A stretch of DNA of 64,000 bases from contig JAUFOR010000008.1 of assembly GCA_040285745.1 (NCBI GenBank), positions 1,178,001 to 1,242,000 of the forward strand, given 5' to 3'. This DNA comes from Barthelona sp. PCE (taxonomy: Eukaryota). Below are positions 1-64,000 of this stretch, piece after piece. The position numbers were made by a program, and so were the translations under genes. The stretch's first letter is position 1, and each line of letters starts with the position of its first letter. The notes under the pieces are model-generated. The model saw only the letters and a list, made by a program, of their open reading frames with translations. It was not told where the DNA came from and searched no databases.

Positions 1-1
1 T

Positions 2-1780
2 GTGTTGTTGCAGGCATTTGGAGCAGATGAGTCTCTCACTCTGTCGATGTTGGACGAAGAAGAAATTATACCAGAGTTTATGAGTGAAATTGAAGATGAT
101 GAAGAAAACGTACTCGATCTCACAGAGTATTCGCAGAAAACGTTTTCTATTGACACCCAGAATACAAGGGATATTGATGACGCGTTCACCTTTCTGTCTA
201 AAGGAAACGATAAGACACTTTGCATACACATTGTTGATATGACTGCCAACAAACAGCTCATAGATGAGAAAGAGGGTCTGCTCCAAAGCGTATACGGCGA
301 AGAACACTGTTATAAGCACATGTTCGGGTCCAAAGATGGGAAGCAGGGTCTTGTTGCAAACCAGAACAAGCGCTGCCTGACATTATGGCTAGATAAAGAT
401 GATGAAGGCTTTAACTATGATTTTCACCAGACGTTGGTCAACGTATCAGAGAACCGATGTTATTCAACGTGTCACGATCTGGAGAGCATTCTTGAGAGTG
501 TAAGTTCTTTTCTTCAACAGTTTTGCGATGAGTACGATGTACCCATCGAGTTTGATGAAAGCGATCCTGCTACAGTTGTTATGAATATGATGTTAGTTTA
601 CGGTGCAATGTTTGCACAAATGTGCTGCGAGGACGGAATTAAGTGTATGTACAGATATAATTCGTACAATCAAGGGACAAAGCCAATTAAGCACGAGTAT
701 CTAGGTTTCAAGTATGTGCGTGCAACGAGCCCTCTACGGCGTCTATCCGATCTGATGATGCAGTGTGTACTGAAAGCAGCGTTAAAAGACGAAAGTTATG
801 CAATTAATAGCATGGTGTTTGGGGAGTGCATTGAGCAAGAGGTTGCTGCAAACAGGGTAAGTCGTAACGCAGGACTGTGGCGGTTGGACCATCTAGCATC
901 ACTAGGATACACGAAGTTTAGTGCTCAAGTGAAAAGATTGGATATGGATAACACTAATATTGGATTGTGTATTGATTTACCACAGGAATACGTGCGCCAG
1001 TTTGTGTTTATGCATAGACACAGTTTTTACTGTGGCTTCAGTTATTTCACAGATATTTCTGTTATTGACAGTCTGTTAGAATCTGGCGCAAAAAGTTTGA
1101 ATTTATCAGTTAAAACTGGCAGCTCTGTGTTCAGATTGGGCATTCCTTCCCTTTCTGTTACAAGCAAAGTTGATACTGTGGATGATGAAATTAATTTCGG
1201 AGTTCAATCTTTTTACAGCATGAATGATCTTAAATCAACCAATATATTGCCAGATCCACCACTTTTCGAGATCCCAACAATGAGAAATCCTTTTGGAATA
1301 CCTGTTTTTTTAGAGAGATCAAAAATTTTTTATTTTGTTGATCAAGCTATGCAAGGATACACTGTTCCTTTGTTGTGTAGCCGGGGTGTTTTTGGAAGCA
1401 GGATTAATTATATTATCGCTCATTGTGAAAATAATGTGGGTTTTTGTGGCCTTGTTGATAACGGTGATCAGAATTCAGTTTTTTTGATAACTAATGAGTT
1501 GATGAGCGAACGTCTGATAATTAATATGGAGAGGAACTGTGAGCACCTGTATCGCTTACCGGAGGGAAGGAAGTTGTTTAACATGGATGATTACCATCGA
1601 TGCTTCAGTCAAAGTTTGTTAAAGTTGAATATTGGGATGTACGTTGCGCCAACAATGCTATTTATGTTTACTAATAATTGGTCGTATGAGAAAAATGCCA
1701 ATAAGGCAGTTATTCGTTTTTGCAAAAGTGTATATGAGAAAAAAGCACAACGAAAGACAATATTTGAATCTATTCTTTGA
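2..1780 (+). CDS. RNB-domain (RNase II/R/Dis3 family) 3'-5' exoribonuclease, 5'-partial
   Basis: Catalytic motif TFSIDTQNTRDIDDAF, HIVD, and the C-terminal RNB motif RATSPLRRLSDL. The ORF is open at the window edge. Confidence 0.8.
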   Translation: MLLQAFGADESLTLSMLDEEEIIPEFMSEIEDDEENVLDLTEYSQKTFSIDTQNTRDIDDAFTFLSKGNDKTLCIHIVDMTANKQLIDEKEGLLQSVYGEEHCYKHMFGSKDGKQGLVANQNKRCLTLWLDKDDEGFNYDFHQTLVNVSENRCYSTCHDLESILESVSSFLQQFCDEYDVPIEFDESDPATVVMNMMLVYGAMFAQMCCEDGIKCMYRYNSYNQGTKPIKHEYLGFKYVRATSPLRRLSDLMMQCVLKAALKDESYAINSMVFGECIEQEVAANRVSRNAGLWRLDHLASLGYTKFSAQVKRLDMDNTNIGLCIDLPQEYVRQFVFMHRHSFYCGFSYFTDISVIDSLLESGAKSLNLSVKTGSSVFRLGIPSLSVTSKVDTVDDEINFGVQSFYSMNDLKSTNILPDPPLFEIPTMRNPFGIPVFLERSKIFYFVDQAMQGYTVPLLCSRGVFGSRINYIIAHCENNVGFCGLVDNGDQNSVFLITNELMSERLIINMERNCEHLYRLPEGRKLFNMDDYHRCFSQSLLKLNIGMYVAPTMLFMFTNNWSYEKNANKAVIRFCKSVYEKKAQRKTIFESIL

Positions 1781-2288
1781 CATGTGTTGTGTTTAATTGT
1801 CTAAAAAAGTTAAGAAATTGATCAAAGTAATCGTTGGCGAGGATATCTTCTGAAGTTTTTAGTTGTTCAGGAATCTCCTTGTATATCTGTCTGCATATGC
1901 TCACATCGCTGTTGATGCTATCAATTAATCCTTGGATAGACTCAAATTTTGATTGTGGACGAATATGATGAGTACATATTACTGACAGTTCAGTATCATA
2001 AAACTCCTCATCCTTGAAATCATGAAGGATGTGCACTTCATAACTCACCTTTTGGTTATCAAAACATGGAACCACACCGATACCAATTACTGATAAATAA
2101 ACGGAAGAATCACCTTGGCGCTTGCAAATACCAATATAGACACCTCGTTGCAGGTTGTCTTGTTCAGCAACAATAAATTGATCCTCATGAATGTCCAAAT
2201 TAGCTGTTGGGAAGCCTAGTTGTCGTCCTCGTTGGAATCCATGAACAATGTTCCCTCTAAGTGTGAATACGCGCTCCAGTTGTGTCAT
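1770..2288 (-). CDS. RFK: Monofunctional riboflavin kinase
   Basis: GFQRGRQLGFPTANL, GVY, EVHILHDF and IRPQSKFES motifs. Start placed at MTQLERV (2288); the ORF track starts at 2360. Confidence 0.92.
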   Translation of the reverse strand: MTQLERVFTLRGNIVHGFQRGRQLGFPTANLDIHEDQFIVAEQDNLQRGVYIGICKRQGDSSVYLSVIGIGVVPCFDNQKVSYEVHILHDFKDEEFYDTELSVICTHHIRPQSKFESIQGLIDSINSDVSICRQIYKEIPEQLKTSEDILANDYFDQFLNFFRQLNTTHVKE

Positions 2289-2482
2289 TTTTAATAATGT
2301 TAAGGTTGATAAAAGAAAGAACAAGTTAATCAATTGGATTAATTGCTGATTCATTTTCATTAGTATTTTGAAAATGTACTATAATCCTTCATATGTGAGC
2401 TGTTTGCTTTTCCCAGTTCGGAAAAGCTCTATTAATGGAGGAAAAAAAAAAAAAAAAAAATGATTTATTTGATATATGCAAT

Positions 2483-3709
2483 TTAGGAGCCAACTTTCTT
2501 TTTCTTAGTGTTACTTCTTGTTTGTTCATCCTTGAACGCTTGGAAGTCTTCTGAACACTTCTTACAAGCATTTAATAATGCTGCAACAATGAAAAAGATG
2601 ATGACCAACACTACAATAATAAGCATGAAACGCCAGAATAAACTCCAAGCAAAGCTACCCATGAAAGAGAGTCCAGGGTCTCTGTAATAATCAACATCGG
2701 TCCAACCCAGTAACTCGAGGATAACCTGACCAACATAGTATATGGGGACAATAGAGGCCCAACCATGTACAGCGATACATTGAACCAGCTCAATACCAAT
2801 TGTTTTAGAATCGTCATCAAAGAATTCATCAAGATCTCCAAATATAGCTTGTGAAATCTTTATAAATCCAAAAAGATCTATAACGAAACTTATTATAACG
2901 TAAATTACAAGAACATTTTGTGTAGCAAGGGATCTTTCGTCCAATGCAATGATTATTATCATTAGAATAGGGTAAATACATGTGTTGAAACCAATAAAAG
3001 CAGCGATCCAAGATAATTTAGTTTTAGATGCATCAGAAGCTTCAATATAGGTTTTGATAGAGTTGATCATAAAGATACCGGGGAATAACCACACAATACC
3101 AGCCACATAAATACCACCATTAAGCATCATTAATCCAAAAACTAAAAGATAAAATAGGGCAAGTATAAAAACAAAAAAGACACTGGTTGTACGCCATTTG
3201 TAGAAGTCATAGTAAGAAAGAGGACTTATTGAAGGATTCTTTAGATGATCCATTATTTGTGGCATAAATAAACCACCTAAGTAGTTAATAAACATAGATA
3301 CAACGTATGTAAAGAATAAAACATCAAGCATGAACATAATAAAGAATATTTTATGCTCCCAAAGGTCTTCTAAATCTCTATTTTCTGCAAAACGACGGAA
3401 CATTACAAAAAAGGAAACATGAAGAATTACAAAGTTAAGAAGCTTGTCAGAGATCACAATGGATGCAATTTGCAGTACAAACATAATGATATCTATTAAG
3501 AAAGTACCAAATTTGGTTTCTCCAGAACATAAACTCTGCTTAATGAAAGAAAAGAAGAGCATGAGGGGGGATATGTGTACACTCTCGTCTTCATGATAAG
3601 ATGGTTCTACATAGCTGTGGTTTGAATGATCCACAGCTCCCATTGGAGCTGTTGGCATTACAGGAATACCAGCCATTCCAGGTGCCGTAGGAGCAGTAGG
3701 AGCAGACAT
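2483..3709 (-). CDS. Uncharacterised multi-pass membrane protein (paralogue of 43923-45176)
   Basis: 408 aa with many hydrophobic segments, a Pro/Ala-rich N-terminus and a C-terminal KKKKVGS. Shares blocks with the ORF at 43923. Confidence 0.8.
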   Translation of the reverse strand: MSAPTAPTAPGMAGIPVMPTAPMGAVDHSNHSYVEPSYHEDESVHISPLMLFFSFIKQSLCSGETKFGTFLIDIIMFVLQIASIVISDKLLNFVILHVSFFVMFRRFAENRDLEDLWEHKIFFIMFMLDVLFFTYVVSMFINYLGGLFMPQIMDHLKNPSISPLSYYDFYKWRTTSVFFVFILALFYLLVFGLMMLNGGIYVAGIVWLFPGIFMINSIKTYIEASDASKTKLSWIAAFIGFNTCIYPILMIIIIALDERSLATQNVLVIYVIISFVIDLFGFIKISQAIFGDLDEFFDDDSKTIGIELVQCIAVHGWASIVPIYYVGQVILELLGWTDVDYYRDPGLSFMGSFAWSLFWRFMLIIVVLVIIFFIVAALLNACKKCSEDFQAFKDEQTRSNTKKKKVGS

Positions 3710-3767
3710 AGATGAGTTTTAAAAAGAAGTAAGAACAAAAACAGATAGAATTCACAAATCATGTTTA

Positions 3768-4523
3768 TTATTCTTCTTTAGCATCCTCAGACTTTGTTAC
3801 AATATTAGCAGAAAAACCAAACTGCAACAACCACTTTTTCGTGAAAAATATATCAAATAGAAGAATTGTAGCAGTAAAAAGAAATAGAATCATAGAGTGA
3901 GTATCAATCAAATCTACAAAATATGCAATTATCATTAAAAATATTCCAGAGATGCATTCTATTGTAAAAAAGCAGCGTCTAAGAGTGAACTGTGCACCTT
4001 TAAATTGAACAGAAGGAATAATTTGTAAAAGAACAGCAAAATAATAAAATACCTCCATCAGCATTGTTTTTGAAATAAAAATGGGTTCAAATACATCATC
4101 AATATGAATAGGAAGGCGTAAAAACCATACTACCATGAGTCTCAGAAATACAAACATTGCACAAGACGAACCAATAGCAAAACTTCTTGCATCCAACGGT
4201 GATGTTGCGTCTATTTTAACAGATGAAGCGCTTAACTGTGGGGAATTTTGGATGCTGAAGTTTCCTAACTGGCCAACGAGTTTTCTATAGAACTTGATAC
4301 GGAATAAAGAACCTAAAACTGCATTAAATGCAATGAAAAGCAGTTTAACGTTCGTTTTCAGGGTCACATGGGCTGCCATTGCTAGAATGAACAAAAAAAT
4401 CTCTATAGAGAATCCAATAAACCCTCCGATTACAGAAACTTTGGGTAAACCAACATATAAAATAATGAGAGGTAAAATTGCTACAGTTACAAGTGCAACC
4501 CCTACAAAAGCGTTGTTATACAT
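3768..4523 (-). CDS. Multi-pass membrane protein, possibly a divergent gamma-secretase subunit APH-1
   Basis: 251 aa with about 7 hydrophobic segments. SLFRIKFYRKL and SPLDARSFAIGS resemble APH-1 EVFRFAYYKLL and SPISIRQMAYVS as I recall them. Confidence 0.4.
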   Translation of the reverse strand: MYNNAFVGVALVTVAILPLIILYVGLPKVSVIGGFIGFSIEIFLFILAMAAHVTLKTNVKLLFIAFNAVLGSLFRIKFYRKLVGQLGNFSIQNSPQLSASSVKIDATSPLDARSFAIGSSCAMFVFLRLMVVWFLRLPIHIDDVFEPIFISKTMLMEVFYYFAVLLQIIPSVQFKGAQFTLRRCFFTIECISGIFLMIIAYFVDLIDTHSMILFLFTATILLFDIFFTKKWLLQFGFSANIVTKSEDAKEE

Positions 4524-4563
4524 AATTCATAACCCAGAGAAAGGTAGAAAAAAATGTTTCATT

Positions 4564-5592
4564 TTACTGAGTTAACTCAATCTCAATAGGGATCATACGG
4601 TCATCTTCGATAATAACTTCGGGTGGGTTCATGTCAAACTCGACTTTAGAACCAATATCGGTCTTACTAGGAGTAGCCTGTTTAGGTTCTAAAGCATTTC
4701 TCAAAAGAGTATCATGTAAAATACCTTGCTCCATTTTATCTGATGTAGCAGGAGCAACTCGCTCATTGGGGTGGATCCACTTGATCAATCCTTCTATTAA
4801 ATCATGTTCACTGAATGTTGAAGTAAATGGAAATTGCTTTTTAACAAAAGTAACCGCCAAACAATATAACTTACCAATCTCACTATCAACAAAAATAATG
4901 TCACCTGTCTTGAAAAGAGCATCCACTTTCCTCTTGATGCTCATCTTGCTTCTGATAGTACCTGATAATACACGAATATCCTCATAATCTATTTTCCCTT
5001 GATAATTTGCTATTCGAAGTATTCTGGTTAATTCGTCTAAACTGTAATGCGAGGGGGTTCCGCCCACACCTCTACGGCCGCCACCAGAAGACTTATCGTT
5101 CTTCTTCTTCCGTTTTCCTTTGGAAATAGTTTTGCCTTTTGACTTTTTCTGTTCTGGAGGAAGTTCTAGCTTCGGGGGATTCGGTTTAGAGAAGAAGAAA
5201 GATGGATTTGGCAGTGTGTTAGATTGAACTATAGGTGTAGAAGGTGTTGGTGGCATTGCTTCTTTTGGGTGCGAATTAATGTTTAAAAATGGCGGGTTTG
5301 TGGGCGTCATGGTAGGTGGATCACCCATATGATTGACAGACTCCTGTGCGTTTTGAAAAAAACCCTTCAAAAGCGGTCGCAAATCTGGGTCCTGTGTTAC
5401 GCGCTTTGCTATGTCTTTTTCCAGCTTGGGGTCGTAGTGCTGTGTTGATTTAACGTAATCAGAGACGAGTTTAACAGTTTCAAGCACGGCACATCCAATT
5501 ATCGATTGGATATCGGGCACATTAAACTCGTCATCGTCAACTACGTGTTGTTTCTTCAAGGGCGTCGATGAAAACAAACGTTTTGATGCCAT
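4564..5592 (-). CDS. Hypothetical nuclear protein with a possible Myb/SANT-like domain
   Basis: Pro-rich linker, a basic NLS-like KGKRKKK, then YSLDELTRIL...IDYEDI...RSKMSIKRK with Myb-like spacing. The domain call is weak. Confidence 0.55.
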   Translation of the reverse strand: MASKRLFSSTPLKKQHVVDDDEFNVPDIQSIIGCAVLETVKLVSDYVKSTQHYDPKLEKDIAKRVTQDPDLRPLLKGFFQNAQESVNHMGDPPTMTPTNPPFLNINSHPKEAMPPTPSTPIVQSNTLPNPSFFFSKPNPPKLELPPEQKKSKGKTISKGKRKKKNDKSSGGGRRGVGGTPSHYSLDELTRILRIANYQGKIDYEDIRVLSGTIRSKMSIKRKVDALFKTGDIIFVDSEIGKLYCLAVTFVKKQFPFTSTFSEHDLIEGLIKWIHPNERVAPATSDKMEQGILHDTLLRNALEPKQATPSKTDIGSKVEFDMNPPEVIIEDDRMIPIEIELTQ

Positions 5593-5748
5593 AAGTATGA
5601 AAGAAGGAAGGGAAATTGAAAACACTGTAAAGTTGATGTTTCTATCTTTTTACAAACATCAGTGGTTAGTTTTGCTGCACTTCACACCTGAGGAAACCAA
5701 GTGAAGCCTCATGAACAATATTTATTATCCACAAATTATTTCTTTATT

Positions 5749-8700
5749 CTATACGATAACTCGGATCAATGTTTCACAACACGGGGGCAAATATGGACTC
5801 GGGTGCGATGTGATGTTAATAAAACCGCTGTAATCTGCACCACCAACACTTTTTATCTCAAACATAAGCTTCTCGAATGGTCGCAAGAACACAAGCTCTT
5901 CTGACACTCTACACTGGCGTGTATGCAGATTGAGATACTGGCAATAGTCTACATCACTACAAAGTATAAGATTGGCCTTAAAGGTACCACTGTCGCTCAG
6001 CCTTAGTTTGATAACAAAGTCGTCCTCTTCTCGAGCAAGTTCCTCGAACGGGATGTACTGTGAGCTTTCTCGCTGTATTATGAATCCACGATCTAGATTG
6101 TAGTCAAGATGAACCGGAATAGAAGCGCTGATTTTTGAATTCTTAATGCGATACTGAATGGAGTCTGCATTTTTGTCCCCGTTGAGGCGTATGAAGCGGT
6201 TAGTGAGCGATGTAAACATGCGGAAATCATCAACCATGCTGAATTCTTCAATAATTGAGTGATTTTCGTTGTAAAACAATGAATCAATAGTAAAGACAAT
6301 ACGTTTCCTTTCCTCAGGTTTTAAATCAATCGATGTGTCACCTTTTACCCATGGTTGATATTTAAACTCAATGGTTTGCATTTCTGTTCCGTTATTCACG
6401 AAATGTACAACCAATTCATAGTTATGTCGATATCCAGACACCTTCATCGTCAACGGATAGTGCTCAACTAGATATTTGGAGTCGCGTAACTTCAAAGGGA
6501 AGTGACAAAATCTGTGTTGATCTTCTGCATTACGGAGCACGATATCAATGTTCAACTCAATTAGTTTGACATATTGCCTTGTGATCTTGCCGATTTGGGT
6601 CGTCAACGGCCAGAAGCTTTGGGAGGCAAGCATCATTGTTGTGTCTTGTCTCTGCATATCGTGAATATCAAACACCAACTGGCACAAAACATCGACAGAG
6701 CTCTGCGGCTCGATCACCAACCCGGGTGTAAGGACACCGCTATCTAGGGACTGTACCCAGTGCGGGTTGATACGTTCAGTGAAGTAGTTAACAATGCGAA
6801 TGCGGAAATTTGATGCATCAAGTATACTCAACTCCCGCAAATACTCCAACCTTTCATGTTTCATGAGGCCGTCCAAAGCACTGTTGATATTACAGTTATT
6901 GAAGCGAAGATCCTTGATAACTGAATGCAAAAACACATTCTGAACGTTCTCTGAGATGTTCTGGATACGTATCCTGAAAATATTACTGTTGTCACGTGAT
7001 GCACTGGTGTTCAGCGAACAGTCTAACGCATATATCAGAGAGCTATTGTCGTTCACATGACTCGAAACAATGAACGCAGACAAATCGTCGTTGCGACTTA
7101 CCTGCTTAAACGATACCCATTCAGAAATATTACTATGCTCCTTTTCGTTGAAAATAACTGAGTCACCAAAAAGATTCTGCTCTCGAGTTTTTTGAATGGT
7201 TGATATAAAAGCGTTATACAATTTTGTAAAGTTGCTTGGTGTGAAATGATCAAACGGAAGGTCAATTGCAGCGGGGATTGGCGTCGTTGGCTTGGAAAAG
7301 AAATCCTGCTCCGAAGGTAATGGTAAATCAGTTAAAAACGGTGGTAGAGTATTATCAATTGTTGTCACAGTTCCAGGCGAATTGTGGCGTGGGCTAAGCA
7401 TCATTGCAGTGTTCTTGATTGTGGTGGAAGAGCGACGCGAGGATCTGACAGAAAAAGATTTGCTAATACTATCATCATCATCGTCAAAATTCTCTGGCAA
7501 CAGGAATTTATCCTGTAGGAACTTCATAAACCCTTCAACTGTGTCTATATCACCAAGACTACTCGCTATCTCTTCTCTGAAGAATGTTATCGTACAGGGA
7601 ATGTAGCTGATACTGTAGTTTGAGTTCAGTCGTAAGCAGAAATCATAGACGACGTCTTCGTTTGAAGTCAAGATCCGCTGAATCAGATCATGATCATTTC
7701 TCATGCACATTTCATACAGCATGATAGTAACGTTGAGATAAAGTGTGAGTTCGATACCTGACCACCCATTAAGCTTAATACTTTGAGCTTGTGTGTACGA
7801 TTTAAGGAAAACCTCATTCTTAATATCGCGAGGACGTTCCGTAACAAATGCATTAATACGTTTCTTACACTTTTTGATTTTCTTTTCACCCTTCAACTTT
7901 TTCCCAGTACGGAGCTCATCAGTCCTCTTTCGGATAGCTATTTTGACCTTCCTGTTGATCTGCTCAAAGTTTCCATCTCTATTAGTCTCAGAGTTCATGT
8001 CAACAACTGCTTCGTTTTCTTCGTTCTTCTCACGGAAGGTGTAGAAGAAGCCATCCTCCATGAGGGTGCCCGTGACGCTGTCCCAAGAGCTCTCTCCTTG
8101 ATTCACACTCTGCAAAAGACTCAGTTTAATATTGTATTTCACCTGAGACTTGTTGCAAAGTATCGTTTTAAACTTTATACTGCGTAAAAAGATATTTTCT
8201 GTCCTTGGTTTCATGTTAAATTGCAAAGTTTCAGCGATCATATCATCTACATCATTGTTCAAATCCAAATTTTTCAGTCGATAAAAAAGCTTCTCGGATT
8301 CAAACTCTTCCTTACTGTACATGCGAAGGGGACTTGTTGTGAAATCCAAAACACCGGGTCGGATGATTAAATCGTCTCTTTTTATGACTTTAGCCTTGAT
8401 CTTAACAAGTATCTTTTTAATATTACTGAAAACATTGAATCCGACTGAATACTTGTCAAAATCAAACTCCTGGTTGTGTGTGTTGATGAATTGTTTCAAA
8501 AAAACATCGCTGCTGTTGGAGTCAAAGTTAACCAAACTATACACCATCAGCTCAATGTTATTAAGCTTGCGACCATGATCGTAATAGGCGCGCAGGTCAA
8601 ATGTCTTGTTCTTGTTATCAAACAGCATATTCTCCTGCGAGAAGATAAGTTTGTCCAAACTCTTAAATAAAAAGTTCTCGCAGTTGAGCATGTCTAATAT

Positions 8701-11622
8701 TTCCACGTTGCACGACATCTTACCGATCTCACTAGAGTTGAACATGATCACTGCGCTCTCGCTATGATTGGGTTTGATTTGGAGGAAGGAGTTCTCAAAT
8801 GATAGGCTTTTTGAAGCATGAGACAAACCACTGTCATCGTTCCGCACCGTGAGATATAGAAATGATTCAACCGTGCCCTCGTTCTGAATGATTAGCTGCT
8901 TGGAAACAGTACATTTCATGGGGACATTACCAAGATTAAGTGTTTTCTGCTGAAGAAAGAGAGATGTCTTGATTATTGAGCCAGTGAACTCCAGATGTAT
9001 GGACTGACTTAGTGTTAGATCATGTATTAGGGAGCTCATGGGGAAAACATTTGTATTCTTGCGATGTGCAATTGTGAATTCAGCCGAGGTTGGTTGATAG
9101 CTTTGTACCTTTATACTCTGCTTGAAGTCACCTGTTTGCTCAGATGCAGGGAACGCGATGATAAACATAGAAACTGTCGATTCAGGAAGAACCTTAAGGA
9201 TGGAGTGTTCGTTAAGCTCAATTAATAATCCGCTTTCTACCAACAAACTGAGTGCCAGCACCCTCAGCAGCTTGAAACTGAGTCTCTGCTTGACCGACAG
9301 CTTCTCAGGCGTGGGTAGGTCGAACATACGATGTATCAAAGTTTTAAAAAACTGTTTATGTACATCGCTGAGCCCTTCAAGGAAGGGCATAACTTGATCG
9401 ATAATGTGATCAGAAGCATTTTTATGATAGAAACTAAGGAGATACCCAGGCGTCTTGGGCATGTACTGATCCTCAAGGATGTTTATGATACGATCCGTAG
9501 GGACTGCCAGATCCAAGAAATCGACGATACGGGGCACAGAAATCCGCTGCTTCTTACGTTTGTAAGTAACAATCGAGTCGATCTGGGTCACCACTTCCAA
9601 AAGGGTCTTGATTTTTGGCTTGTGAACAAAAAGAGAATTAAAAGTAAAACAGCGCAATTCACCTGAGCTTTTGGTAAAATTCAAATATTGAACATTCTTT
9701 GATATATTGGCCAAATGGATTGGTTCAACTGACGGAAGCCCTAACCTTAGATCTCCAAAATCGTATTGCGTTTGCTTGTATTCTGCTTGACAAACTTCCA
9801 GAAGAGGTTGTGTTTGTAAGATGGGAGAGTCAAGAACCTCCCTAACACTATAAAACGCAAATGGAACGGAATCTTCATGTTCATACACATCTTGAAGTAT
9901 GAAAAGGGATAGTTCATTCATAGGATTGTTCTCATTCAGTAATTTCAGCTCAAAAACCTTAACTCCGTATTCAATAAGTGTAAACTCTAAACTAACTCGG
10001 ACAATAGCGTTCTTATCGATTGTGTATGATTCACTTTTAGATTTGATATTACTATGGGGGTTAATAATCCTGACTACTGTTCTGATATCAGACTTACTCT
10101 TAACATAAAAAGTGACAGTCTTCTTCTCGTCCTTACGCAAGCCGCTGATGTAAGCGTAACGCTTTGATCGGTATCCTCGATCGTTGAGACCTTCAATAGA
10201 AAAATTATTCTCACCATCATCCTTGAGCACTTTGTTGAACTTTGTAAATAAATGCTTGGCCAATTCACTGCTTCTCTTAAATATTTCAACGTCTGATGAT
10301 GGAAAAACAACGCGACTGATGCATACAGAAGCACGACAAGGTACGCTAATTGTTTTGACTGAGTTCAGGTTATTCTGCGTATCAACAGCCGAGTATGTCT
10401 CCAAATACTTGTGTAGGCTTGTATTTTTTGTGTTAGAATCATTCGAACTCACTTCTAAAAGCAGCTTAAAAGATTTCACGTGCATTCGGTGTGGGTGATC
10501 CTCAGATTTCTTAAGTAGAGGACAATATACCATGTTGAGTTGAATTGTGGAGTGTGGTTTCAGGTTTTGTAGTGATGTTTTGCTATTAAACTCAGTTGAA
10601 ATGTAGCATTCATTTGAGTTGATTGGGGACCCATCATTCTTGATCAGTTTAAACCGCACCTCCATGTTTCTGGATGTACTGTTGATGAGTTTAAACGCTT
10701 TAGATGTGAAATTTGGCTTAGAAAAAAAAGATTGAAGGAAAAGATTGTTAAAATGGAACTTTTCCAAAATTTTATCGTCTTCATCTGTCAGCAATAAATT
10801 AAGATTCTCTTGCAGATCAATGACACTAAATTGACAAGAATGACAACAAAATGCTGAATTTTTGCTTTTAAGAGTAAGTCGCAAATGGCTCTCACCAATA
10901 TGCGAACATTTGATACTCAATTGGATATGTTTGATCTCCATTGGGCTAAACTTGATGATGTCACTGCTAATGTCAATAGAATCATTGATAATAACGGAAG
11001 CAAAAATATTTTCACTTGTTTCAATCGTTAAAAAGTAACTCGAATCCAAAGGAATCATACTTCTGACGTCAATTTCATAGTCGAATGTTTGATTTTCATA
11101 AAAATTCCCCATATCTTTCTTGACCTCTGAAAAAGCCACCCTCGAACGATAAAAAACTCCACGCAATAAATATACAACATCATTGAAGAACAGACTAGCC
11201 TCAAATAATTGGCCAAGGTCTGGGAATCGTTGTGCTAAAGGGGTGTCTTCCTCTTCATCACTGGGAATATCCTCATCATCTTCCAGAAGTAGTTCTTTAT
11301 CAGATATATTGTTTTGGAGGTAAGGGATAAAGACAGAGACATAGGATGCTGCCCCAGGTTGGAGTGTAAGTTCATTAACCTTAAGGGATTGCAACAAAAT
11401 CATTGGAATATTGGTTGTTGTGTTGAGTGTTACATCTGTAACGAAGTAACATTTGTAGTCCTTATAACGCAAATTGATGCTTAAAAAGCTGCTTGTGAGA
11501 TTAGTTAGCAAAAACTTTAAGTGGAACACATGGGAAGCAAGACCCAGCCCTAAATCCACGAAATTGTTAGGTGTTTCGATGGGTTGAAAGTCCTGATTAA
11601 CTGCTATGACCTTCAAACTCAT
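5749..11622 (-). CDS. Very large protein with multiple predicted ASH/PapD-like Ig-fold domains
   Basis: About 1957 aa uninterrupted. Recurrent beta-rich units of the form (D/N)(F/L)G...xxNx(S/G)...(I/L)xP, e.g. LNLGNV...LIIQNEG...IKP and YDFGDL...HLANIS. Confidence 0.6.
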   Translation of the reverse strand: MSLKVIAVNQDFQPIETPNNFVDLGLGLASHVFHLKFLLTNLTSSFLSINLRYKDYKCYFVTDVTLNTTTNIPMILLQSLKVNELTLQPGAASYVSVFIPYLQNNISDKELLLEDDEDIPSDEEEDTPLAQRFPDLGQLFEASLFFNDVVYLLRGVFYRSRVAFSEVKKDMGNFYENQTFDYEIDVRSMIPLDSSYFLTIETSENIFASVIINDSIDISSDIIKFSPMEIKHIQLSIKCSHIGESHLRLTLKSKNSAFCCHSCQFSVIDLQENLNLLLTDEDDKILEKFHFNNLFLQSFFSKPNFTSKAFKLINSTSRNMEVRFKLIKNDGSPINSNECYISTEFNSKTSLQNLKPHSTIQLNMVYCPLLKKSEDHPHRMHVKSFKLLLEVSSNDSNTKNTSLHKYLETYSAVDTQNNLNSVKTISVPCRASVCISRVVFPSSDVEIFKRSSELAKHLFTKFNKVLKDDGENNFSIEGLNDRGYRSKRYAYISGLRKDEKKTVTFYVKSKSDIRTVVRIINPHSNIKSKSESYTIDKNAIVRVSLEFTLIEYGVKVFELKLLNENNPMNELSLFILQDVYEHEDSVPFAFYSVREVLDSPILQTQPLLEVCQAEYKQTQYDFGDLRLGLPSVEPIHLANISKNVQYLNFTKSSGELRCFTFNSLFVHKPKIKTLLEVVTQIDSIVTYKRKKQRISVPRIVDFLDLAVPTDRIINILEDQYMPKTPGYLLSFYHKNASDHIIDQVMPFLEGLSDVHKQFFKTLIHRMFDLPTPEKLSVKQRLSFKLLRVLALSLLVESGLLIELNEHSILKVLPESTVSMFIIAFPASEQTGDFKQSIKVQSYQPTSAEFTIAHRKNTNVFPMSSLIHDLTLSQSIHLEFTGSIIKTSLFLQQKTLNLGNVPMKCTVSKQLIIQNEGTVESFLYLTVRNDDSGLSHASKSLSFENSFLQIKPNHSESAVIMFNSSEIGKMSCNVEILDMLNCENFLFKSLDKLIFSQENMLFDNKNKTFDLRAYYDHGRKLNNIELMVYSLVNFDSNSSDVFLKQFINTHNQEFDFDKYSVGFNVFSNIKKILVKIKAKVIKRDDLIIRPGVLDFTTSPLRMYSKEEFESEKLFYRLKNLDLNNDVDDMIAETLQFNMKPRTENIFLRSIKFKTILCNKSQVKYNIKLSLLQSVNQGESSWDSVTGTLMEDGFFYTFREKNEENEAVVDMNSETNRDGNFEQINRKVKIAIRKRTDELRTGKKLKGEKKIKKCKKRINAFVTERPRDIKNEVFLKSYTQAQSIKLNGWSGIELTLYLNVTIMLYEMCMRNDHDLIQRILTSNEDVVYDFCLRLNSNYSISYIPCTITFFREEIASSLGDIDTVEGFMKFLQDKFLLPENFDDDDDSISKSFSVRSSRRSSTTIKNTAMMLSPRHNSPGTVTTIDNTLPPFLTDLPLPSEQDFFSKPTTPIPAAIDLPFDHFTPSNFTKLYNAFISTIQKTREQNLFGDSVIFNEKEHSNISEWVSFKQVSRNDDLSAFIVSSHVNDNSSLIYALDCSLNTSASRDNSNIFRIRIQNISENVQNVFLHSVIKDLRFNNCNINSALDGLMKHERLEYLRELSILDASNFRIRIVNYFTERINPHWVQSLDSGVLTPGLVIEPQSSVDVLCQLVFDIHDMQRQDTTMMLASQSFWPLTTQIGKITRQYVKLIELNIDIVLRNAEDQHRFCHFPLKLRDSKYLVEHYPLTMKVSGYRHNYELVVHFVNNGTEMQTIEFKYQPWVKGDTSIDLKPEERKRIVFTIDSLFYNENHSIIEEFSMVDDFRMFTSLTNRFIRLNGDKNADSIQYRIKNSKISASIPVHLDYNLDRGFIIQRESSQYIPFEELAREEDDFVIKLRLSDSGTFKANLILCSDVDYCQYLNLHTRQCRVSEELVFLRPFEKLMFEIKSVGGADYSGFINITSHPSPYLPPCCETLIRVIV

Positions 11623-11914
11623 TAGAAAAGGATAGAATGCAATCAACAGTTGAAGAACCTTCAATACTTATTTAAAACAGTTCATCAACGGATTTTATCA
11701 CTAATAATCCACAGACTAACGAGAATATAATGATTACGATATTGAAGTATTGGGATGATACAGAGGTTTTCATTGTGATTTTCAAGTACGTTTTAAGCCG
11801 GATTATAGTTTGTTCTATGTATAATAGAGTCCTATTCAAGGTAGAAAAACAGAAAATAAGTGTTTAACCGTTAAATTTCTTTATCAACATACATCAAGGA
11901 GTTTTTAAGCTTTA

Positions 11915-12526
11915 ATGGGGCGTAAAAAGCAGAATATTGTGAAAGAACCAGTACTTCCAACAGTTCCATCATGGTTTGGGTTTGAGAATGAAGATGATGA
12001 GAAAAAATATCTTTCCAAAAAGGATTTACAGGTGTTGTATTCAATCATGATAGCACAGGGGTTCGGGCCCGGTCTTACAGCAAAGACATGCAACTTTGTT
12101 GATTTCTTTTCTGGACCAACAGCAGCTTGTATGGTTGGTATTCATGCTCCAAAGAATTTAACTGTTTTATCCAAGGATGTGGAGGAGGTTCAGGCAATAT
12201 TAAAAAAAGGAAATGAATCTTCTGAAGAAAAAAGTGGAGAAATAGAGCATAGAATGGAATCTGTAGGAGAAGAGATAAAAGATGATGTTGTAGCACCATC
12301 ATTTGCAACATACATCGAGGTCCAGGAAGAAAAGACACCTAAATCAAGAAAATCAAAAAAAAAGAAGAAGAAAATTGGCAATGAGAAGTTTTTGAACGAG
12401 ACTGTTGTTGATGATGTACCCATTTTCTCTTTGACATCACCGGAAAAGGAAAGCACAAATAAGAAGAAGAGGAAACAACCTAAGGTTGAAGAAGATGTAC
12501 CGCTTCTGGTTGTGAAATCTAATTAA
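11915..12526 (+). CDS. Hypothetical Lys/Glu-rich protein
   Basis: 203-aa ATG-initiated ORF with basic NLS-like runs. No family recognised. Confidence 0.6.
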   Translation: MGRKKQNIVKEPVLPTVPSWFGFENEDDEKKYLSKKDLQVLYSIMIAQGFGPGLTAKTCNFVDFFSGPTAACMVGIHAPKNLTVLSKDVEEVQAILKKGNESSEEKSGEIEHRMESVGEEIKDDVVAPSFATYIEVQEEKTPKSRKSKKKKKKIGNEKFLNETVVDDVPIFSLTSPEKESTNKKKRKQPKVEEDVPLLVVKSN

Positions 12527-12828
12527 GAGAAGAAGAAGTGCAACAGTTAATCAATCACCTTTATGTATGTAGTTTTATGGTTTCGCAAGCTTTGTTTGTT
12601 GAATGACGTTTTAAATAAAAGAGAAAGGATAAATGTAAACGCCGGTCAATGTAATGTAAGATTTTGTTTTATTTAGGTCAAATAAAGTGGAATTTATACA
12701 TTTTACGTGATGTTGAGTATCTTATTTATTAGATTGCAAAATAGTTTTGTTGGATAATCGATTTATCACCTTTTCACATACTTTGAGCTTTTTTATTCGA
12801 GGCCTTCGCACACTCATTCACTTGTTCG

Positions 12829-13074
12829 ATGATTTTCCCAATTAGATGTTTTACATGTGGTAAGCTTATTGCAAATTTATTCATGGAATACGAAGCACTA
12901 CTTAAAAGTGGTGTAACTGAGAAAGAAGCCCTAGAGAGGCTAGGAATTGAACGTTTCTGTTGCAGACGTGTGTTTCTGACGTCAGTTGAACTCATTGATA
13001 GATTACTTCAGTACCATGTTGATACAGCAAGCAGCAATGATGATCCCCGCATGGAAATGGAACCCGTAGAGTAG
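12829..13074 (+). CDS. RPB10: RNA polymerases I/II/III shared subunit RPB10 (RPABC5)
   Basis: MIFPIRCFTCGK and ERFCCRR zinc-binding signature. Confidence 0.97.
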   Translation: MIFPIRCFTCGKLIANLFMEYEALLKSGVTEKEALERLGIERFCCRRVFLTSVELIDRLLQYHVDTASSNDDPRMEMEPVE

Positions 13075-13279
13075 AACACCATGAATTTTTATGGTAACAC
13101 ACACACACAAATACACAAAAAGAAATTCTTAATTAAATTGGTTTTTATTCTGAATCAGTACAATAAATTCACAAATAACGTTGATGTGATATCTTTGCAT
13201 GTAATAAAAGGTAAAATAATCGGAAATTGAAAATCAAAAACATACCAAAAAATCAAGTATCTTCTTCACAAGACTAAAA

Positions 13280-13897
13280 TCAAGTCTTTGTTGCTAATTC
13301 TACATACAACCAATCATTTAAAGACTTGTTATTCTGGCACAAATCATCGATATATCTACTACGGAGCTTATTAATAAATTCTTCGTTATCTATGTCATTG
13401 TTGAGTTTTGGATCAATCAATGTTGGATCATAACCAAGCACCTGGAAATCCATGTCATTTTGGAGAGCATCGGTCGCCCTTAATCTGGCTTCAACACTGG
13501 AAACAAGACCATTAATACAATTGAAGTTGTGAACTCCTTGTTGTTCCCTTTCTTTTTCATCTTCCTCAAGGGCTAGCTGTGCCATTTGAACAACTTCATT
13601 CATCGATTGCATGTCAACATTCTTATCATCTACAATGTCTTTTAGTTCTGTAAATAAATCATCGATTGAAGGAGGTTCTATTCTGTGACGTGTTGTTTTT
13701 TCCCTGAATTCTTCTAACTCGTTGAGATAATCAACCAAAACAGCATGGTTTCGTTGAATTTTTTTATCACGAAACTTTCTGTAGGTTCTTTGAATAGTTC
13801 GCGCCGCTTCGTTCATGTCGCTGACAAGAAACACGCTGTTGCGGCTTGTCATATTAAGCGTTTGTGTTTTTGAAATGGGTGTGAATAGACTTAACAT
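13280..13897 (-). CDS. IQ-motif-containing protein
   Basis: AARTIQRTYRKFR is an IQ calmodulin-binding-type motif. An alternative start lies at 13852. Confidence 0.6.
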   Translation of the reverse strand: MLSLFTPISKTQTLNMTSRNSVFLVSDMNEAARTIQRTYRKFRDKKIQRNHAVLVDYLNELEEFREKTTRHRIEPPSIDDLFTELKDIVDDKNVDMQSMNEVVQMAQLALEEDEKEREQQGVHNFNCINGLVSSVEARLRATDALQNDMDFQVLGYDPTLIDPKLNNDIDNEEFINKLRSRYIDDLCQNNKSLNDWLYVELATKT

Positions 13898-14184
13898 TTA
13901 TTATGAGTTAATTGCGATTGATATTTGATACTGTAACGCTATTGTTTGATATTGTCTCACTCTATATGATAATAAACTGTGGGAATTAATATAAATAGGA
14001 AGGCATAAAACGCAGGGCAGTTGTCCTTTTGTTTATACATATTAAATCTGCGGTACCATCACTTAAAGCATACAAAACATGGATTTAAGTGCAAAACATG
14101 AACATAGCGACAATAAATTGCATTTTTGTGGGAATACAATCTCTTACCTCTTTAGAACACTTTTATTTCACTAAATTTGATCAA

Positions 14185-15516
14185 ATGGTTTTCATAAAGA
14201 AGGCTCCAAAGACAGAAATGACTCGAACACAAGCTGTACGTGCACTTCAGATGAGTTTGTCCGATTTCCGTAAGCTTTGCATCTTAAAGGGTGTCTATCC
14301 ATGCCCTGCTCCAAAGGGAGAGGTCAAACACAGAACTTATTATTCCATTCGCGATATTAAATCAATAGGAACTGAACCCGTGCTTCGTAAGTTCCGTGAG
14401 ATCAAGGCTTCTGTCAAGAAGATCAACCGTGCCAAGAACCGTCAGGAAAAGCACTTGGAAGATTCATTACAGAATCAGAGACCCTACCTTGATTTAACAG
14501 GGATTCTCAAAGAGCGTTATCCTGATTTTTCGGACGCTCTCTACGACATGGACGATGCCCTCACCATGATCCATCTGTTTGCAACCCTCCCATCTAACAA
14601 AGAAATCCCTCGCCCACTCATTGAGCGCTGTCAAGCTATTGTCGGCAAGTGGAACAGTTATGTTACAGACCGCAAGTGCCTCAGGGCCGCATTTCTGTCC
14701 ATCAAGGGCATTTATGTCCAGACACAGGTCTTGGATGAAACAGTCACATATATTGTTCCATATTCTTTCTCTCAATCGATGGAGAAGGATGTTGATTACC
14801 GTGTGATGGTCTCCTTCGTAGAGCTGTACTGCGCCCTTATGGAATCAGTGCTTTTCAAGTTTTCTAATATGGCAGGTCAGAACGCTCTTAATGCTGAAGC
14901 AAACGAGAACATTGAAGAAACTGATATAGAGAATATTTTCAAGGATATGATCTTTTACCTGAACAGAGAAACACCCAGAACCCTTTTGAAATTGTTTATT
15001 GAGTGTTGTGGTGGTGTTGCAGAATGGGAAGAGCATGGTCGTGCCGTTGATGATCAGGAGATTACACATCACGTTGTTGATCGTAAAATTCGCAACCCAA
15101 TTGCTGGCCGAAGCTATCTCTTACCCCAATGGGTCGTTGACTGTGTCAATCAGAAAACAGTGCTTCCTTTGAACCAATACAGACCGGGAGAAACACTCCC
15201 CTACCACATGTCCCCCTTTGTGAAGGATGAAGACGTGGAGTTGTCTATGTTGGGTGAACGAGCTGAAGATATTGAGGAGGATATTGAAGCTGTTGATCGT
15301 AAGAGATCCGCAGGCGAACAGGAAGCCATGGTTGCAATGATGTCCAGGAAGAACAAGGCTATCTACCGTGAAATGATGCAAGAAGAAGAGAAGAAAAAGC
15401 AAAGAGTTGAGGCTATGCAAACTAGAAAGGAGTATCATGCTTCTCAGAGGAAACAGGAGGAAGGTGATGCTACAAATGACGGTGAGGAAATGCCTGTTCT
15501 TGAAGAAGACTTCTAA
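14185..15516 (+). CDS. PES1: Pescadillo/Nop7, 60S ribosome biogenesis factor
   Basis: LQMSLSDFRKLCILKGVYP, LKERYPDFSDAL and a BRCT domain (ITHHVVDR...PQWVVDCVN). Start placed at ATG 14185. Confidence 0.97.
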   Translation: MVFIKKAPKTEMTRTQAVRALQMSLSDFRKLCILKGVYPCPAPKGEVKHRTYYSIRDIKSIGTEPVLRKFREIKASVKKINRAKNRQEKHLEDSLQNQRPYLDLTGILKERYPDFSDALYDMDDALTMIHLFATLPSNKEIPRPLIERCQAIVGKWNSYVTDRKCLRAAFLSIKGIYVQTQVLDETVTYIVPYSFSQSMEKDVDYRVMVSFVELYCALMESVLFKFSNMAGQNALNAEANENIEETDIENIFKDMIFYLNRETPRTLLKLFIECCGGVAEWEEHGRAVDDQEITHHVVDRKIRNPIAGRSYLLPQWVVDCVNQKTVLPLNQYRPGETLPYHMSPFVKDEDVELSMLGERAEDIEEDIEAVDRKRSAGEQEAMVAMMSRKNKAIYREMMQEEEKKKQRVEAMQTRKEYHASQRKQEEGDATNDGEEMPVLEEDF

Positions 15517-15563
15517 GTAAACGTAACACAATTTTTCCATTTTTTGCGGAATTGTATTTTACA

Positions 15564-17036
15564 ATGGATGAGATAAGGGACGATGATTTGATGGATTTTC
15601 TTGCATCACAAAAAGATTTAAACGTTTATGAGCTGGAAGATGGAAGTTTTGTCGTAGATACAGAGTTTTCAGAGCTGGATGACAGGCAAATAGTGACACC
15701 CATCACCCAAAACCCAGTGGAGATGAAGGAAGAGATTGAAGAAGGTCCATTCAGAGATGTTTTAGTGCTTTTGAAAACCAATCCTTCAGACATAAAACAG
15801 GTGCGAAATCGGGCAGAAAAGTGGATCTTGCGCCACGTGGATAGCGTTATGGATGCGCGATTCAAGTTGTGGCATGAAGAAGAAGTACGCAATATTGTTC
15901 AATCAGCCAGTGTAACAAAGGCTATTGCGCTTGCACTTAAAGACCCAATGGTCTCCACACCATTGTTTGAGTCGGAACAGTTGGCACCAATGAGTGATGT
16001 TGTTATCGATGAGTTCAAACGACATCTAGGTCTTGCAAAGCTAGCAGATCAGTCATGCTATGAGTTTTTGATGAACCTAGAGCAGAGCTTGAATAAGAAC
16101 AATGCAAAGGAAAACATTTACTATGAATACCTCCATTTCTTTTATCTTTTTCTTAATAATTCGTATGATAGACACAAGATGGTCTTTTATGTTTCGTGTA
16201 GGCAAGCTTTACTTAAATTTTTAGATAAAACTGTTAATGGAGCAGATTTTCAGAAACTTTCACATCGATTAACCCTTCGTCAACAAAAAGCTTTTTTAAA
16301 AAGGGTATTTAAACGCAGGCCAGATATCCAAAACAGTATTGCGACATCATCATTTGCATATACTGGTATTGAATTGTTAAGTCAAGCAATGCTTTTGTAT
16401 GCTAATAATCAACCAGATACACTAGAGAAGACATCCGAGGCGCTGAAGTATGACACGCCACAGGTGTACACATCCCCAAAGGATTATGAAAATTCAAAGA
16501 GCGGATTTAAGAGTAGTCAGAGTTTTGCTTCACGCTTGCACAGAGCAGTGATAGATAAGAGGTCTCCACAGGAAGATGTCGTTTCAAAGGATGTAAGTAC
16601 GGTTAAAACGGTTGATCCACCCCGGTCATCGTTATACACAGTACAAACAGGTGAATTTTCACCGAAAAAGGATGTTACTGATATTACAGTGGATACAGAG
16701 AGTGTGATAGAGAGCGATACCGAATCAGAGGGAGAAAGTATTGTTCAAAAATTGCATAAAAGAGTCGTCGAATTGGCTTATGAGTATGCAAATGTTATTC
16801 TACAGAGTGTTACTGTACCAGAAGCTTTATACGATCAACTTCTAAGCGTTTTTTCACACATGATTATGAGATCTACAGAAAATGCACTACAGAAGCTTGT
16901 TAGACATTTTTCTATTAGTATTTTAAACAGTAAGTCTGTTAATGAACTTGCCTTCACATTAATATCATCCCATGAGGTGAGGATGTATGTTGAGACAAGG
17001 GCGGCTCTTTTGATTGCTTTGAGCGTTGAAGATTGA
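15564..17036 (+). CDS. Hypothetical protein
   Basis: About 490-aa ORF filling the gap between PES1 and SPB1. No family recognised. Confidence 0.7.
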   Translation: MDEIRDDDLMDFLASQKDLNVYELEDGSFVVDTEFSELDDRQIVTPITQNPVEMKEEIEEGPFRDVLVLLKTNPSDIKQVRNRAEKWILRHVDSVMDARFKLWHEEEVRNIVQSASVTKAIALALKDPMVSTPLFESEQLAPMSDVVIDEFKRHLGLAKLADQSCYEFLMNLEQSLNKNNAKENIYYEYLHFFYLFLNNSYDRHKMVFYVSCRQALLKFLDKTVNGADFQKLSHRLTLRQQKAFLKRVFKRRPDIQNSIATSSFAYTGIELLSQAMLLYANNQPDTLEKTSEALKYDTPQVYTSPKDYENSKSGFKSSQSFASRLHRAVIDKRSPQEDVVSKDVSTVKTVDPPRSSLYTVQTGEFSPKKDVTDITVDTESVIESDTESEGESIVQKLHKRVVELAYEYANVILQSVTVPEALYDQLLSVFSHMIMRSTENALQKLVRHFSISILNSKSVNELAFTLISSHEVRMYVETRAALLIALSVED

Positions 17037-17335
17037 GAATAATGGTCTTTGAAAAAAACTGGCTTTTTCTTTATTGTTTTAAAAGATGCTTCTACATATG
17101 AGCAATAGCGCTGGGTGTGGCCGATAAACTGTCTTATTTTCAAAGAATTGTAGGTCAATAAGAAATTGTATAAATAGAAATTTTCCCAGCATAAACAATT
17201 ATCCATCACATACACGTTTTTTATTGTTAGTAAACTGCTACCACTCATCATATGTGGTAATAAAACGAATATTTCAGTGCAACAAAAAACATTGCTGCAG
17301 CTTGGTATTTTTTCACTCCTTTCCTTGATTAGAAA

Positions 17336-19972
17336 ATGGGCAAAAAGTCAAAGATTGGCAAGCACCGTCTGGATAAGTACTACTTCATGGCCAAAGAACA
17401 GGGCTATAGAAGTCGTGCAGCTTTTAAGCTTTTGCAACTCAATAACAAGTACAATTTCCTTCAGAACTCCAGAGTCATTGTGGATCTATGTGCAGCTCCC
17501 GGTGGTTGGTCGCAAGTAGCTGCACAGTTCGCAGCAAAACCTTCCATGGTTGTTGCAGTCGATCTTGATAAGATTCAACCTATCAAGGGTGTTATTAGCA
17601 TGCAGCAGGATATCACAACCGAGGCCTGTCGTCGTGAGTTGAAGACAGTACTAAAAGGCGCACCAGTTGATGTTGTTCTTAACGATGGTGCACCTAACGT
17701 TGGTGCTTCATGGGAGAAGGATGCTATCATCCAGGCAGAGCTGTGTCTCGAAGCCTGTCGTTTCGCCGCAGATACACTTCGTCCTGGAGGTTGTTTTGTA
17801 ACAAAGATTTTTAGATCTTCACATTACAACTCATTACTGTGGGTATTTAACGCTCTTTTCGACCGAGTATCCCCCACAAAGCCCCCATCTTCTCGTTCCG
17901 AGTCAGCAGAAATTTTTGTTGTTTGTGAGGGCTACAAAGCACCTGATTCCATTGATCCTCGTTTTTTCAACGCTGCTGATGTATTTAAGGATACGCAGAC
18001 CCCAGAGGAAGTGGAACAGAAGGCAGTTCAAGCTCTACAAACATTTATCCGTTCAGGTAAACGTTCAGATAAGGCCAACAGAAAAGGTTATCTTCGTAAT
18101 GATGCACTATCTTTATTTCAGGATATCCCCGCAATAGAGCTCATCATAGAGCCGAAGCCACTTCAAGTTCTAGTTAAAGCACGTTCACTGACATTTAAAG
18201 ATGATATTTCAAAGCATCTCTTGTCATACGATGTGACGACGGAGGAAGTATTGGAATGTTGTAAGGACATCAAGGTCCTGAATAGGAAGGACTTTAGGTC
18301 ACTCCTGAAATGGAGGAAACACCTCCTTGTCTATCACCGTAATGACATAATGGACGTTGTCTCAAAGATGGATGCTCCTGAAGAGGAAGAGAAGGAATTT
18401 GGAGCTCCAGTTAAGAAGGAGATTGCAGATGTGCACAGTGATGATGACTTTCCCGAAGAAGAAGAAGAAGAACGCCGCGTTTTTACTGAAGAAGAATTGC
18501 TCGAGAAGTTGCTCCGTAAGAGAAAGAAGAAGCGTGCTGAGCGCCTGGCCAAGGAAGCAATGCGTCAGAAGCTGGGCCAACATCACCACCATGACATGGC
18601 AGCCGATATTGCCGAAACGCAACAGCAGGAATTGTTCTCAACCCGAACTGGTGCTCTCAATATGCTTAAGCGTGAACTACAGAACGAGGAGGACGACATT
18701 GTCGTGAGCGATGAAGAGTACGGCATGGAAGCCGAAGATCTCGACTACGATGATGTTTATCTTCGCGAGTTGGAGGCGCAGCTTGATGCAGGACACCAAC
18801 ACTATCTCGCACGCAACGAGATCCGAATTCAGAAGCAGCGCAAGGCCGATGAGGAGATGCTCCGTGTTCCCGAGGGAGGCATGATCGTGTCCGATTATGA
18901 AGAAGAGAGCGAAGAAGAGGAAGAGTTTGACAACCCCATCGAGAAGGCTGAGGCTATTCCCATTGATGCGAATGATTTCTTCAACAGATCAATTTTCAAC
19001 GAGGCATTTAATGAGAACGAAGATATTGATGATGTGATGGAGAACGAGTTGATGGCTGAGAGTGATGATGATGAAGGCCTCATATTGCAACGGAAGCGTG
19101 GTGCTGCCGGAGCAATGTTACGCATTAAGAAAGGCACAGAAAGTGATGAAGACTGGACAGATGATGAGACGAACCCTGTTCCTGAGATGCCTATGAAGGC
19201 GCAAACCGTTGCTTCATCCAGTCTTATGCAGAGCAAAGCCAAGAGCTTTGTCGATGAGAAGATGTGGCAGCCTGACAAGGAAGCTATTAACGAAGCTGAG
19301 TTTGACAGTGATGAAGAGAGCGAGGAGGAAGAGCAAGAGGAGGAGTTTGATGATTCCGATTACGACTCGGATGCCATCGCTGAACGTCTTGCATTGGGCC
19401 AGCACCTCCTGAGAAAGAAGAGCCGTCGTGAGCTGGAAGATTCTATGTTTAACCGTTTCGTGAACGACGACGATCCAGCAGATCTCCCTGAGTGGTTTGT
19501 ACAGGATGAAGCAAAGGCTCACAAGCCTATTATGCCTGTTACGAAGGCCCAGGTCGATGAAATCAAGCAGTTGATGAAAACTGTTGATGCCAGACCTATC
19601 AAGAAGGTGTTGGAAGCTAAGCATCGTAAGAAGTTGAAGATGGAACGTAAGATTCATCGTGCCCAAAAGAGAGCTGAGGTCATTTCAGCGGCTCAGGATC
19701 TTTCACAAGGTGAGAAATTACGTCAAATCACTCGTTTATTCCGTAATATCAAGGGTGAGAAGAGGGAAACTGTTTATGTTCCAACTACCAAATCAGAAAC
19801 TGTCAAGGATGGTGGTCGTATTCGTTCTAAACCAGGAAAGAAGGTTAAATTCGTAGATGCTCGTATGAAGAATGATGTTCGTGCTGCTTCACGCGAAAAG
19901 ACACAGCGATACGGTATCAGGAAGCGTAAGGCCATGAAGTCTCGTAGGAAATATGCTAGAAGAAGAAGATAA
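17336..19972 (+). CDS. SPB1: rRNA 2'-O-methyltransferase Spb1/FTSJ3
   Basis: RLDKYYFMAKEQGYRSRAAFKL, DLCAAPGGW, DGAPNVG, and the Spb1 C-terminal LPEWFVQDE...ARPIKKVLEAK. Confidence 0.98.
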   Translation: MGKKSKIGKHRLDKYYFMAKEQGYRSRAAFKLLQLNNKYNFLQNSRVIVDLCAAPGGWSQVAAQFAAKPSMVVAVDLDKIQPIKGVISMQQDITTEACRRELKTVLKGAPVDVVLNDGAPNVGASWEKDAIIQAELCLEACRFAADTLRPGGCFVTKIFRSSHYNSLLWVFNALFDRVSPTKPPSSRSESAEIFVVCEGYKAPDSIDPRFFNAADVFKDTQTPEEVEQKAVQALQTFIRSGKRSDKANRKGYLRNDALSLFQDIPAIELIIEPKPLQVLVKARSLTFKDDISKHLLSYDVTTEEVLECCKDIKVLNRKDFRSLLKWRKHLLVYHRNDIMDVVSKMDAPEEEEKEFGAPVKKEIADVHSDDDFPEEEEEERRVFTEEELLEKLLRKRKKKRAERLAKEAMRQKLGQHHHHDMAADIAETQQQELFSTRTGALNMLKRELQNEEDDIVVSDEEYGMEAEDLDYDDVYLRELEAQLDAGHQHYLARNEIRIQKQRKADEEMLRVPEGGMIVSDYEEESEEEEEFDNPIEKAEAIPIDANDFFNRSIFNEAFNENEDIDDVMENELMAESDDDEGLILQRKRGAAGAMLRIKKGTESDEDWTDDETNPVPEMPMKAQTVASSSLMQSKAKSFVDEKMWQPDKEAINEAEFDSDEESEEEEQEEEFDDSDYDSDAIAERLALGQHLLRKKSRRELEDSMFNRFVNDDDPADLPEWFVQDEAKAHKPIMPVTKAQVDEIKQLMKTVDARPIKKVLEAKHRKKLKMERKIHRAQKRAEVISAAQDLSQGEKLRQITRLFRNIKGEKRETVYVPTTKSETVKDGGRIRSKPGKKVKFVDARMKNDVRAASREKTQRYGIRKRKAMKSRRKYARRRR

Positions 19973-20019
19973 CAACAATAAATACATTTTTTATTTTTTT
20001 TTTTTTATAGTGATAAAGC

Positions 20020-21291
20020 CTAACAGCTGTCAAAATCATGAATCAGCAAAGATAAACCAAATGCACCAAACATAACTTCCTTAAATTTGTCAAGCACAAC
20101 AGGATCCACTTCATCCTTATTCCACGAACACTCTGTAGATGTGTCAAAGATACCTGTTTCATCGTCAAAAACGGTGGTAAGCGTGAGCTCAACGGGTTTG
20201 TCTTCGACTGTGGTAACGATTGTGTCAGCAACAGTCCTGCGCGAGTTGGAGTAGTCAACAGACAGTTTTCTATCTAAAGTTACACCATCTCGCTCTCTGT
20301 TAATATTCTGTGTAACTGTTGCTGTGCCGGGCTCCCAATTTATACTATCTAAGTTGACAAACAAATTCAGAAACGCATCGCATCGTTCCCCTTCACTATC
20401 TGTGTCGGTTACATCCTCTTTGTCTTCATAGTGCTTCGGCCGGGGAGATGCTGCAATTTCCTCCTCAGTAGGCTTGTCATCAAGATACCAATCCTCCAAC
20501 TCTCGGTCAGCGTTATTCTCAATTACAGTTCCTACTCTTGGTGGTAATGAAGGACTAATAATAGTAAAAACCTCGTTCTCTGGTTTCTCCACGCGTTTTG
20601 CGCAGTCGTCGATATCACGCTCCATCAAGATTGTATCTTCATCAAGCTCAGGTGTTGAACATGGTTTGGCTTCTTCTGGTACCACCATTGGCACATTTTC
20701 AACACCAACAATCTCGCCTAGTTTGCGTTCGATGTCGTTTTCAAACTCTGGCATCTCAGGTTGAGGTAAATCACTGATTAGCTTCGTGGAATGTACCTTA
20801 ATATTATCTGCTGTGCGTGATGGTTTGAAGATTTTCTTCTTTGCCTTCTCCACCTTCTTCTTGATATTAATTGGTGGTGCTGTGGGGATGTCTGGGTATG
20901 GATTATACGATTCATGAACGTAATCATCAGGAGGATAAAAAGATGCGAAAGGATCAAAAGTTGGTTTACGTGTTCGTTGGCGCTTTCTAGCCATTCCTGC
21001 CTGGCTCTGTGCACGTTGTTGCCTCAGTTGCTCCAGTCTTTGAGCCTCAATCTTCCTTCTCTGAAGCTCCTTTTCATGCTGAATCTTACGACGTTCAGCT
21101 TCTGCTTCAATAGCCCTCTGTCTCTCCATTTCATAAGGATCATAGTACTGTTGGTCGTATTCAGGATAACCATAATAAGGATTGTGATCATATGGACTAT
21201 ATTGTCTGCGACTACGTGGTTGTTGCCTTCTTGAAGGCCTTCTTTGCTGTCTGCGGGGATTACTCCGCGGCATATAAGGGGGATAAAACAT
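20020..21291 (-). CDS. Hypothetical protein with a low-complexity R/Q/Y/P N-terminus, a coiled coil and a beta-rich C-terminal domain
   Basis: 423-aa ATG-initiated ORF. Call based on composition only. Confidence 0.7.
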   Translation of the reverse strand: MFYPPYMPRSNPRRQQRRPSRRQQPRSRRQYSPYDHNPYYGYPEYDQQYYDPYEMERQRAIEAEAERRKIQHEKELQRRKIEAQRLEQLRQQRAQSQAGMARKRQRTRKPTFDPFASFYPPDDYVHESYNPYPDIPTAPPINIKKKVEKAKKKIFKPSRTADNIKVHSTKLISDLPQPEMPEFENDIERKLGEIVGVENVPMVVPEEAKPCSTPELDEDTILMERDIDDCAKRVEKPENEVFTIISPSLPPRVGTVIENNADRELEDWYLDDKPTEEEIAASPRPKHYEDKEDVTDTDSEGERCDAFLNLFVNLDSINWEPGTATVTQNINRERDGVTLDRKLSVDYSNSRRTVADTIVTTVEDKPVELTLTTVFDDETGIFDTSTECSWNKDEVDPVVLDKFKEVMFGAFGLSLLIHDFDSC

Positions 21292-21590
21292 TTATACGGT
21301 TTGATAAGAGATGAATTTTGTAAAACAATTTTAAAGTGTGCTTATTCTTTTCTATCCCATTGTCAGACAGGTTTTAACCGTTTTGTGCCTGGTTAGCCAG
21401 GTAAAATAAGCAAGATAGAATAAACTATTATAGGCTCAAGGACCGAGGCTCAATAGGTTATAATATTTGAGTATCATGCAGGTTTTTAAGTGAAACGGGG
21501 AAACTCCGCACTATAACACGGTTCAAAACAGCGTTATTACAAACATTCCCTCTTTTTCGACATTTTTTAAGTGTCCGTATATTTTTGGTC

Positions 21591-22691
21591 ATGACGCTTT
21601 GCCGAGAATGCAAGGAACAGACAAAGGCACTTTTTGGATCTGAAAACATAATTGATGATGATATTTTTGAGCTTCTTGCTGTTTTAGAGGAAAGTAGCGA
21701 ATCTCAGGTGGAGCAGCTGCAACTATGTAATAATTGCATGGGCCTAATTCAGTCTGAGCTCACTAATAGCATTTCAGAGGTAAAAAATGAAATTGCAATG
21801 TATAACGATCGATCAAAGGCTCTAAACACCATGTTTGAGGAGTGCACCGAGTCCCTTTCTGACATGGAAAACGAGCTAAGCACCATGAAGGAGTCACAGT
21901 TCGAGAAAGAGTCGGAGTTTAACAGATTACGTCAACTTGAAGTCAATCACATTGTTCGTCATCAGAAGTTAAAGAAAGAAGCAGCAGCCTTGTTGGAACG
22001 TGAAGAAACGATGTGGAAGCAGTTTAGCGAGCTAGAAACAACTGGGTATCAATTGCAAGAGGACGTTTATGATATATCTCACCATAATCGTTTTTTGCAG
22101 GAGAAAATTGAGATATTAGGTTCCGTTGATGTGCTCCAAGATGCCTTTCACATTGATTTGATCGGTTATATTGGATCTATAAACGGCTTGCGACTTGGTC
22201 GACTAAGCAATGTTGATGTATCGTGGACAGAGTTGAATAGCGCATTTGGACAATGTGTTTTGTTACTATGGGCTGTTTCTGAATGTACACACTTTGTTTT
22301 TGCAAAATATCAATTGCATGTGTCAGGTAGTCGTAGTGGTATAGTTTTATCTGATTCTGGTAAACTTCTCCCTTTATTTTTAGCCAGTGAGGGGTTCATC
22401 AAGCCATTATTCTTCAAGAGGAACTTTTCTGATGCTATTGTTGGTTTAGCTGATTGTGTTAGACAACTGTGTGTTCATTTTTCAGAATATTATTTTCCTT
22501 CGCGACCAGAATCAGTTACTGATCCCATGCTTATAAACCCCCCTCATATCATCCTTAACGAGTACATAGATGGCCTCAGTCTGCGTTACACAAGTACCGC
22601 ATCCGAGGCATGGACGGGTGCACTGGCTAAATTATTAGAGAATATGGCATATCTTCAGAAAAGTTGTGTTATTTACAAACGACTCAAATGA
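21591..22691 (+). CDS. ATG6: Beclin-1/Atg6/Vps30
   Basis: CxxC, a coiled coil, then AFHI...GSINGLRLGRL...VSWTELNSAFGQCVLLL and a C-terminal WTGALAKLL (BARA domain). Confidence 0.93.
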   Translation: MTLCRECKEQTKALFGSENIIDDDIFELLAVLEESSESQVEQLQLCNNCMGLIQSELTNSISEVKNEIAMYNDRSKALNTMFEECTESLSDMENELSTMKESQFEKESEFNRLRQLEVNHIVRHQKLKKEAAALLEREETMWKQFSELETTGYQLQEDVYDISHHNRFLQEKIEILGSVDVLQDAFHIDLIGYIGSINGLRLGRLSNVDVSWTELNSAFGQCVLLLWAVSECTHFVFAKYQLHVSGSRSGIVLSDSGKLLPLFLASEGFIKPLFFKRNFSDAIVGLADCVRQLCVHFSEYYFPSRPESVTDPMLINPPHIILNEYIDGLSLRYTSTASEAWTGALAKLLENMAYLQKSCVIYKRLK

Positions 22692-23854
22692 TACATTGCC
22701 AAATGATCAAAAGCACTCATACCCATTGAAAAATCATTAAAATACTCTAGAGCACCTAATGTTAAGTAAGAAACTATTCCTATCATCAAATACCCTATTG
22801 TAACTGAAACCATTGCACTTACAAAATCATATTTCAATGGTTCTATACCACCATTGGCATCATCAATCATTTCAATTGTGTCACCTTCAGAAAAATGTTC
22901 ATAATACATGCCCAATTGAGAACTACTGTCAAAGGGTCCATAAGAATATATATATGTTACATTTTCGTAACTTAAAAAACCTACATCTATTGTTAAATTA
23001 TTGATATGCATTGTTGTGAACCTGACCTCATAATCGTTATTGTGTCTGTGATGTCTGTAATGTACAGTGTGTAAGAAGTTTGCCATACCATGCGTTGTTG
23101 CATACAATACAACTAATATCATTGCAATAATAAAAAATGAAGATAAATACATTGATGCAACATTTGTTTTTGCTAAAAATGATTTTGCAGCTTTAACTTC
23201 TTTAACATGAGCTGATTTAACTCTATCTTTCCTCTTATTACGATCTACTTTGAGGAATTGATTAATGAAATCCTCCTGAAACTTACGCTTGTTCTTGTTG
23301 CATCCATTAAAATTGGAGTCCCAAACATCTGAATCACTCAGTTCACTAGTCACGACGTCAAGATCACTTATTGGAGGTGGATTTTTCGGTGACGGTAACG
23401 AATCTTGAGACAGTGAAGGTAGAAATCCACCACTTGATGCCATTGTCATTACCATAGAAGCGGATGCAATCTGTTTAAGCTTTCTTTTGTAACTTTTCTT
23501 CGAAAACTCTGATCTATCTGTACAATCTGTTTGAAGAATATCAAGAGACTCAGTATCTGAAAAATTAACTTCTTTAATAGTGCTTAAATCTATAGGCGGA
23601 GGAGTTAACACATGCGAGGGCCCACAATCTATGTCTGGATGCGAAAATGTTCCTGCAGATGTGGAAGCAGAAACAGATAGTGAAACATGTGATTCACTTG
23701 ACATGGTAGAATCTTCAAATGCCTCATAATGTTCTTCGAACGTAATACTCTCATCTGACATAATTTCAACATCTGAAATATCAAGCGAGTAGGCAGGAAG
23801 AGACTGAGCTTCTTCTATATCATCAAAAACATGCAAATTTCCTTTCTTGCTCAT
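22673..23854 (-). CDS. Hypothetical membrane protein with a Ser/acidic N-terminus and two predicted TM helices
   Basis: Hydrophobic segments MYLSSFFIIAMILVVLYA and AMVSVTIGYLMIGIVSYLTLGAL. Confidence 0.7.
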   Translation of the reverse strand: MSKKGNLHVFDDIEEAQSLPAYSLDISDVEIMSDESITFEEHYEAFEDSTMSSESHVSLSVSASTSAGTFSHPDIDCGPSHVLTPPPIDLSTIKEVNFSDTESLDILQTDCTDRSEFSKKSYKRKLKQIASASMVMTMASSGGFLPSLSQDSLPSPKNPPPISDLDVVTSELSDSDVWDSNFNGCNKNKRKFQEDFINQFLKVDRNKRKDRVKSAHVKEVKAAKSFLAKTNVASMYLSSFFIIAMILVVLYATTHGMANFLHTVHYRHHRHNNDYEVRFTTMHINNLTIDVGFLSYENVTYIYSYGPFDSSSQLGMYYEHFSEGDTIEMIDDANGGIEPLKYDFVSAMVSVTIGYLMIGIVSYLTLGALEYFNDFSMGMSAFDHLAMYHLSRL

Positions 23855-24059
23855 GTACCGCGAGTGTGAACGCTCATATACGCAACTATACCTCAAAAAA
23901 AGGGAAGAAAATTGGTTTACCAGAAAGAACGAAATATCTCACTGTGATATAACACTTTCATCTGGATTTTCGCATGTAAAGAACTCTAAAGCACACATTA
24001 GTTGGTAATTTTGGAGTAAACCGTTTTGAGAAGTTTTCAATTTATTTGTAAAGCACCAA

Positions 24060-27000
24060 CTATGGACTTTTCATCATTTCAGGTAGAGTAACCTCGTCGT
24101 TATGAATCGAAGGTGATGTATCTGGGCGATTTGCGTCTTGATTATCAATCTTATCAATTCTAGAATGGCGTCTCCGCATAAAAAGTGTAAAACCAACAAC
24201 AAGAACTACAATAAGGAGGAACAAGCCCAAACCAACATATTTCTCGAAGAAACTCTCCTTAGTAATCATAAGACGAACAACATTAATATCAACTGTACCC
24301 GCAGCCGATGATGCAGAACCATCACTTGCAGTGAAGACGATAGTTTGTAACCATGTATCGACTTCGTATGCACCCGAGTCCAATGCCTCATAAACAATAT
24401 TGGGGCTGGACAACTCAACTGGGTAAGAACGAATCTCTTCACCAATGACAAAATCTACGCTCATGTGATAGACACGACCAGTGTTTGGCCCTCTCTCGAG
24501 TACATATACCAGCGGATCGTTGTCAACATCAGTGGCATTAAGAGTGATACGTGTGCTACTCTTCACTGATACCAACGCCTCACCGTCATGCGCGACAGGT
24601 GCGTCATTGAGAGGAAGGATAGTAAACTTGAAGGAGATGGTCTCAGTTGACTGGTTCTCCTCGTGTATAATAAAGTCCATCGAGTCAATCTCAAAACCAT
24701 GTACATCTTTCGGCGCAAGGTACTTGATCTTACTTGATGGGTCCGAAATAATGTATGGGGCTGACTGAACCTCGTCCATCGCAGTGGTGTAAACCGTTCC
24801 CATGGGTAAACGCGTGATGGTCACCGATGGAGCTGTGTATTGTGTTTGAGCAAGAGCACGAACAAGCTGCAACTCACTTAACTTATCCTCCTCAAAGGTG
24901 GCAGATCGTTCAAAAACGAATTGGACGCCGATCTCGCACTCTGGATGGCACACGGTTGCCCCACTTCCCTTCAGAGGAACAATGGAATCAACATCACTGT
25001 CAATTGGTCTCATCAAGTATACAAGACCTTCGTCGAGTGTGACATCACGATCATGGCCGATCTTGCTCACACGAGGTGAAAGCTGCTTCTGCCACACACG
25101 AAATTCATAAATGTGACCATGCAGCGACATGACCCGTTGAGAAGAAGAGTCCAGCGTTGAGCCTATCATAAGAGATGTTAGAGGCAGTTTCACAGCAAAG
25201 GGTGCTTCGATGACCGGGTCACCGTCGACAAGAACTTGTGCCTTACCGTCAGCAACAACGAGACTGATCCAAACTGCCTCATCAAAATCAATAACGGACT
25301 CAGATAGCTCAACAACACACCCATCTTCCATATCATAGAAGGCTAAACCGACCCTTCCATCGCTAGTACCCTCGGAATTGACAAATACAGTGAATCCGTT
25401 CGTCGTTGATGCCAACTTACAGAATTTACCATAACTGAACAGCGCCATCGTACCATGCTTATCGTCCACGGACACTTTCAACGAGATTGTGTACGCTTCT
25501 GACCCAGGAGTTATTGGAACTGTGTGATAATGGTTGCTGTCACAACGTAGTGTGTACTCAACTGGTGGGGGGAGAATGGGCTCGATATCAACGATAACTG
25601 ATGCCTTAGTAACACATACGGGCGCATCAGCAAGCGCAATGAAAGCTGGCGAAGCGGTGGGGCCAACAACAGCGGTGTAGCCGTCACCAACCCTGATAAG
25701 ATCGTACGCTTCACACCCGACAATGAGGTATTTGTACTCCTCACTTGCAGTGATGGACAACACCGTATCACGGAACGTTGATACGGTGGTATCACTGATA
25801 GACTCGATCATTCCTGCCTTTATCTCAACACTTCCATCAAACACGCCACCGTGAGACACTGAGACTGTATGTACTCCCGAATGAGCAAAAACGACGGCAC
25901 ACTTGATGGTGTAGCAGTCGATGTACTCGGCCGTGGAATAAGAGCTGTTCATAGAGCATCTGTATGCGCGATCTACTGAAAATCCAGTGGTAGATTTAAT
26001 CGCAACAACTATGGTGCCAAGCGTGGTCATGGTCGGAGATGCAGTGAGCTCAGTTTCTCCGCTTGATGCTGCAACCACATTGATGGGTAGAGCAACCTGC
26101 AAAGACTCGTTGCGACCATCCGTCACGATAACGTCAACAACACCCACCATTTCACCGCACGAGACGGTTTCATGGATACATAGACTGAACGAGAGGAAAT
26201 CGGTGATATCAAGAGTGCCAATACTGGGTTTAGCTGAGAAGATACCCACCCTGTCGCCGTCACCATCAGTAGCATCGACTGTCACATCGACACACTCACC
26301 AATGGTTGCGATTATTGTCGTCGGATTGATAACAGGTGGCATGTTACGAATGGCAATGACGGTGGCTGCATCTTCACTGTGCTCATTGTTCACAACAATG
26401 CGGTACTTGAACTCTGTGTCTGTGTCTTCAGTTCCGCTGGGTGAGCGGTATAACACGCAACAGCCTGGAAGTGTTACGGGAACAGCGTTGATGGGATTCC
26501 CATCATCAACAAGACTTCCGACCTCTGGGAGCGAGAGAATAACAAGACGACCATCCTGTGAGACGCACTCGTCGTGGCAAATAGTTGTATTGGTGTTTTT
26601 CTGCACGGTGACAGACGTATCAGATGAAGTCGGCTTAAATTCCGCAAGGAATACAAGCTTTGTGTACTCAAACACATCGCATCCATCGAAAGAAACCGTA
26701 AACGGATGATAACCCATGTCAAGAGGGGGAGAAACGAAAGCTAACTCGCTTGATGAATGAACAACTCCATCAACCGAAACATCCCCAATCTTAATGCAAG
26801 GTGTATCCTCGGGATACCCTGTTCCGCGAACGGTCACAGATGTGCCACCAACGGTAAGACCCTCAGCAGGTATCATCTGCTCACTGCGGAAAATACTGAA
26901 CGCGCCAGGAACACCGTACGAAATACTCTCCTCACCGTCAGAAACTTCGACACTGATGTAGTATGTGCCCGGGACAACCCCCTCGGGTGATGCACATGAT

Positions 27001-28898
27001 AATGTCTGACAATCAATGTATGTAACAGCAGAACTTGTTGAGTTGAACACACAACGATAGGACAATGCTCTGTCGAAACCTGAACCGCGGATGTACACAT
27101 TCGCGGATGGGTTACGGGGGGCTGCGCGGGGTGAAACCCCAATAAAGCTCAGTTCATCTGTGACGAGAAGCTCCACCTGACGAGTAGCTGTTGCGTTACA
27201 ATCGTCAGTCGCCTTCACAACAAGTACACCAGCAGCACCACATGTCTTCGTCTCCGGGATGAAGACAACAGACCTGTTACGAACTTCTATTGAGTGATCT
27301 CCAATGTACGACCCAACATAAACATTAAGAGCCTGTGAAGGATCATCGGAAATTATGATAGGAAGCGTAAACTCATCGCCATAGGGTACGTTGATATGGT
27401 CTGTTACTGCGAACGTCGGCTTCTTGTTCGCAATAGTGACTTGCACTCTTGATGGGCCATACTCGTTTGATAGATGTTTTATGATGAATGTGAATTCATC
27501 AGAGACCTCACACGAGGCCAGCTGGTCGGGCGCTGTAATTGTAAGCACGAAAGGCTTACCGATCGTTCCACTGGGTGAAAGCGAAACGATTGATGGATGG
27601 CTCTCAATATGAACCTCAATCCCATCGAAATCGTAATTTTGGCCCAAGATAGAGACTTCAATCGACTCTGAGGTCTCTAATGCAACAGTAAGATTGCCCA
27701 ACAAGGTCTCTTCATCAAAGAAAAAGAAAGAAATGGGTGCAGACGCAGACATACCAACGTATAATAGAGCATCTTGCTTTCCCGTAACAGAACAACCGGC
27801 GCTGCTGAACTCCAACGTTTTGGGGCCAACAAGAGTTGCGGAGACCGTCTTATTACACAAAAGAATGGAGTATGTGTCACTGGGTGAAATCTCCTCGCTT
27901 ACTTCCACGTTAACTGTTTGATCGCTGAACGTTGGAACCGCGGTCGGTGACGCACCCTCAACGTGAAACGTTCTAACTGTGGCATATGTTGAAGACCATG
28001 AGACACCAGCATCTGTAGATACATATATCCTGATCTCATCATCATACACCTTCATAGGCAGCTTGCAGACAACGGTACTGACGTCTGGGTTCGATGTATT
28101 GACAAAAACAGCAGGTGTAATTAGGTAATCACCAACACGACAACGCAAATAGTCGCCGCGATCGGGGAGAAATGCGACGTCGACTGCGACATCAATTGTT
28201 CCAGCTTGGTAGGAAGTTGTTACTGGGATGTAGTCGTTCCTTGCTCCAATGATCTTCCAATACAAGAATTCACGTTTGAAACTGGTAACAACTCTATTTT
28301 GGATTTCAACCTCAAGAATGTGTCTTCCAGGAGTATACATCGTTGGAACAACGCACATGATCTCCGAAGAACTCATGAACACGCCTTCAACAGCAATGCT
28401 CGAAAAAATACACTTATATTCGACATGAAGAAAACCAATACCACCAATACGAACAATACCACCACCCATGAAGTCTGAGTCGGCGGGTGTGAGGCTGTAT
28501 AGCTCCACAATACCAACGTCAATTTGATTACGCCAAGAAATGCCGTTATCAAAAGTCAAGGAAAAATTATTAAGCCCAATTGGTAATTGATGAATGAAAG
28601 GGGTCGAGCACTCGATGTATGTGCTGTTTGAAACAATACATGATGAACGAGGAAGACCATTGAAAACACTAACGCCAAATCCACTGAGAACTTCACCTGT
28701 ATCGGTAAAATTCTCTCCTTTAACAATAAGAACGATGCCGAATTCTCGTGGAAATACCTGTGGAAATATAGAATATATCACAGGACCTCCTGTAGAGTTC
28801 AGACTGTAAACATCAAGATCACCATTAGTTTCAATATCAACGTTTCCCGCGAATGCAAGGCACAAAAAAGCCAACAAAACAAGCCAAAAATGCTGCAT
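24060..28898 (-). CDS. Large type I surface protein with IPT/TIG, cadherin-like/Ig and LamG-like domains
   Basis: Signal peptide MQHFWLVLLAFLCLAFA. Repeated IPT motifs (P..G...GGT.VT.RGTG). DATDGDGD and NDAPVAHD...NATDVDNDPL repeats. LamG-like HGHIYEFRVW. C-terminal TM followed by RRRH. Confidence 0.85.
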   Translation of the reverse strand: MQHFWLVLLAFLCLAFAGNVDIETNGDLDVYSLNSTGGPVIYSIFPQVFPREFGIVLIVKGENFTDTGEVLSGFGVSVFNGLPRSSCIVSNSTYIECSTPFIHQLPIGLNNFSLTFDNGISWRNQIDVGIVELYSLTPADSDFMGGGIVRIGGIGFLHVEYKCIFSSIAVEGVFMSSSEIMCVVPTMYTPGRHILEVEIQNRVVTSFKREFLYWKIIGARNDYIPVTTSYQAGTIDVAVDVAFLPDRGDYLRCRVGDYLITPAVFVNTSNPDVSTVVCKLPMKVYDDEIRIYVSTDAGVSWSSTYATVRTFHVEGASPTAVPTFSDQTVNVEVSEEISPSDTYSILLCNKTVSATLVGPKTLEFSSAGCSVTGKQDALLYVGMSASAPISFFFFDEETLLGNLTVALETSESIEVSILGQNYDFDGIEVHIESHPSIVSLSPSGTIGKPFVLTITAPDQLASCEVSDEFTFIIKHLSNEYGPSRVQVTIANKKPTFAVTDHINVPYGDEFTLPIIISDDPSQALNVYVGSYIGDHSIEVRNRSVVFIPETKTCGAAGVLVVKATDDCNATATRQVELLVTDELSFIGVSPRAAPRNPSANVYIRGSGFDRALSYRCVFNSTSSAVTYIDCQTLSCASPEGVVPGTYYISVEVSDGEESISYGVPGAFSIFRSEQMIPAEGLTVGGTSVTVRGTGYPEDTPCIKIGDVSVDGVVHSSSELAFVSPPLDMGYHPFTVSFDGCDVFEYTKLVFLAEFKPTSSDTSVTVQKNTNTTICHDECVSQDGRLVILSLPEVGSLVDDGNPINAVPVTLPGCCVLYRSPSGTEDTDTEFKYRIVVNNEHSEDAATVIAIRNMPPVINPTTIIATIGECVDVTVDATDGDGDRVGIFSAKPSIGTLDITDFLSFSLCIHETVSCGEMVGVVDVIVTDGRNESLQVALPINVVAASSGETELTASPTMTTLGTIVVAIKSTTGFSVDRAYRCSMNSSYSTAEYIDCYTIKCAVVFAHSGVHTVSVSHGGVFDGSVEIKAGMIESISDTTVSTFRDTVLSITASEEYKYLIVGCEAYDLIRVGDGYTAVVGPTASPAFIALADAPVCVTKASVIVDIEPILPPPVEYTLRCDSNHYHTVPITPGSEAYTISLKVSVDDKHGTMALFSYGKFCKLASTTNGFTVFVNSEGTSDGRVGLAFYDMEDGCVVELSESVIDFDEAVWISLVVADGKAQVLVDGDPVIEAPFAVKLPLTSLMIGSTLDSSSQRVMSLHGHIYEFRVWQKQLSPRVSKIGHDRDVTLDEGLVYLMRPIDSDVDSIVPLKGSGATVCHPECEIGVQFVFERSATFEEDKLSELQLVRALAQTQYTAPSVTITRLPMGTVYTTAMDEVQSAPYIISDPSSKIKYLAPKDVHGFEIDSMDFIIHEENQSTETISFKFTILPLNDAPVAHDGEALVSVKSSTRITLNATDVDNDPLVYVLERGPNTGRVYHMSVDFVIGEEIRSYPVELSSPNIVYEALDSGAYEVDTWLQTIVFTASDGSASSAAGTVDINVVRLMITKESFFEKYVGLGLFLLIVVLVVGFTLFMRRRHSRIDKIDNQDANRPDTSPSIHNDEVTLPEMMKSP

Positions 28899-29191
28899 TA
28901 AAAGCAAAAGGGAACAAAAAGAAATATCATGTTTATTCCCTGTTTTAAGTTTAAAACTGTCTTTTTGAGGGGTTCATGGGTGTGTAAAATAGCTGTGATA
29001 TCCTGAAATTAAAAACAGACTTCAAGAAACGGTACCTGGGTTGAGATTATTGTGGTCTGTTCTTGAGCTGTCTAACCACACAGGTCCATCATTGTAACCG
29101 TGTACCATCAGCAACTATTTTATGTGAACAAGCATTGTACCAACTGGTCTTTCCATTTTTGTCTCCTTTCAGTTGTTATCCCTCACATAGA

Positions 29192-30220
29192 ATGTCTCAA
29201 GACATTCAAAAAGATGCAGATACAACAAGTAATGGACTTTCTATACACTTAGAACCCGTTTCCGATATTGGTGAAAAAATTCTTGCAACTAAACCAAAGA
29301 GAACAGGTTTTTGGTGGTTCATTCTGCCCCATCTGGCCATTATATCAGTTGAAGTTATGTATCTTGGCGAAAACGCCATAGTATTGAACTCTACCATTGA
29401 CGAGTTCCAGCTCGCATTTCTCAGCGCACTACTTGCCATACCGCTGTTGTACATGTTCGCAAAACTCACAAAGGCGCCCAAAAAGGTTCTTAAACGGAAA
29501 GAAACGTATTGGTTAGTATTTGCAGGGATTCTTAACGTTTCAGTCATTCAAGTTTGTCTATTCATGGCTGTCAGATACGCCAAATCACTGACGTTGGTGG
29601 GTGTTCTACTTCCCGCAACGACCCCGTTCACCTGCTTCATTTCGTGGATAGTTGGCCCACAAAAACCTTCTGACAATCCTGTGAAAGCCACTGGCCTTGC
29701 CATTGCTATCGTGGGTGTTGCCATCAGTATTTTCTACAAGCCCCTAGTATCAGATTCGATCCTTGCCATTTTATGTATGATTGGTGTGACACTGGGTTTT
29801 GCTATCTACATATTAATTCAGTCATATCTGGTTAAAACTTGTGGTATGAACTCGAACTGGATGTGCTTTTATATTTATCTGTATGGAGTTCCCCCATTGT
29901 TTATATTTATGCTCTTCAGAACACATTTATGGAATTTTAGAATTTCCTATATGGGACCAATTCTTTACAACAGTGTTGTTATTGCATTCCTCAGCACCCT
30001 GGTTTACGCATGGGGGAACGTTAATGTGCAGGGTGGAACTGAAATAACAGCTTTGTATGTTATGGTAGCTCCCATCATACATGCTCTCTATGATTTCTTA
30101 TTCATTGATGCACAGTTGGAACTGCTGTTTGCACTAGGCGTTATTTTTATGTTCACAGGTTTTGTTGTCAGTATCATTGGATCAAACAAGGATAAACTGA
30201 AACATAATGTCTGTCAGTAG
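29192..30220 (+). CDS. EamA/DMT superfamily transporter
   Basis: About 10 TM segments. LLPATTPFTCFISW and ALYVMVAPI resemble the two EamA repeats. Confidence 0.8.
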   Translation: MSQDIQKDADTTSNGLSIHLEPVSDIGEKILATKPKRTGFWWFILPHLAIISVEVMYLGENAIVLNSTIDEFQLAFLSALLAIPLLYMFAKLTKAPKKVLKRKETYWLVFAGILNVSVIQVCLFMAVRYAKSLTLVGVLLPATTPFTCFISWIVGPQKPSDNPVKATGLAIAIVGVAISIFYKPLVSDSILAILCMIGVTLGFAIYILIQSYLVKTCGMNSNWMCFYIYLYGVPPLFIFMLFRTHLWNFRISYMGPILYNSVVIAFLSTLVYAWGNVNVQGGTEITALYVMVAPIIHALYDFLFIDAQLELLFALGVIFMFTGFVVSIIGSNKDKLKHNVCQ

Positions 30221-30247
30221 CTATATAAGAGGACTTTTGCATTGATT

Positions 30248-32080
30248 TTAAATATTATCATAAACATCAAATGTTCCGAAAGTTCCGAAAGAGAAGGATT
30301 GGGAGACGTTACATTGTGATAAAAACTCTATCAAGTCAATGATGTTCTCATCTAGAGAAAATGAACAATTCTTCATATCAAAAGTCAAAACATTAATTTT
30401 TAATTGCGTTTTGTTAATCTCAGTTGCTGCAATTGCAACATATGGTTTGGGAGAATACAGAACCCTGTATAAAGAGGGAACTACTAGTGTATCAACACCA
30501 TTGTTGAACAAAAAGGCAATATTATCAGCTAACAAGATACCTTTCTCAATAAAACGTAATTTTCCTCCGCACTCAATGTCAACACGCTTCAATTGCTTCA
30601 ATTCCTCGCTGTATCGCATTACGTGACTGGTTCTGCCCAATTGAACAACACATTCATTTGAACAATAGGGATTACAAACGAGTTTGCTGACCCTCCTTTC
30701 GAAAACAAAATGCTTTTTTTCAATAATTTCACCAGTCTCGTAGTCCAATGCTGTCCTTACCAGACAAGAACCGTTAAAGACATACCAAAGAGAATCGCCA
30801 ACTATTGTGAGTCTTTCCACATCACCCAATATTTCATAACCATTAACAATATTTGTTCTTTCACCTTCTTCCACATGTGTATAGCTGAGAGAGAAATGAC
30901 GATTATTGAATGATATACCGTAGTAATCAACACATTCAGGTATTTCATAACTTGCAATTATGTTACTATCAGAATTGGAAGTGGTATGAAAGTCAAATTG
31001 ATTAAGAGAACTTGTTAAGTAACCAATCTCCCATTTTCGAGTTTCAGAGTTGAAATACTTGTATGCTTTTTGCAATTCATCATTACACTCTTTGGAAGTA
31101 TGCAACAGTATTACTGATTCATCAATGTAGTTAAACACTATTGGAACAACATTTAACCGACGTATCTTACTTGAAAAAAATAATGATAATGGTAGAGAAC
31201 CTAAAACAGTAAAGCAATTCACACATCTTTTGCTAAGTTCAAAAAAACCAGTTCGGCCACTTTCTTCTTCATACTCAATGCAACAAATCTCATTGTTTAA
31301 CAGCACAAAGTCCCAAGCCTTGCAGTACACATCAGTAAAACGAAGAGCATCACTGCTACTGGGAACAACTGTTCCTAAAACGCGAACGATTTCGCTACAA
31401 TTTTTTGGCAAATCATATGATAGAGCACGTTTTGTTTGCACACCATCTACAACCGTACATGTGAATAAATCATTGTTTTCTTTAAATATAAAATGGCTGT
31501 CACCTGGTGTACGATCCAGAGCAATTGCATTAAGGGAATGAAGTGGATGATCATCCGTAAGAAACGGTAATCCGTCATCTGTGAATGAGAACATCGATAT
31601 ACCAATCATTTCACGTCGAAGATACACAATATTATCTTGTGAAATATACTGAAAATCAGAAAAAATATCTCCCTCAGAATAAACAAGCTTGTTCGTATCT
31701 AAATCAATAATCTCCAGGAATAAGTCGAAATCTACTGAATTTTCATGAACTAAAAATCGTTCATTTAACAAAACTCCGTACGAAAAGTGAAATGTTAGTT
31801 TAACTTGTTTAAGAAAATTAAACTCACCATTATTGAATTCAAAAAGCTCAATCATTGATGTACAGTCGTTACAGTGAATGATTCGGTAAAAAATAGAGAG
31901 TTGTAACAAGGACGGTCTTAAAACATCATATTTCCTTCCATCTGGAACGTTTTGGCAATTAATTTGTGGCCCTTCGACAATTGTTTTATCGTTTTTCTCA
32001 ATTATTGACAATGATTTTGTATTTAGCTGTGCAGTAAACAATTGTATGACTATTCCCCAACGATGAAAATGCAAAATCAT
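30248..32080 (-). CDS. Hypothetical beta-strand-rich protein
   Basis: About 610 aa, AT-rich, short alternating hydrophobic strands (possible divergent propeller). Start uncertain. Confidence 0.65.
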   Translation of the reverse strand: MILHFHRWGIVIQLFTAQLNTKSLSIIEKNDKTIVEGPQINCQNVPDGRKYDVLRPSLLQLSIFYRIIHCNDCTSMIELFEFNNGEFNFLKQVKLTFHFSYGVLLNERFLVHENSVDFDLFLEIIDLDTNKLVYSEGDIFSDFQYISQDNIVYLRREMIGISMFSFTDDGLPFLTDDHPLHSLNAIALDRTPGDSHFIFKENNDLFTCTVVDGVQTKRALSYDLPKNCSEIVRVLGTVVPSSSDALRFTDVYCKAWDFVLLNNEICCIEYEEESGRTGFFELSKRCVNCFTVLGSLPLSLFFSSKIRRLNVVPIVFNYIDESVILLHTSKECNDELQKAYKYFNSETRKWEIGYLTSSLNQFDFHTTSNSDSNIIASYEIPECVDYYGISFNNRHFSLSYTHVEEGERTNIVNGYEILGDVERLTIVGDSLWYVFNGSCLVRTALDYETGEIIEKKHFVFERRVSKLVCNPYCSNECVVQLGRTSHVMRYSEELKQLKRVDIECGGKLRFIEKGILLADNIAFLFNNGVDTLVVPSLYRVLYSPKPYVAIAATEINKTQLKINVLTFDMKNCSFSLDENIIDLIEFLSQCNVSQSFSFGTFGTFDVYDNI

Positions 32081-32460
32081 TCGTGATTCTGGGGATCCTG
32101 CGAGGCATTCTCTCCAGTAGACTGCTTTAAAAGCAAAAACAATGAAATAGGTATGATTGCAAAAAACGAAATGTTCACATGAAACATAGGTATAACACAC
32201 ATGCGTATAAAAACAATTTGTAATTTAGCAGAGTTTCAGCCATAATATCACCCAATATCATAAGTATTGCAAAAATACTAATACATCAACTAATGTTTAC
32301 ATAAACTCTTTTTCAAGCAGATACTATCGCGTGTATCTGTTACAGAGAGCTAGTGAACAGAAAAATTTAAACATATCACATATGGCAGCTCTACAACTTG
32401 TTTTTCTAATTCAACCCTTTTCAAAGTATTATTGCTCATTTCCATCCGCATACATACACG

Positions 32461-35127
32461 ATGATTGACGGGTTAACAGCATTATTATACAGCGAAGACG
32501 TCGACATGGCTCTTGAGCTCATCAGTAGTTCTGACATTGTTCTCCAACATTCTTACGCAATGGCAGAGCACTTGGACAAGCTCATTGAACTGTTCAACGG
32601 AACATTTGACCAGAGTATGAGACAGAAGTTAGCTCTGATCATTTCCCAAATTTATTTCGCTCTGTCACAGTATCACACAGCGGTTGAGTACGCCCTTGAG
32701 TCTGGAGCGTCTCTCAAGGAACTGGAGCAGGAAGAGAACCTCAACAACAAGCAAAAACTCTATCTACAAACCGTTTTAGGGTATTCTATTGATCTCTTCA
32801 TCAAAGAGAAGAACACCAGCGACACCGTCGACCCTCTACTCAACGGTATGGTTGACAACATGTTCCTGGAGGTGCTTGAAGCAGGTCGTCACGAGAGTGC
32901 TATCGGTCTTGGTCTTGAATGCCGTGATGCCAAATATTTGGTTCGCGTATTCAATTCTGTTAGCGATGACATTGAGAACATAAGATCCCTTGTACACTAC
33001 GTCATTGAGGCCATCCAGTTGTTGGATTGCGACCAAGATTTCCGAAATGAAGTCCTTGTACTCTGCATCGAGAAATTGTTTGAGCTCATCATGATTGACC
33101 CAATTCCACAGGACATCCTCATGTGTGGCGCCATCTACACAGATGTCCGCGACCTTGAAGGCATTGTTGCGCTTTTGGAGATTGTTTATGATACTCATCC
33201 AGCTGCAGGCGTTCAATTATGTTGGAACACAATCGAGACTGCACCCTTTAAGTGGTGTATCTCCATCGTTGAGAAGCTTGATCCTGCTATTCACGGTCTT
33301 TACGTTGATGTTCTGAGTGGCACACTGAATCAAGAAATCAAGATTATATCTCTACATTCCATCAAGAAGACTGATTTTAATATTCTCAAGTACATTCAGA
33401 AGGGTGCTCGATCCAAGAGCCTGACAAAGACTGGTCTCTTCTACACTATTAGTTTGATGAGCGCTGGTACTACAATTGATAGTTATCTGCGACGCAACAC
33501 TGCTCTCATGACATCCGCCAAGGAGTACGAGAAGACATGTGCATACGCAGCTTTGGGTGTCATCCACATTAATCACGTTACGCACGGTCGTGATATCATT
33601 AAGAACTTCTTGGAAAACCCGGGTTCCAGTATCAAGGATCCTTATCGCTTTGCCGGTGCGCTCTTTGCGTTTGGACTCATATACAATGAGCTCAAGGATG
33701 TTGAGCAAGAGCAGTACCTTTTCGATGTCATGGATAAGCTGACCGGTCCTGAAGACAAAATGAACGTTGTCAGATATGGTGGATGTATGGCACTGGGTCT
33801 TCTCGGTATGGGCCTTGCTAATGAGGCATACACCACCATCCTTCAGCCTCTTCTAAACTCCACAGACTCTCTTGTTGGCCAGATGGCTGCTGTGAGTTTG
33901 GGTATGTGTTGTTTTGGTCTGGGTATTGGCCGTAAGACAAAGGTTCTCTTTGAGCAGGTGAAACTTCTCTGTGAGACATCGCAACAGGAGAAGGTTGCGC
34001 GTGGTTGCGCTATTGCTATTTCTCTCATACTACAGGGAACCGAACGCCTACACATGCCTCTTATTGAGGAGCTAGCTGCTAGCAAATACGCCGTTGTGCG
34101 CTATGCTGCTGTTCTTGCTCTGGGTACTGCATTTGTGGGTACTGGTAACGGAGAGGTACTCCAAAAGCTGCTTGAGATTGCAGTGTCAGATCTCTCAGAC
34201 GATGTAAGACGCCAAGCACCAATCTCCATTGGTCTTGTGCTTTGTCGCGAACCCCATCTGATCCCTGACCTGGTTGCCCTTCTGGGCTATAGCCACAACG
34301 CTCACGTCCGTGCCGGTGTTGCCCTTGCACTCGGTTACACCCTCGCTGGAACAGGAAGTAAGGCAGCCCTCAAGATTTTACTTCCTCTCACAAAAGATTT
34401 AGAAAATTTTGTGAGGCAGCATGCACTCATCGGTACAGCTCTTGTTTTACAGGCCACCAATAAGAACCAGGACTTCTTTGATGAGCTCATTGGTATTCTC
34501 AAGAACGAAATCGAGCACAGACTCGTCAAGTTCGGTGCTTGTGTAGCACTCGGTTTGTTAAATGCTGGTGGTTGCAACTCTGTTTTCTCAATGGTGAAGG
34601 AGACCAACTTGAAGCGCAACATCATTGGCTCATCAGTGATGGCATGCGTTGTATCCAGTCAGTTCTATTACTGGCATCAATTCCTTTATCTGATGCCCAT
34701 AGCATTCGTTCCCAACGTATACACCCCATTGCTTTACTCTGATGAGACCATTCGAAGCGATGTTTCCGTTAAGATGCAGCTACATTGTTCAAGACCTGAA
34801 TCTGAATTTGCATACCGTAAAGAATTCGTTGAAGACGTTAAAGCAGTCAAACTCAACATCAAGAAGAGCTCACTCTCTGTCGAGGGTCGTGTTGCCAACA
34901 GAAAATTGCATGTTGCAAAGATTGACGACGAACCCCAGGAGATGGAGGATGTTAAAGAAGAAGAAGAAGAGGAGAAACCGGAACCTTTAGAGTACAATGT
35001 TACTGCACCTTGTCGTATTACTGTTGAACAGAGTAAGTATATCACAACTGATGTTGACGAAAAATACGTTCCAGTAGACCGCACCAAGAAGGTTGGTATC
35101 GTTATTGTGACAGAATTTAACCAATAA
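32461..35127 (+). CDS. RPN2: 26S proteasome regulatory subunit Rpn2/PSMD1
   Basis: PC repeats, AVSDLSDDVRRQA, SHNAHVRAG, FVRQHALI, KFGACVALGLLNAGGCN and QFYYW. Confidence 0.96.
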   Translation: MIDGLTALLYSEDVDMALELISSSDIVLQHSYAMAEHLDKLIELFNGTFDQSMRQKLALIISQIYFALSQYHTAVEYALESGASLKELEQEENLNNKQKLYLQTVLGYSIDLFIKEKNTSDTVDPLLNGMVDNMFLEVLEAGRHESAIGLGLECRDAKYLVRVFNSVSDDIENIRSLVHYVIEAIQLLDCDQDFRNEVLVLCIEKLFELIMIDPIPQDILMCGAIYTDVRDLEGIVALLEIVYDTHPAAGVQLCWNTIETAPFKWCISIVEKLDPAIHGLYVDVLSGTLNQEIKIISLHSIKKTDFNILKYIQKGARSKSLTKTGLFYTISLMSAGTTIDSYLRRNTALMTSAKEYEKTCAYAALGVIHINHVTHGRDIIKNFLENPGSSIKDPYRFAGALFAFGLIYNELKDVEQEQYLFDVMDKLTGPEDKMNVVRYGGCMALGLLGMGLANEAYTTILQPLLNSTDSLVGQMAAVSLGMCCFGLGIGRKTKVLFEQVKLLCETSQQEKVARGCAIAISLILQGTERLHMPLIEELAASKYAVVRYAAVLALGTAFVGTGNGEVLQKLLEIAVSDLSDDVRRQAPISIGLVLCREPHLIPDLVALLGYSHNAHVRAGVALALGYTLAGTGSKAALKILLPLTKDLENFVRQHALIGTALVLQATNKNQDFFDELIGILKNEIEHRLVKFGACVALGLLNAGGCNSVFSMVKETNLKRNIIGSSVMACVVSSQFYYWHQFLYLMPIAFVPNVYTPLLYSDETIRSDVSVKMQLHCSRPESEFAYRKEFVEDVKAVKLNIKKSSLSVEGRVANRKLHVAKIDDEPQEMEDVKEEEEEEKPEPLEYNVTAPCRITVEQSKYITTDVDEKYVPVDRTKKVGIVIVTEFNQ

Positions 35128-35180
35128 AGCTGTTTGTTTTTTTAAAAGGGTTTTCTAGCATTATTTTTCAACAAAAAAAG

Positions 35181-35963
35181 ATGCAAGAAGCAATTGAGGG
35201 GTACTTTTCGCATATAAAAGAAGTAGAAAGGCCTAAATGTGCCGTTATTGGGGGTTGTGAACTTTATACAGGTGCACCACACTTTGCTGCCCAGACAGCT
35301 GCGCTTCTGGGTGCCGATGTCGCTGTTTTTTGCTCAAAGGGGTCTGCTCGATCAATCAGGAGCTATAGTCTTGACTACACTATCAAACCCATACTTGGTA
35401 TGGACAGTATTGTTGAAACCGACACTTGGCAAGAAGAGCTGAACGGATTTACCAGTGTTCTTATTGGGTGTGGTCTCTCTCGCGAGAATTCATATTTTCA
35501 AAGTGCTTTAAATGCAATTGTTGCCTGTCAAAACTTAAAAATATGCTGTATAGTTGATGCTGATGCTCTATACGCATTAGATATGCTAGACTCTGACATT
35601 TTTGTGACAAACACTATCTTGACTCCCAATCACAGAGAATTTGATATGTTGATAGAGAAACAGAAATTCCCTTCTTGTGTCACTTTATTAAGGAAAGGAA
35701 GGGTTGATGCAGCATATAATGGAGAATTTGATCTGATTAGAGAATTTGCAACTGAATATCGAAGTCCACGTCGCTGTGGTGGACAGGGGGATGTTTTAGG
35801 CGGGTTTTTACTTGCTTTTTCAACTTATTTCACAAATGATGTTGTATTTTTATTGGAAATAGCAGCTAATTACACTAGAAAAGCTGTATGTAATGCTTTT
35901 CGTCAAAACAGGAGAAAACTTACTGGTATGAAGATCCTTGAGTTCATACAAACGATTGTATAA
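35181..35963 (+). CDS. NAXD: ATP-dependent NAD(P)H-hydrate dehydratase (YjeF_C)
   Basis: VIGGCELYTGAPHFAA, IGCGL, VDADAL, LTPNHREF and RRCGGQGDVLGG. Confidence 0.93.
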   Translation: MQEAIEGYFSHIKEVERPKCAVIGGCELYTGAPHFAAQTAALLGADVAVFCSKGSARSIRSYSLDYTIKPILGMDSIVETDTWQEELNGFTSVLIGCGLSRENSYFQSALNAIVACQNLKICCIVDADALYALDMLDSDIFVTNTILTPNHREFDMLIEKQKFPSCVTLLRKGRVDAAYNGEFDLIREFATEYRSPRRCGGQGDVLGGFLLAFSTYFTNDVVFLLEIAANYTRKAVCNAFRQNRRKLTGMKILEFIQTIV

Positions 35964-36371
35964 CAGTTAGTATATTGACCAATTTTTTTTTCATGATTTA
36001 CCCTTCGCATCATCCTCAAAAGTACATAAGTTAGTAATTATCCCCTTGCTTTAGTTCCCTTGAGTTTCATTCCACTGTATATAATCACATCTGCTTTTGT
36101 ATGATATAAACATTGTTAAGTTATTTCAGTTTTTATATAAAAAATCCAGCTTAATCCCTGTAATATAGGCTTCATTGGAAAGTATCCTGTTAATTATCGA
36201 TAGATACTTACTCAGTCAACATCTTGGGTTGCGATTTTTCAAAACCCATAATCCAAAGCATAAACTATAATAAACATTCATGAAACGTAGAATTAATGCG
36301 ATTGACGCTCAATAAAAAACTATATAATCTGTTGTGGGTTTATTCTTCCTTTTCCAGCACACTTTTTTAAG

Positions 36372-37793
36372 ATGAGTTTGAAAACCGGGCAAAAGTCACG
36401 CAGCCATGGCTACAAGACAGCATCTCAGACGCAGAATACGCAAAGACATGCATATTATAACAAAACTCTGCCAGCTGCTAATACAATCATTGCCAACCAA
36501 CAAAACCCGCTTCCGTCCGACCCAGGAATGATCTCAAAGAGTCGGACGAAATCGTCATTGGGATTAGAGCGAAAGATTTCACGTTCTCAACATGACCAGT
36601 ACGCTCTTTTTGGGGAAGCAGATAAGAACGGATACTACATACATGCCCCAAGTGAGGTTATCGCAGAGAGATACCGTTGTATTGACGCCATCGGCAGTGG
36701 TACTTTTTCGACTGTCGTTAAGGCTGAAGATCTACGTACAAACACATTTGTTGCGCTCAAGATCATAAGGAGCCCTCTCAAGTATCGAGATGCAGCTAAG
36801 TACGAGATTAGATGTTTGAACAAATTCAATAAGGGGAAAAATCAGAAAATAATTGAACTGCTGGATCACTTTGATTGGAGAGGACATGTAGTAATGGTTT
36901 TCCCATTGTTTAAGGGTGATCTGTTCAAACTAATCACCGAAAAGAGGTTAATTCGTGTCAATCTTGAAGACATTAGAGAGGTTGCGCGTAATATGATTGA
37001 AGCGATTCAGGCATTAAGTTCAGAAGGATACATACACACTGATATCAAGCCGGAGAACATTCTCCTCACGCAGAAGCACTCAAATGGTGGTTCAACGCCA
37101 AATATTGAGAAACAGGAAGAAGATTTTGAGAATGAAGGTGGTCCAGCCAAGTGGATACTTTCAGACTTGGGTTCTGCTGTTCATTCGACGCAAAAGCCGC
37201 CCAGCATCATATGTACCCGTCAGTTCCGCCCGCCGGAAGCTATTTTACAGTTAAAGTATGATTTTAAAGTTGATATATGGTCGCTTGGTTGTGTACTCTT
37301 TGAATTATATACAGGAGACATGATGTTCCCCACGCATTCGAACCACGAGCATCTGGCGATGATTGAGCATTTGATAGGACCGATCCCAACCGCAATGGTG
37401 GAAGAAGCACCAGATGCAATTAGGCAAAAATATTTCAGTGGACGTCCTTTACATCTAATATGGCCACCAACAAACAGAATGGGCCCGAATAAGCAGCCTG
37501 AAATTGATGTTAAAACGCACAGGAGATCACAAAGTAATGACAAATACAAGACCATTGAGAATGTTGTTTCAGTTATGGAACGAGTTAAGAGTATGAAAAC
37601 AATGGAAGAACGTGTTCCAGATCCGGATTTCCGTGATTTCTTGTTCAGAATGCTGGCAATTGATCCTTGCATTAGAAATACACCTGAAAATCTGCTAAAT
37701 CATCCTTTCTTGTCTCCTAAAGAAGAAGTTAGACAAGAAGATGCTGTGAGCACTTCTCCTATGAACGTGGAAACAAAATTAGATGCCAATTAG
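36372..37793 (+). CDS. CMGC protein kinase, CLK/LAMMER family
   Basis: GSGTFS, VALKII, HTDIKPENIL, DLG, TRQFRPPE and the LAMMER-like EHLAMIEHLIG. Confidence 0.88.
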   Translation: MSLKTGQKSRSHGYKTASQTQNTQRHAYYNKTLPAANTIIANQQNPLPSDPGMISKSRTKSSLGLERKISRSQHDQYALFGEADKNGYYIHAPSEVIAERYRCIDAIGSGTFSTVVKAEDLRTNTFVALKIIRSPLKYRDAAKYEIRCLNKFNKGKNQKIIELLDHFDWRGHVVMVFPLFKGDLFKLITEKRLIRVNLEDIREVARNMIEAIQALSSEGYIHTDIKPENILLTQKHSNGGSTPNIEKQEEDFENEGGPAKWILSDLGSAVHSTQKPPSIICTRQFRPPEAILQLKYDFKVDIWSLGCVLFELYTGDMMFPTHSNHEHLAMIEHLIGPIPTAMVEEAPDAIRQKYFSGRPLHLIWPPTNRMGPNKQPEIDVKTHRRSQSNDKYKTIENVVSVMERVKSMKTMEERVPDPDFRDFLFRMLAIDPCIRNTPENLLNHPFLSPKEEVRQEDAVSTSPMNVETKLDAN

Positions 37794-37851
37794 TAAATAT
37801 CAAGCAATTTTTGTGTTTATTGGCTTTACACTTATTTTATGGGCTTTATTT

Positions 37852-40182
37852 ATGTTTGACATTCATAAACTGGCGTTCAACACCGCCGCTGATATTGACG
37901 CTACTCAAATAATTCCAGACCTCGTCACATTTGTGAAAGAAGTCGTAGAAAACGCAATAGATGCCAATTCTACTCGAATTTCGATAGAATTCACAGACTA
38001 TGGGTTGGGTGGTTTACAAATAGTTGATAATGGAGATGGTATTGAAGAAAATTCTTTTTCCGCTCTTGGAAGACCGTTTCATACGTCAAAGATGACTAAT
38101 GTCGACAACATGCATTCTTTAGGATACAGAGGTGAGGCATTAAGTTCCATCATCCAGGTTTGTGGAGTTGTTGTTACAACAGCAACAAATATGACAGGTA
38201 TGGGACATAAACTCGATTTTTCATCTTTTACTGATACAAAAGAGCCTGTAGTCACACCAATTCCCAGATCTCGTGGAACAACGATGGTATTCACAGATCT
38301 ATGGAAGCGTTATCCTGTGAGACAGAAGCACTTTGCAATTAATCACAAGAAATCATACAGAACAGCCGTAACATATCTTCGGGAGTGCTGTTTGCTGTAC
38401 ACCATCGAGCTTTCTGTTGCCCATACCGTTGATGGTCAAAAGAGAACAGTGTACGAAACGACTGGAGAATCTGTATTGGAAAACATGAAAAGTGTTTATT
38501 CAAGAACAAAGTTCGCTGAAGTAACAGAGGTCAGGGCTGTATGCGAAGACATTGAGATAGATGGTGTGGTTTCTTTGCCGAAAAACAGTGCAGGGGAGAA
38601 GCAACCAAATCATATAAGTATTTCTGTTAATGGGCGTATTGTCAAGCGTAAGCCGTTCTTGCCTCTCATCAAGCAGCTGTACACCCGATATTTCATGAGC
38701 GGTACCGTTTATCCCACTTTTATCATTCGAATCACAATGCCTATCTCTGCTCTCGATCTCACGGTTGATCGAAACAAGAGAAGCGTTGGTTTCAAGGACA
38801 AGGAGCACGTATATTCCGTTCTTGGACGACTTTTTACAGATTTTCTAACGGGATGCAATTCCAATAGATCATTTATGGCTAGCATAGCTGTTGATACTCC
38901 TGAGACTTTCACCACTCATTCACAATCACCTGTAATCCGTGGAACAGAGAAGCAAAAGAAAAGAATTCAAAAACAGGTGGCCGCAGCAGTGGACTTCTTG
39001 CATACACAAGAGGAGTTTGTTGAAAAGCCATCTGTTCAAAAAACGTTGGAAAGCTTCTTGAAACCATTAAAGAAACCTGCTATCAGGAGTCCGATACCCG
39101 CAGATGATGATGAGCTAATTATCAAAAAGCATATACGTTCATCAGACAGTGGACTACCGATTAAGCTTCAGAGAACAGAGACAGTACCGGATGTTATCCC
39201 AGATAAAGGTCATGGAACACCGGTTATGGAGTCATTGACTGAAGTTGTTTTAAAACCTGAAATACAATTAGGAACGTTGGAGCAACATAATGAACAGAAT
39301 GTTGAAGTTGAAGATATTGAGGAAGAGGAAGAAGAAGAAGTAGAAGAAAACAACATAGTTTCTGATATGGAAAGGGCCAATAACGTTGCAGTAACTTCAA
39401 AAAATACAGTTGATACTGATACCGAAAATGTAGCTGAAACTACAACTGTTTTAGCACTTGAATACCCTAGCTATGAATGGCTGTTTGAAGATGTATACGA
39501 AAAGACGCGCAGGGTTCCTCGCAAAAGCAGGCAGACCAGCCACACGCATGTGTTGCAGAGAGAAGATATATCTCGGATGAAAAGCGTTGCTCAATTTAAC
39601 CAGGGGTTCTTTATATGCTCACTTCCAATCACAAACGGGCGTGAGACGGTGGACAGTGCCTGGTATGTTATTGACCAGCATGCAGCACATGAACGTTTAA
39701 ATTTTGAAAAATTTCAAAAAACAAAAATTAGAAGACAGCGATTACTGGCACCAATACTTATAAGTGAAGGGTATGTGGATCTGACGAGAGAGCATAGGAA
39801 ATTGTTAAGCAGCATTGGATTTGAGCAGATTGACACTGAACGTGGAATGATGCTGCTCAGTGTCCCAACAATCTTCCACAAATCTTTGGATGTATCAAAC
39901 TTCTATGAGATCCTAGATGCGCTAAGGAGCGCTACTATAGAAGAAGGAGAGATGTCAATACTGGCAAGCGATGTGGTTTTTAGGACATTGGCTTCAAAAG
40001 CTTGCCGTTCATCAATTATGGTTGGTGAATCTGTTTCCTTTGCGCAATTCAATTCTATTCTGAAGGAAATGGGTGAATATTGCAAATATCCGTGGATGTG
40101 TCCACATGGAAGAAGTACAACAAGTTTCTTATGTTTCGCGTCTGAATTTTCAAAGATCTTTGAGGGATATTCACCTTGCTAG
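37852..40182 (+). CDS. PMS1: MutL-family mismatch repair endonuclease (yeast Pms1 / human PMS2 type)
   Basis: KEVVENAIDA, DNGDGI and GYRGEAL ATPase motifs. Endonuclease motifs DQHAAHERLNFE, ACR and CPHGR. Confidence 0.93.
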   Translation: MFDIHKLAFNTAADIDATQIIPDLVTFVKEVVENAIDANSTRISIEFTDYGLGGLQIVDNGDGIEENSFSALGRPFHTSKMTNVDNMHSLGYRGEALSSIIQVCGVVVTTATNMTGMGHKLDFSSFTDTKEPVVTPIPRSRGTTMVFTDLWKRYPVRQKHFAINHKKSYRTAVTYLRECCLLYTIELSVAHTVDGQKRTVYETTGESVLENMKSVYSRTKFAEVTEVRAVCEDIEIDGVVSLPKNSAGEKQPNHISISVNGRIVKRKPFLPLIKQLYTRYFMSGTVYPTFIIRITMPISALDLTVDRNKRSVGFKDKEHVYSVLGRLFTDFLTGCNSNRSFMASIAVDTPETFTTHSQSPVIRGTEKQKKRIQKQVAAAVDFLHTQEEFVEKPSVQKTLESFLKPLKKPAIRSPIPADDDELIIKKHIRSSDSGLPIKLQRTETVPDVIPDKGHGTPVMESLTEVVLKPEIQLGTLEQHNEQNVEVEDIEEEEEEEVEENNIVSDMERANNVAVTSKNTVDTDTENVAETTTVLALEYPSYEWLFEDVYEKTRRVPRKSRQTSHTHVLQREDISRMKSVAQFNQGFFICSLPITNGRETVDSAWYVIDQHAAHERLNFEKFQKTKIRRQRLLAPILISEGYVDLTREHRKLLSSIGFEQIDTERGMMLLSVPTIFHKSLDVSNFYEILDALRSATIEEGEMSILASDVVFRTLASKACRSSIMVGESVSFAQFNSILKEMGEYCKYPWMCPHGRSTTSFLCFASEFSKIFEGYSPC

Positions 40183-40381
40183 TGGTTTTCAGATCGATTT
40201 TAATGTAAATATGGTTAGATGGCGATATTATTTTGTAAACAGGTTAAATGAATACCGAACCAAATTGTTACGATACAGAGTTTGAAAATGAGTCATAAAT
40301 GACGTTTGATGAGATGTTAGAAGCTTATATCTGCAAAACAAAGTGAATTAGTTTTTGTTACTCTTTTTTGCTTCCTGAATC

Positions 40382-41371
40382 ATGGAACCTGCCCCTTTCA
40401 TCATAGTTTGGGTTATTACGCTATTCTTGATATCTGTATTCAAGAAATCAGCAAGAATTATCACACACACTCATGTTTGTATCGTTGAACGACTTGGACG
40501 TTATAATAGAACGCTATTACCGGGTTTACACTTCATCGTTCCTTGGGTGGAGGAAACTCGTAAGGTCAACTGGAGATTTATTGAAGTTTCTCCTCGTTCT
40601 AACGAAGTTCATGTTAAGAAGATGACAACGGACAAGATTGACCTCAGAGAGTGTGTTCTCGACATGGCTCATCAGCAAATTATCACAAAGGATAACGTTC
40701 AATTAGAACTTGATAGCATTCTTTATTTCCGTATTTTAGATCCTCAAGCATGTGTTCTTCGTGTTCAAAATCTGCCTGACTCTCTTGAACTTCTTGTTAA
40801 ATCAACATTAAGAAACATTATGTCTTCATTAACTTTGGATGATACTTTTGCTTCTCGTGAAAAGATTTCAACTGAACTCAGAGAGAAATGTACTCGTGAT
40901 TGCCAACGTTGGGGTTGCCAGATTGAACGTGTGGAACTCCAAAACATCATCCTTAATATCAAGGTTTCTCAAGCAATGGAATCTCAAATCAAGGAATCAA
41001 ATGAGCGTAAATCCACCATCCTCGAGGCCGCTGGTACCAAAGAATCACGCATTATTCGTTCTCTTGGTATTTCGGCCAAGAAGATTCTCGATGCTGATTG
41101 TCAACGTGCTTCAGCCATTAACCGTGCACAGGGTGAAGCAGAGGCCAAGCTTGCCATTGCCACAGCCAACGCCACGTCGATCAACAGATTGCGTGACATT
41201 TTAGACGAGGTTGGATCAACAATTTTAACTGCCCCTGATTATTTGATGAGTTTGCAGTATATTGGCGCCCTCAAGCGTCTTTCGGGAGCCGGTAAAACCA
41301 AATTGGTTCTTATTCCTTCAGATTCTAATGATTTTGTTCAAGAAGTAATGAAGCATAATCCCTTGAAGTAA
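40382..41371 (+). CDS. SPFH/band-7 (stomatin-like) protein
   Basis: N-terminal TM, IVERLGRY...PGLHFIVP, IDLRE, ITKDNV and a C-terminal coiled coil. Confidence 0.92.
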   Translation: MEPAPFIIVWVITLFLISVFKKSARIITHTHVCIVERLGRYNRTLLPGLHFIVPWVEETRKVNWRFIEVSPRSNEVHVKKMTTDKIDLRECVLDMAHQQIITKDNVQLELDSILYFRILDPQACVLRVQNLPDSLELLVKSTLRNIMSSLTLDDTFASREKISTELREKCTRDCQRWGCQIERVELQNIILNIKVSQAMESQIKESNERKSTILEAAGTKESRIIRSLGISAKKILDADCQRASAINRAQGEAEAKLAIATANATSINRLRDILDEVGSTILTAPDYLMSLQYIGALKRLSGAGKTKLVLIPSDSNDFVQEVMKHNPLK

Positions 41372-41391
41372 TTAAATAATGTAAATACGAT

Positions 41392-43575
41392 TTATTCTGA
41401 TTCTGTCTTTTGCAACTTTGTTGGTGGTTGTCCTTTAATCTCCTCACCAGCCTTACGTTTACGATCAATCTCTGCGAAATAAACTTCCAGCCTTCCTTGA
41501 TATTCCTCTTCAGCCTTTGCTTTAGCCTCTTCTTCTGGCATACCCTTAACCATGAGCTTTGCTGCCTTCTGACGACGCTTATCCCTAAACTTCTTAATTT
41601 TTCGTGAAACAACTTTAGCTTCTTGAATATCCTTTGCACTCTTTCCAAATGCCTGAGTACGTTTCAATTTCCTCAACTTCTGCACGTTTTCTAACGCAAA
41701 CTCAACCACCATACGTCGACCATTCAACAACGTGGGATTATTGTTCATATACCTAAGACATGCTAAAGCTAATGTGTGATTTTTGAATTCAACGAAACCG
41801 AATCCTTTGGAACGGAACACGCCCTGCTTGTTGAGCCTGTCCTTATCACGAACAATCTTTACCTGATGGAAATGGGGTGTTTCACTTATCTTCTTGAGTT
41901 TATCATTTGCTTCAAAATCTAGAAGAGCCAGGCCTTCCTTGCAACTTGTACGAGCCATTTTCTCAAGCTCTGCCTCGTCCAATGCCATTGGAAGATTACG
42001 AACAGAGAGACGCGTCCTTGAAACAAACCAGTTGGCGTCTGCAAGCTTTGCCTTCCGGTCATGATGTGAAGACATACGCAGGCGGATGTCCTGCTCACTC
42101 ATACCCTGGCGTTGTGCTTCCTCAACACCAATATGTCCTTCTAAAGCAAGATATAAATTCCTCTTATCCTTCTTGCGTTCTTCGTCTCGTACTTTCTTAG
42201 CATCAGCAACGTCATTACGTGTCATTGCATAATGGATCTGTACCTCTCTACCATCAATCTCAACGGTCTTGGCTTCAACAGCACGCTTAGCACCACTTTC
42301 CTTACGGAAGGTGGCAAAACCATTGCGTAAACCATGGTCAACCTTGTTAATCAACTTAGGAAGCTTGACTCGACCGAAAGCAGCCTTCAGTGCATCCATA
42401 ACATCCTTCTCGGTTGTTGTCTCGGATATTCCAACTAAAAACACCTTCTTCTTGTGGAAGATGTCCGACTCTACCCACTTACGACGCTCTTCACCGTCAT
42501 TCTCCTTGGGTTCTTCCTCTTCCTTTGGCTTCTCCTCTTCATTTGGTTCCTCCTCTTCAAAATCTTCATCATCACTCGGGTGGTATTCATGGTCTTCCTC
42601 TTCAGACTCTTCTTCCTCTTCGGATTCGTAGCCCTCTTCTTCCTTCAGCTTCTCCTGGTACTCCTCGTAGTCCTCTCTATCCATGCACATGTCAACATGA
42701 ATTGTTCGGTTACCGAGACGCTTATTGTTGAGCAACTTTAGCGCCCGCTCAGCATCACTTGGCACATAATATGAACAGAAACCATAACCAGTGAGCATTT
42801 TGTACTCAGAAACCTCTCCTGCGCGTCTCACAAAGCTTTTAAGGGTCTTGATGTTGAGGTTGTTAGGAAGGTTACGGAGGATCAACCTACAAAGCTTGGA
42901 GTATGATCTTTGCTCTAAAACACACGACATCACGGTGTTTCCGAGCATGACAGTTTTGTGCAGAGCATTGGCAACTGTAAAAGATTTCTTCTTGTATGAT
43001 AATATCGCCTGCTTACATCTTCCAATGTCGAACTCAACTTTCTCGATTGTGATCTCACCAGGAGCCTCGACGCCCTTGGTGCCAATAGCTTGTTCGATTT
43101 CAGCACGAATTGCATCATCTTTAGCCTTTAAAGGAAGTGGCCAAACTACGACATCCCAATTTTTGGGCATGTTCAGCTCCTCAGGATCCTTCTTCTGGGG
43201 TTCCTCTGGTGCCTCTGGTTCGGATTCGTCCTCATCGTCGTGTTGTTTGTGCTTTTGTTGACGTAAAAAATCCATGTGATCTAATCTTCGCTGCTTTTTC
43301 TTCTTGCCCAACTTGTGGAACATACCGGCACGATCAATTCGAATCTCACGTCCGTTAATCGTCTTTCCAGTGAGTTTAACAGCACTAATAGCATCAGTCT
43401 CATCACTGAATTCGATAAAACCGTAACCCCTTGAATGACCAACGTTGTTCTTGATAATGAACGCTCTTTTGACCGGCCCAACCTCTGAAAAGAATTGTTC
43501 AAGATCTTCATTTGTTGTTTCGTATGATAAGTTATTCACAATAATTTTGAACTTGTCAGTGTTAATTGAAGGCAT
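41392..43575 (-). CDS. NOP4: Nucleolar multi-RRM protein Nop4/RBM28
   Basis: Several RRMs (SRGYGFIEF, SKGFGFVEF), an acidic linker, DKRNLYLALEG, FVSRTRLSVRNLP and VEFALEN. Confidence 0.95.
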   Translation of the reverse strand: MPSINTDKFKIIVNNLSYETTNEDLEQFFSEVGPVKRAFIIKNNVGHSRGYGFIEFSDETDAISAVKLTGKTINGREIRIDRAGMFHKLGKKKKQRRLDHMDFLRQQKHKQHDDEDESEPEAPEEPQKKDPEELNMPKNWDVVVWPLPLKAKDDAIRAEIEQAIGTKGVEAPGEITIEKVEFDIGRCKQAILSYKKKSFTVANALHKTVMLGNTVMSCVLEQRSYSKLCRLILRNLPNNLNIKTLKSFVRRAGEVSEYKMLTGYGFCSYYVPSDAERALKLLNNKRLGNRTIHVDMCMDREDYEEYQEKLKEEEGYESEEEEESEEEDHEYHPSDDEDFEEEEPNEEEKPKEEEEPKENDGEERRKWVESDIFHKKKVFLVGISETTTEKDVMDALKAAFGRVKLPKLINKVDHGLRNGFATFRKESGAKRAVEAKTVEIDGREVQIHYAMTRNDVADAKKVRDEERKKDKRNLYLALEGHIGVEEAQRQGMSEQDIRLRMSSHHDRKAKLADANWFVSRTRLSVRNLPMALDEAELEKMARTSCKEGLALLDFEANDKLKKISETPHFHQVKIVRDKDRLNKQGVFRSKGFGFVEFKNHTLALACLRYMNNNPTLLNGRRMVVEFALENVQKLRKLKRTQAFGKSAKDIQEAKVVSRKIKKFRDKRRQKAAKLMVKGMPEEEAKAKAEEEYQGRLEVYFAEIDRKRKAGEEIKGQPPTKLQKTESE

Positions 43576-43922
43576 ATTGCGACTAAAAAATGGTGATAAG
43601 TAAATAAATAAGGTGAAAGAAACGGTGAGAAATGTAGATCTCACTATTGCTCATTACCAAAACACTTTATTTGTTGCTTGTGTGATTTAGATCCATATAT
43701 ATATACCGTTTTATATGAACAAAATACCATGTATGTGTTAGAAAATGATCCTGCACTACAAAATTCCTCAAACCCTTTGAAACTTAGCTTAAAGTCGGTT
43801 TACAAAAAGTATTGATCATGATTTGGTTCAATTTTGAAAAATCCAATCAAAAAAAAACTGGCTAAATGGAAAACTCTTTTGTTCTTCAACCATATCTAAC
43901 AGAACTTAACAATCCAAGGGAA

Positions 43923-45176
43923 TCAACGCGTCACACTAATTTTTTTCTTCTTTGTTGTGTTTAGCTGTTGATATTGAGCAGAAAATTCCTTATATGAATC
44001 CATACACTTCTTAATATTATGCACAATACATACTAGCAACGAACAAATTACAACAAAAACTATTATGTATATTAAACCCTTCCAAAACTGCGTAATATTT
44101 TGACCGAAGTAATACTTTAAGTTACTAAGCGTATATCCGTCGCCAAACATTTTGGAAAAAATATATCCAAAGGACTTTGAATAATAATATATCATAACTA
44201 CAAATGATTGAAACTGCCAGATAATACTCTGTACGAAACCTACTCTATAAGTTGCTTCTGAATCAATGCTATTGTAAACATCTTCATCTTTTAACAAGAA
44301 GTAACATAAATAGAAAATTTGAAAAATCCAAGACAAACTGAGAAGCCAAGCAGATACCACCTCGCTGCCATATGCACCAGTTGTATACAGTGTAAAACAA
44401 ACTATGAAAGAAATTGTATTGGCTATGTAATATAATCCTGAAAAAATAAAAAACCAAAAATTTCCACTGGCTGCAGAAGTATTCACAGCTGCCATAAACG
44501 AATAGAAAATATTGAGAACCACAACACCATGCACCATACCATAAAATACAGCAATTGATGGTAGCATACTGAGACCAACGACGCAAAAATAAACTTGACC
44601 AATTCCCAATGCGCTTAACGAATATTTCCATGTGTATTTGGAATAAATGTTATAGTTGTAAACACCCTGCTCATAGAAATCATAATCTCGGTTAGGGAAC
44701 ATATCCATCCATGAGAAAGCAGTGTTTGAAATCCAAATCCAAAGATAATTGAACCAATAATAGATGTAGACAAGCTCAATTATAAAGAAAATAATACGAA
44801 GTACGTTAAAAGACTCAAGTTCATCTGACCAAGGTGAAAAATAATCGCTTGCATGACGCCAAATAACTATTAAACTAATCATAAAAGTCCAGAACCTGAA
44901 CCATTTCCACTCAGGCCCTTCAAGGAATATGGTACCAATCTGACAAATTGCAATAAAGAAGTTAATGAGATAACTCCAAAAATACTCGAAATCATGACTA
45001 CCTGAGCATAAAACCTGCTTCAGAAACGAAAAGAAAATAAATATTGGGCTTACATGGACCTGTCCATCATCGTAATCGTTAAAATCGTACATTTCAGAAT
45101 TCATTGGCACAACAGGAGCTCCTACTGGTGCAGATGGTGCTTGAAAAATCACGTTTGGTGCATTCGGTGCAGACAT
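43923..45176 (-). CDS. Uncharacterised multi-pass membrane protein (paralogue of 2483-3709)
   Basis: 417 aa from MSAPNAP. Shares VH.SP...FFSF.KQ.LCSG and the C-terminal KKC...TKKKK with the ORF at 2483. Confidence 0.8.
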   Translation of the reverse strand: MSAPNAPNVIFQAPSAPVGAPVVPMNSEMYDFNDYDDGQVHVSPIFIFFSFLKQVLCSGSHDFEYFWSYLINFFIAICQIGTIFLEGPEWKWFRFWTFMISLIVIWRHASDYFSPWSDELESFNVLRIIFFIIELVYIYYWFNYLWIWISNTAFSWMDMFPNRDYDFYEQGVYNYNIYSKYTWKYSLSALGIGQVYFCVVGLSMLPSIAVFYGMVHGVVVLNIFYSFMAAVNTSAASGNFWFFIFSGLYYIANTISFIVCFTLYTTGAYGSEVVSAWLLSLSWIFQIFYLCYFLLKDEDVYNSIDSEATYRVGFVQSIIWQFQSFVVMIYYYSKSFGYIFSKMFGDGYTLSNLKYYFGQNITQFWKGLIYIIVFVVICSLLVCIVHNIKKCMDSYKEFSAQYQQLNTTKKKKISVTR

Positions 45177-45908
45177 ATGTGTTGAAAAGAAAAGAAAAAA
45201 GAAATACAAAGAGCTACCGAAAAAGAAATTCGTTTTAGAAACATTTTTTATTTTTAAGTATTCACTCGTGACATTTTAGATCACAGCTTCCCCAATAAAG
45301 ACTACAATATCACTATTCTACACATCTATGTTTGTATTAATCCCCAAAATCAATCCCTGGCTTAAAAACATTAATAAACTTGAAATCAGTGATATGAACA
45401 AATCCAAAAAGATAATCTTATCGAAAAAAGGCCCTTTTGATCCAACAAAATCTCGTTTTTCCATGGTCAAAATCCAGAGAAACTGCAAAAAAGACTGAAA
45501 CAATCGAAATTTCATATTCATATCTCATCACATTACTCTACCCCCTCATATTGAAGCCTAAAAGCATTCTTACATACGTGTATATAATCTATCTAATATG
45601 TAAATACTAAACAATTGAGCAAAATGACTAAAAGGTCATAACAATATGATTCTACCTTTTCTACACATGATGTTGTGCATACAATAACGTGTTTTCGACG
45701 ATGATACACGCCATATGCGATGTATCTATCTAGTAAATGGCAAAAATGTAATACAAGCCATATACCATCCACAAACAAATTAAAGTACGTGACTGACTGT
45801 TGGGCGTACCAATAAACAAAATTGTGAGGGAAATATTTACTTCCTAGTTTCTCTTGAAGCAAGATAAGCATAATGCCAATAAACGGCTACACGCGCATCT
45901 GAGGCTGC

Positions 45909-46176
45909 TTAGAGCTTGAGGGAGTTTCTTCTCCAGTGCTTAGTAGGTGTGTACTTGGCCTAAATGTAAGTGCAAATGTGAATCAAAAATATCGCTTTGC
46001 AAAGCCTGTAGTTCCTTGGTTTATGCGCGAACGCATGTGGAATACAGCATGTGGAAGCATTACGTGAAACATACTTTGTAACCACGCTTCATTCTGGCGA
46101 AGTAAGGCTGGCGACGGTTCTTGTTGCGAAGAGCACCCATTTTACGCTTAAGATGGAAGGATTTGTGGGAAGACAT
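45909..46176 (-). CDS. RPL39: 60S ribosomal protein eL39, two exons: 46176-46075 and 45959-45909 (not in the ORF track)
   Basis: The spliced product MSSHKSFHLKRKMGALRNKNRRQPYFARMKRGYK/AKYTPTKHWRRNSLKL (50 aa) matches the eL39 pattern MSSHK.F..K......QNR..P...RM....HWRR..L. The exons join in frame across a GT-AG intron. Confidence 0.95.
45960..46074 (-). other. Spliceosomal intron, 115 nt, phase 0
   Basis: 5' GTATGT (46074-46069) and 3' ACTTACATTTAG (45971-45960). Removing it restores a full-length eL39. Confidence 0.93.
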
Positions 46177-46202
46177 GCTAGCTTAGATCAAAATCCGGGG
46201 TC

Positions 46203-46221
46203 GGAAGAAGGGGAAAGGGAG
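46203..46221 (-). promoter_or_regulatory. Pure pyrimidine tract upstream of RPL39 (TOP/initiator-like)
   Basis: CTCCCTTTCCCCTTCTTCC, 19 nt, ending about 27 nt before the ATG. Confidence 0.4.
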
Positions 46222-46768
46222 CAAAAATTCTAAAGAAGTTGTATGCATCTTTTTCGCTTGATTCTCTACATTACCATGCGGTTGAGATGGATTTGAAGTG
46301 GTTTATTTGTGAAAAATTTGCTTGCAAGAGCAAGAGTGACATAGAAAACGGTTCTTGATTTCACATTGTTCTCCACGTAAATTATAACAAACTTCACTTT
46401 ACAAAAGATGATTAATACTTATTACTTCAATTGAATATAGAATAATCGATTCATAGAGGATATTGGAAAGTTGCCAGGGTTAATACTTTTAATTATTGAA
46501 CAATTTGACAATGCAAAAAATCAGGTGTGTTTCTTGAACATGGGAAGAACTATACAAAGTATAAGCGAAAGTATGGAAAACAACCATTAACAAAATGATC
46601 TCCCTTTCTTACACATACTGTCGCTTTTAAGAACATAATGAGCACTTCGCACACACATACTGATCTTGTTAACACTCAGAAAATCTAAAATTATGGCTGA
46701 AGGCAAAGCAAAACTCTGTTCTTGTTATCCGTTTTTTAATCCTTTACACATAAGAATGATACTTTATA

Positions 46769-47998
46769 ATGGTTTCATCAAAGGCAAAGCCAACATCAAA
46801 ACGTAAAAGGAAGACAAAGGCTGAGATTGCCAAAAACTGTCGTAAGCTGAGTGAGTTCTTCACTATTGAAGGACGCAACCATACATCTGCGCCTATGTCA
46901 AAGTCTAAAAGTCACAAGAAAACTGTAACAACAAAGAAGATTCGTACTAGAACTCCAAAAGGTGAAAGAAGATCAAAATCCAAGTCTAAGAAACTAGGTG
47001 ATGTCAGAGAACCCATTGGAACTAAACCAGCCATTGATAAGAACCAGAAACTGATCACAGACTTTTTTACATTTTCTACTTTACAAAAACTACAGACAGA
47101 AGAGATTCTTGTGGAGAAAATGTCACAGTTGTCCCAAGAAACACCTCCTCCCATTGTGAGGGTTTCACAATCTCAACAAGAAGAGGAAAGCATTCGTGCT
47201 ATGATGTACGACTACGATCTTACCGATTTTGATATTCATGAAATGTACTCTTTCAACAATTCCATGCTCCATCTCGAACAAAAGATGTATCAAACAACAT
47301 ATCCAGTGTTGAAAGAGGGATCAGGCAATATTTCCGTTGAATATTCTATGCTTAAGCCTCAAACTAAATATGGATCACCATACACCGTTGTACTAGATTT
47401 AGATGAGACCCTTATACACACAACTGATACGCTAGATACGAATGTAATGTGTGATCATGAATATGAAGAGTTATTTATTGCTGGAGAGACATATTATACT
47501 TTCTTTAGGCCACAGGCACGTGAGTTCGTTCGAAACCTCGCCAGAGACTTTGAAGTTGTTATTTTTACAGCTGGAACAGACGAATATGCAGATAAAGTAG
47601 CAGCCATGCTCGATGCACGATGGCATGTGAAAAGAGAAGAAAGTATGTTCAGCGCAGTACTATCCCGGTCTCAGTGTACAGAGGTTAAAGTAGACCGTGA
47701 TTCAGCCGTTTTCGTGAAGCATCTTGATTACCTTGGAAGGAATTTGGATCGAGTCGTAATGGTTGATAATACCATCAACGCGTTAAGTTGGAACATAGAC
47801 AACCTTGTGCTGTGCGGCCCTTTTTACCCCACACCACATTGTGTTAATGATCGTACACTGGGCAGAATTTATAGTTATCTATCAAAACTTCGTCGATGTG
47901 GTAATTTTCGTAGTGCAATCAGAAAAGATTTTAAGATGGAGGATAGAATTATCAACCACTGTGAGAACTGCATGGATGATGAAGCTGATTCAGATTAG
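46769..47998 (+). CDS. FCP1/SCP-family (NIF, HAD) CTD phosphatase-like protein
   Basis: VVLDLDETLIH, RP...F, VVIFTAG, KHLDYLGRNLDRVVMVDN and a basic N-terminus. Confidence 0.92.
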   Translation: MVSSKAKPTSKRKRKTKAEIAKNCRKLSEFFTIEGRNHTSAPMSKSKSHKKTVTTKKIRTRTPKGERRSKSKSKKLGDVREPIGTKPAIDKNQKLITDFFTFSTLQKLQTEEILVEKMSQLSQETPPPIVRVSQSQQEEESIRAMMYDYDLTDFDIHEMYSFNNSMLHLEQKMYQTTYPVLKEGSGNISVEYSMLKPQTKYGSPYTVVLDLDETLIHTTDTLDTNVMCDHEYEELFIAGETYYTFFRPQAREFVRNLARDFEVVIFTAGTDEYADKVAAMLDARWHVKREESMFSAVLSRSQCTEVKVDRDSAVFVKHLDYLGRNLDRVVMVDNTINALSWNIDNLVLCGPFYPTPHCVNDRTLGRIYSYLSKLRRCGNFRSAIRKDFKMEDRIINHCENCMDDEADSD

Positions 47999-48075
47999 AT
48001 CGGTTTAGTAAACGTTTTCCCTTTTTCTACCACTTTACAGGATTTTTTCCTAAACTTTTGGTTCACATCCGGGGT

Positions 48076-48975
48076 ATGGACTTTCTAAAGCAGTTTGCAA
48101 CTGGGGAAATCGAAGATTTAAGCTCATACACATTTGTATTTTGCTATGATCCAAAATATTTGCATGATTCAATTTTTAAAGATGTTCTCGCACGTTTCGG
48201 GTTGGATTGCCCCGATTTCAGTTGTCCAATACAGAATTTTGAAGCTAATCTCTTCACAAACACCTCAACAGACTCCATAAACATTCGGCTGTATTTTGTG
48301 CAATATGAATTCCTCAACGTCGTGTTAAAGTCACACATTGATGTTTCTTTCCTGTGTTTTATGATGAGAATGGATGAAATCGAAGCTTTTGAAGACTACT
48401 GTATTTTTTTGAAGAACTTACTAATTTCAAGCAGTACTGACATGTTACTTTGGATCCACGACATAGATGGCAGCATTGCATACCAGTTAAAGTTGAATAG
48501 TTTTGCAAACGACTTCCATATCGAGGATTATTTCACGTACTACCTGCGTTACCATTGTTTCTTCACCCAAATAGGTATTCTTCGTGGAGATGTCTCGCTT
48601 TTATTTGCGTACATCTTTGAGAGAGTCCTCAAACTTGAACAGGAAAAGAAAACAATATGCATTAGCACAGACCTAAAAACTTTTTTTATTCCACCGTTTT
48701 TTGAAACAGAGGATACATTGTCACTACTGCCCAACCGGGAAGAGTTTGCTGATGCGCTTGTTCCTGTGTCTCCGTTTGAGTTATTAGATTTAGATGTTAA
48801 ACAAGAAGAAAAACGTAGTTTTTTAGAACATGATCGATGGTTAAGTGATTTAGATAATAGAATCAGTTCAGTATCCCAGATGAAATCAACTTCAAAAAAA
48901 TCTATTGGCAAAAGAACTAGAAAAGAGAAAAAGAATGCATCTCTTTACTTTCAAGAGCTGTTGCAAAAGAAATAA
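48076..48975 (+). CDS. Probable divergent cytoplasmic dynein light intermediate chain
   Basis: LLFAYIFERVL, FFIPPFFETEDTLSLL, EHDRWLSDL and terminal LYFQELLQKK parallel the DLIC motifs FIPxGWD and FFxxLL in order. No P-loop seen. Confidence 0.55.
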   Translation: MDFLKQFATGEIEDLSSYTFVFCYDPKYLHDSIFKDVLARFGLDCPDFSCPIQNFEANLFTNTSTDSINIRLYFVQYEFLNVVLKSHIDVSFLCFMMRMDEIEAFEDYCIFLKNLLISSSTDMLLWIHDIDGSIAYQLKLNSFANDFHIEDYFTYYLRYHCFFTQIGILRGDVSLLFAYIFERVLKLEQEKKTICISTDLKTFFIPPFFETEDTLSLLPNREEFADALVPVSPFELLDLDVKQEEKRSFLEHDRWLSDLDNRISSVSQMKSTSKKSIGKRTRKEKKNASLYFQELLQKK

Positions 48976-48982
48976 ATCAAAA

Positions 48983-49930
48983 TTATGTTGTCACGTAGCC
49001 GCTGGGGAACCTGTTTCTTGGTGTTGATCCAATTTCATCATATTTGAACTGATCATATGGGAATAAACAGTCCCAAGGTATATGAACTGTCCGATGTTGA
49101 TAAGAACCCGTCAAATAATCATCGTGGTAAAAGACAAGGTAATGGGGCTCCAAAAGACGTACGTAACGTCCCTTTGCATTCTTCTTCTCTTCCATTTCTT
49201 CCTTTTCGTTTCCACTTTCTTTAACACCAATCCACATCCACCTCTTCAATTTAGGCACCCGACCCACTATAATTGCCGGGTACAGCACATCTGAGTCGGG
49301 ATACAGCGCCATGACCTTAGTCCCCGCCTCATAGAATGGATCTTTAGATGGTGGCAGTATGCAATCACAGACTGACCGCCGATACTCTATCCGATCATCG
49401 TCTAGGTCCTCCAGAACGTACTCTTGGGTATCGTAGTCGAACTTCTTAACACCTAATCGTACCCAGAACGAAGTTGAGTTGATTTCAATTTTTGTAAATA
49501 CCCGATCCCCGTTTATCAGTTCATCAGGGTTGTGTCGGTGTAGGTCCCAGCTCTTTCTATCAAATATGGGAAGGCGCTTGATACGCTTCGGTGCTACTGG
49601 CTCTATAGGTATGTAAGGAAGACACTTCGTCTTGCCAGGGATGATGAGCGGGGTCTCTTTCTTAATTGCGCTGTCGATTGCTCTTATAAGATTCTGACGT
49701 CGCTCATTCTGCCGCTTAAGCCCATTTAAAAGCTTTGAAAATCGTGCTTGAACACCTTTAAGTTGTGTTATGGTTGTTTGTGAAATCTTGTGGTTTTTGT
49801 ATGCATTAAAACGATTTCTGGATTCTACAAAAAGGTCTGCGGCCTTTTGGGATGCCTGAAAGTAGGTTGTAAACGACTTGGAGAAGATTTCCTCAAGTTT
49901 GTACCAAGAATTCAATTCCACATTAGACAT
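48983..49930 (-). CDS. SGF29-like tandem Tudor protein
   Basis: N-terminal coiled coil, YVLEDLDD, then GTKVMALYPDSDVLYPAII (SGF29 VLALYPxTTxFY) and YLVFYHDD. Confidence 0.7.
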   Translation of the reverse strand: MSNVELNSWYKLEEIFSKSFTTYFQASQKAADLFVESRNRFNAYKNHKISQTTITQLKGVQARFSKLLNGLKRQNERRQNLIRAIDSAIKKETPLIIPGKTKCLPYIPIEPVAPKRIKRLPIFDRKSWDLHRHNPDELINGDRVFTKIEINSTSFWVRLGVKKFDYDTQEYVLEDLDDDRIEYRRSVCDCILPPSKDPFYEAGTKVMALYPDSDVLYPAIIVGRVPKLKRWMWIGVKESGNEKEEMEEKKNAKGRYVRLLEPHYLVFYHDDYLTGSYQHRTVHIPWDCLFPYDQFKYDEIGSTPRNRFPSGYVTT

Positions 49931-50610
49931 TCCTTATTTAACGATCCAGAATAACTGGTGTTGATCTTAACTAAAAAATAGCTGCAAAAAGCCGTTTAAA
50001 TAGCTGTAAAATAGCTGATGAAGGTGAAAATAAATTCAACAAAATGCAAATACGCGATAGTAGTCATCTAAACCTACTAATAAATTAGAATCATCTCTTA
50101 GACATGGTTAGACAGAATGCAAAGTTCAAGGGAGAAAGAAAACTCACATTTTTCTTCCTAAAACTGTTCCACTGACTAAGGTTAACTAATCTCATAATCA
50201 AAGTTGAAACTGAATATCACCCTTAGGAGAGAGAATTATTAATTCCGCATCCTGACATTCCGTTTACAATATAATTAAGAATCTATCTGAAATACTTCTC
50301 AACTACCAACATTATGATCGTTTTTGACGAAATACCAACCTTGTTTCACGTCCAAGCTACTAATTATCTAACACTACTGATGATAGTAACTGCACTGTTC
50401 AAATTTTGCACCCGATCGCTGAAAATGTTGGATTTTAGCTGTACATAGTATGTGTACTTATAATACACTAATTTTCAGCTCAATGAGTATAACTGAAAAG
50501 TAGTAGAATTCAAGTGAGTTGTGCAATTCCATAATTTTTACTTTTATAGAAGGTGTGCTCAAAGCAGATTTATCACCAAATCCAACTCAATTATGATTAA
50601 AATAACAATT

Positions 50611-50715
50611 AAGGCCCAAACTAAAGCCCATATGCTCCCAAACTGCTTTCCATGCACTTCCCCAAGCTAAATAAGCCCCCATAAATGAATTAAGCCCCTT
50701 AAAAAAGCCCAAAAA
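50611..50715. repeat. Cluster of five A(A/G)GCCC motifs in an intergenic region
   Basis: AGGCCC at 50612 and AAGCCC at 50624, 50673, 50692 and 50705. Confidence 0.6.
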
Positions 50716-51449
50716 GGCAACTATAAATAACCTGCTTTAGTAACAATATATAGACTCGAAAATATGCACAAAAAAAAAACGGTTTTAACAGCATTTATAC
50801 TTCAAAAAACAACAGAAAAAACACATGAAGCTTATAAAAAGCTTATTTCAAGGATAGCTAACAGTTTGATTCAAACGGTAAGACAAGTATAAACAAACAA
50901 AAAATAATACAAGAACGTAGTTCTGTGCTCAATTTAAAGCCTTAAGACTAAAACAAAAAGGTGAGAAAAAGTAATATAGCTGTCTATTGAAATTCTTATT
51001 TCTTGCACGTCATTTTCGTGGTGTTCTACCTGAGCATCCCATGAAACAAGCATAAAATTGCAATTTAAACCAAAGTATCGTTTTACAGTTTCTAAGAATA
51101 CGTTCTTTGTATGTTATACTTCAGTAAGTGCTTATCTTGCTGGCGATAATGAAACTCAAATGTAAAAAACGCAATTCTAAAAAGCACCTGTTTTGAATGC
51201 GAACTTTTTGAATTTCTCTATAATCTTAATGCTATCGTGATACTGATGCCTTTTAATTACCAATTCAACTCACAAACATCACTATTGAAAACTGTTAATA
51301 ACCAAAAATGTCTATCGAAGAAAAGAACCAATTAAAACCAATAATTCAAGTGCTAACAGAGTATTTAAACCACATATCTTCTTATTTGACTTCTTAAATA
51401 TGGTGGAAGAATAAAGAACTCGTTATCTAAATTTCAACCATTCTCTCAA

Positions 51450-54400
51450 ATGGAAAGTGTTGAAACTTATGACGAAAAAGAGTTTTATGGGGTCATAAGC
51501 ACTCTTCCAAACTGTGATGTCCCTTCACAAATGATTTCGGGTTTTTTTACGCAAAGTAAGAAGTTAGAGGTTATATTCATTCGACAAACATTGCTGGAAC
51601 TGTATGAGGTGTCTGAAACGGAACTTGTATTAATTCTGAAGATACCAATTTTTGCTGAAATTAGGGCTTACAAGGTTTACAGACCAGATTGGGCCAGGTA
51701 CGACTTCTTAGCGTTATCTGACATAAGTAATCGGGGCTGTGCATTGTCATTTCGTGAAAAAGGCAGGGTTCGTGAAGAATTTTCTTTCACATTCCCAAAG
51801 GTTGCCAGTTCAACACTATCAACAAATAATGTCATAGCAGTGAACAGTAACGGTACTCGCCTGCTCTTCCTGTTCGGCTCTAGCGATTGGCACGTTGTAC
51901 ACCATGATGGAAACCGATACCAGACGTTTTCAACTATGATTACACCAAACTATACTGATGCATACTTCATTGACAACCACAACATAGCAGCATTACGGAA
52001 GCCGGACTACCCAGGAGACGACGTGCTGTATGCAATTCGAGCAAGTGCAAAGGCCGAGCGTTTGTCACGACAGCCCATATCTATTATTAATCTTTCGGTT
52101 GCTAACATGCCCCGCAGTGTCTTCAAGGCATTTAGGCACATGAACTGGATCTTCTACATTTCTAAATCAACAATATATTACTGTGATGCGTCTGAAGATA
52201 AACTTCTGTCAGTGCGAGTTTTTGATGATAACACTGCCATTTCCACTCGACTGGGCCTGCTTGGCGGTGGTGAATTCGAGCCGTTGATCATCGACGAGAC
52301 CAAGTTTATCTTACCTAATCTTAATCAATTGATTTTTTGTTCTATGCAACACAACCACCTAACTTTCATATCGCTTTCACTGAGTATTGACCTGAGCTCA
52401 ATCGCGTATGTTGGTGAGGGTAGGTGCTTCGCTGGATTTGTGGACGGTGGTACCGAATTTTTGCAGTTGTCTTTAGAAAGAGCCAGTGTTGATACATTAA
52501 GCCGAAAACAATGTATAGGGGGGCTTTCGAGCATCGCATCCCTAGGTAATGGGAAGTTCTGTGTGTTATGTGGTGTGCACCACAATATCATCAAACTCTT
52601 ATCACATCAGCACCAAGCAGTTCCGATTGAAGATAGTATAACCTTTGGCTCCCGGATTCCGTACTGTATGTTCACTCCGGCAACCGACTCGGTGGCTGTT
52701 CTTTCTCAAGATGGCAGTGATAATGTCGTGATTGATTTCCTCACAGAAGGGGAACGGGAGACATTTGCTGTTGATGGGCCCGTTGCAAATGTTGCTCAGT
52801 GCGCTGGAAACATGTATTTTGTTCAGGAATCATCAATCACAAATGGTGATGACACAGTCTGTGAATGGCAGGGTATTTGTACTGCCTCCGCATCAACAGA
52901 CAGTGCAATATACGTCACGACTGCCTTTGATCTCATTGTTTACGACGGGGAAGAAAGGAAAAAGAATTTTGGCTTCAACAGAGGTATCACACACTTATGT
53001 CTTCACAATAACCTGATCATCATTGTTGACGGTGATTCTATTGGATATATTCTCGATGGTGATACGTTGGACATCTGCAAAACGTTTTCATTTGCAGAAC
53101 TGCTGGATCAGGAAATTTTTTTTACACTCTTTCAACTCGTTTCTGTTGAAGATAGTGTCATTGTCACTCTCACGGACAACACAGTTGCCCGCCTTGTTGT
53201 GACACGTGATGGTGTTGAATGTCAAAAAAAAAACCAAACAGATCAGTTGATCAGATTCTGCCGTGACACTGCTTTTGTGTTATCGGGTGATGATCTCTTT
53301 TTCTTTGACGCAGTGGCACTCCAGACTGTCAGACGTATTGGTGCAAAAACCGAATCTTCAATCATTGACTGTTGTCGTGTTGGTGATAAGTTATTCATTC
53401 TTGACTCATCAGGCACGGTGTTCACCGTCCAGAAGGAGTGCAATCTGGTGCTGGACGATCTGCAGCGGACCAATGAGATTACACATAGTGAAGGTTACAC
53501 GACACTCGCCAAATTGAGTGATGACTATGTAGCGATGGGAAGAGATAACACGCTCATCATCAGAGACAGGTTCCTCAAGAAAACTGTGGACAGCCTGAGC
53601 TTTGAGGAGGGATTTATTGTCACCAACGTAAGTTACGACCCAGAAAACAAAATTATAACTGTATGCGCTGCTGAGATGGACACGAACTCTGCTGAGTTCG
53701 TGCTTCCGACCGCAGGCATGTTCTCCTCTTACATTATTCGCAATGGAAGGTTGTCTCGAGCACTGACAAAGATATCAAAACCAGAAGGCTGCTTCTTTTC
53801 TTACTGTGATGGGTCAAACGCTATCATCGCATGGCCTTCCGCAGTGGAACTATACTCATATGATGAATACGGAAAGTTTAGACTGCTCAACAGCAATCCT
53901 AACTGGGGAATAGTTGCAGACATCAAGCCAGCTGGTATCCCTGGTTGCTATTATGTGTGCGATATTATCGAGGGAGTTGTGCTACTGCGATTAACACTGT
54001 CTTCTTCTGAAAGGTGTGTGAGGTACATTGGCGGCTCTATGCCAACCAGACTCCATCTCTTAAAAGGGTATTTAGTTGTTTTTGATGCCATGGGTGGTCT
54101 TTTTGTGCTAAAGCGAGAGGAATTACGGGCACTGAAGTCCCACTCTTTGCAGTCGGTAGCGAGCATTCACCTTGGATCAACTAGCATATCTAGCATACCT
54201 TACACAACACTTTCGGGTGAGGAATGTTTATTGACATGCCTGAAGAACGGTTCTCTCATCAGACTGCACCATATAAGCAATGAGGAATATGAGATGCTGT
54301 TTAAATTAGAGAAAGCGCTAAAAGAAATGGTTCCCAGATATGGTTTTAACTATGATAAATACAGAGCCACCATTATGGATGGAAACGGCAACATACTCGA

Positions 54401-54524
54401 TATGTGCTTGCTCCGACAATTTGAAACACTGAATGATGTTGAACAAAATGTGATAGTTACTGAATTTGTTGGTTGTGAACTTGAAGAACTTATTCACTTA
54501 ATAGAAAAGTATAACAGGCAGTAA
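51450..54524 (+). CDS. DDB1/CPSF160/SF3B3-family triple beta-propeller protein, most like DDB1
   Basis: 1024 aa. N-terminal GFFT...LELYEV...IPIFAEI, CPSF_A-type VCDIIEGV and IHLG, and C-terminal NILDMCLLRQF. Subfamily uncertain. Confidence 0.75.
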   Translation: MESVETYDEKEFYGVISTLPNCDVPSQMISGFFTQSKKLEVIFIRQTLLELYEVSETELVLILKIPIFAEIRAYKVYRPDWARYDFLALSDISNRGCALSFREKGRVREEFSFTFPKVASSTLSTNNVIAVNSNGTRLLFLFGSSDWHVVHHDGNRYQTFSTMITPNYTDAYFIDNHNIAALRKPDYPGDDVLYAIRASAKAERLSRQPISIINLSVANMPRSVFKAFRHMNWIFYISKSTIYYCDASEDKLLSVRVFDDNTAISTRLGLLGGGEFEPLIIDETKFILPNLNQLIFCSMQHNHLTFISLSLSIDLSSIAYVGEGRCFAGFVDGGTEFLQLSLERASVDTLSRKQCIGGLSSIASLGNGKFCVLCGVHHNIIKLLSHQHQAVPIEDSITFGSRIPYCMFTPATDSVAVLSQDGSDNVVIDFLTEGERETFAVDGPVANVAQCAGNMYFVQESSITNGDDTVCEWQGICTASASTDSAIYVTTAFDLIVYDGEERKKNFGFNRGITHLCLHNNLIIIVDGDSIGYILDGDTLDICKTFSFAELLDQEIFFTLFQLVSVEDSVIVTLTDNTVARLVVTRDGVECQKKNQTDQLIRFCRDTAFVLSGDDLFFFDAVALQTVRRIGAKTESSIIDCCRVGDKLFILDSSGTVFTVQKECNLVLDDLQRTNEITHSEGYTTLAKLSDDYVAMGRDNTLIIRDRFLKKTVDSLSFEEGFIVTNVSYDPENKIITVCAAEMDTNSAEFVLPTAGMFSSYIIRNGRLSRALTKISKPEGCFFSYCDGSNAIIAWPSAVELYSYDEYGKFRLLNSNPNWGIVADIKPAGIPGCYYVCDIIEGVVLLRLTLSSSERCVRYIGGSMPTRLHLLKGYLVVFDAMGGLFVLKREELRALKSHSLQSVASIHLGSTSISSIPYTTLSGEECLLTCLKNGSLIRLHHISNEEYEMLFKLEKALKEMVPRYGFNYDKYRATIMDGNGNILDMCLLRQFETLNDVEQNVIVTEFVGCELEELIHLIEKYNRQ

Positions 54525-54526
54525 AA

Positions 54527-54934
54527 TTATGTTTTTACGCTCTCTCGCAGCTTGTCAAGGGCTTCCCTCATTGAATGACACAAAACTTCCAATGGACTTG
54601 GAGCTGGAGTTGCATCTAAAATGTCATCACTCCATCTGATGTGCCTCTTCTCTTTTTCAGTTGTTGTGGTTGGTTTAAGACAACTCCTTGGTGTATCTAA
54701 AGTGTTACCTGGGGTTTTTGTTATGAAATCCATGTCGAATGGTGTTGGTACAGGTGTTGTCATCATATTTTGTGATGCAGGGGTCATGAGACAGTCAATT
54801 GTGAGTGGACTTAAAGGGCTATTGAATGAGGAATCATTAGCATCCAATTCAAATATCTCAGGAAACTGTACAGATACATTTTTGACGCTTTTAGTATGCC
54901 CACAGAACTCGCATTCGTGTGTAAACGTTGTCAT
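54527..54934 (-). CDS. Small hypothetical protein with candidate PP1-docking motifs
   Basis: CEFC, many S/T-P sites, RSCLK and KRHIRW. Confidence 0.55.
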   Translation of the reverse strand: MTTFTHECEFCGHTKSVKNVSVQFPEIFELDANDSSFNSPLSPLTIDCLMTPASQNMMTTPVPTPFDMDFITKTPGNTLDTPRSCLKPTTTTEKEKRHIRWSDDILDATPAPSPLEVLCHSMREALDKLRESVKT

Positions 54935-55468
54935 AAACAGGCCCAAATTGGTGAAACTTGATTGCAGTAAGAAAAGTGAAACAGAGCGTAGACTACACTA
55001 TGCACTTTCAACACCACTTTCAAGCATCTTGAAGCTTGTAGATATATCATTCTTTACTTTTTTAACAAAAACACAATTATGAATAAAATTTTTAAAATCG
55101 AAGACGCATCGTCGAGAGGAACATAGCTTTCCGCATTGTTAACTCAGCATAATGTTATTAATCACCTGCATCGATTAAGTTTAAAGGGTTTAAAAAAGAA
55201 AACCAAAGATATCGAGCTGGGTAAGCGTTCCTAACTGTATGATGCACTTATGGAGGGTTTCATTATATATTGAGATCATTTAGACCCTGCAAAGCAGTGA
55301 TTTGATGGAAGATGTAGAATTATGCAAATTTCTGTACCAATGCTGTTTTTTAGCTATTTTCAGACAGTTTGTGGCCTTTAAACGTGCGAAGGTGCTTATT
55401 CAGCAAACATTTCAACCATAGTATAACGATCAGCACATTCTCAATTTCTCTTCCTTTTCAAGAAACAC

Positions 55469-55798
55469 ATGCATTTTAAAACAATCTTTGTTATTTGCGC
55501 TGTGCTTATTGTCGCAACTGGGGCCAAAAAATCATGTTTAGATCTAGATACGTGCTCAGCCTGTGTTAATGATCCTGAATGCGGTTGGTGCGCTTTTTCA
55601 TCAGGAACAAACAGCCGTTGCCTCCATCTAAACGACATGGCGGACAGCACATGCGCAAACCAGGGTGGTGAATGGCTCGACGATCACTGTCGTATCTCAA
55701 AATCAGATTTCATGTTTTATTTGGTTGGATTTGGCCTCTCGCTCGTCCTCCTGCTTCTCACAATCCTTCTTTTCAGGTGTTTTGACTCTAGATCATGA
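55469..55798 (+). CDS. Small type I membrane protein with a single PSI domain (PTTG1IP-like architecture)
   Basis: Signal peptide, CLDLDTCSACVNDPECGWC PSI signature and a C-terminal TM. Confidence 0.8.
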   Translation: MHFKTIFVICAVLIVATGAKKSCLDLDTCSACVNDPECGWCAFSSGTNSRCLHLNDMADSTCANQGGEWLDDHCRISKSDFMFYLVGFGLSLVLLLLTILLFRCFDSRS

Positions 55799-55808
55799 TT
55801 AGTCTATT

Positions 55809-56273
55809 TCAACTACTTAAAGGAGTTAGTTCCTTTGTCATACGATAAGCTCCTTGCCCTGTGAGGTAATAGTCGTCAAACAATGTGACTTTGTGGAAAC
55901 CATATTTTTCGTATAGAGCTATTGCGGGTACGTTACAGATCTCAACCTCTAGTTCTATGCTATTCAGTTTCCGTCTAGTAAATGCCTGTATTACGTACTC
56001 AAGGATCTTGCTTCCCAACCCATGGCCTCTGTAATCTGGATCAACCGCTATCATACCAATATAACCAACTGAATTAAAATTAACCTTGCAGATAGCTCCT
56101 CCAACAAGCTTATCGCTATCTGTGTCGTACACGCCGACGCAGCAGTCCGCATACTGTTCTGTAAAAAACCTATATGTGTATAAAGTATACGGTTCACTCA
56201 AAAAACGTTCAGCAAAGTCTCTGAACTCGTTCACTTGCTCTATGGTTAATGGAGACACGTACTTAAATGCCAT
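55809..56273 (-). CDS. NAA30: N-terminal acetyltransferase NatC catalytic subunit Naa30/Mak3
   Basis: LSEPYTLYTYRFF, GYIGMIAV, RGHGLG, LYEKYGF and YYLTG. Confidence 0.92.
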   Translation of the reverse strand: MAFKYVSPLTIEQVNEFRDFAERFLSEPYTLYTYRFFTEQYADCCVGVYDTDSDKLVGGAICKVNFNSVGYIGMIAVDPDYRGHGLGSKILEYVIQAFTRRKLNSIELEVEICNVPAIALYEKYGFHKVTLFDDYYLTGQGAYRMTKELTPLSS

Positions 56274-56323
56274 TACAAAACACTGCCCCAGAATAAGGTG
56301 TTAAAAAATTCAACAAAAAAAAG

Positions 56324-57352
56324 CTACATAACCTCCTTTACAATCTGGTAGAAGCGGGCTATAAGGGCTGATACTTGCATCACGTGGTTGCACCCTTGAA
56401 CAGCACGACGTTGCATCATGCCAGTCTCCCTCATAAACTTCAATCTTAAAACTTCTGGACATTCCTCCTCAGTCATATAATTCAGTACTTTAAAGGTTGT
56501 CTTGAGCATATCATGTGTACTGAAACCTTTGTCAATCAGCGTATGCATGAATGCCAGGGCATCAGGCAAGTTGTCAGACATAATGGCAGAAATTGCGTTT
56601 TTAATGATCATAGGCTGTGGTGTATCCGACACTTTCAACACATTCTCGCTGTTGATGACGCCAAAACCAACGTGGCATGCCTCTGCTGCATTCAATACTG
56701 TTCTCATATCACCTTCGCCAATAAACAACAAAGTTTCCAGCCCACTGTCGTCATACACGGCATTTTCTCTCGTTAGTACCTCCTCAAGGCGCTTTAAAAC
56801 CTCTGCGTTCTCCAGCCTTGTGAATCTAAGGATCGCACACCTTGATTGGATCGCTTCAATGATCTTTGATGATGTGTTGCATGCCAAAGCAAATCGTGTC
56901 GTATCGGCGTACAGCTCCATCGTCCGCCTCAGGGCCTGCTGAGCGGCGGCTGTCATGCTGTCTGCCTCGTCGAGAATGATGAGCTTGTGAACGTGCGAGG
57001 GAAGAGTGACCTTTTTTTGAGCATGATTCTTAATTCTGTTACGAACAACCTCAATACCACGATCATCTGAAGCGTTCAGCTCGAGGACAGCGTCCTTGTA
57101 TCGGTCACCACACAACTGGCGTGAAAGACACATAACACTTGTTGTCTTACCACAACCCGGTGGTCCTGCCAATATGAGATGAGGTACGTTACCTTCCTCT
57201 GCTATGACCCTCAATCGCTCGACAATGTCAATGTTTCCGACAACGTCATCAAGAACACGTGGCCTGTATTTGGTTACCCAAGGAATTGATCTCTTCTTTT
57301 TCTTCTTAGATGTCCTTCCGGAACGTTTCGCACCTGTCCCACTAGTTTCCAT
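56324..57352 (-). CDS. RFC2: Replication factor C small subunit (human RFC2 / yeast Rfc4)
   Basis: PWVTKYRP, GPPGCGKTT, LELNASDDRGI, ILDEADSMT, AQQALRRTME and IQSRC. Confidence 0.96.
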   Translation of the reverse strand: METSGTGAKRSGRTSKKKKKRSIPWVTKYRPRVLDDVVGNIDIVERLRVIAEEGNVPHLILAGPPGCGKTTSVMCLSRQLCGDRYKDAVLELNASDDRGIEVVRNRIKNHAQKKVTLPSHVHKLIILDEADSMTAAAQQALRRTMELYADTTRFALACNTSSKIIEAIQSRCAILRFTRLENAEVLKRLEEVLTRENAVYDDSGLETLLFIGEGDMRTVLNAAEACHVGFGVINSENVLKVSDTPQPMIIKNAISAIMSDNLPDALAFMHTLIDKGFSTHDMLKTTFKVLNYMTEEECPEVLRLKFMRETGMMQRRAVQGCNHVMQVSALIARFYQIVKEVM

Positions 57353-57699
57353 GCCCTGTACTGTTCAAAAAAACGTTCAAAATTAAAACAAAATGAGAAA
57401 GGAAAGAAACTATAAAGCTTAAGAAAGCTGTATGTGATGGTGTTTTATTGTGTGTATTCACCACAATTACCAGCTCTTGTTCTGTAAAGGTATGAAGCAA
57501 TAGAAAGAGAAACAATACATATTAAAGCACCTAATCAGTGTTTTATATCTAATGTTTGTTGACTAATGGTGTGAAAATGAGGGTTTGTGAGGGTTTCAAA
57601 CACAAATGTTCATAATACTCAACTTTCAGTTTGTACTTTGAATCTCACCCATTTCGCGTATTTTAGCTTATTTTTACACACACAAAGCAAGAATCGCAC

Positions 57700-58842
57700 A
57701 TGTCGAAGATCGTATTGAAGAAATCAGGGAGGGACGCGAGCTTTACTCTCACAAAAAATCGAAGAAGGCACGCTCATTTGAACTACAGCGCCCTCACACC
57801 CAGTGTTATCGAAGACAACCCGGTTCCTATGGATCTTATGCATCTTACGAGGCAGAATACAAAGAGAGTGCCACAAGTTCCTGAACATAAAGACAGTCCT
57901 GAAAAGCCAGCAAGAGCACGTGTACATCGGGGAAAGGTCCGAACAAAGAAAATCCCAGCAACCCCAACTGTTAGAAAAGAAAATAACTTTGATAAGGTTG
58001 TGGAAAGAACAATTGAATATCCATACGGCGAGCTTGTACCCGTCCACAAGGTTGGATTCGACGTGATTGATGTCAAAGGCCAATCAGAAGCTGTCCAACG
58101 TCAGCAGATACGACAGCTGATGATGATGGCAGACAGCTCACGTCGTTTACACAAGACTCAAGAGGAGACGTTATCAAGGTTCCAGGTTGGTATGTGTCTG
58201 CTCAGCCTGAAGGAATATCAGAAGTCACTGGAGGTCTTTGAGCAGCTCCTGTGGTGTGGCGAGACGCTCGAAGATAATGCTATTCAGGCACTAGCTCATA
58301 ATCTCATTGGGCACGTTTTGTACTACTTAAAGCAGTTCGATAAGGCTGCGATGGCGTTTGAATTACTTCGAGAATGCGGTATTGAAGAAGATAAGTTTGC
58401 TGCTCATGCTAACCTTGCGCTGACTTTTGTTAAGATGGAACAACCTCCTAGGGCACTTGCACATTTCAAACAGGCCCTGAGGTATGCCGTCAAGCTTGAC
58501 GACTCAGCAGCTGAGGCTTTTACTTGCCTTCATCTCGCTGAATTACTGGAAGACGATACTGAGGCTGCTAAAGCATGTTTACAGCGCTATTTGCAAATGT
58601 CAAACGATCCAGAGGACCAATCAGAGGCGTTCCTACAACTAGGACGTCTCACGCAACGCTCAGGAAACTGGGACGAAGCAAGCAAGTGTTACATGGAAGC
58701 TTTAGATCTTTGTGACTCAAAGACGCAATCCCGTCAGTCTAGAGTAGCTGCCAGCGGCATGGCCATCTGCTCTGTGAATGCAGATTGGGAATCATACATT
58801 AACGGTGTTCGAGAAGTGATTGAAAAAGACATGGCTAATTAA
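57700..58842 (+). CDS. TPR-repeat protein
   Basis: Several TPR-like helical repeats in the C-terminal two thirds (AHNLIGHVLY, AHANLALTF, AFLQLGRL). Confidence 0.8.
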   Translation: MSKIVLKKSGRDASFTLTKNRRRHAHLNYSALTPSVIEDNPVPMDLMHLTRQNTKRVPQVPEHKDSPEKPARARVHRGKVRTKKIPATPTVRKENNFDKVVERTIEYPYGELVPVHKVGFDVIDVKGQSEAVQRQQIRQLMMMADSSRRLHKTQEETLSRFQVGMCLLSLKEYQKSLEVFEQLLWCGETLEDNAIQALAHNLIGHVLYYLKQFDKAAMAFELLRECGIEEDKFAAHANLALTFVKMEQPPRALAHFKQALRYAVKLDDSAAEAFTCLHLAELLEDDTEAAKACLQRYLQMSNDPEDQSEAFLQLGRLTQRSGNWDEASKCYMEALDLCDSKTQSRQSRVAASGMAICSVNADWESYINGVREVIEKDMAN

Positions 58843-58854
58843 TTGTAAAATTTT

Positions 58855-59454
58855 TTACTTTCTTTTCCTTTGATGCGCAAGAATAGGTGAATATACAGTT
58901 AGCTGTGGGAGATCAAAGTACTGTCGAGGCGTCGTTTGAGATAGATTTGATGTGTATGTCTCATTGTACATAACGGTTCGTCGCGGACTGTTGTTTAAAA
59001 TTGGGCTTGTTGTTACAACGTGTGTAGAGAAGCGTGTATCCTGTACCGCAGAGCTTTTGTGAGCTTTGGGCTTCTCCTGTGATGATACAATTGTTGCTTC
59101 TGGGTTATCTTTACGCTTTCTCTTTTTCTTCGCAGAGTTTCTTGTTTTTGATATCAGAAGCGATTCTGCCTCATCCAGAGGTGCAACAGGCGTTTCTGAA
59201 TTTAATTCAGCAAGTAAAGATTTTGAGTGCTCCATTGTACTCGAAAAATTGGCTAATTCGCCCTGAATATTCTTGATCTTCTTCATGTGGCATTCTTTCT
59301 GCTTAGTGAGAAAGGCAATAGGTTGATTGAGAGCCTTACCGTACTTTGACTTGAGCATATACTGTTTCTCAAGATCGTTCTCAATTTCGTGAAGTTCACT
59401 GATGAGAACCTCAGCGTGTAGCCCCAAGTTGACAACAACACGCTCGTTGGTCAT
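58855..59454 (-). CDS. Hypothetical protein with a coiled coil and a basic NLS-like motif
   Basis: About 199 aa, contains KKKRKRK. Confidence 0.6.
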   Translation of the reverse strand: MTNERVVVNLGLHAEVLISELHEIENDLEKQYMLKSKYGKALNQPIAFLTKQKECHMKKIKNIQGELANFSSTMEHSKSLLAELNSETPVAPLDEAESLLISKTRNSAKKKRKRKDNPEATIVSSQEKPKAHKSSAVQDTRFSTHVVTTSPILNNSPRRTVMYNETYTSNLSQTTPRQYFDLPQLTVYSPILAHQRKRK

Positions 59455-59646
59455 TGATAGAGATGATTTTTGAATTAACAAGTTCTCTTGAATGTATTTT
59501 TTCTAACTATATCTTTCTCACTGACTATTGATCCGACTTCACCACGGTTTCAGTCTAGAGAAAGTGCTTATTTGTAAATCATACTTTAAAAGACCAATAA
59601 CTCTTGTTCACAAGTAAAATATGGTCAAATAATAATACACATAAAT

Positions 59647-60672
59647 TTATTCGATACCATTTGATCGACATATGGACTGTTTGGCATCAAAAATTGCTCT
59701 CTCAACCCTTTTCACATTTGTCACTCTTGAATCATTACATAACCCAACAAGCCACAGTTCCAAAACATAGAACTGCTCATCGACGAACCACTTGATAATA
59801 TCAATGATTTCCTGCTTTTTCAACGGTGACAGCAAGACGTCGTCCGTGTTTGGCAACTGTAACCGATGTGACACGTCTCTCAACAGCGCTGCACGGTCCT
59901 CAGAGAGGGTATCAGGCAGAACAACCAACCAGTGAAGGGAAAAGAAAGAATGAAAATCACAACTGTTTGGTAATACTTCAGCATAACTGTCATTATCTCT
60001 CATTTCTTTCCTCGCATCCACCAACTCGACGACCAGGGCAGCCATCATCGCCGCTTCATCACTGGGCAAAGCTGAGTCATCACCCAAAATGATCGACAAT
60101 ATTTCATTAAAGACGGAGGGCGGTATATAATCAGTCACAGTACTTGCTGAGGTGTGCTGCTGGGTGTACTCCAGTATAGCGTGCTCAATGTCGCTGTTGT
60201 CTGGTATAAATTCAAGAACTGGAGCAACATTCTTACTCTTCCTCTCTTTTTTTGCTCTTACTGCCTCCTTTAACTGCCGTTTCCGCTCTGCTATGCGTAT
60301 GCTACGCTTTTTGCGAGCATTTTCTGTCCTCTTTTGCTCACTGCGCACACTTTTGCGTACTTTTGTCAAGTTGCGTGTTATATGCTTCAGAGATGATTGA
60401 GAGACACCTGTGCTCGATGTTAGTGACTTCACGCTCGTCACTAAATCATTTAATGCACCAAAATCGATATTTAGATCAACATCATCTTCTGCTGGCGGTT
60501 CTTCATCATTTTTAGCACATTCAACCACAACTGGTGCTGTTTTTCGAACATTTACCTTGCTTTTCGACGCATCAAGCGCTTCTCGAAGCTGAATGATGTA
60601 GGTCTCAAAGCACTCCACCTTTTGAGCAATCTCTAAACATGCATCTCCCACCATGCCCTCAATTTCATCCAT
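59647..60672 (-). CDS. Hypothetical protein
   Basis: 341-aa ATG-initiated ORF with coiled-coil and basic segments. Confidence 0.65.
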   Translation of the reverse strand: MDEIEGMVGDACLEIAQKVECFETYIIQLREALDASKSKVNVRKTAPVVVECAKNDEEPPAEDDVDLNIDFGALNDLVTSVKSLTSSTGVSQSSLKHITRNLTKVRKSVRSEQKRTENARKKRSIRIAERKRQLKEAVRAKKERKSKNVAPVLEFIPDNSDIEHAILEYTQQHTSASTVTDYIPPSVFNEILSIILGDDSALPSDEAAMMAALVVELVDARKEMRDNDSYAEVLPNSCDFHSFFSLHWLVVLPDTLSEDRAALLRDVSHRLQLPNTDDVLLSPLKKQEIIDIIKWFVDEQFYVLELWLVGLCNDSRVTNVKRVERAIFDAKQSICRSNGIE

Positions 60673-60972
60673 AGCCCTGAATTGTAAAGTAATAGCTTGT
60701 TGAAAAAGGTGTGTTTTGCTTTAACAAACCATTACCCATATTACAATCAGTAACCGGCATTTTTGAGTTTTAATATAATTTAATCCCAGTTTAATGAGAA
60801 GAAAATTCGCTCAAAACAAAAAAACTACAGACAATAAACTGCCGGTCATGTTGTATAACATCACACATTGATCATCCATGTTAAGAGGGTGTTTTAGAAC
60901 TAATTGCTGTCAGATAAGCACTCGCAATAAGTATAAAGCTCAAAAATCTCTGTTTTCATTTTTTATCATCAC

Positions 60973-62130
60973 ATGGAAATGGAAGAGGTACCATTCAAGG
61001 CCTCGCTGTTTATTTTTCGCGGGGCATCCGTTTTAGAGAATCAGACATTGTTCTTTGATCAATTTAGTACGTTTGCCAACAAAGATATCGTCAAAGACAA
61101 CGCAGAGTTATTTTCAAAGTTCGAAACACCATCCACACACCAGTACTCACACGGAGCAACCATGGAATCTGTGGAAAAAACCCTTTATTTGGGTGAAACT
61201 GTACGTGTATTCTGCAGTATCAATTCCAAAGTGGCAATTCCCAGTGTGTCATATCGTCTAACCGTGCACCATGACACTGGCAACACAGAGCTGCTCTCTG
61301 AAAGCGGAGTCGATTTAGATCAGCGCATTGTTAACCGTCTTACATCTTTTGAAGTGAAAGATCCGAACAAAAAAGCCGTCCTCACGTCAGCACGGTTTGT
61401 CTTTGAAGTCATGTACATGAACGATACAGAGCTGAAGCGTGTATCTGTCTCAAAATCCATGACGATTAGTTTGTGTCTTAATCTCAAACTCTCTCTCACA
61501 GCTGTGGATTTCAGAGAGAACATGTACTTTCTTCGCGCACGCATCACAAACATAACACAGCACATGCTGCACTTGGATCGAGTTCAGGTGCGGCCGTCAG
61601 GTAAGAGATTCTCAATAACAAAGATACCGCATAAAGACATGTTGACACTCCCATCAAATGATTCAATCCAGCTTTTGTACCGGGTAACTGTCAATGACGG
61701 AATTGAAAACGTATTTGGAGAATGTGTTGGCAACCTCAGTGTTCGATGGAGAATTTCAAATGGTGCAGTCGGTACAATCTTTACGCATCCTTTCTCTCTG
61801 ACGCCAGCTGACACACCTGTCGCGATCAAGGCCGATCTTCCCACATGTACTTCGCTGCTTGAACCATTTGATGTTGAAATAGTTGTTAAAAACACGCTTT
61901 CTGTTAAAGTTAATGTTACAATGCGCTTTCCAAGTCTAGGTAAGCTGGTTGTCATTGGAGAAAGTATGCACACCGTATCAGTGGGTCCCGATGAAGAGAG
62001 TAGACTGCCAGTTACACTTCTCCCGACAGCACCAGGACTTATTGAAGTTGGTGGAATCCAAGTTCAATTCACTTCAATTCATCAAAACAAGCAGAGAAAC
62101 GCATCTCTGGGATCGATAATAGTAGAATAG
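60973..62130 (+). CDS. TRAPPC13: TRAPP complex subunit 13 (Trs65/DUF974)
   Basis: LYLGETVRVFCSIN, GNLSVRWR...G.I.T, LEPFDVEIVVKN and LLPTAPGLIEVGGI. Length is typical for the family. Confidence 0.8.
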   Translation: MEMEEVPFKASLFIFRGASVLENQTLFFDQFSTFANKDIVKDNAELFSKFETPSTHQYSHGATMESVEKTLYLGETVRVFCSINSKVAIPSVSYRLTVHHDTGNTELLSESGVDLDQRIVNRLTSFEVKDPNKKAVLTSARFVFEVMYMNDTELKRVSVSKSMTISLCLNLKLSLTAVDFRENMYFLRARITNITQHMLHLDRVQVRPSGKRFSITKIPHKDMLTLPSNDSIQLLYRVTVNDGIENVFGECVGNLSVRWRISNGAVGTIFTHPFSLTPADTPVAIKADLPTCTSLLEPFDVEIVVKNTLSVKVNVTMRFPSLGKLVVIGESMHTVSVGPDEESRLPVTLLPTAPGLIEVGGIQVQFTSIHQNKQRNASLGSIIVE

Positions 62131-62140
62131 AAACACTTTA

Positions 62141-64000
62141 TTATACAGTTTGCTCCATATTTTGAATAAACGCTGTTAGAGTTGCGCATTTCTCCTTGAG
62201 TACATCTACTTCATTAGCATATGCAAGTTCAACACGGCGGAGGCGATCAAGCTCAGCGTGTTCAGCACCACTCAAACCCAGTTCAGGAGTCTGGTTGTTT
62301 CTCAACTTCGCAATGAGGGCATGACATTCATTTAATTGCACAGTGAGTGCCTCGTGTGTCGCCTTCAACCCATTCAGATCCTTTTCGCGCTGAACAGCTT
62401 CGTCTTCAGCAGCAACCTTTGCGTTTGTCATCTCTGTCAAACTCAGTTCGAGGCTATTTGTCTTCTGAGCACCATCCTCTACAGCAGTCTTCAAGACATC
62501 AAGCTGATCGGTGAGTTCCATGACGGTTGTGTCGTTCTCAAGCTCTGTGATCTTTTTCGTTAACTCCTTAATTGTTCGCTCATGCTTGAATTTCTCAGCA
62601 GAAAGTGATGCGATCTCGTCTGTGAAGCTGTTGTTCTCGGCAAGATTCGTCTCCAGTTTCCTACGCAGAGTAAGCATATCTCCCTTCTGTGTGCTTAACG
62701 CCTCCTCGAGCTTCTTGAGCTTTGATATCTCAATCATAAGCTCCGTTTTCTTACCCTTCAGGTAGTATATCTCATCCTTCATGGCAGTCTCGTTAATGCG
62801 CATCAGCTCCATAGCATCGTTGTTGCTCTTAAGCCTGTCTTCAGCGACAGATGAACGTGAATCAAGTTCTCCATTGAGCTTAGAAAGCTCTTCAAACTTC
62901 ATCTGGAGTGCACTGAGCTTCTCCTCCACATGCTCCTTTTCTTGCTTGGTGTTCTTCAAATCTGCCAACTGCTCTTCCGCAAAAATCATTTGTGTTCGGA
63001 TGTTGCTCAAATCTGCCTCCTGTGTAGCAAATGACTCTCTTAGAGTGCGTAGCTCAGCATCAAGAAGCTCCTTCTCGCGAATAACGCCACCGTTCTCGTC
63101 CAAGTGCAACTTCTCAGCTGTCAAGATCTTTGCCTTTAGTTTTTTGACATCTGTCTTGTAATCAGCAAGCTGCAACTCAAGCTCCTTAACAGTTTGGTTG
63201 TACACGTCACGAACATCAATAGTTTCGGCCAATTCATCTTTGATGGCGCTGTTTTGTTTCATCAACTCGTCCAAGCTCTCTTGATGAGCTGAAGCTGATT
63301 CCTTTGCTTGTTGAGAGATTGATCTAATTTTATCGTTGAGCTCAACGTTCTCTGATCGCAGCATTCGCACTTGACTTTCAGTAAGGCGCAATTCCTCGTT
63401 TAACTTTGATTTTGCATCTTCACCGTCTCCGAGCTGAGATGAATAACTGTCAATGGTGTTCTCAAGTTCACGAATACGATGATCACGTTGCTCAATAGTC
63501 TTAACAAGATCGTTATTAATACCGTTATAGTTGTTAATCTCAGACCTCGCATCTGCAAGTGATGCGTTGAGTGCATCAATCTGTGCAAGGTGGTCCTCGA
63601 TCGTCTTCTCCAAGCGCGTTATATTGTCGTTCTTTGTAACAATCGTCTTGCAGTAAGATTTAAGCGATGAATCAGTGTGAGAAATAATGCTGCTAACAAA
63701 CGCTTTGGCGCCTGCAACCTGTTTGCGCATTGTCATGAGCTGGGCCTCGAGTTGATCCATACGCTCATTTTTCTCGGATAATACCTTGGCGACAGTATCG
63801 ACGCTCAAAGCAGTCATGTCAGTGTGCATATCACGCAACATGTCCTTGAGATGAAGAATGCGCTCGTCACGCTCCTCAATGGCCTGTTTAGAGTTCTGAA
63901 CAATCTTGTTCAGCGTGTGCACTTGGCCGTTTGCCTGCTGGATTTTCTCCTGAGCAGAAACAAGCGACTCAGTGGTTTCCTGTAACGAGTCCATGATCTC
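62141..64000 (-). CDS. Long coiled-coil protein, probably 5'-partial
   Basis: Continuous heptad pattern for over 600 aa. The frame stays open to the window edge. Confidence 0.75.
   Translation of the reverse strand, partial: EIMDSLQETTESLVSAQEKIQQANGQVHTLNKIVQNSKQAIEERDERILHLKDMLRDMHTDMTALSVDTVAKVLSEKNERMDQLEAQLMTMRKQVAGAKAFVSSIISHTDSSLKSYCKTIVTKNDNITRLEKTIEDHLAQIDALNASLADARSEINNYNGINNDLVKTIEQRDHRIRELENTIDSYSSQLGDGEDAKSKLNEELRLTESQVRMLRSENVELNDKIRSISQQAKESASAHQESLDELMKQNSAIKDELAETIDVRDVYNQTVKELELQLADYKTDVKKLKAKILTAEKLHLDENGGVIREKELLDAELRTLRESFATQEADLSNIRTQMIFAEEQLADLKNTKQEKEHVEEKLSALQMKFEELSKLNGELDSRSSVAEDRLKSNNDAMELMRINETAMKDEIYYLKGKKTELMIEISKLKKLEEALSTQKGDMLTLRRKLETNLAENNSFTDEIASLSAEKFKHERTIKELTKKITELENDTTVMELTDQLDVLKTAVEDGAQKTNSLELSLTEMTNAKVAAEDEAVQREKDLNGLKATHEALTVQLNECHALIAKLRNNQTPELGLSGAEHAELDRLRRVELAYANEVDVLKEKCATLTAFIQNMEQTV

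Follow-up and report, generated by a model that had tools for sequence, protein, structure and literature searches.

A predicted two-exon gene for ribosomal protein eL39, with a single 115-nt GT-AG intron, in a compact 64-kb eukaryotic window

The locus described here is very probably a functional gene in which two exons for eL39, a protein of the large ribosomal subunit, are separated by one 115-nt U2-type GT-AG intron (phase 0, codons 34/35). It was found in a window of 64,000 nt (the whole stretch of DNA that was analysed), within what the initial annotation had described as a gap of about 1.5 kb holding a split eL39, with exons of 102 and 51 nt joined across GTATGT...AG into 50 aa. The coordinates and sizes were identical when re-read, and the ORF-free stretch around the gene measured 1,592 nt (45177-46768), flanked by ORFs at 43923-45176 (minus strand) and 46769-47998 (plus strand). 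At the level of sequence the split eL39 with its GT-AG intron is an established gene model, and from it we infer that the eL39 RNA is spliced. Its parts are as follows.

46075..46176, minus strand: eL39 exon 1, the ATG and 33 codons, translated as MSSHKSFHLKRKMGALRNKNRRQPYFARMKRGYK, which begins MSSHK and ends RGYK (102 nt, 34 aa).
45960..46074, minus strand: spliceosomal-type intron, 115 nt, GT...AG, phase 0 after codon 34.
45909..45959, minus strand: eL39 exon 2, 16 codons translated as AKYTPTKHWRRNSLKL, followed by TAA (51 nt, 48 plus the stop).
46177..46768, strand not applicable: spacer of 592 nt between eL39 and the NIF-type phosphatase gene (46769-47998, plus strand), the two genes being transcribed divergently.

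The identity of exon 1 was assessed by a phmmer search of all PDB chains at E<=10, in which each of the 35 distinct sequences matched was an eL39/L39 chain, aligned in register from chain residue 1 to residue 31-34. The best match to a single-copy chain had an E-value of 5.5e-4, and a tandem construct gave 3e-8. In a protein atlas PF00832 clusters accounted for 27 of 30 feature matches (top score 0.92), which we treat as a lead only. Searched by itself, the 34-residue exon did not match PF00832 in Pfam even at E<=10; it had no match at E<=0.001 in a library of 1.84 billion representative proteins, for which it is a very short query; and no protein of 22-70 aa in a large protein collection shared three 5-mers with the 40-aa stop-to-stop ORF that contains it.

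We then scored the joined peptide with two independent profiles. For the eukaryotic one, metagenome contigs were scanned with a degenerate pattern for KRRHWRRTKLG, a motif taken from the PDB matches, and 28 unique near-full-length sequences were drawn from the 80 environmental loci listed; this profile is a biased sample, because the loci were chosen by their exact C-terminal motif. The search space was the 3,327 six-frame peptides of the window of at least 10 aa plus the joined peptide (3,328 in total). The joined peptide ranked first of the 3,328 with 31.0 bits (E 3.2e-8), a score from a locally built profile and not from PF00832, whose gathering cut-off in Pfam is 21.6 bits; its alignment covered residues 3-48 with one single-residue gap. 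The exon 1 ORF scored 24.7 bits (E 2.8e-6), so that exon 2 added 6.3 bits over exon 1 alone, and exon 2 alone scored 9.0 bits, third among the six-frame peptides. With the second profile, made from 32 archaeal L39e ORFs plus a seed, the joined peptide again ranked first (13.9 bits, E 0.0059) in an ungapped alignment that spans the junction, and exon 2 was the best of the 3,327 natural six-frame peptides (E 0.12). Exon 2 by itself is marginal with both profiles (E 0.12-0.23). It does carry the conserved C-terminal (R/K)HWRR..L segment of eL39, as KHWRRNSL, and of the two occurrences of [HN]WRR in a six-frame reading of the window it holds the sole HWRR.

Translation of exon 1 starts from an ATG at 46176 on the minus strand, and if the frame is read on without splicing it continues as VCFT*, that is, to a stop four codons inside the intron. 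The intron length is not divisible by 3, and its excision leaves the frame open through to the TAA. A pre-mRNA with this one U2-type intron would thus be spliced from 102 + 51 nt into a reading frame of 153 nt, coding for a very basic protein of 50 residues (K+R = 17), whereas translation of the unspliced message would end after 38 residues, short of the conserved C-terminal KHWRR...L segment, so that this message could not yield full-length eL39.

The 592-nt spacer upstream is presumed, from its position only, to be the promoter region; none of its ORFs matched Pfam, and Rfam gave no match either. The two spacers that flank eL39, 45177-45908 (732 nt) and 46177-46768, rank with the longest spacers of the window (median about 190 nt), and searching both returned no family-matching ORF and no RNA family.

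It is very unlikely that the locus represents a degenerating or redundant copy of eL39, in which the 115 nt would be an intron-like insertion and a working eL39 would be encoded elsewhere. Such a reading would fit with a branch motif that is off consensus and with the unusual divergence of the protein sequence, in which RRQPYF replaces the usual RPIPQW and RRNSL replaces RRTKL. Against it, the start codon, both reading frames and the stop codon are intact, the edges of the insertion are exactly GTATGT and AG, and excision restores both the frame and the alignment to the family. Further, other proteins encoded in the window diverge to the same degree (34-38% identity to the nearest non-self Pescadillo, 27% to the nearest Rpn2), which argues that the divergence is a trait of the organism and not a sign of decay.

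We also examined if the split gene could be real but use another donor or acceptor, giving a different C-terminus. All 32 in-frame GT..AG models yielding 40-70 aa were scored against the eukaryotic profile, and there are thus 31 further combinations that would give a product of suitable size; the uncertain branch point leaves some room for them too. The proposed junction ranked first, at 31.0 bits against 26.4 bits for the runner-up and no more than that for every other alternative. The proposed model was alone among the best 12 of the 32 in having a GTATGT donor (0 of the 11 next-best alternatives), and most alternatives lose the KHWRR segment, so that use of a different junction is highly improbable. 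That the likeness of two short, unrelated ORFs to eL39 is accidental, with no gene present, is the least credible reading of all: both ORFs are very short and K/R-rich, a composition prone to spurious matches, and exon 1 was without a match in two very large protein libraries, but the PDB matches were eL39 in 35 of 35 cases and in register from residue 1, the ORFs share a strand and are correctly ordered, with 115 nt between them and splice signals precisely at their borders, and HWRR is unique within the window.

The signals of the proposed intron were read in the sequence. The 5' end is GTATGTTTCAC, with the GTATGT donor, and the 3' end is GCACTTAC-ATTT-AG, finishing GCACTTACATTTAG; GC content is 40%. 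As is characteristic of the U2 type, the element starts with GT and ends with AG, and the frame is restored on its removal (GTATGT...TTTAG). The branch consensus reported for intron-poor species is WCTRAYN (PMC2483917); the candidate in the intron that comes closest, ACTTACA, departs from it by a T in place of the purine R, and no perfect WCTRAY was seen when the intron was read by eye. The branch point is therefore only assumed, with the branch adenosine presumably held in ACTTAC. The pattern GTATGT..ACTWAC-N4-AG was not enriched in the window (1 occurrence against 0.7 expected from shuffles), nor was ACTWAC-N4-AG (2 against 3.1 expected). By themselves the splice motifs carry no significance; the weight lies in the coincidence of the motifs with the exon borders. 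The intron folded no better than shuffled sequence (z = -0.05) and matched no family in Rfam, so there is no sign of a structured or snoRNA-bearing regulatory intron; likewise, no C/D-box motifs were seen on reading its sequence.

Introns kept in ribosomal protein genes, strong splice signals and a constrained distance from branch to AG are well described for intron-poor eukaryotes (PMC2483917, PMC6679479, PMC12316389). The split eL39 is a real but ordinary gene structure, and is another case of this known ribosomal-protein-intron pattern in compact, intron-poor genomes. According to two of these papers (PMC2483917, PMC6679479), budding yeasts, Encephalitozoon, Giardia and Spironucleus resemble the window in having a ribosomal protein gene that is short, presumably strongly expressed and split by an intron near its 5' end, and also in genome compactness combined with a strong GTATGT donor, with the difference that intron-poor status here is drawn from one 64-kb window. 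The 5' signals given in PMC6679479 are VTATGTT for Giardia and GTATGTTTAAC for S. salmonicida; the GTATGTT of the eL39 intron fits the former and is close to the latter. The same paper gives VCTRACACRCAG as the fused branch point/3' splice site motif of Giardia, and the eL39 intron has the same hexamer-N4-AG spacing, its branch-like hexamer standing exactly 4 nt ahead of the terminal AG. Both the 5' signal and the branch-to-AG spacing are similar to those of Giardia and Trichomonas introns.

The likeness is not complete. In the fused introns of diplomonads and parabasalids CTRAC is followed by an ACRC spacer, whereas the window has ACTTAC and ATTT; between VCTRACACRCAG and the window 3' motif ACTTACATTTAG several of 12 positions differ, in a comparison with a single intron from which no consensus is derivable. 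The long introns of these groups are reportedly base-paired, in contrast to the folding of the eL39 intron at the level of shuffles. Also set against diplomonads and parabasalids is the use by the window organism of TAA, TAG and TGA as stops.

We compared the intron position with other eL39 genes over the region from W26 to K40 in the same 80 environmental loci listed (L043-L122), 72 of which were informative; the sample is biased toward genes encoding exactly KRRHWRRTKLG, and some contigs are near-duplicates. A GT/GC-AG intron following CDS nt 107, within codon 36 and in phase 2, was present in 36 of the 80 loci listed, 35 were contiguous from W26 to K40, in 8 the upstream exon was not found, and a single locus (L105) had an intron after nt 102 (phase 0, codons 34/35). 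Expressed among the informative loci listed, the codon 36 phase-2 intron was thus seen in 36/72 and the position of the window intron in 1/72. The intron-containing environmental genes code for about 51 aa and, as in the window, are interrupted by a GT-AG intron within the final third of the CDS; because the window intron lies 5 nt upstream of this widespread eL39 intron and in another phase (0 vs 2), it is not the common one. In L105 an intron occupies exactly the position of the window intron. The placement of the window intron may represent sliding of an ancient codon-36 intron, or it could be an independent gain at nt 102, parallel to that in L105; the position would fit either. L105 itself is a metagenome contig of 65% GC with an intron of 104 nt and a GTGCGT donor, and has a second break upstream near codon 9.

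A second point of difference concerns the start codon. In 25 of the 80 loci listed the gene was contiguous from residue 2 with no in-frame ATG, mostly behind CAG, which indicates an intron directly after the start codon in those 25; the window eL39 is without one. Intronless eL39 genes made up 7 of the 80 loci listed.

The remainder of the window is compact. It has 36 gene models, of which eL39 is the only split one, and is 85% coding, with a median spacer of about 190 nt, some overlapping gene ends and all three standard stop codons in use. ORFs that could be named from Pfam include Pescadillo, Spb1, Rpn2, RFC, a MutL-type protein, Beclin and SGF29. The statement that the other approximately 36 genes read as single ORFs holds by ORF reading, there being 35 further large ORFs together with at least two small single-exon genes in gaps. 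The stronger statement, that the eL39 intron is the only detectable one in 64 kb, stands insofar as a second convincing intron was not found, but detection power was low, and introns that follow a short first exon, lie in a UTR or keep the frame open are liable to escape.

Looser intron patterns gave 3 and 5 matches in the window, against 6.3 and 11.3 expected from shuffles. The second ACTWAC-N4-AG site, at 60413-60424, was rejected as an intron since it lies within an ORF and the nearest GT donor shifts the frame. Three models with an ATG mini-exon were found and all three were rejected: the first starts inside the upstream gene, the second removes the N-terminus of its ORF, and the third (28980-29083, 3' end CTAACCACACAG) adds a stretch that looks non-coding. 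The element of the third model is intron-like, 104 nt on the plus strand (GTGTGT...GTCTAACCACACAG), and is situated upstream of a gene for an EamA-type transporter; at the 3' end the element is similar to the fused motif of Trichomonas and Giardia, and it may be a candidate element in the 5' UTR or one that adds the non-coding-looking stretch.

We also looked in the window for components of the splicing machinery. No clear spliceosomal protein was present, and Rfam searches, at gathering score and at E<=0.1, found no RNA family, snRNAs included; there was also no tRNA. The ORF at 51450-54524 (plus strand) codes for a very divergent beta-propeller protein of 1,024 aa of the RSE1/DDB1/CPSF1 family, and was considered as the spliceosomal SF3b3. 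This was rejected because it looks instead like DDB1: all 39 of its 39 PDB matches were DDB1, although weak (E about 0.005-0.011), and there was no match at E<=0.001.

Judged from these sequences, the organism is a eukaryote that evolves fast and has no close relative in the collections searched. A 1,957-aa ORF at 5749-11622 (minus strand) has a HYDIN/CFA65-type Ig domain and is closest in the atlas to CFAP65/hydin-like clusters; this suggests, as a lead only, that the organism has cilia or flagella. From the one 64-kb window we infer that the host genome is intron-poor overall, and it is plausible that a few introns are retained genome-wide together with a working spliceosome. An extended picture, which we consider unlikely as a whole, would have the host as a deeply divergent, flagellated and nearly intron-less eukaryote, isolated from everything in public protein sets, with the eL39 intron as one of few survivors, at a rare position, recognised via a non-consensus ACUUAC branch site at a Giardia-like fixed spacing. 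If recognition through ACUUAC were true, a co-evolved, streamlined U2 snRNP would be implied.

The practical value of the result is a correction of the gene model. The eL39 gene was overlooked by ORF-based calling, as can be seen from the protein collection, which holds other proteins of this contig yet has none sharing words with exon 1. The intron provides a first example of splice signals for an organism without a close sequenced relative, and, given its whole genome or RNA data, could serve as a seed for finding its full set of introns and its snRNAs.

Several minor observations were made in other parts of the window. Within a gap of 753 nt lies an unsplit gene for the RNA polymerase subunit Rpb10 (12829-13074, plus strand; 81 aa; PF01194, E 1.5e-24). 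Another inter-ORF gap holds an unsplit gene at 55469-55798 (plus strand) for a predicted membrane protein of 109 aa, whose N-terminus is signal-like and which has a PSI (plexin repeat) domain (E 5.9e-5) and a hydrophobic segment at the C-terminus. The longest ORF-free spacer, 49931-51449 (1.5 kb), had no Rfam match at E<=0.1; it is A-rich (39% A) and contains AAGCCC four times within 50624-50710. Lastly, a 387-nt contig in a bacterial assembly (L010) encodes an RFC small-subunit-like peptide that is 47% identical to the RFC of the window, and this contig may be foreign DNA in that assembly.
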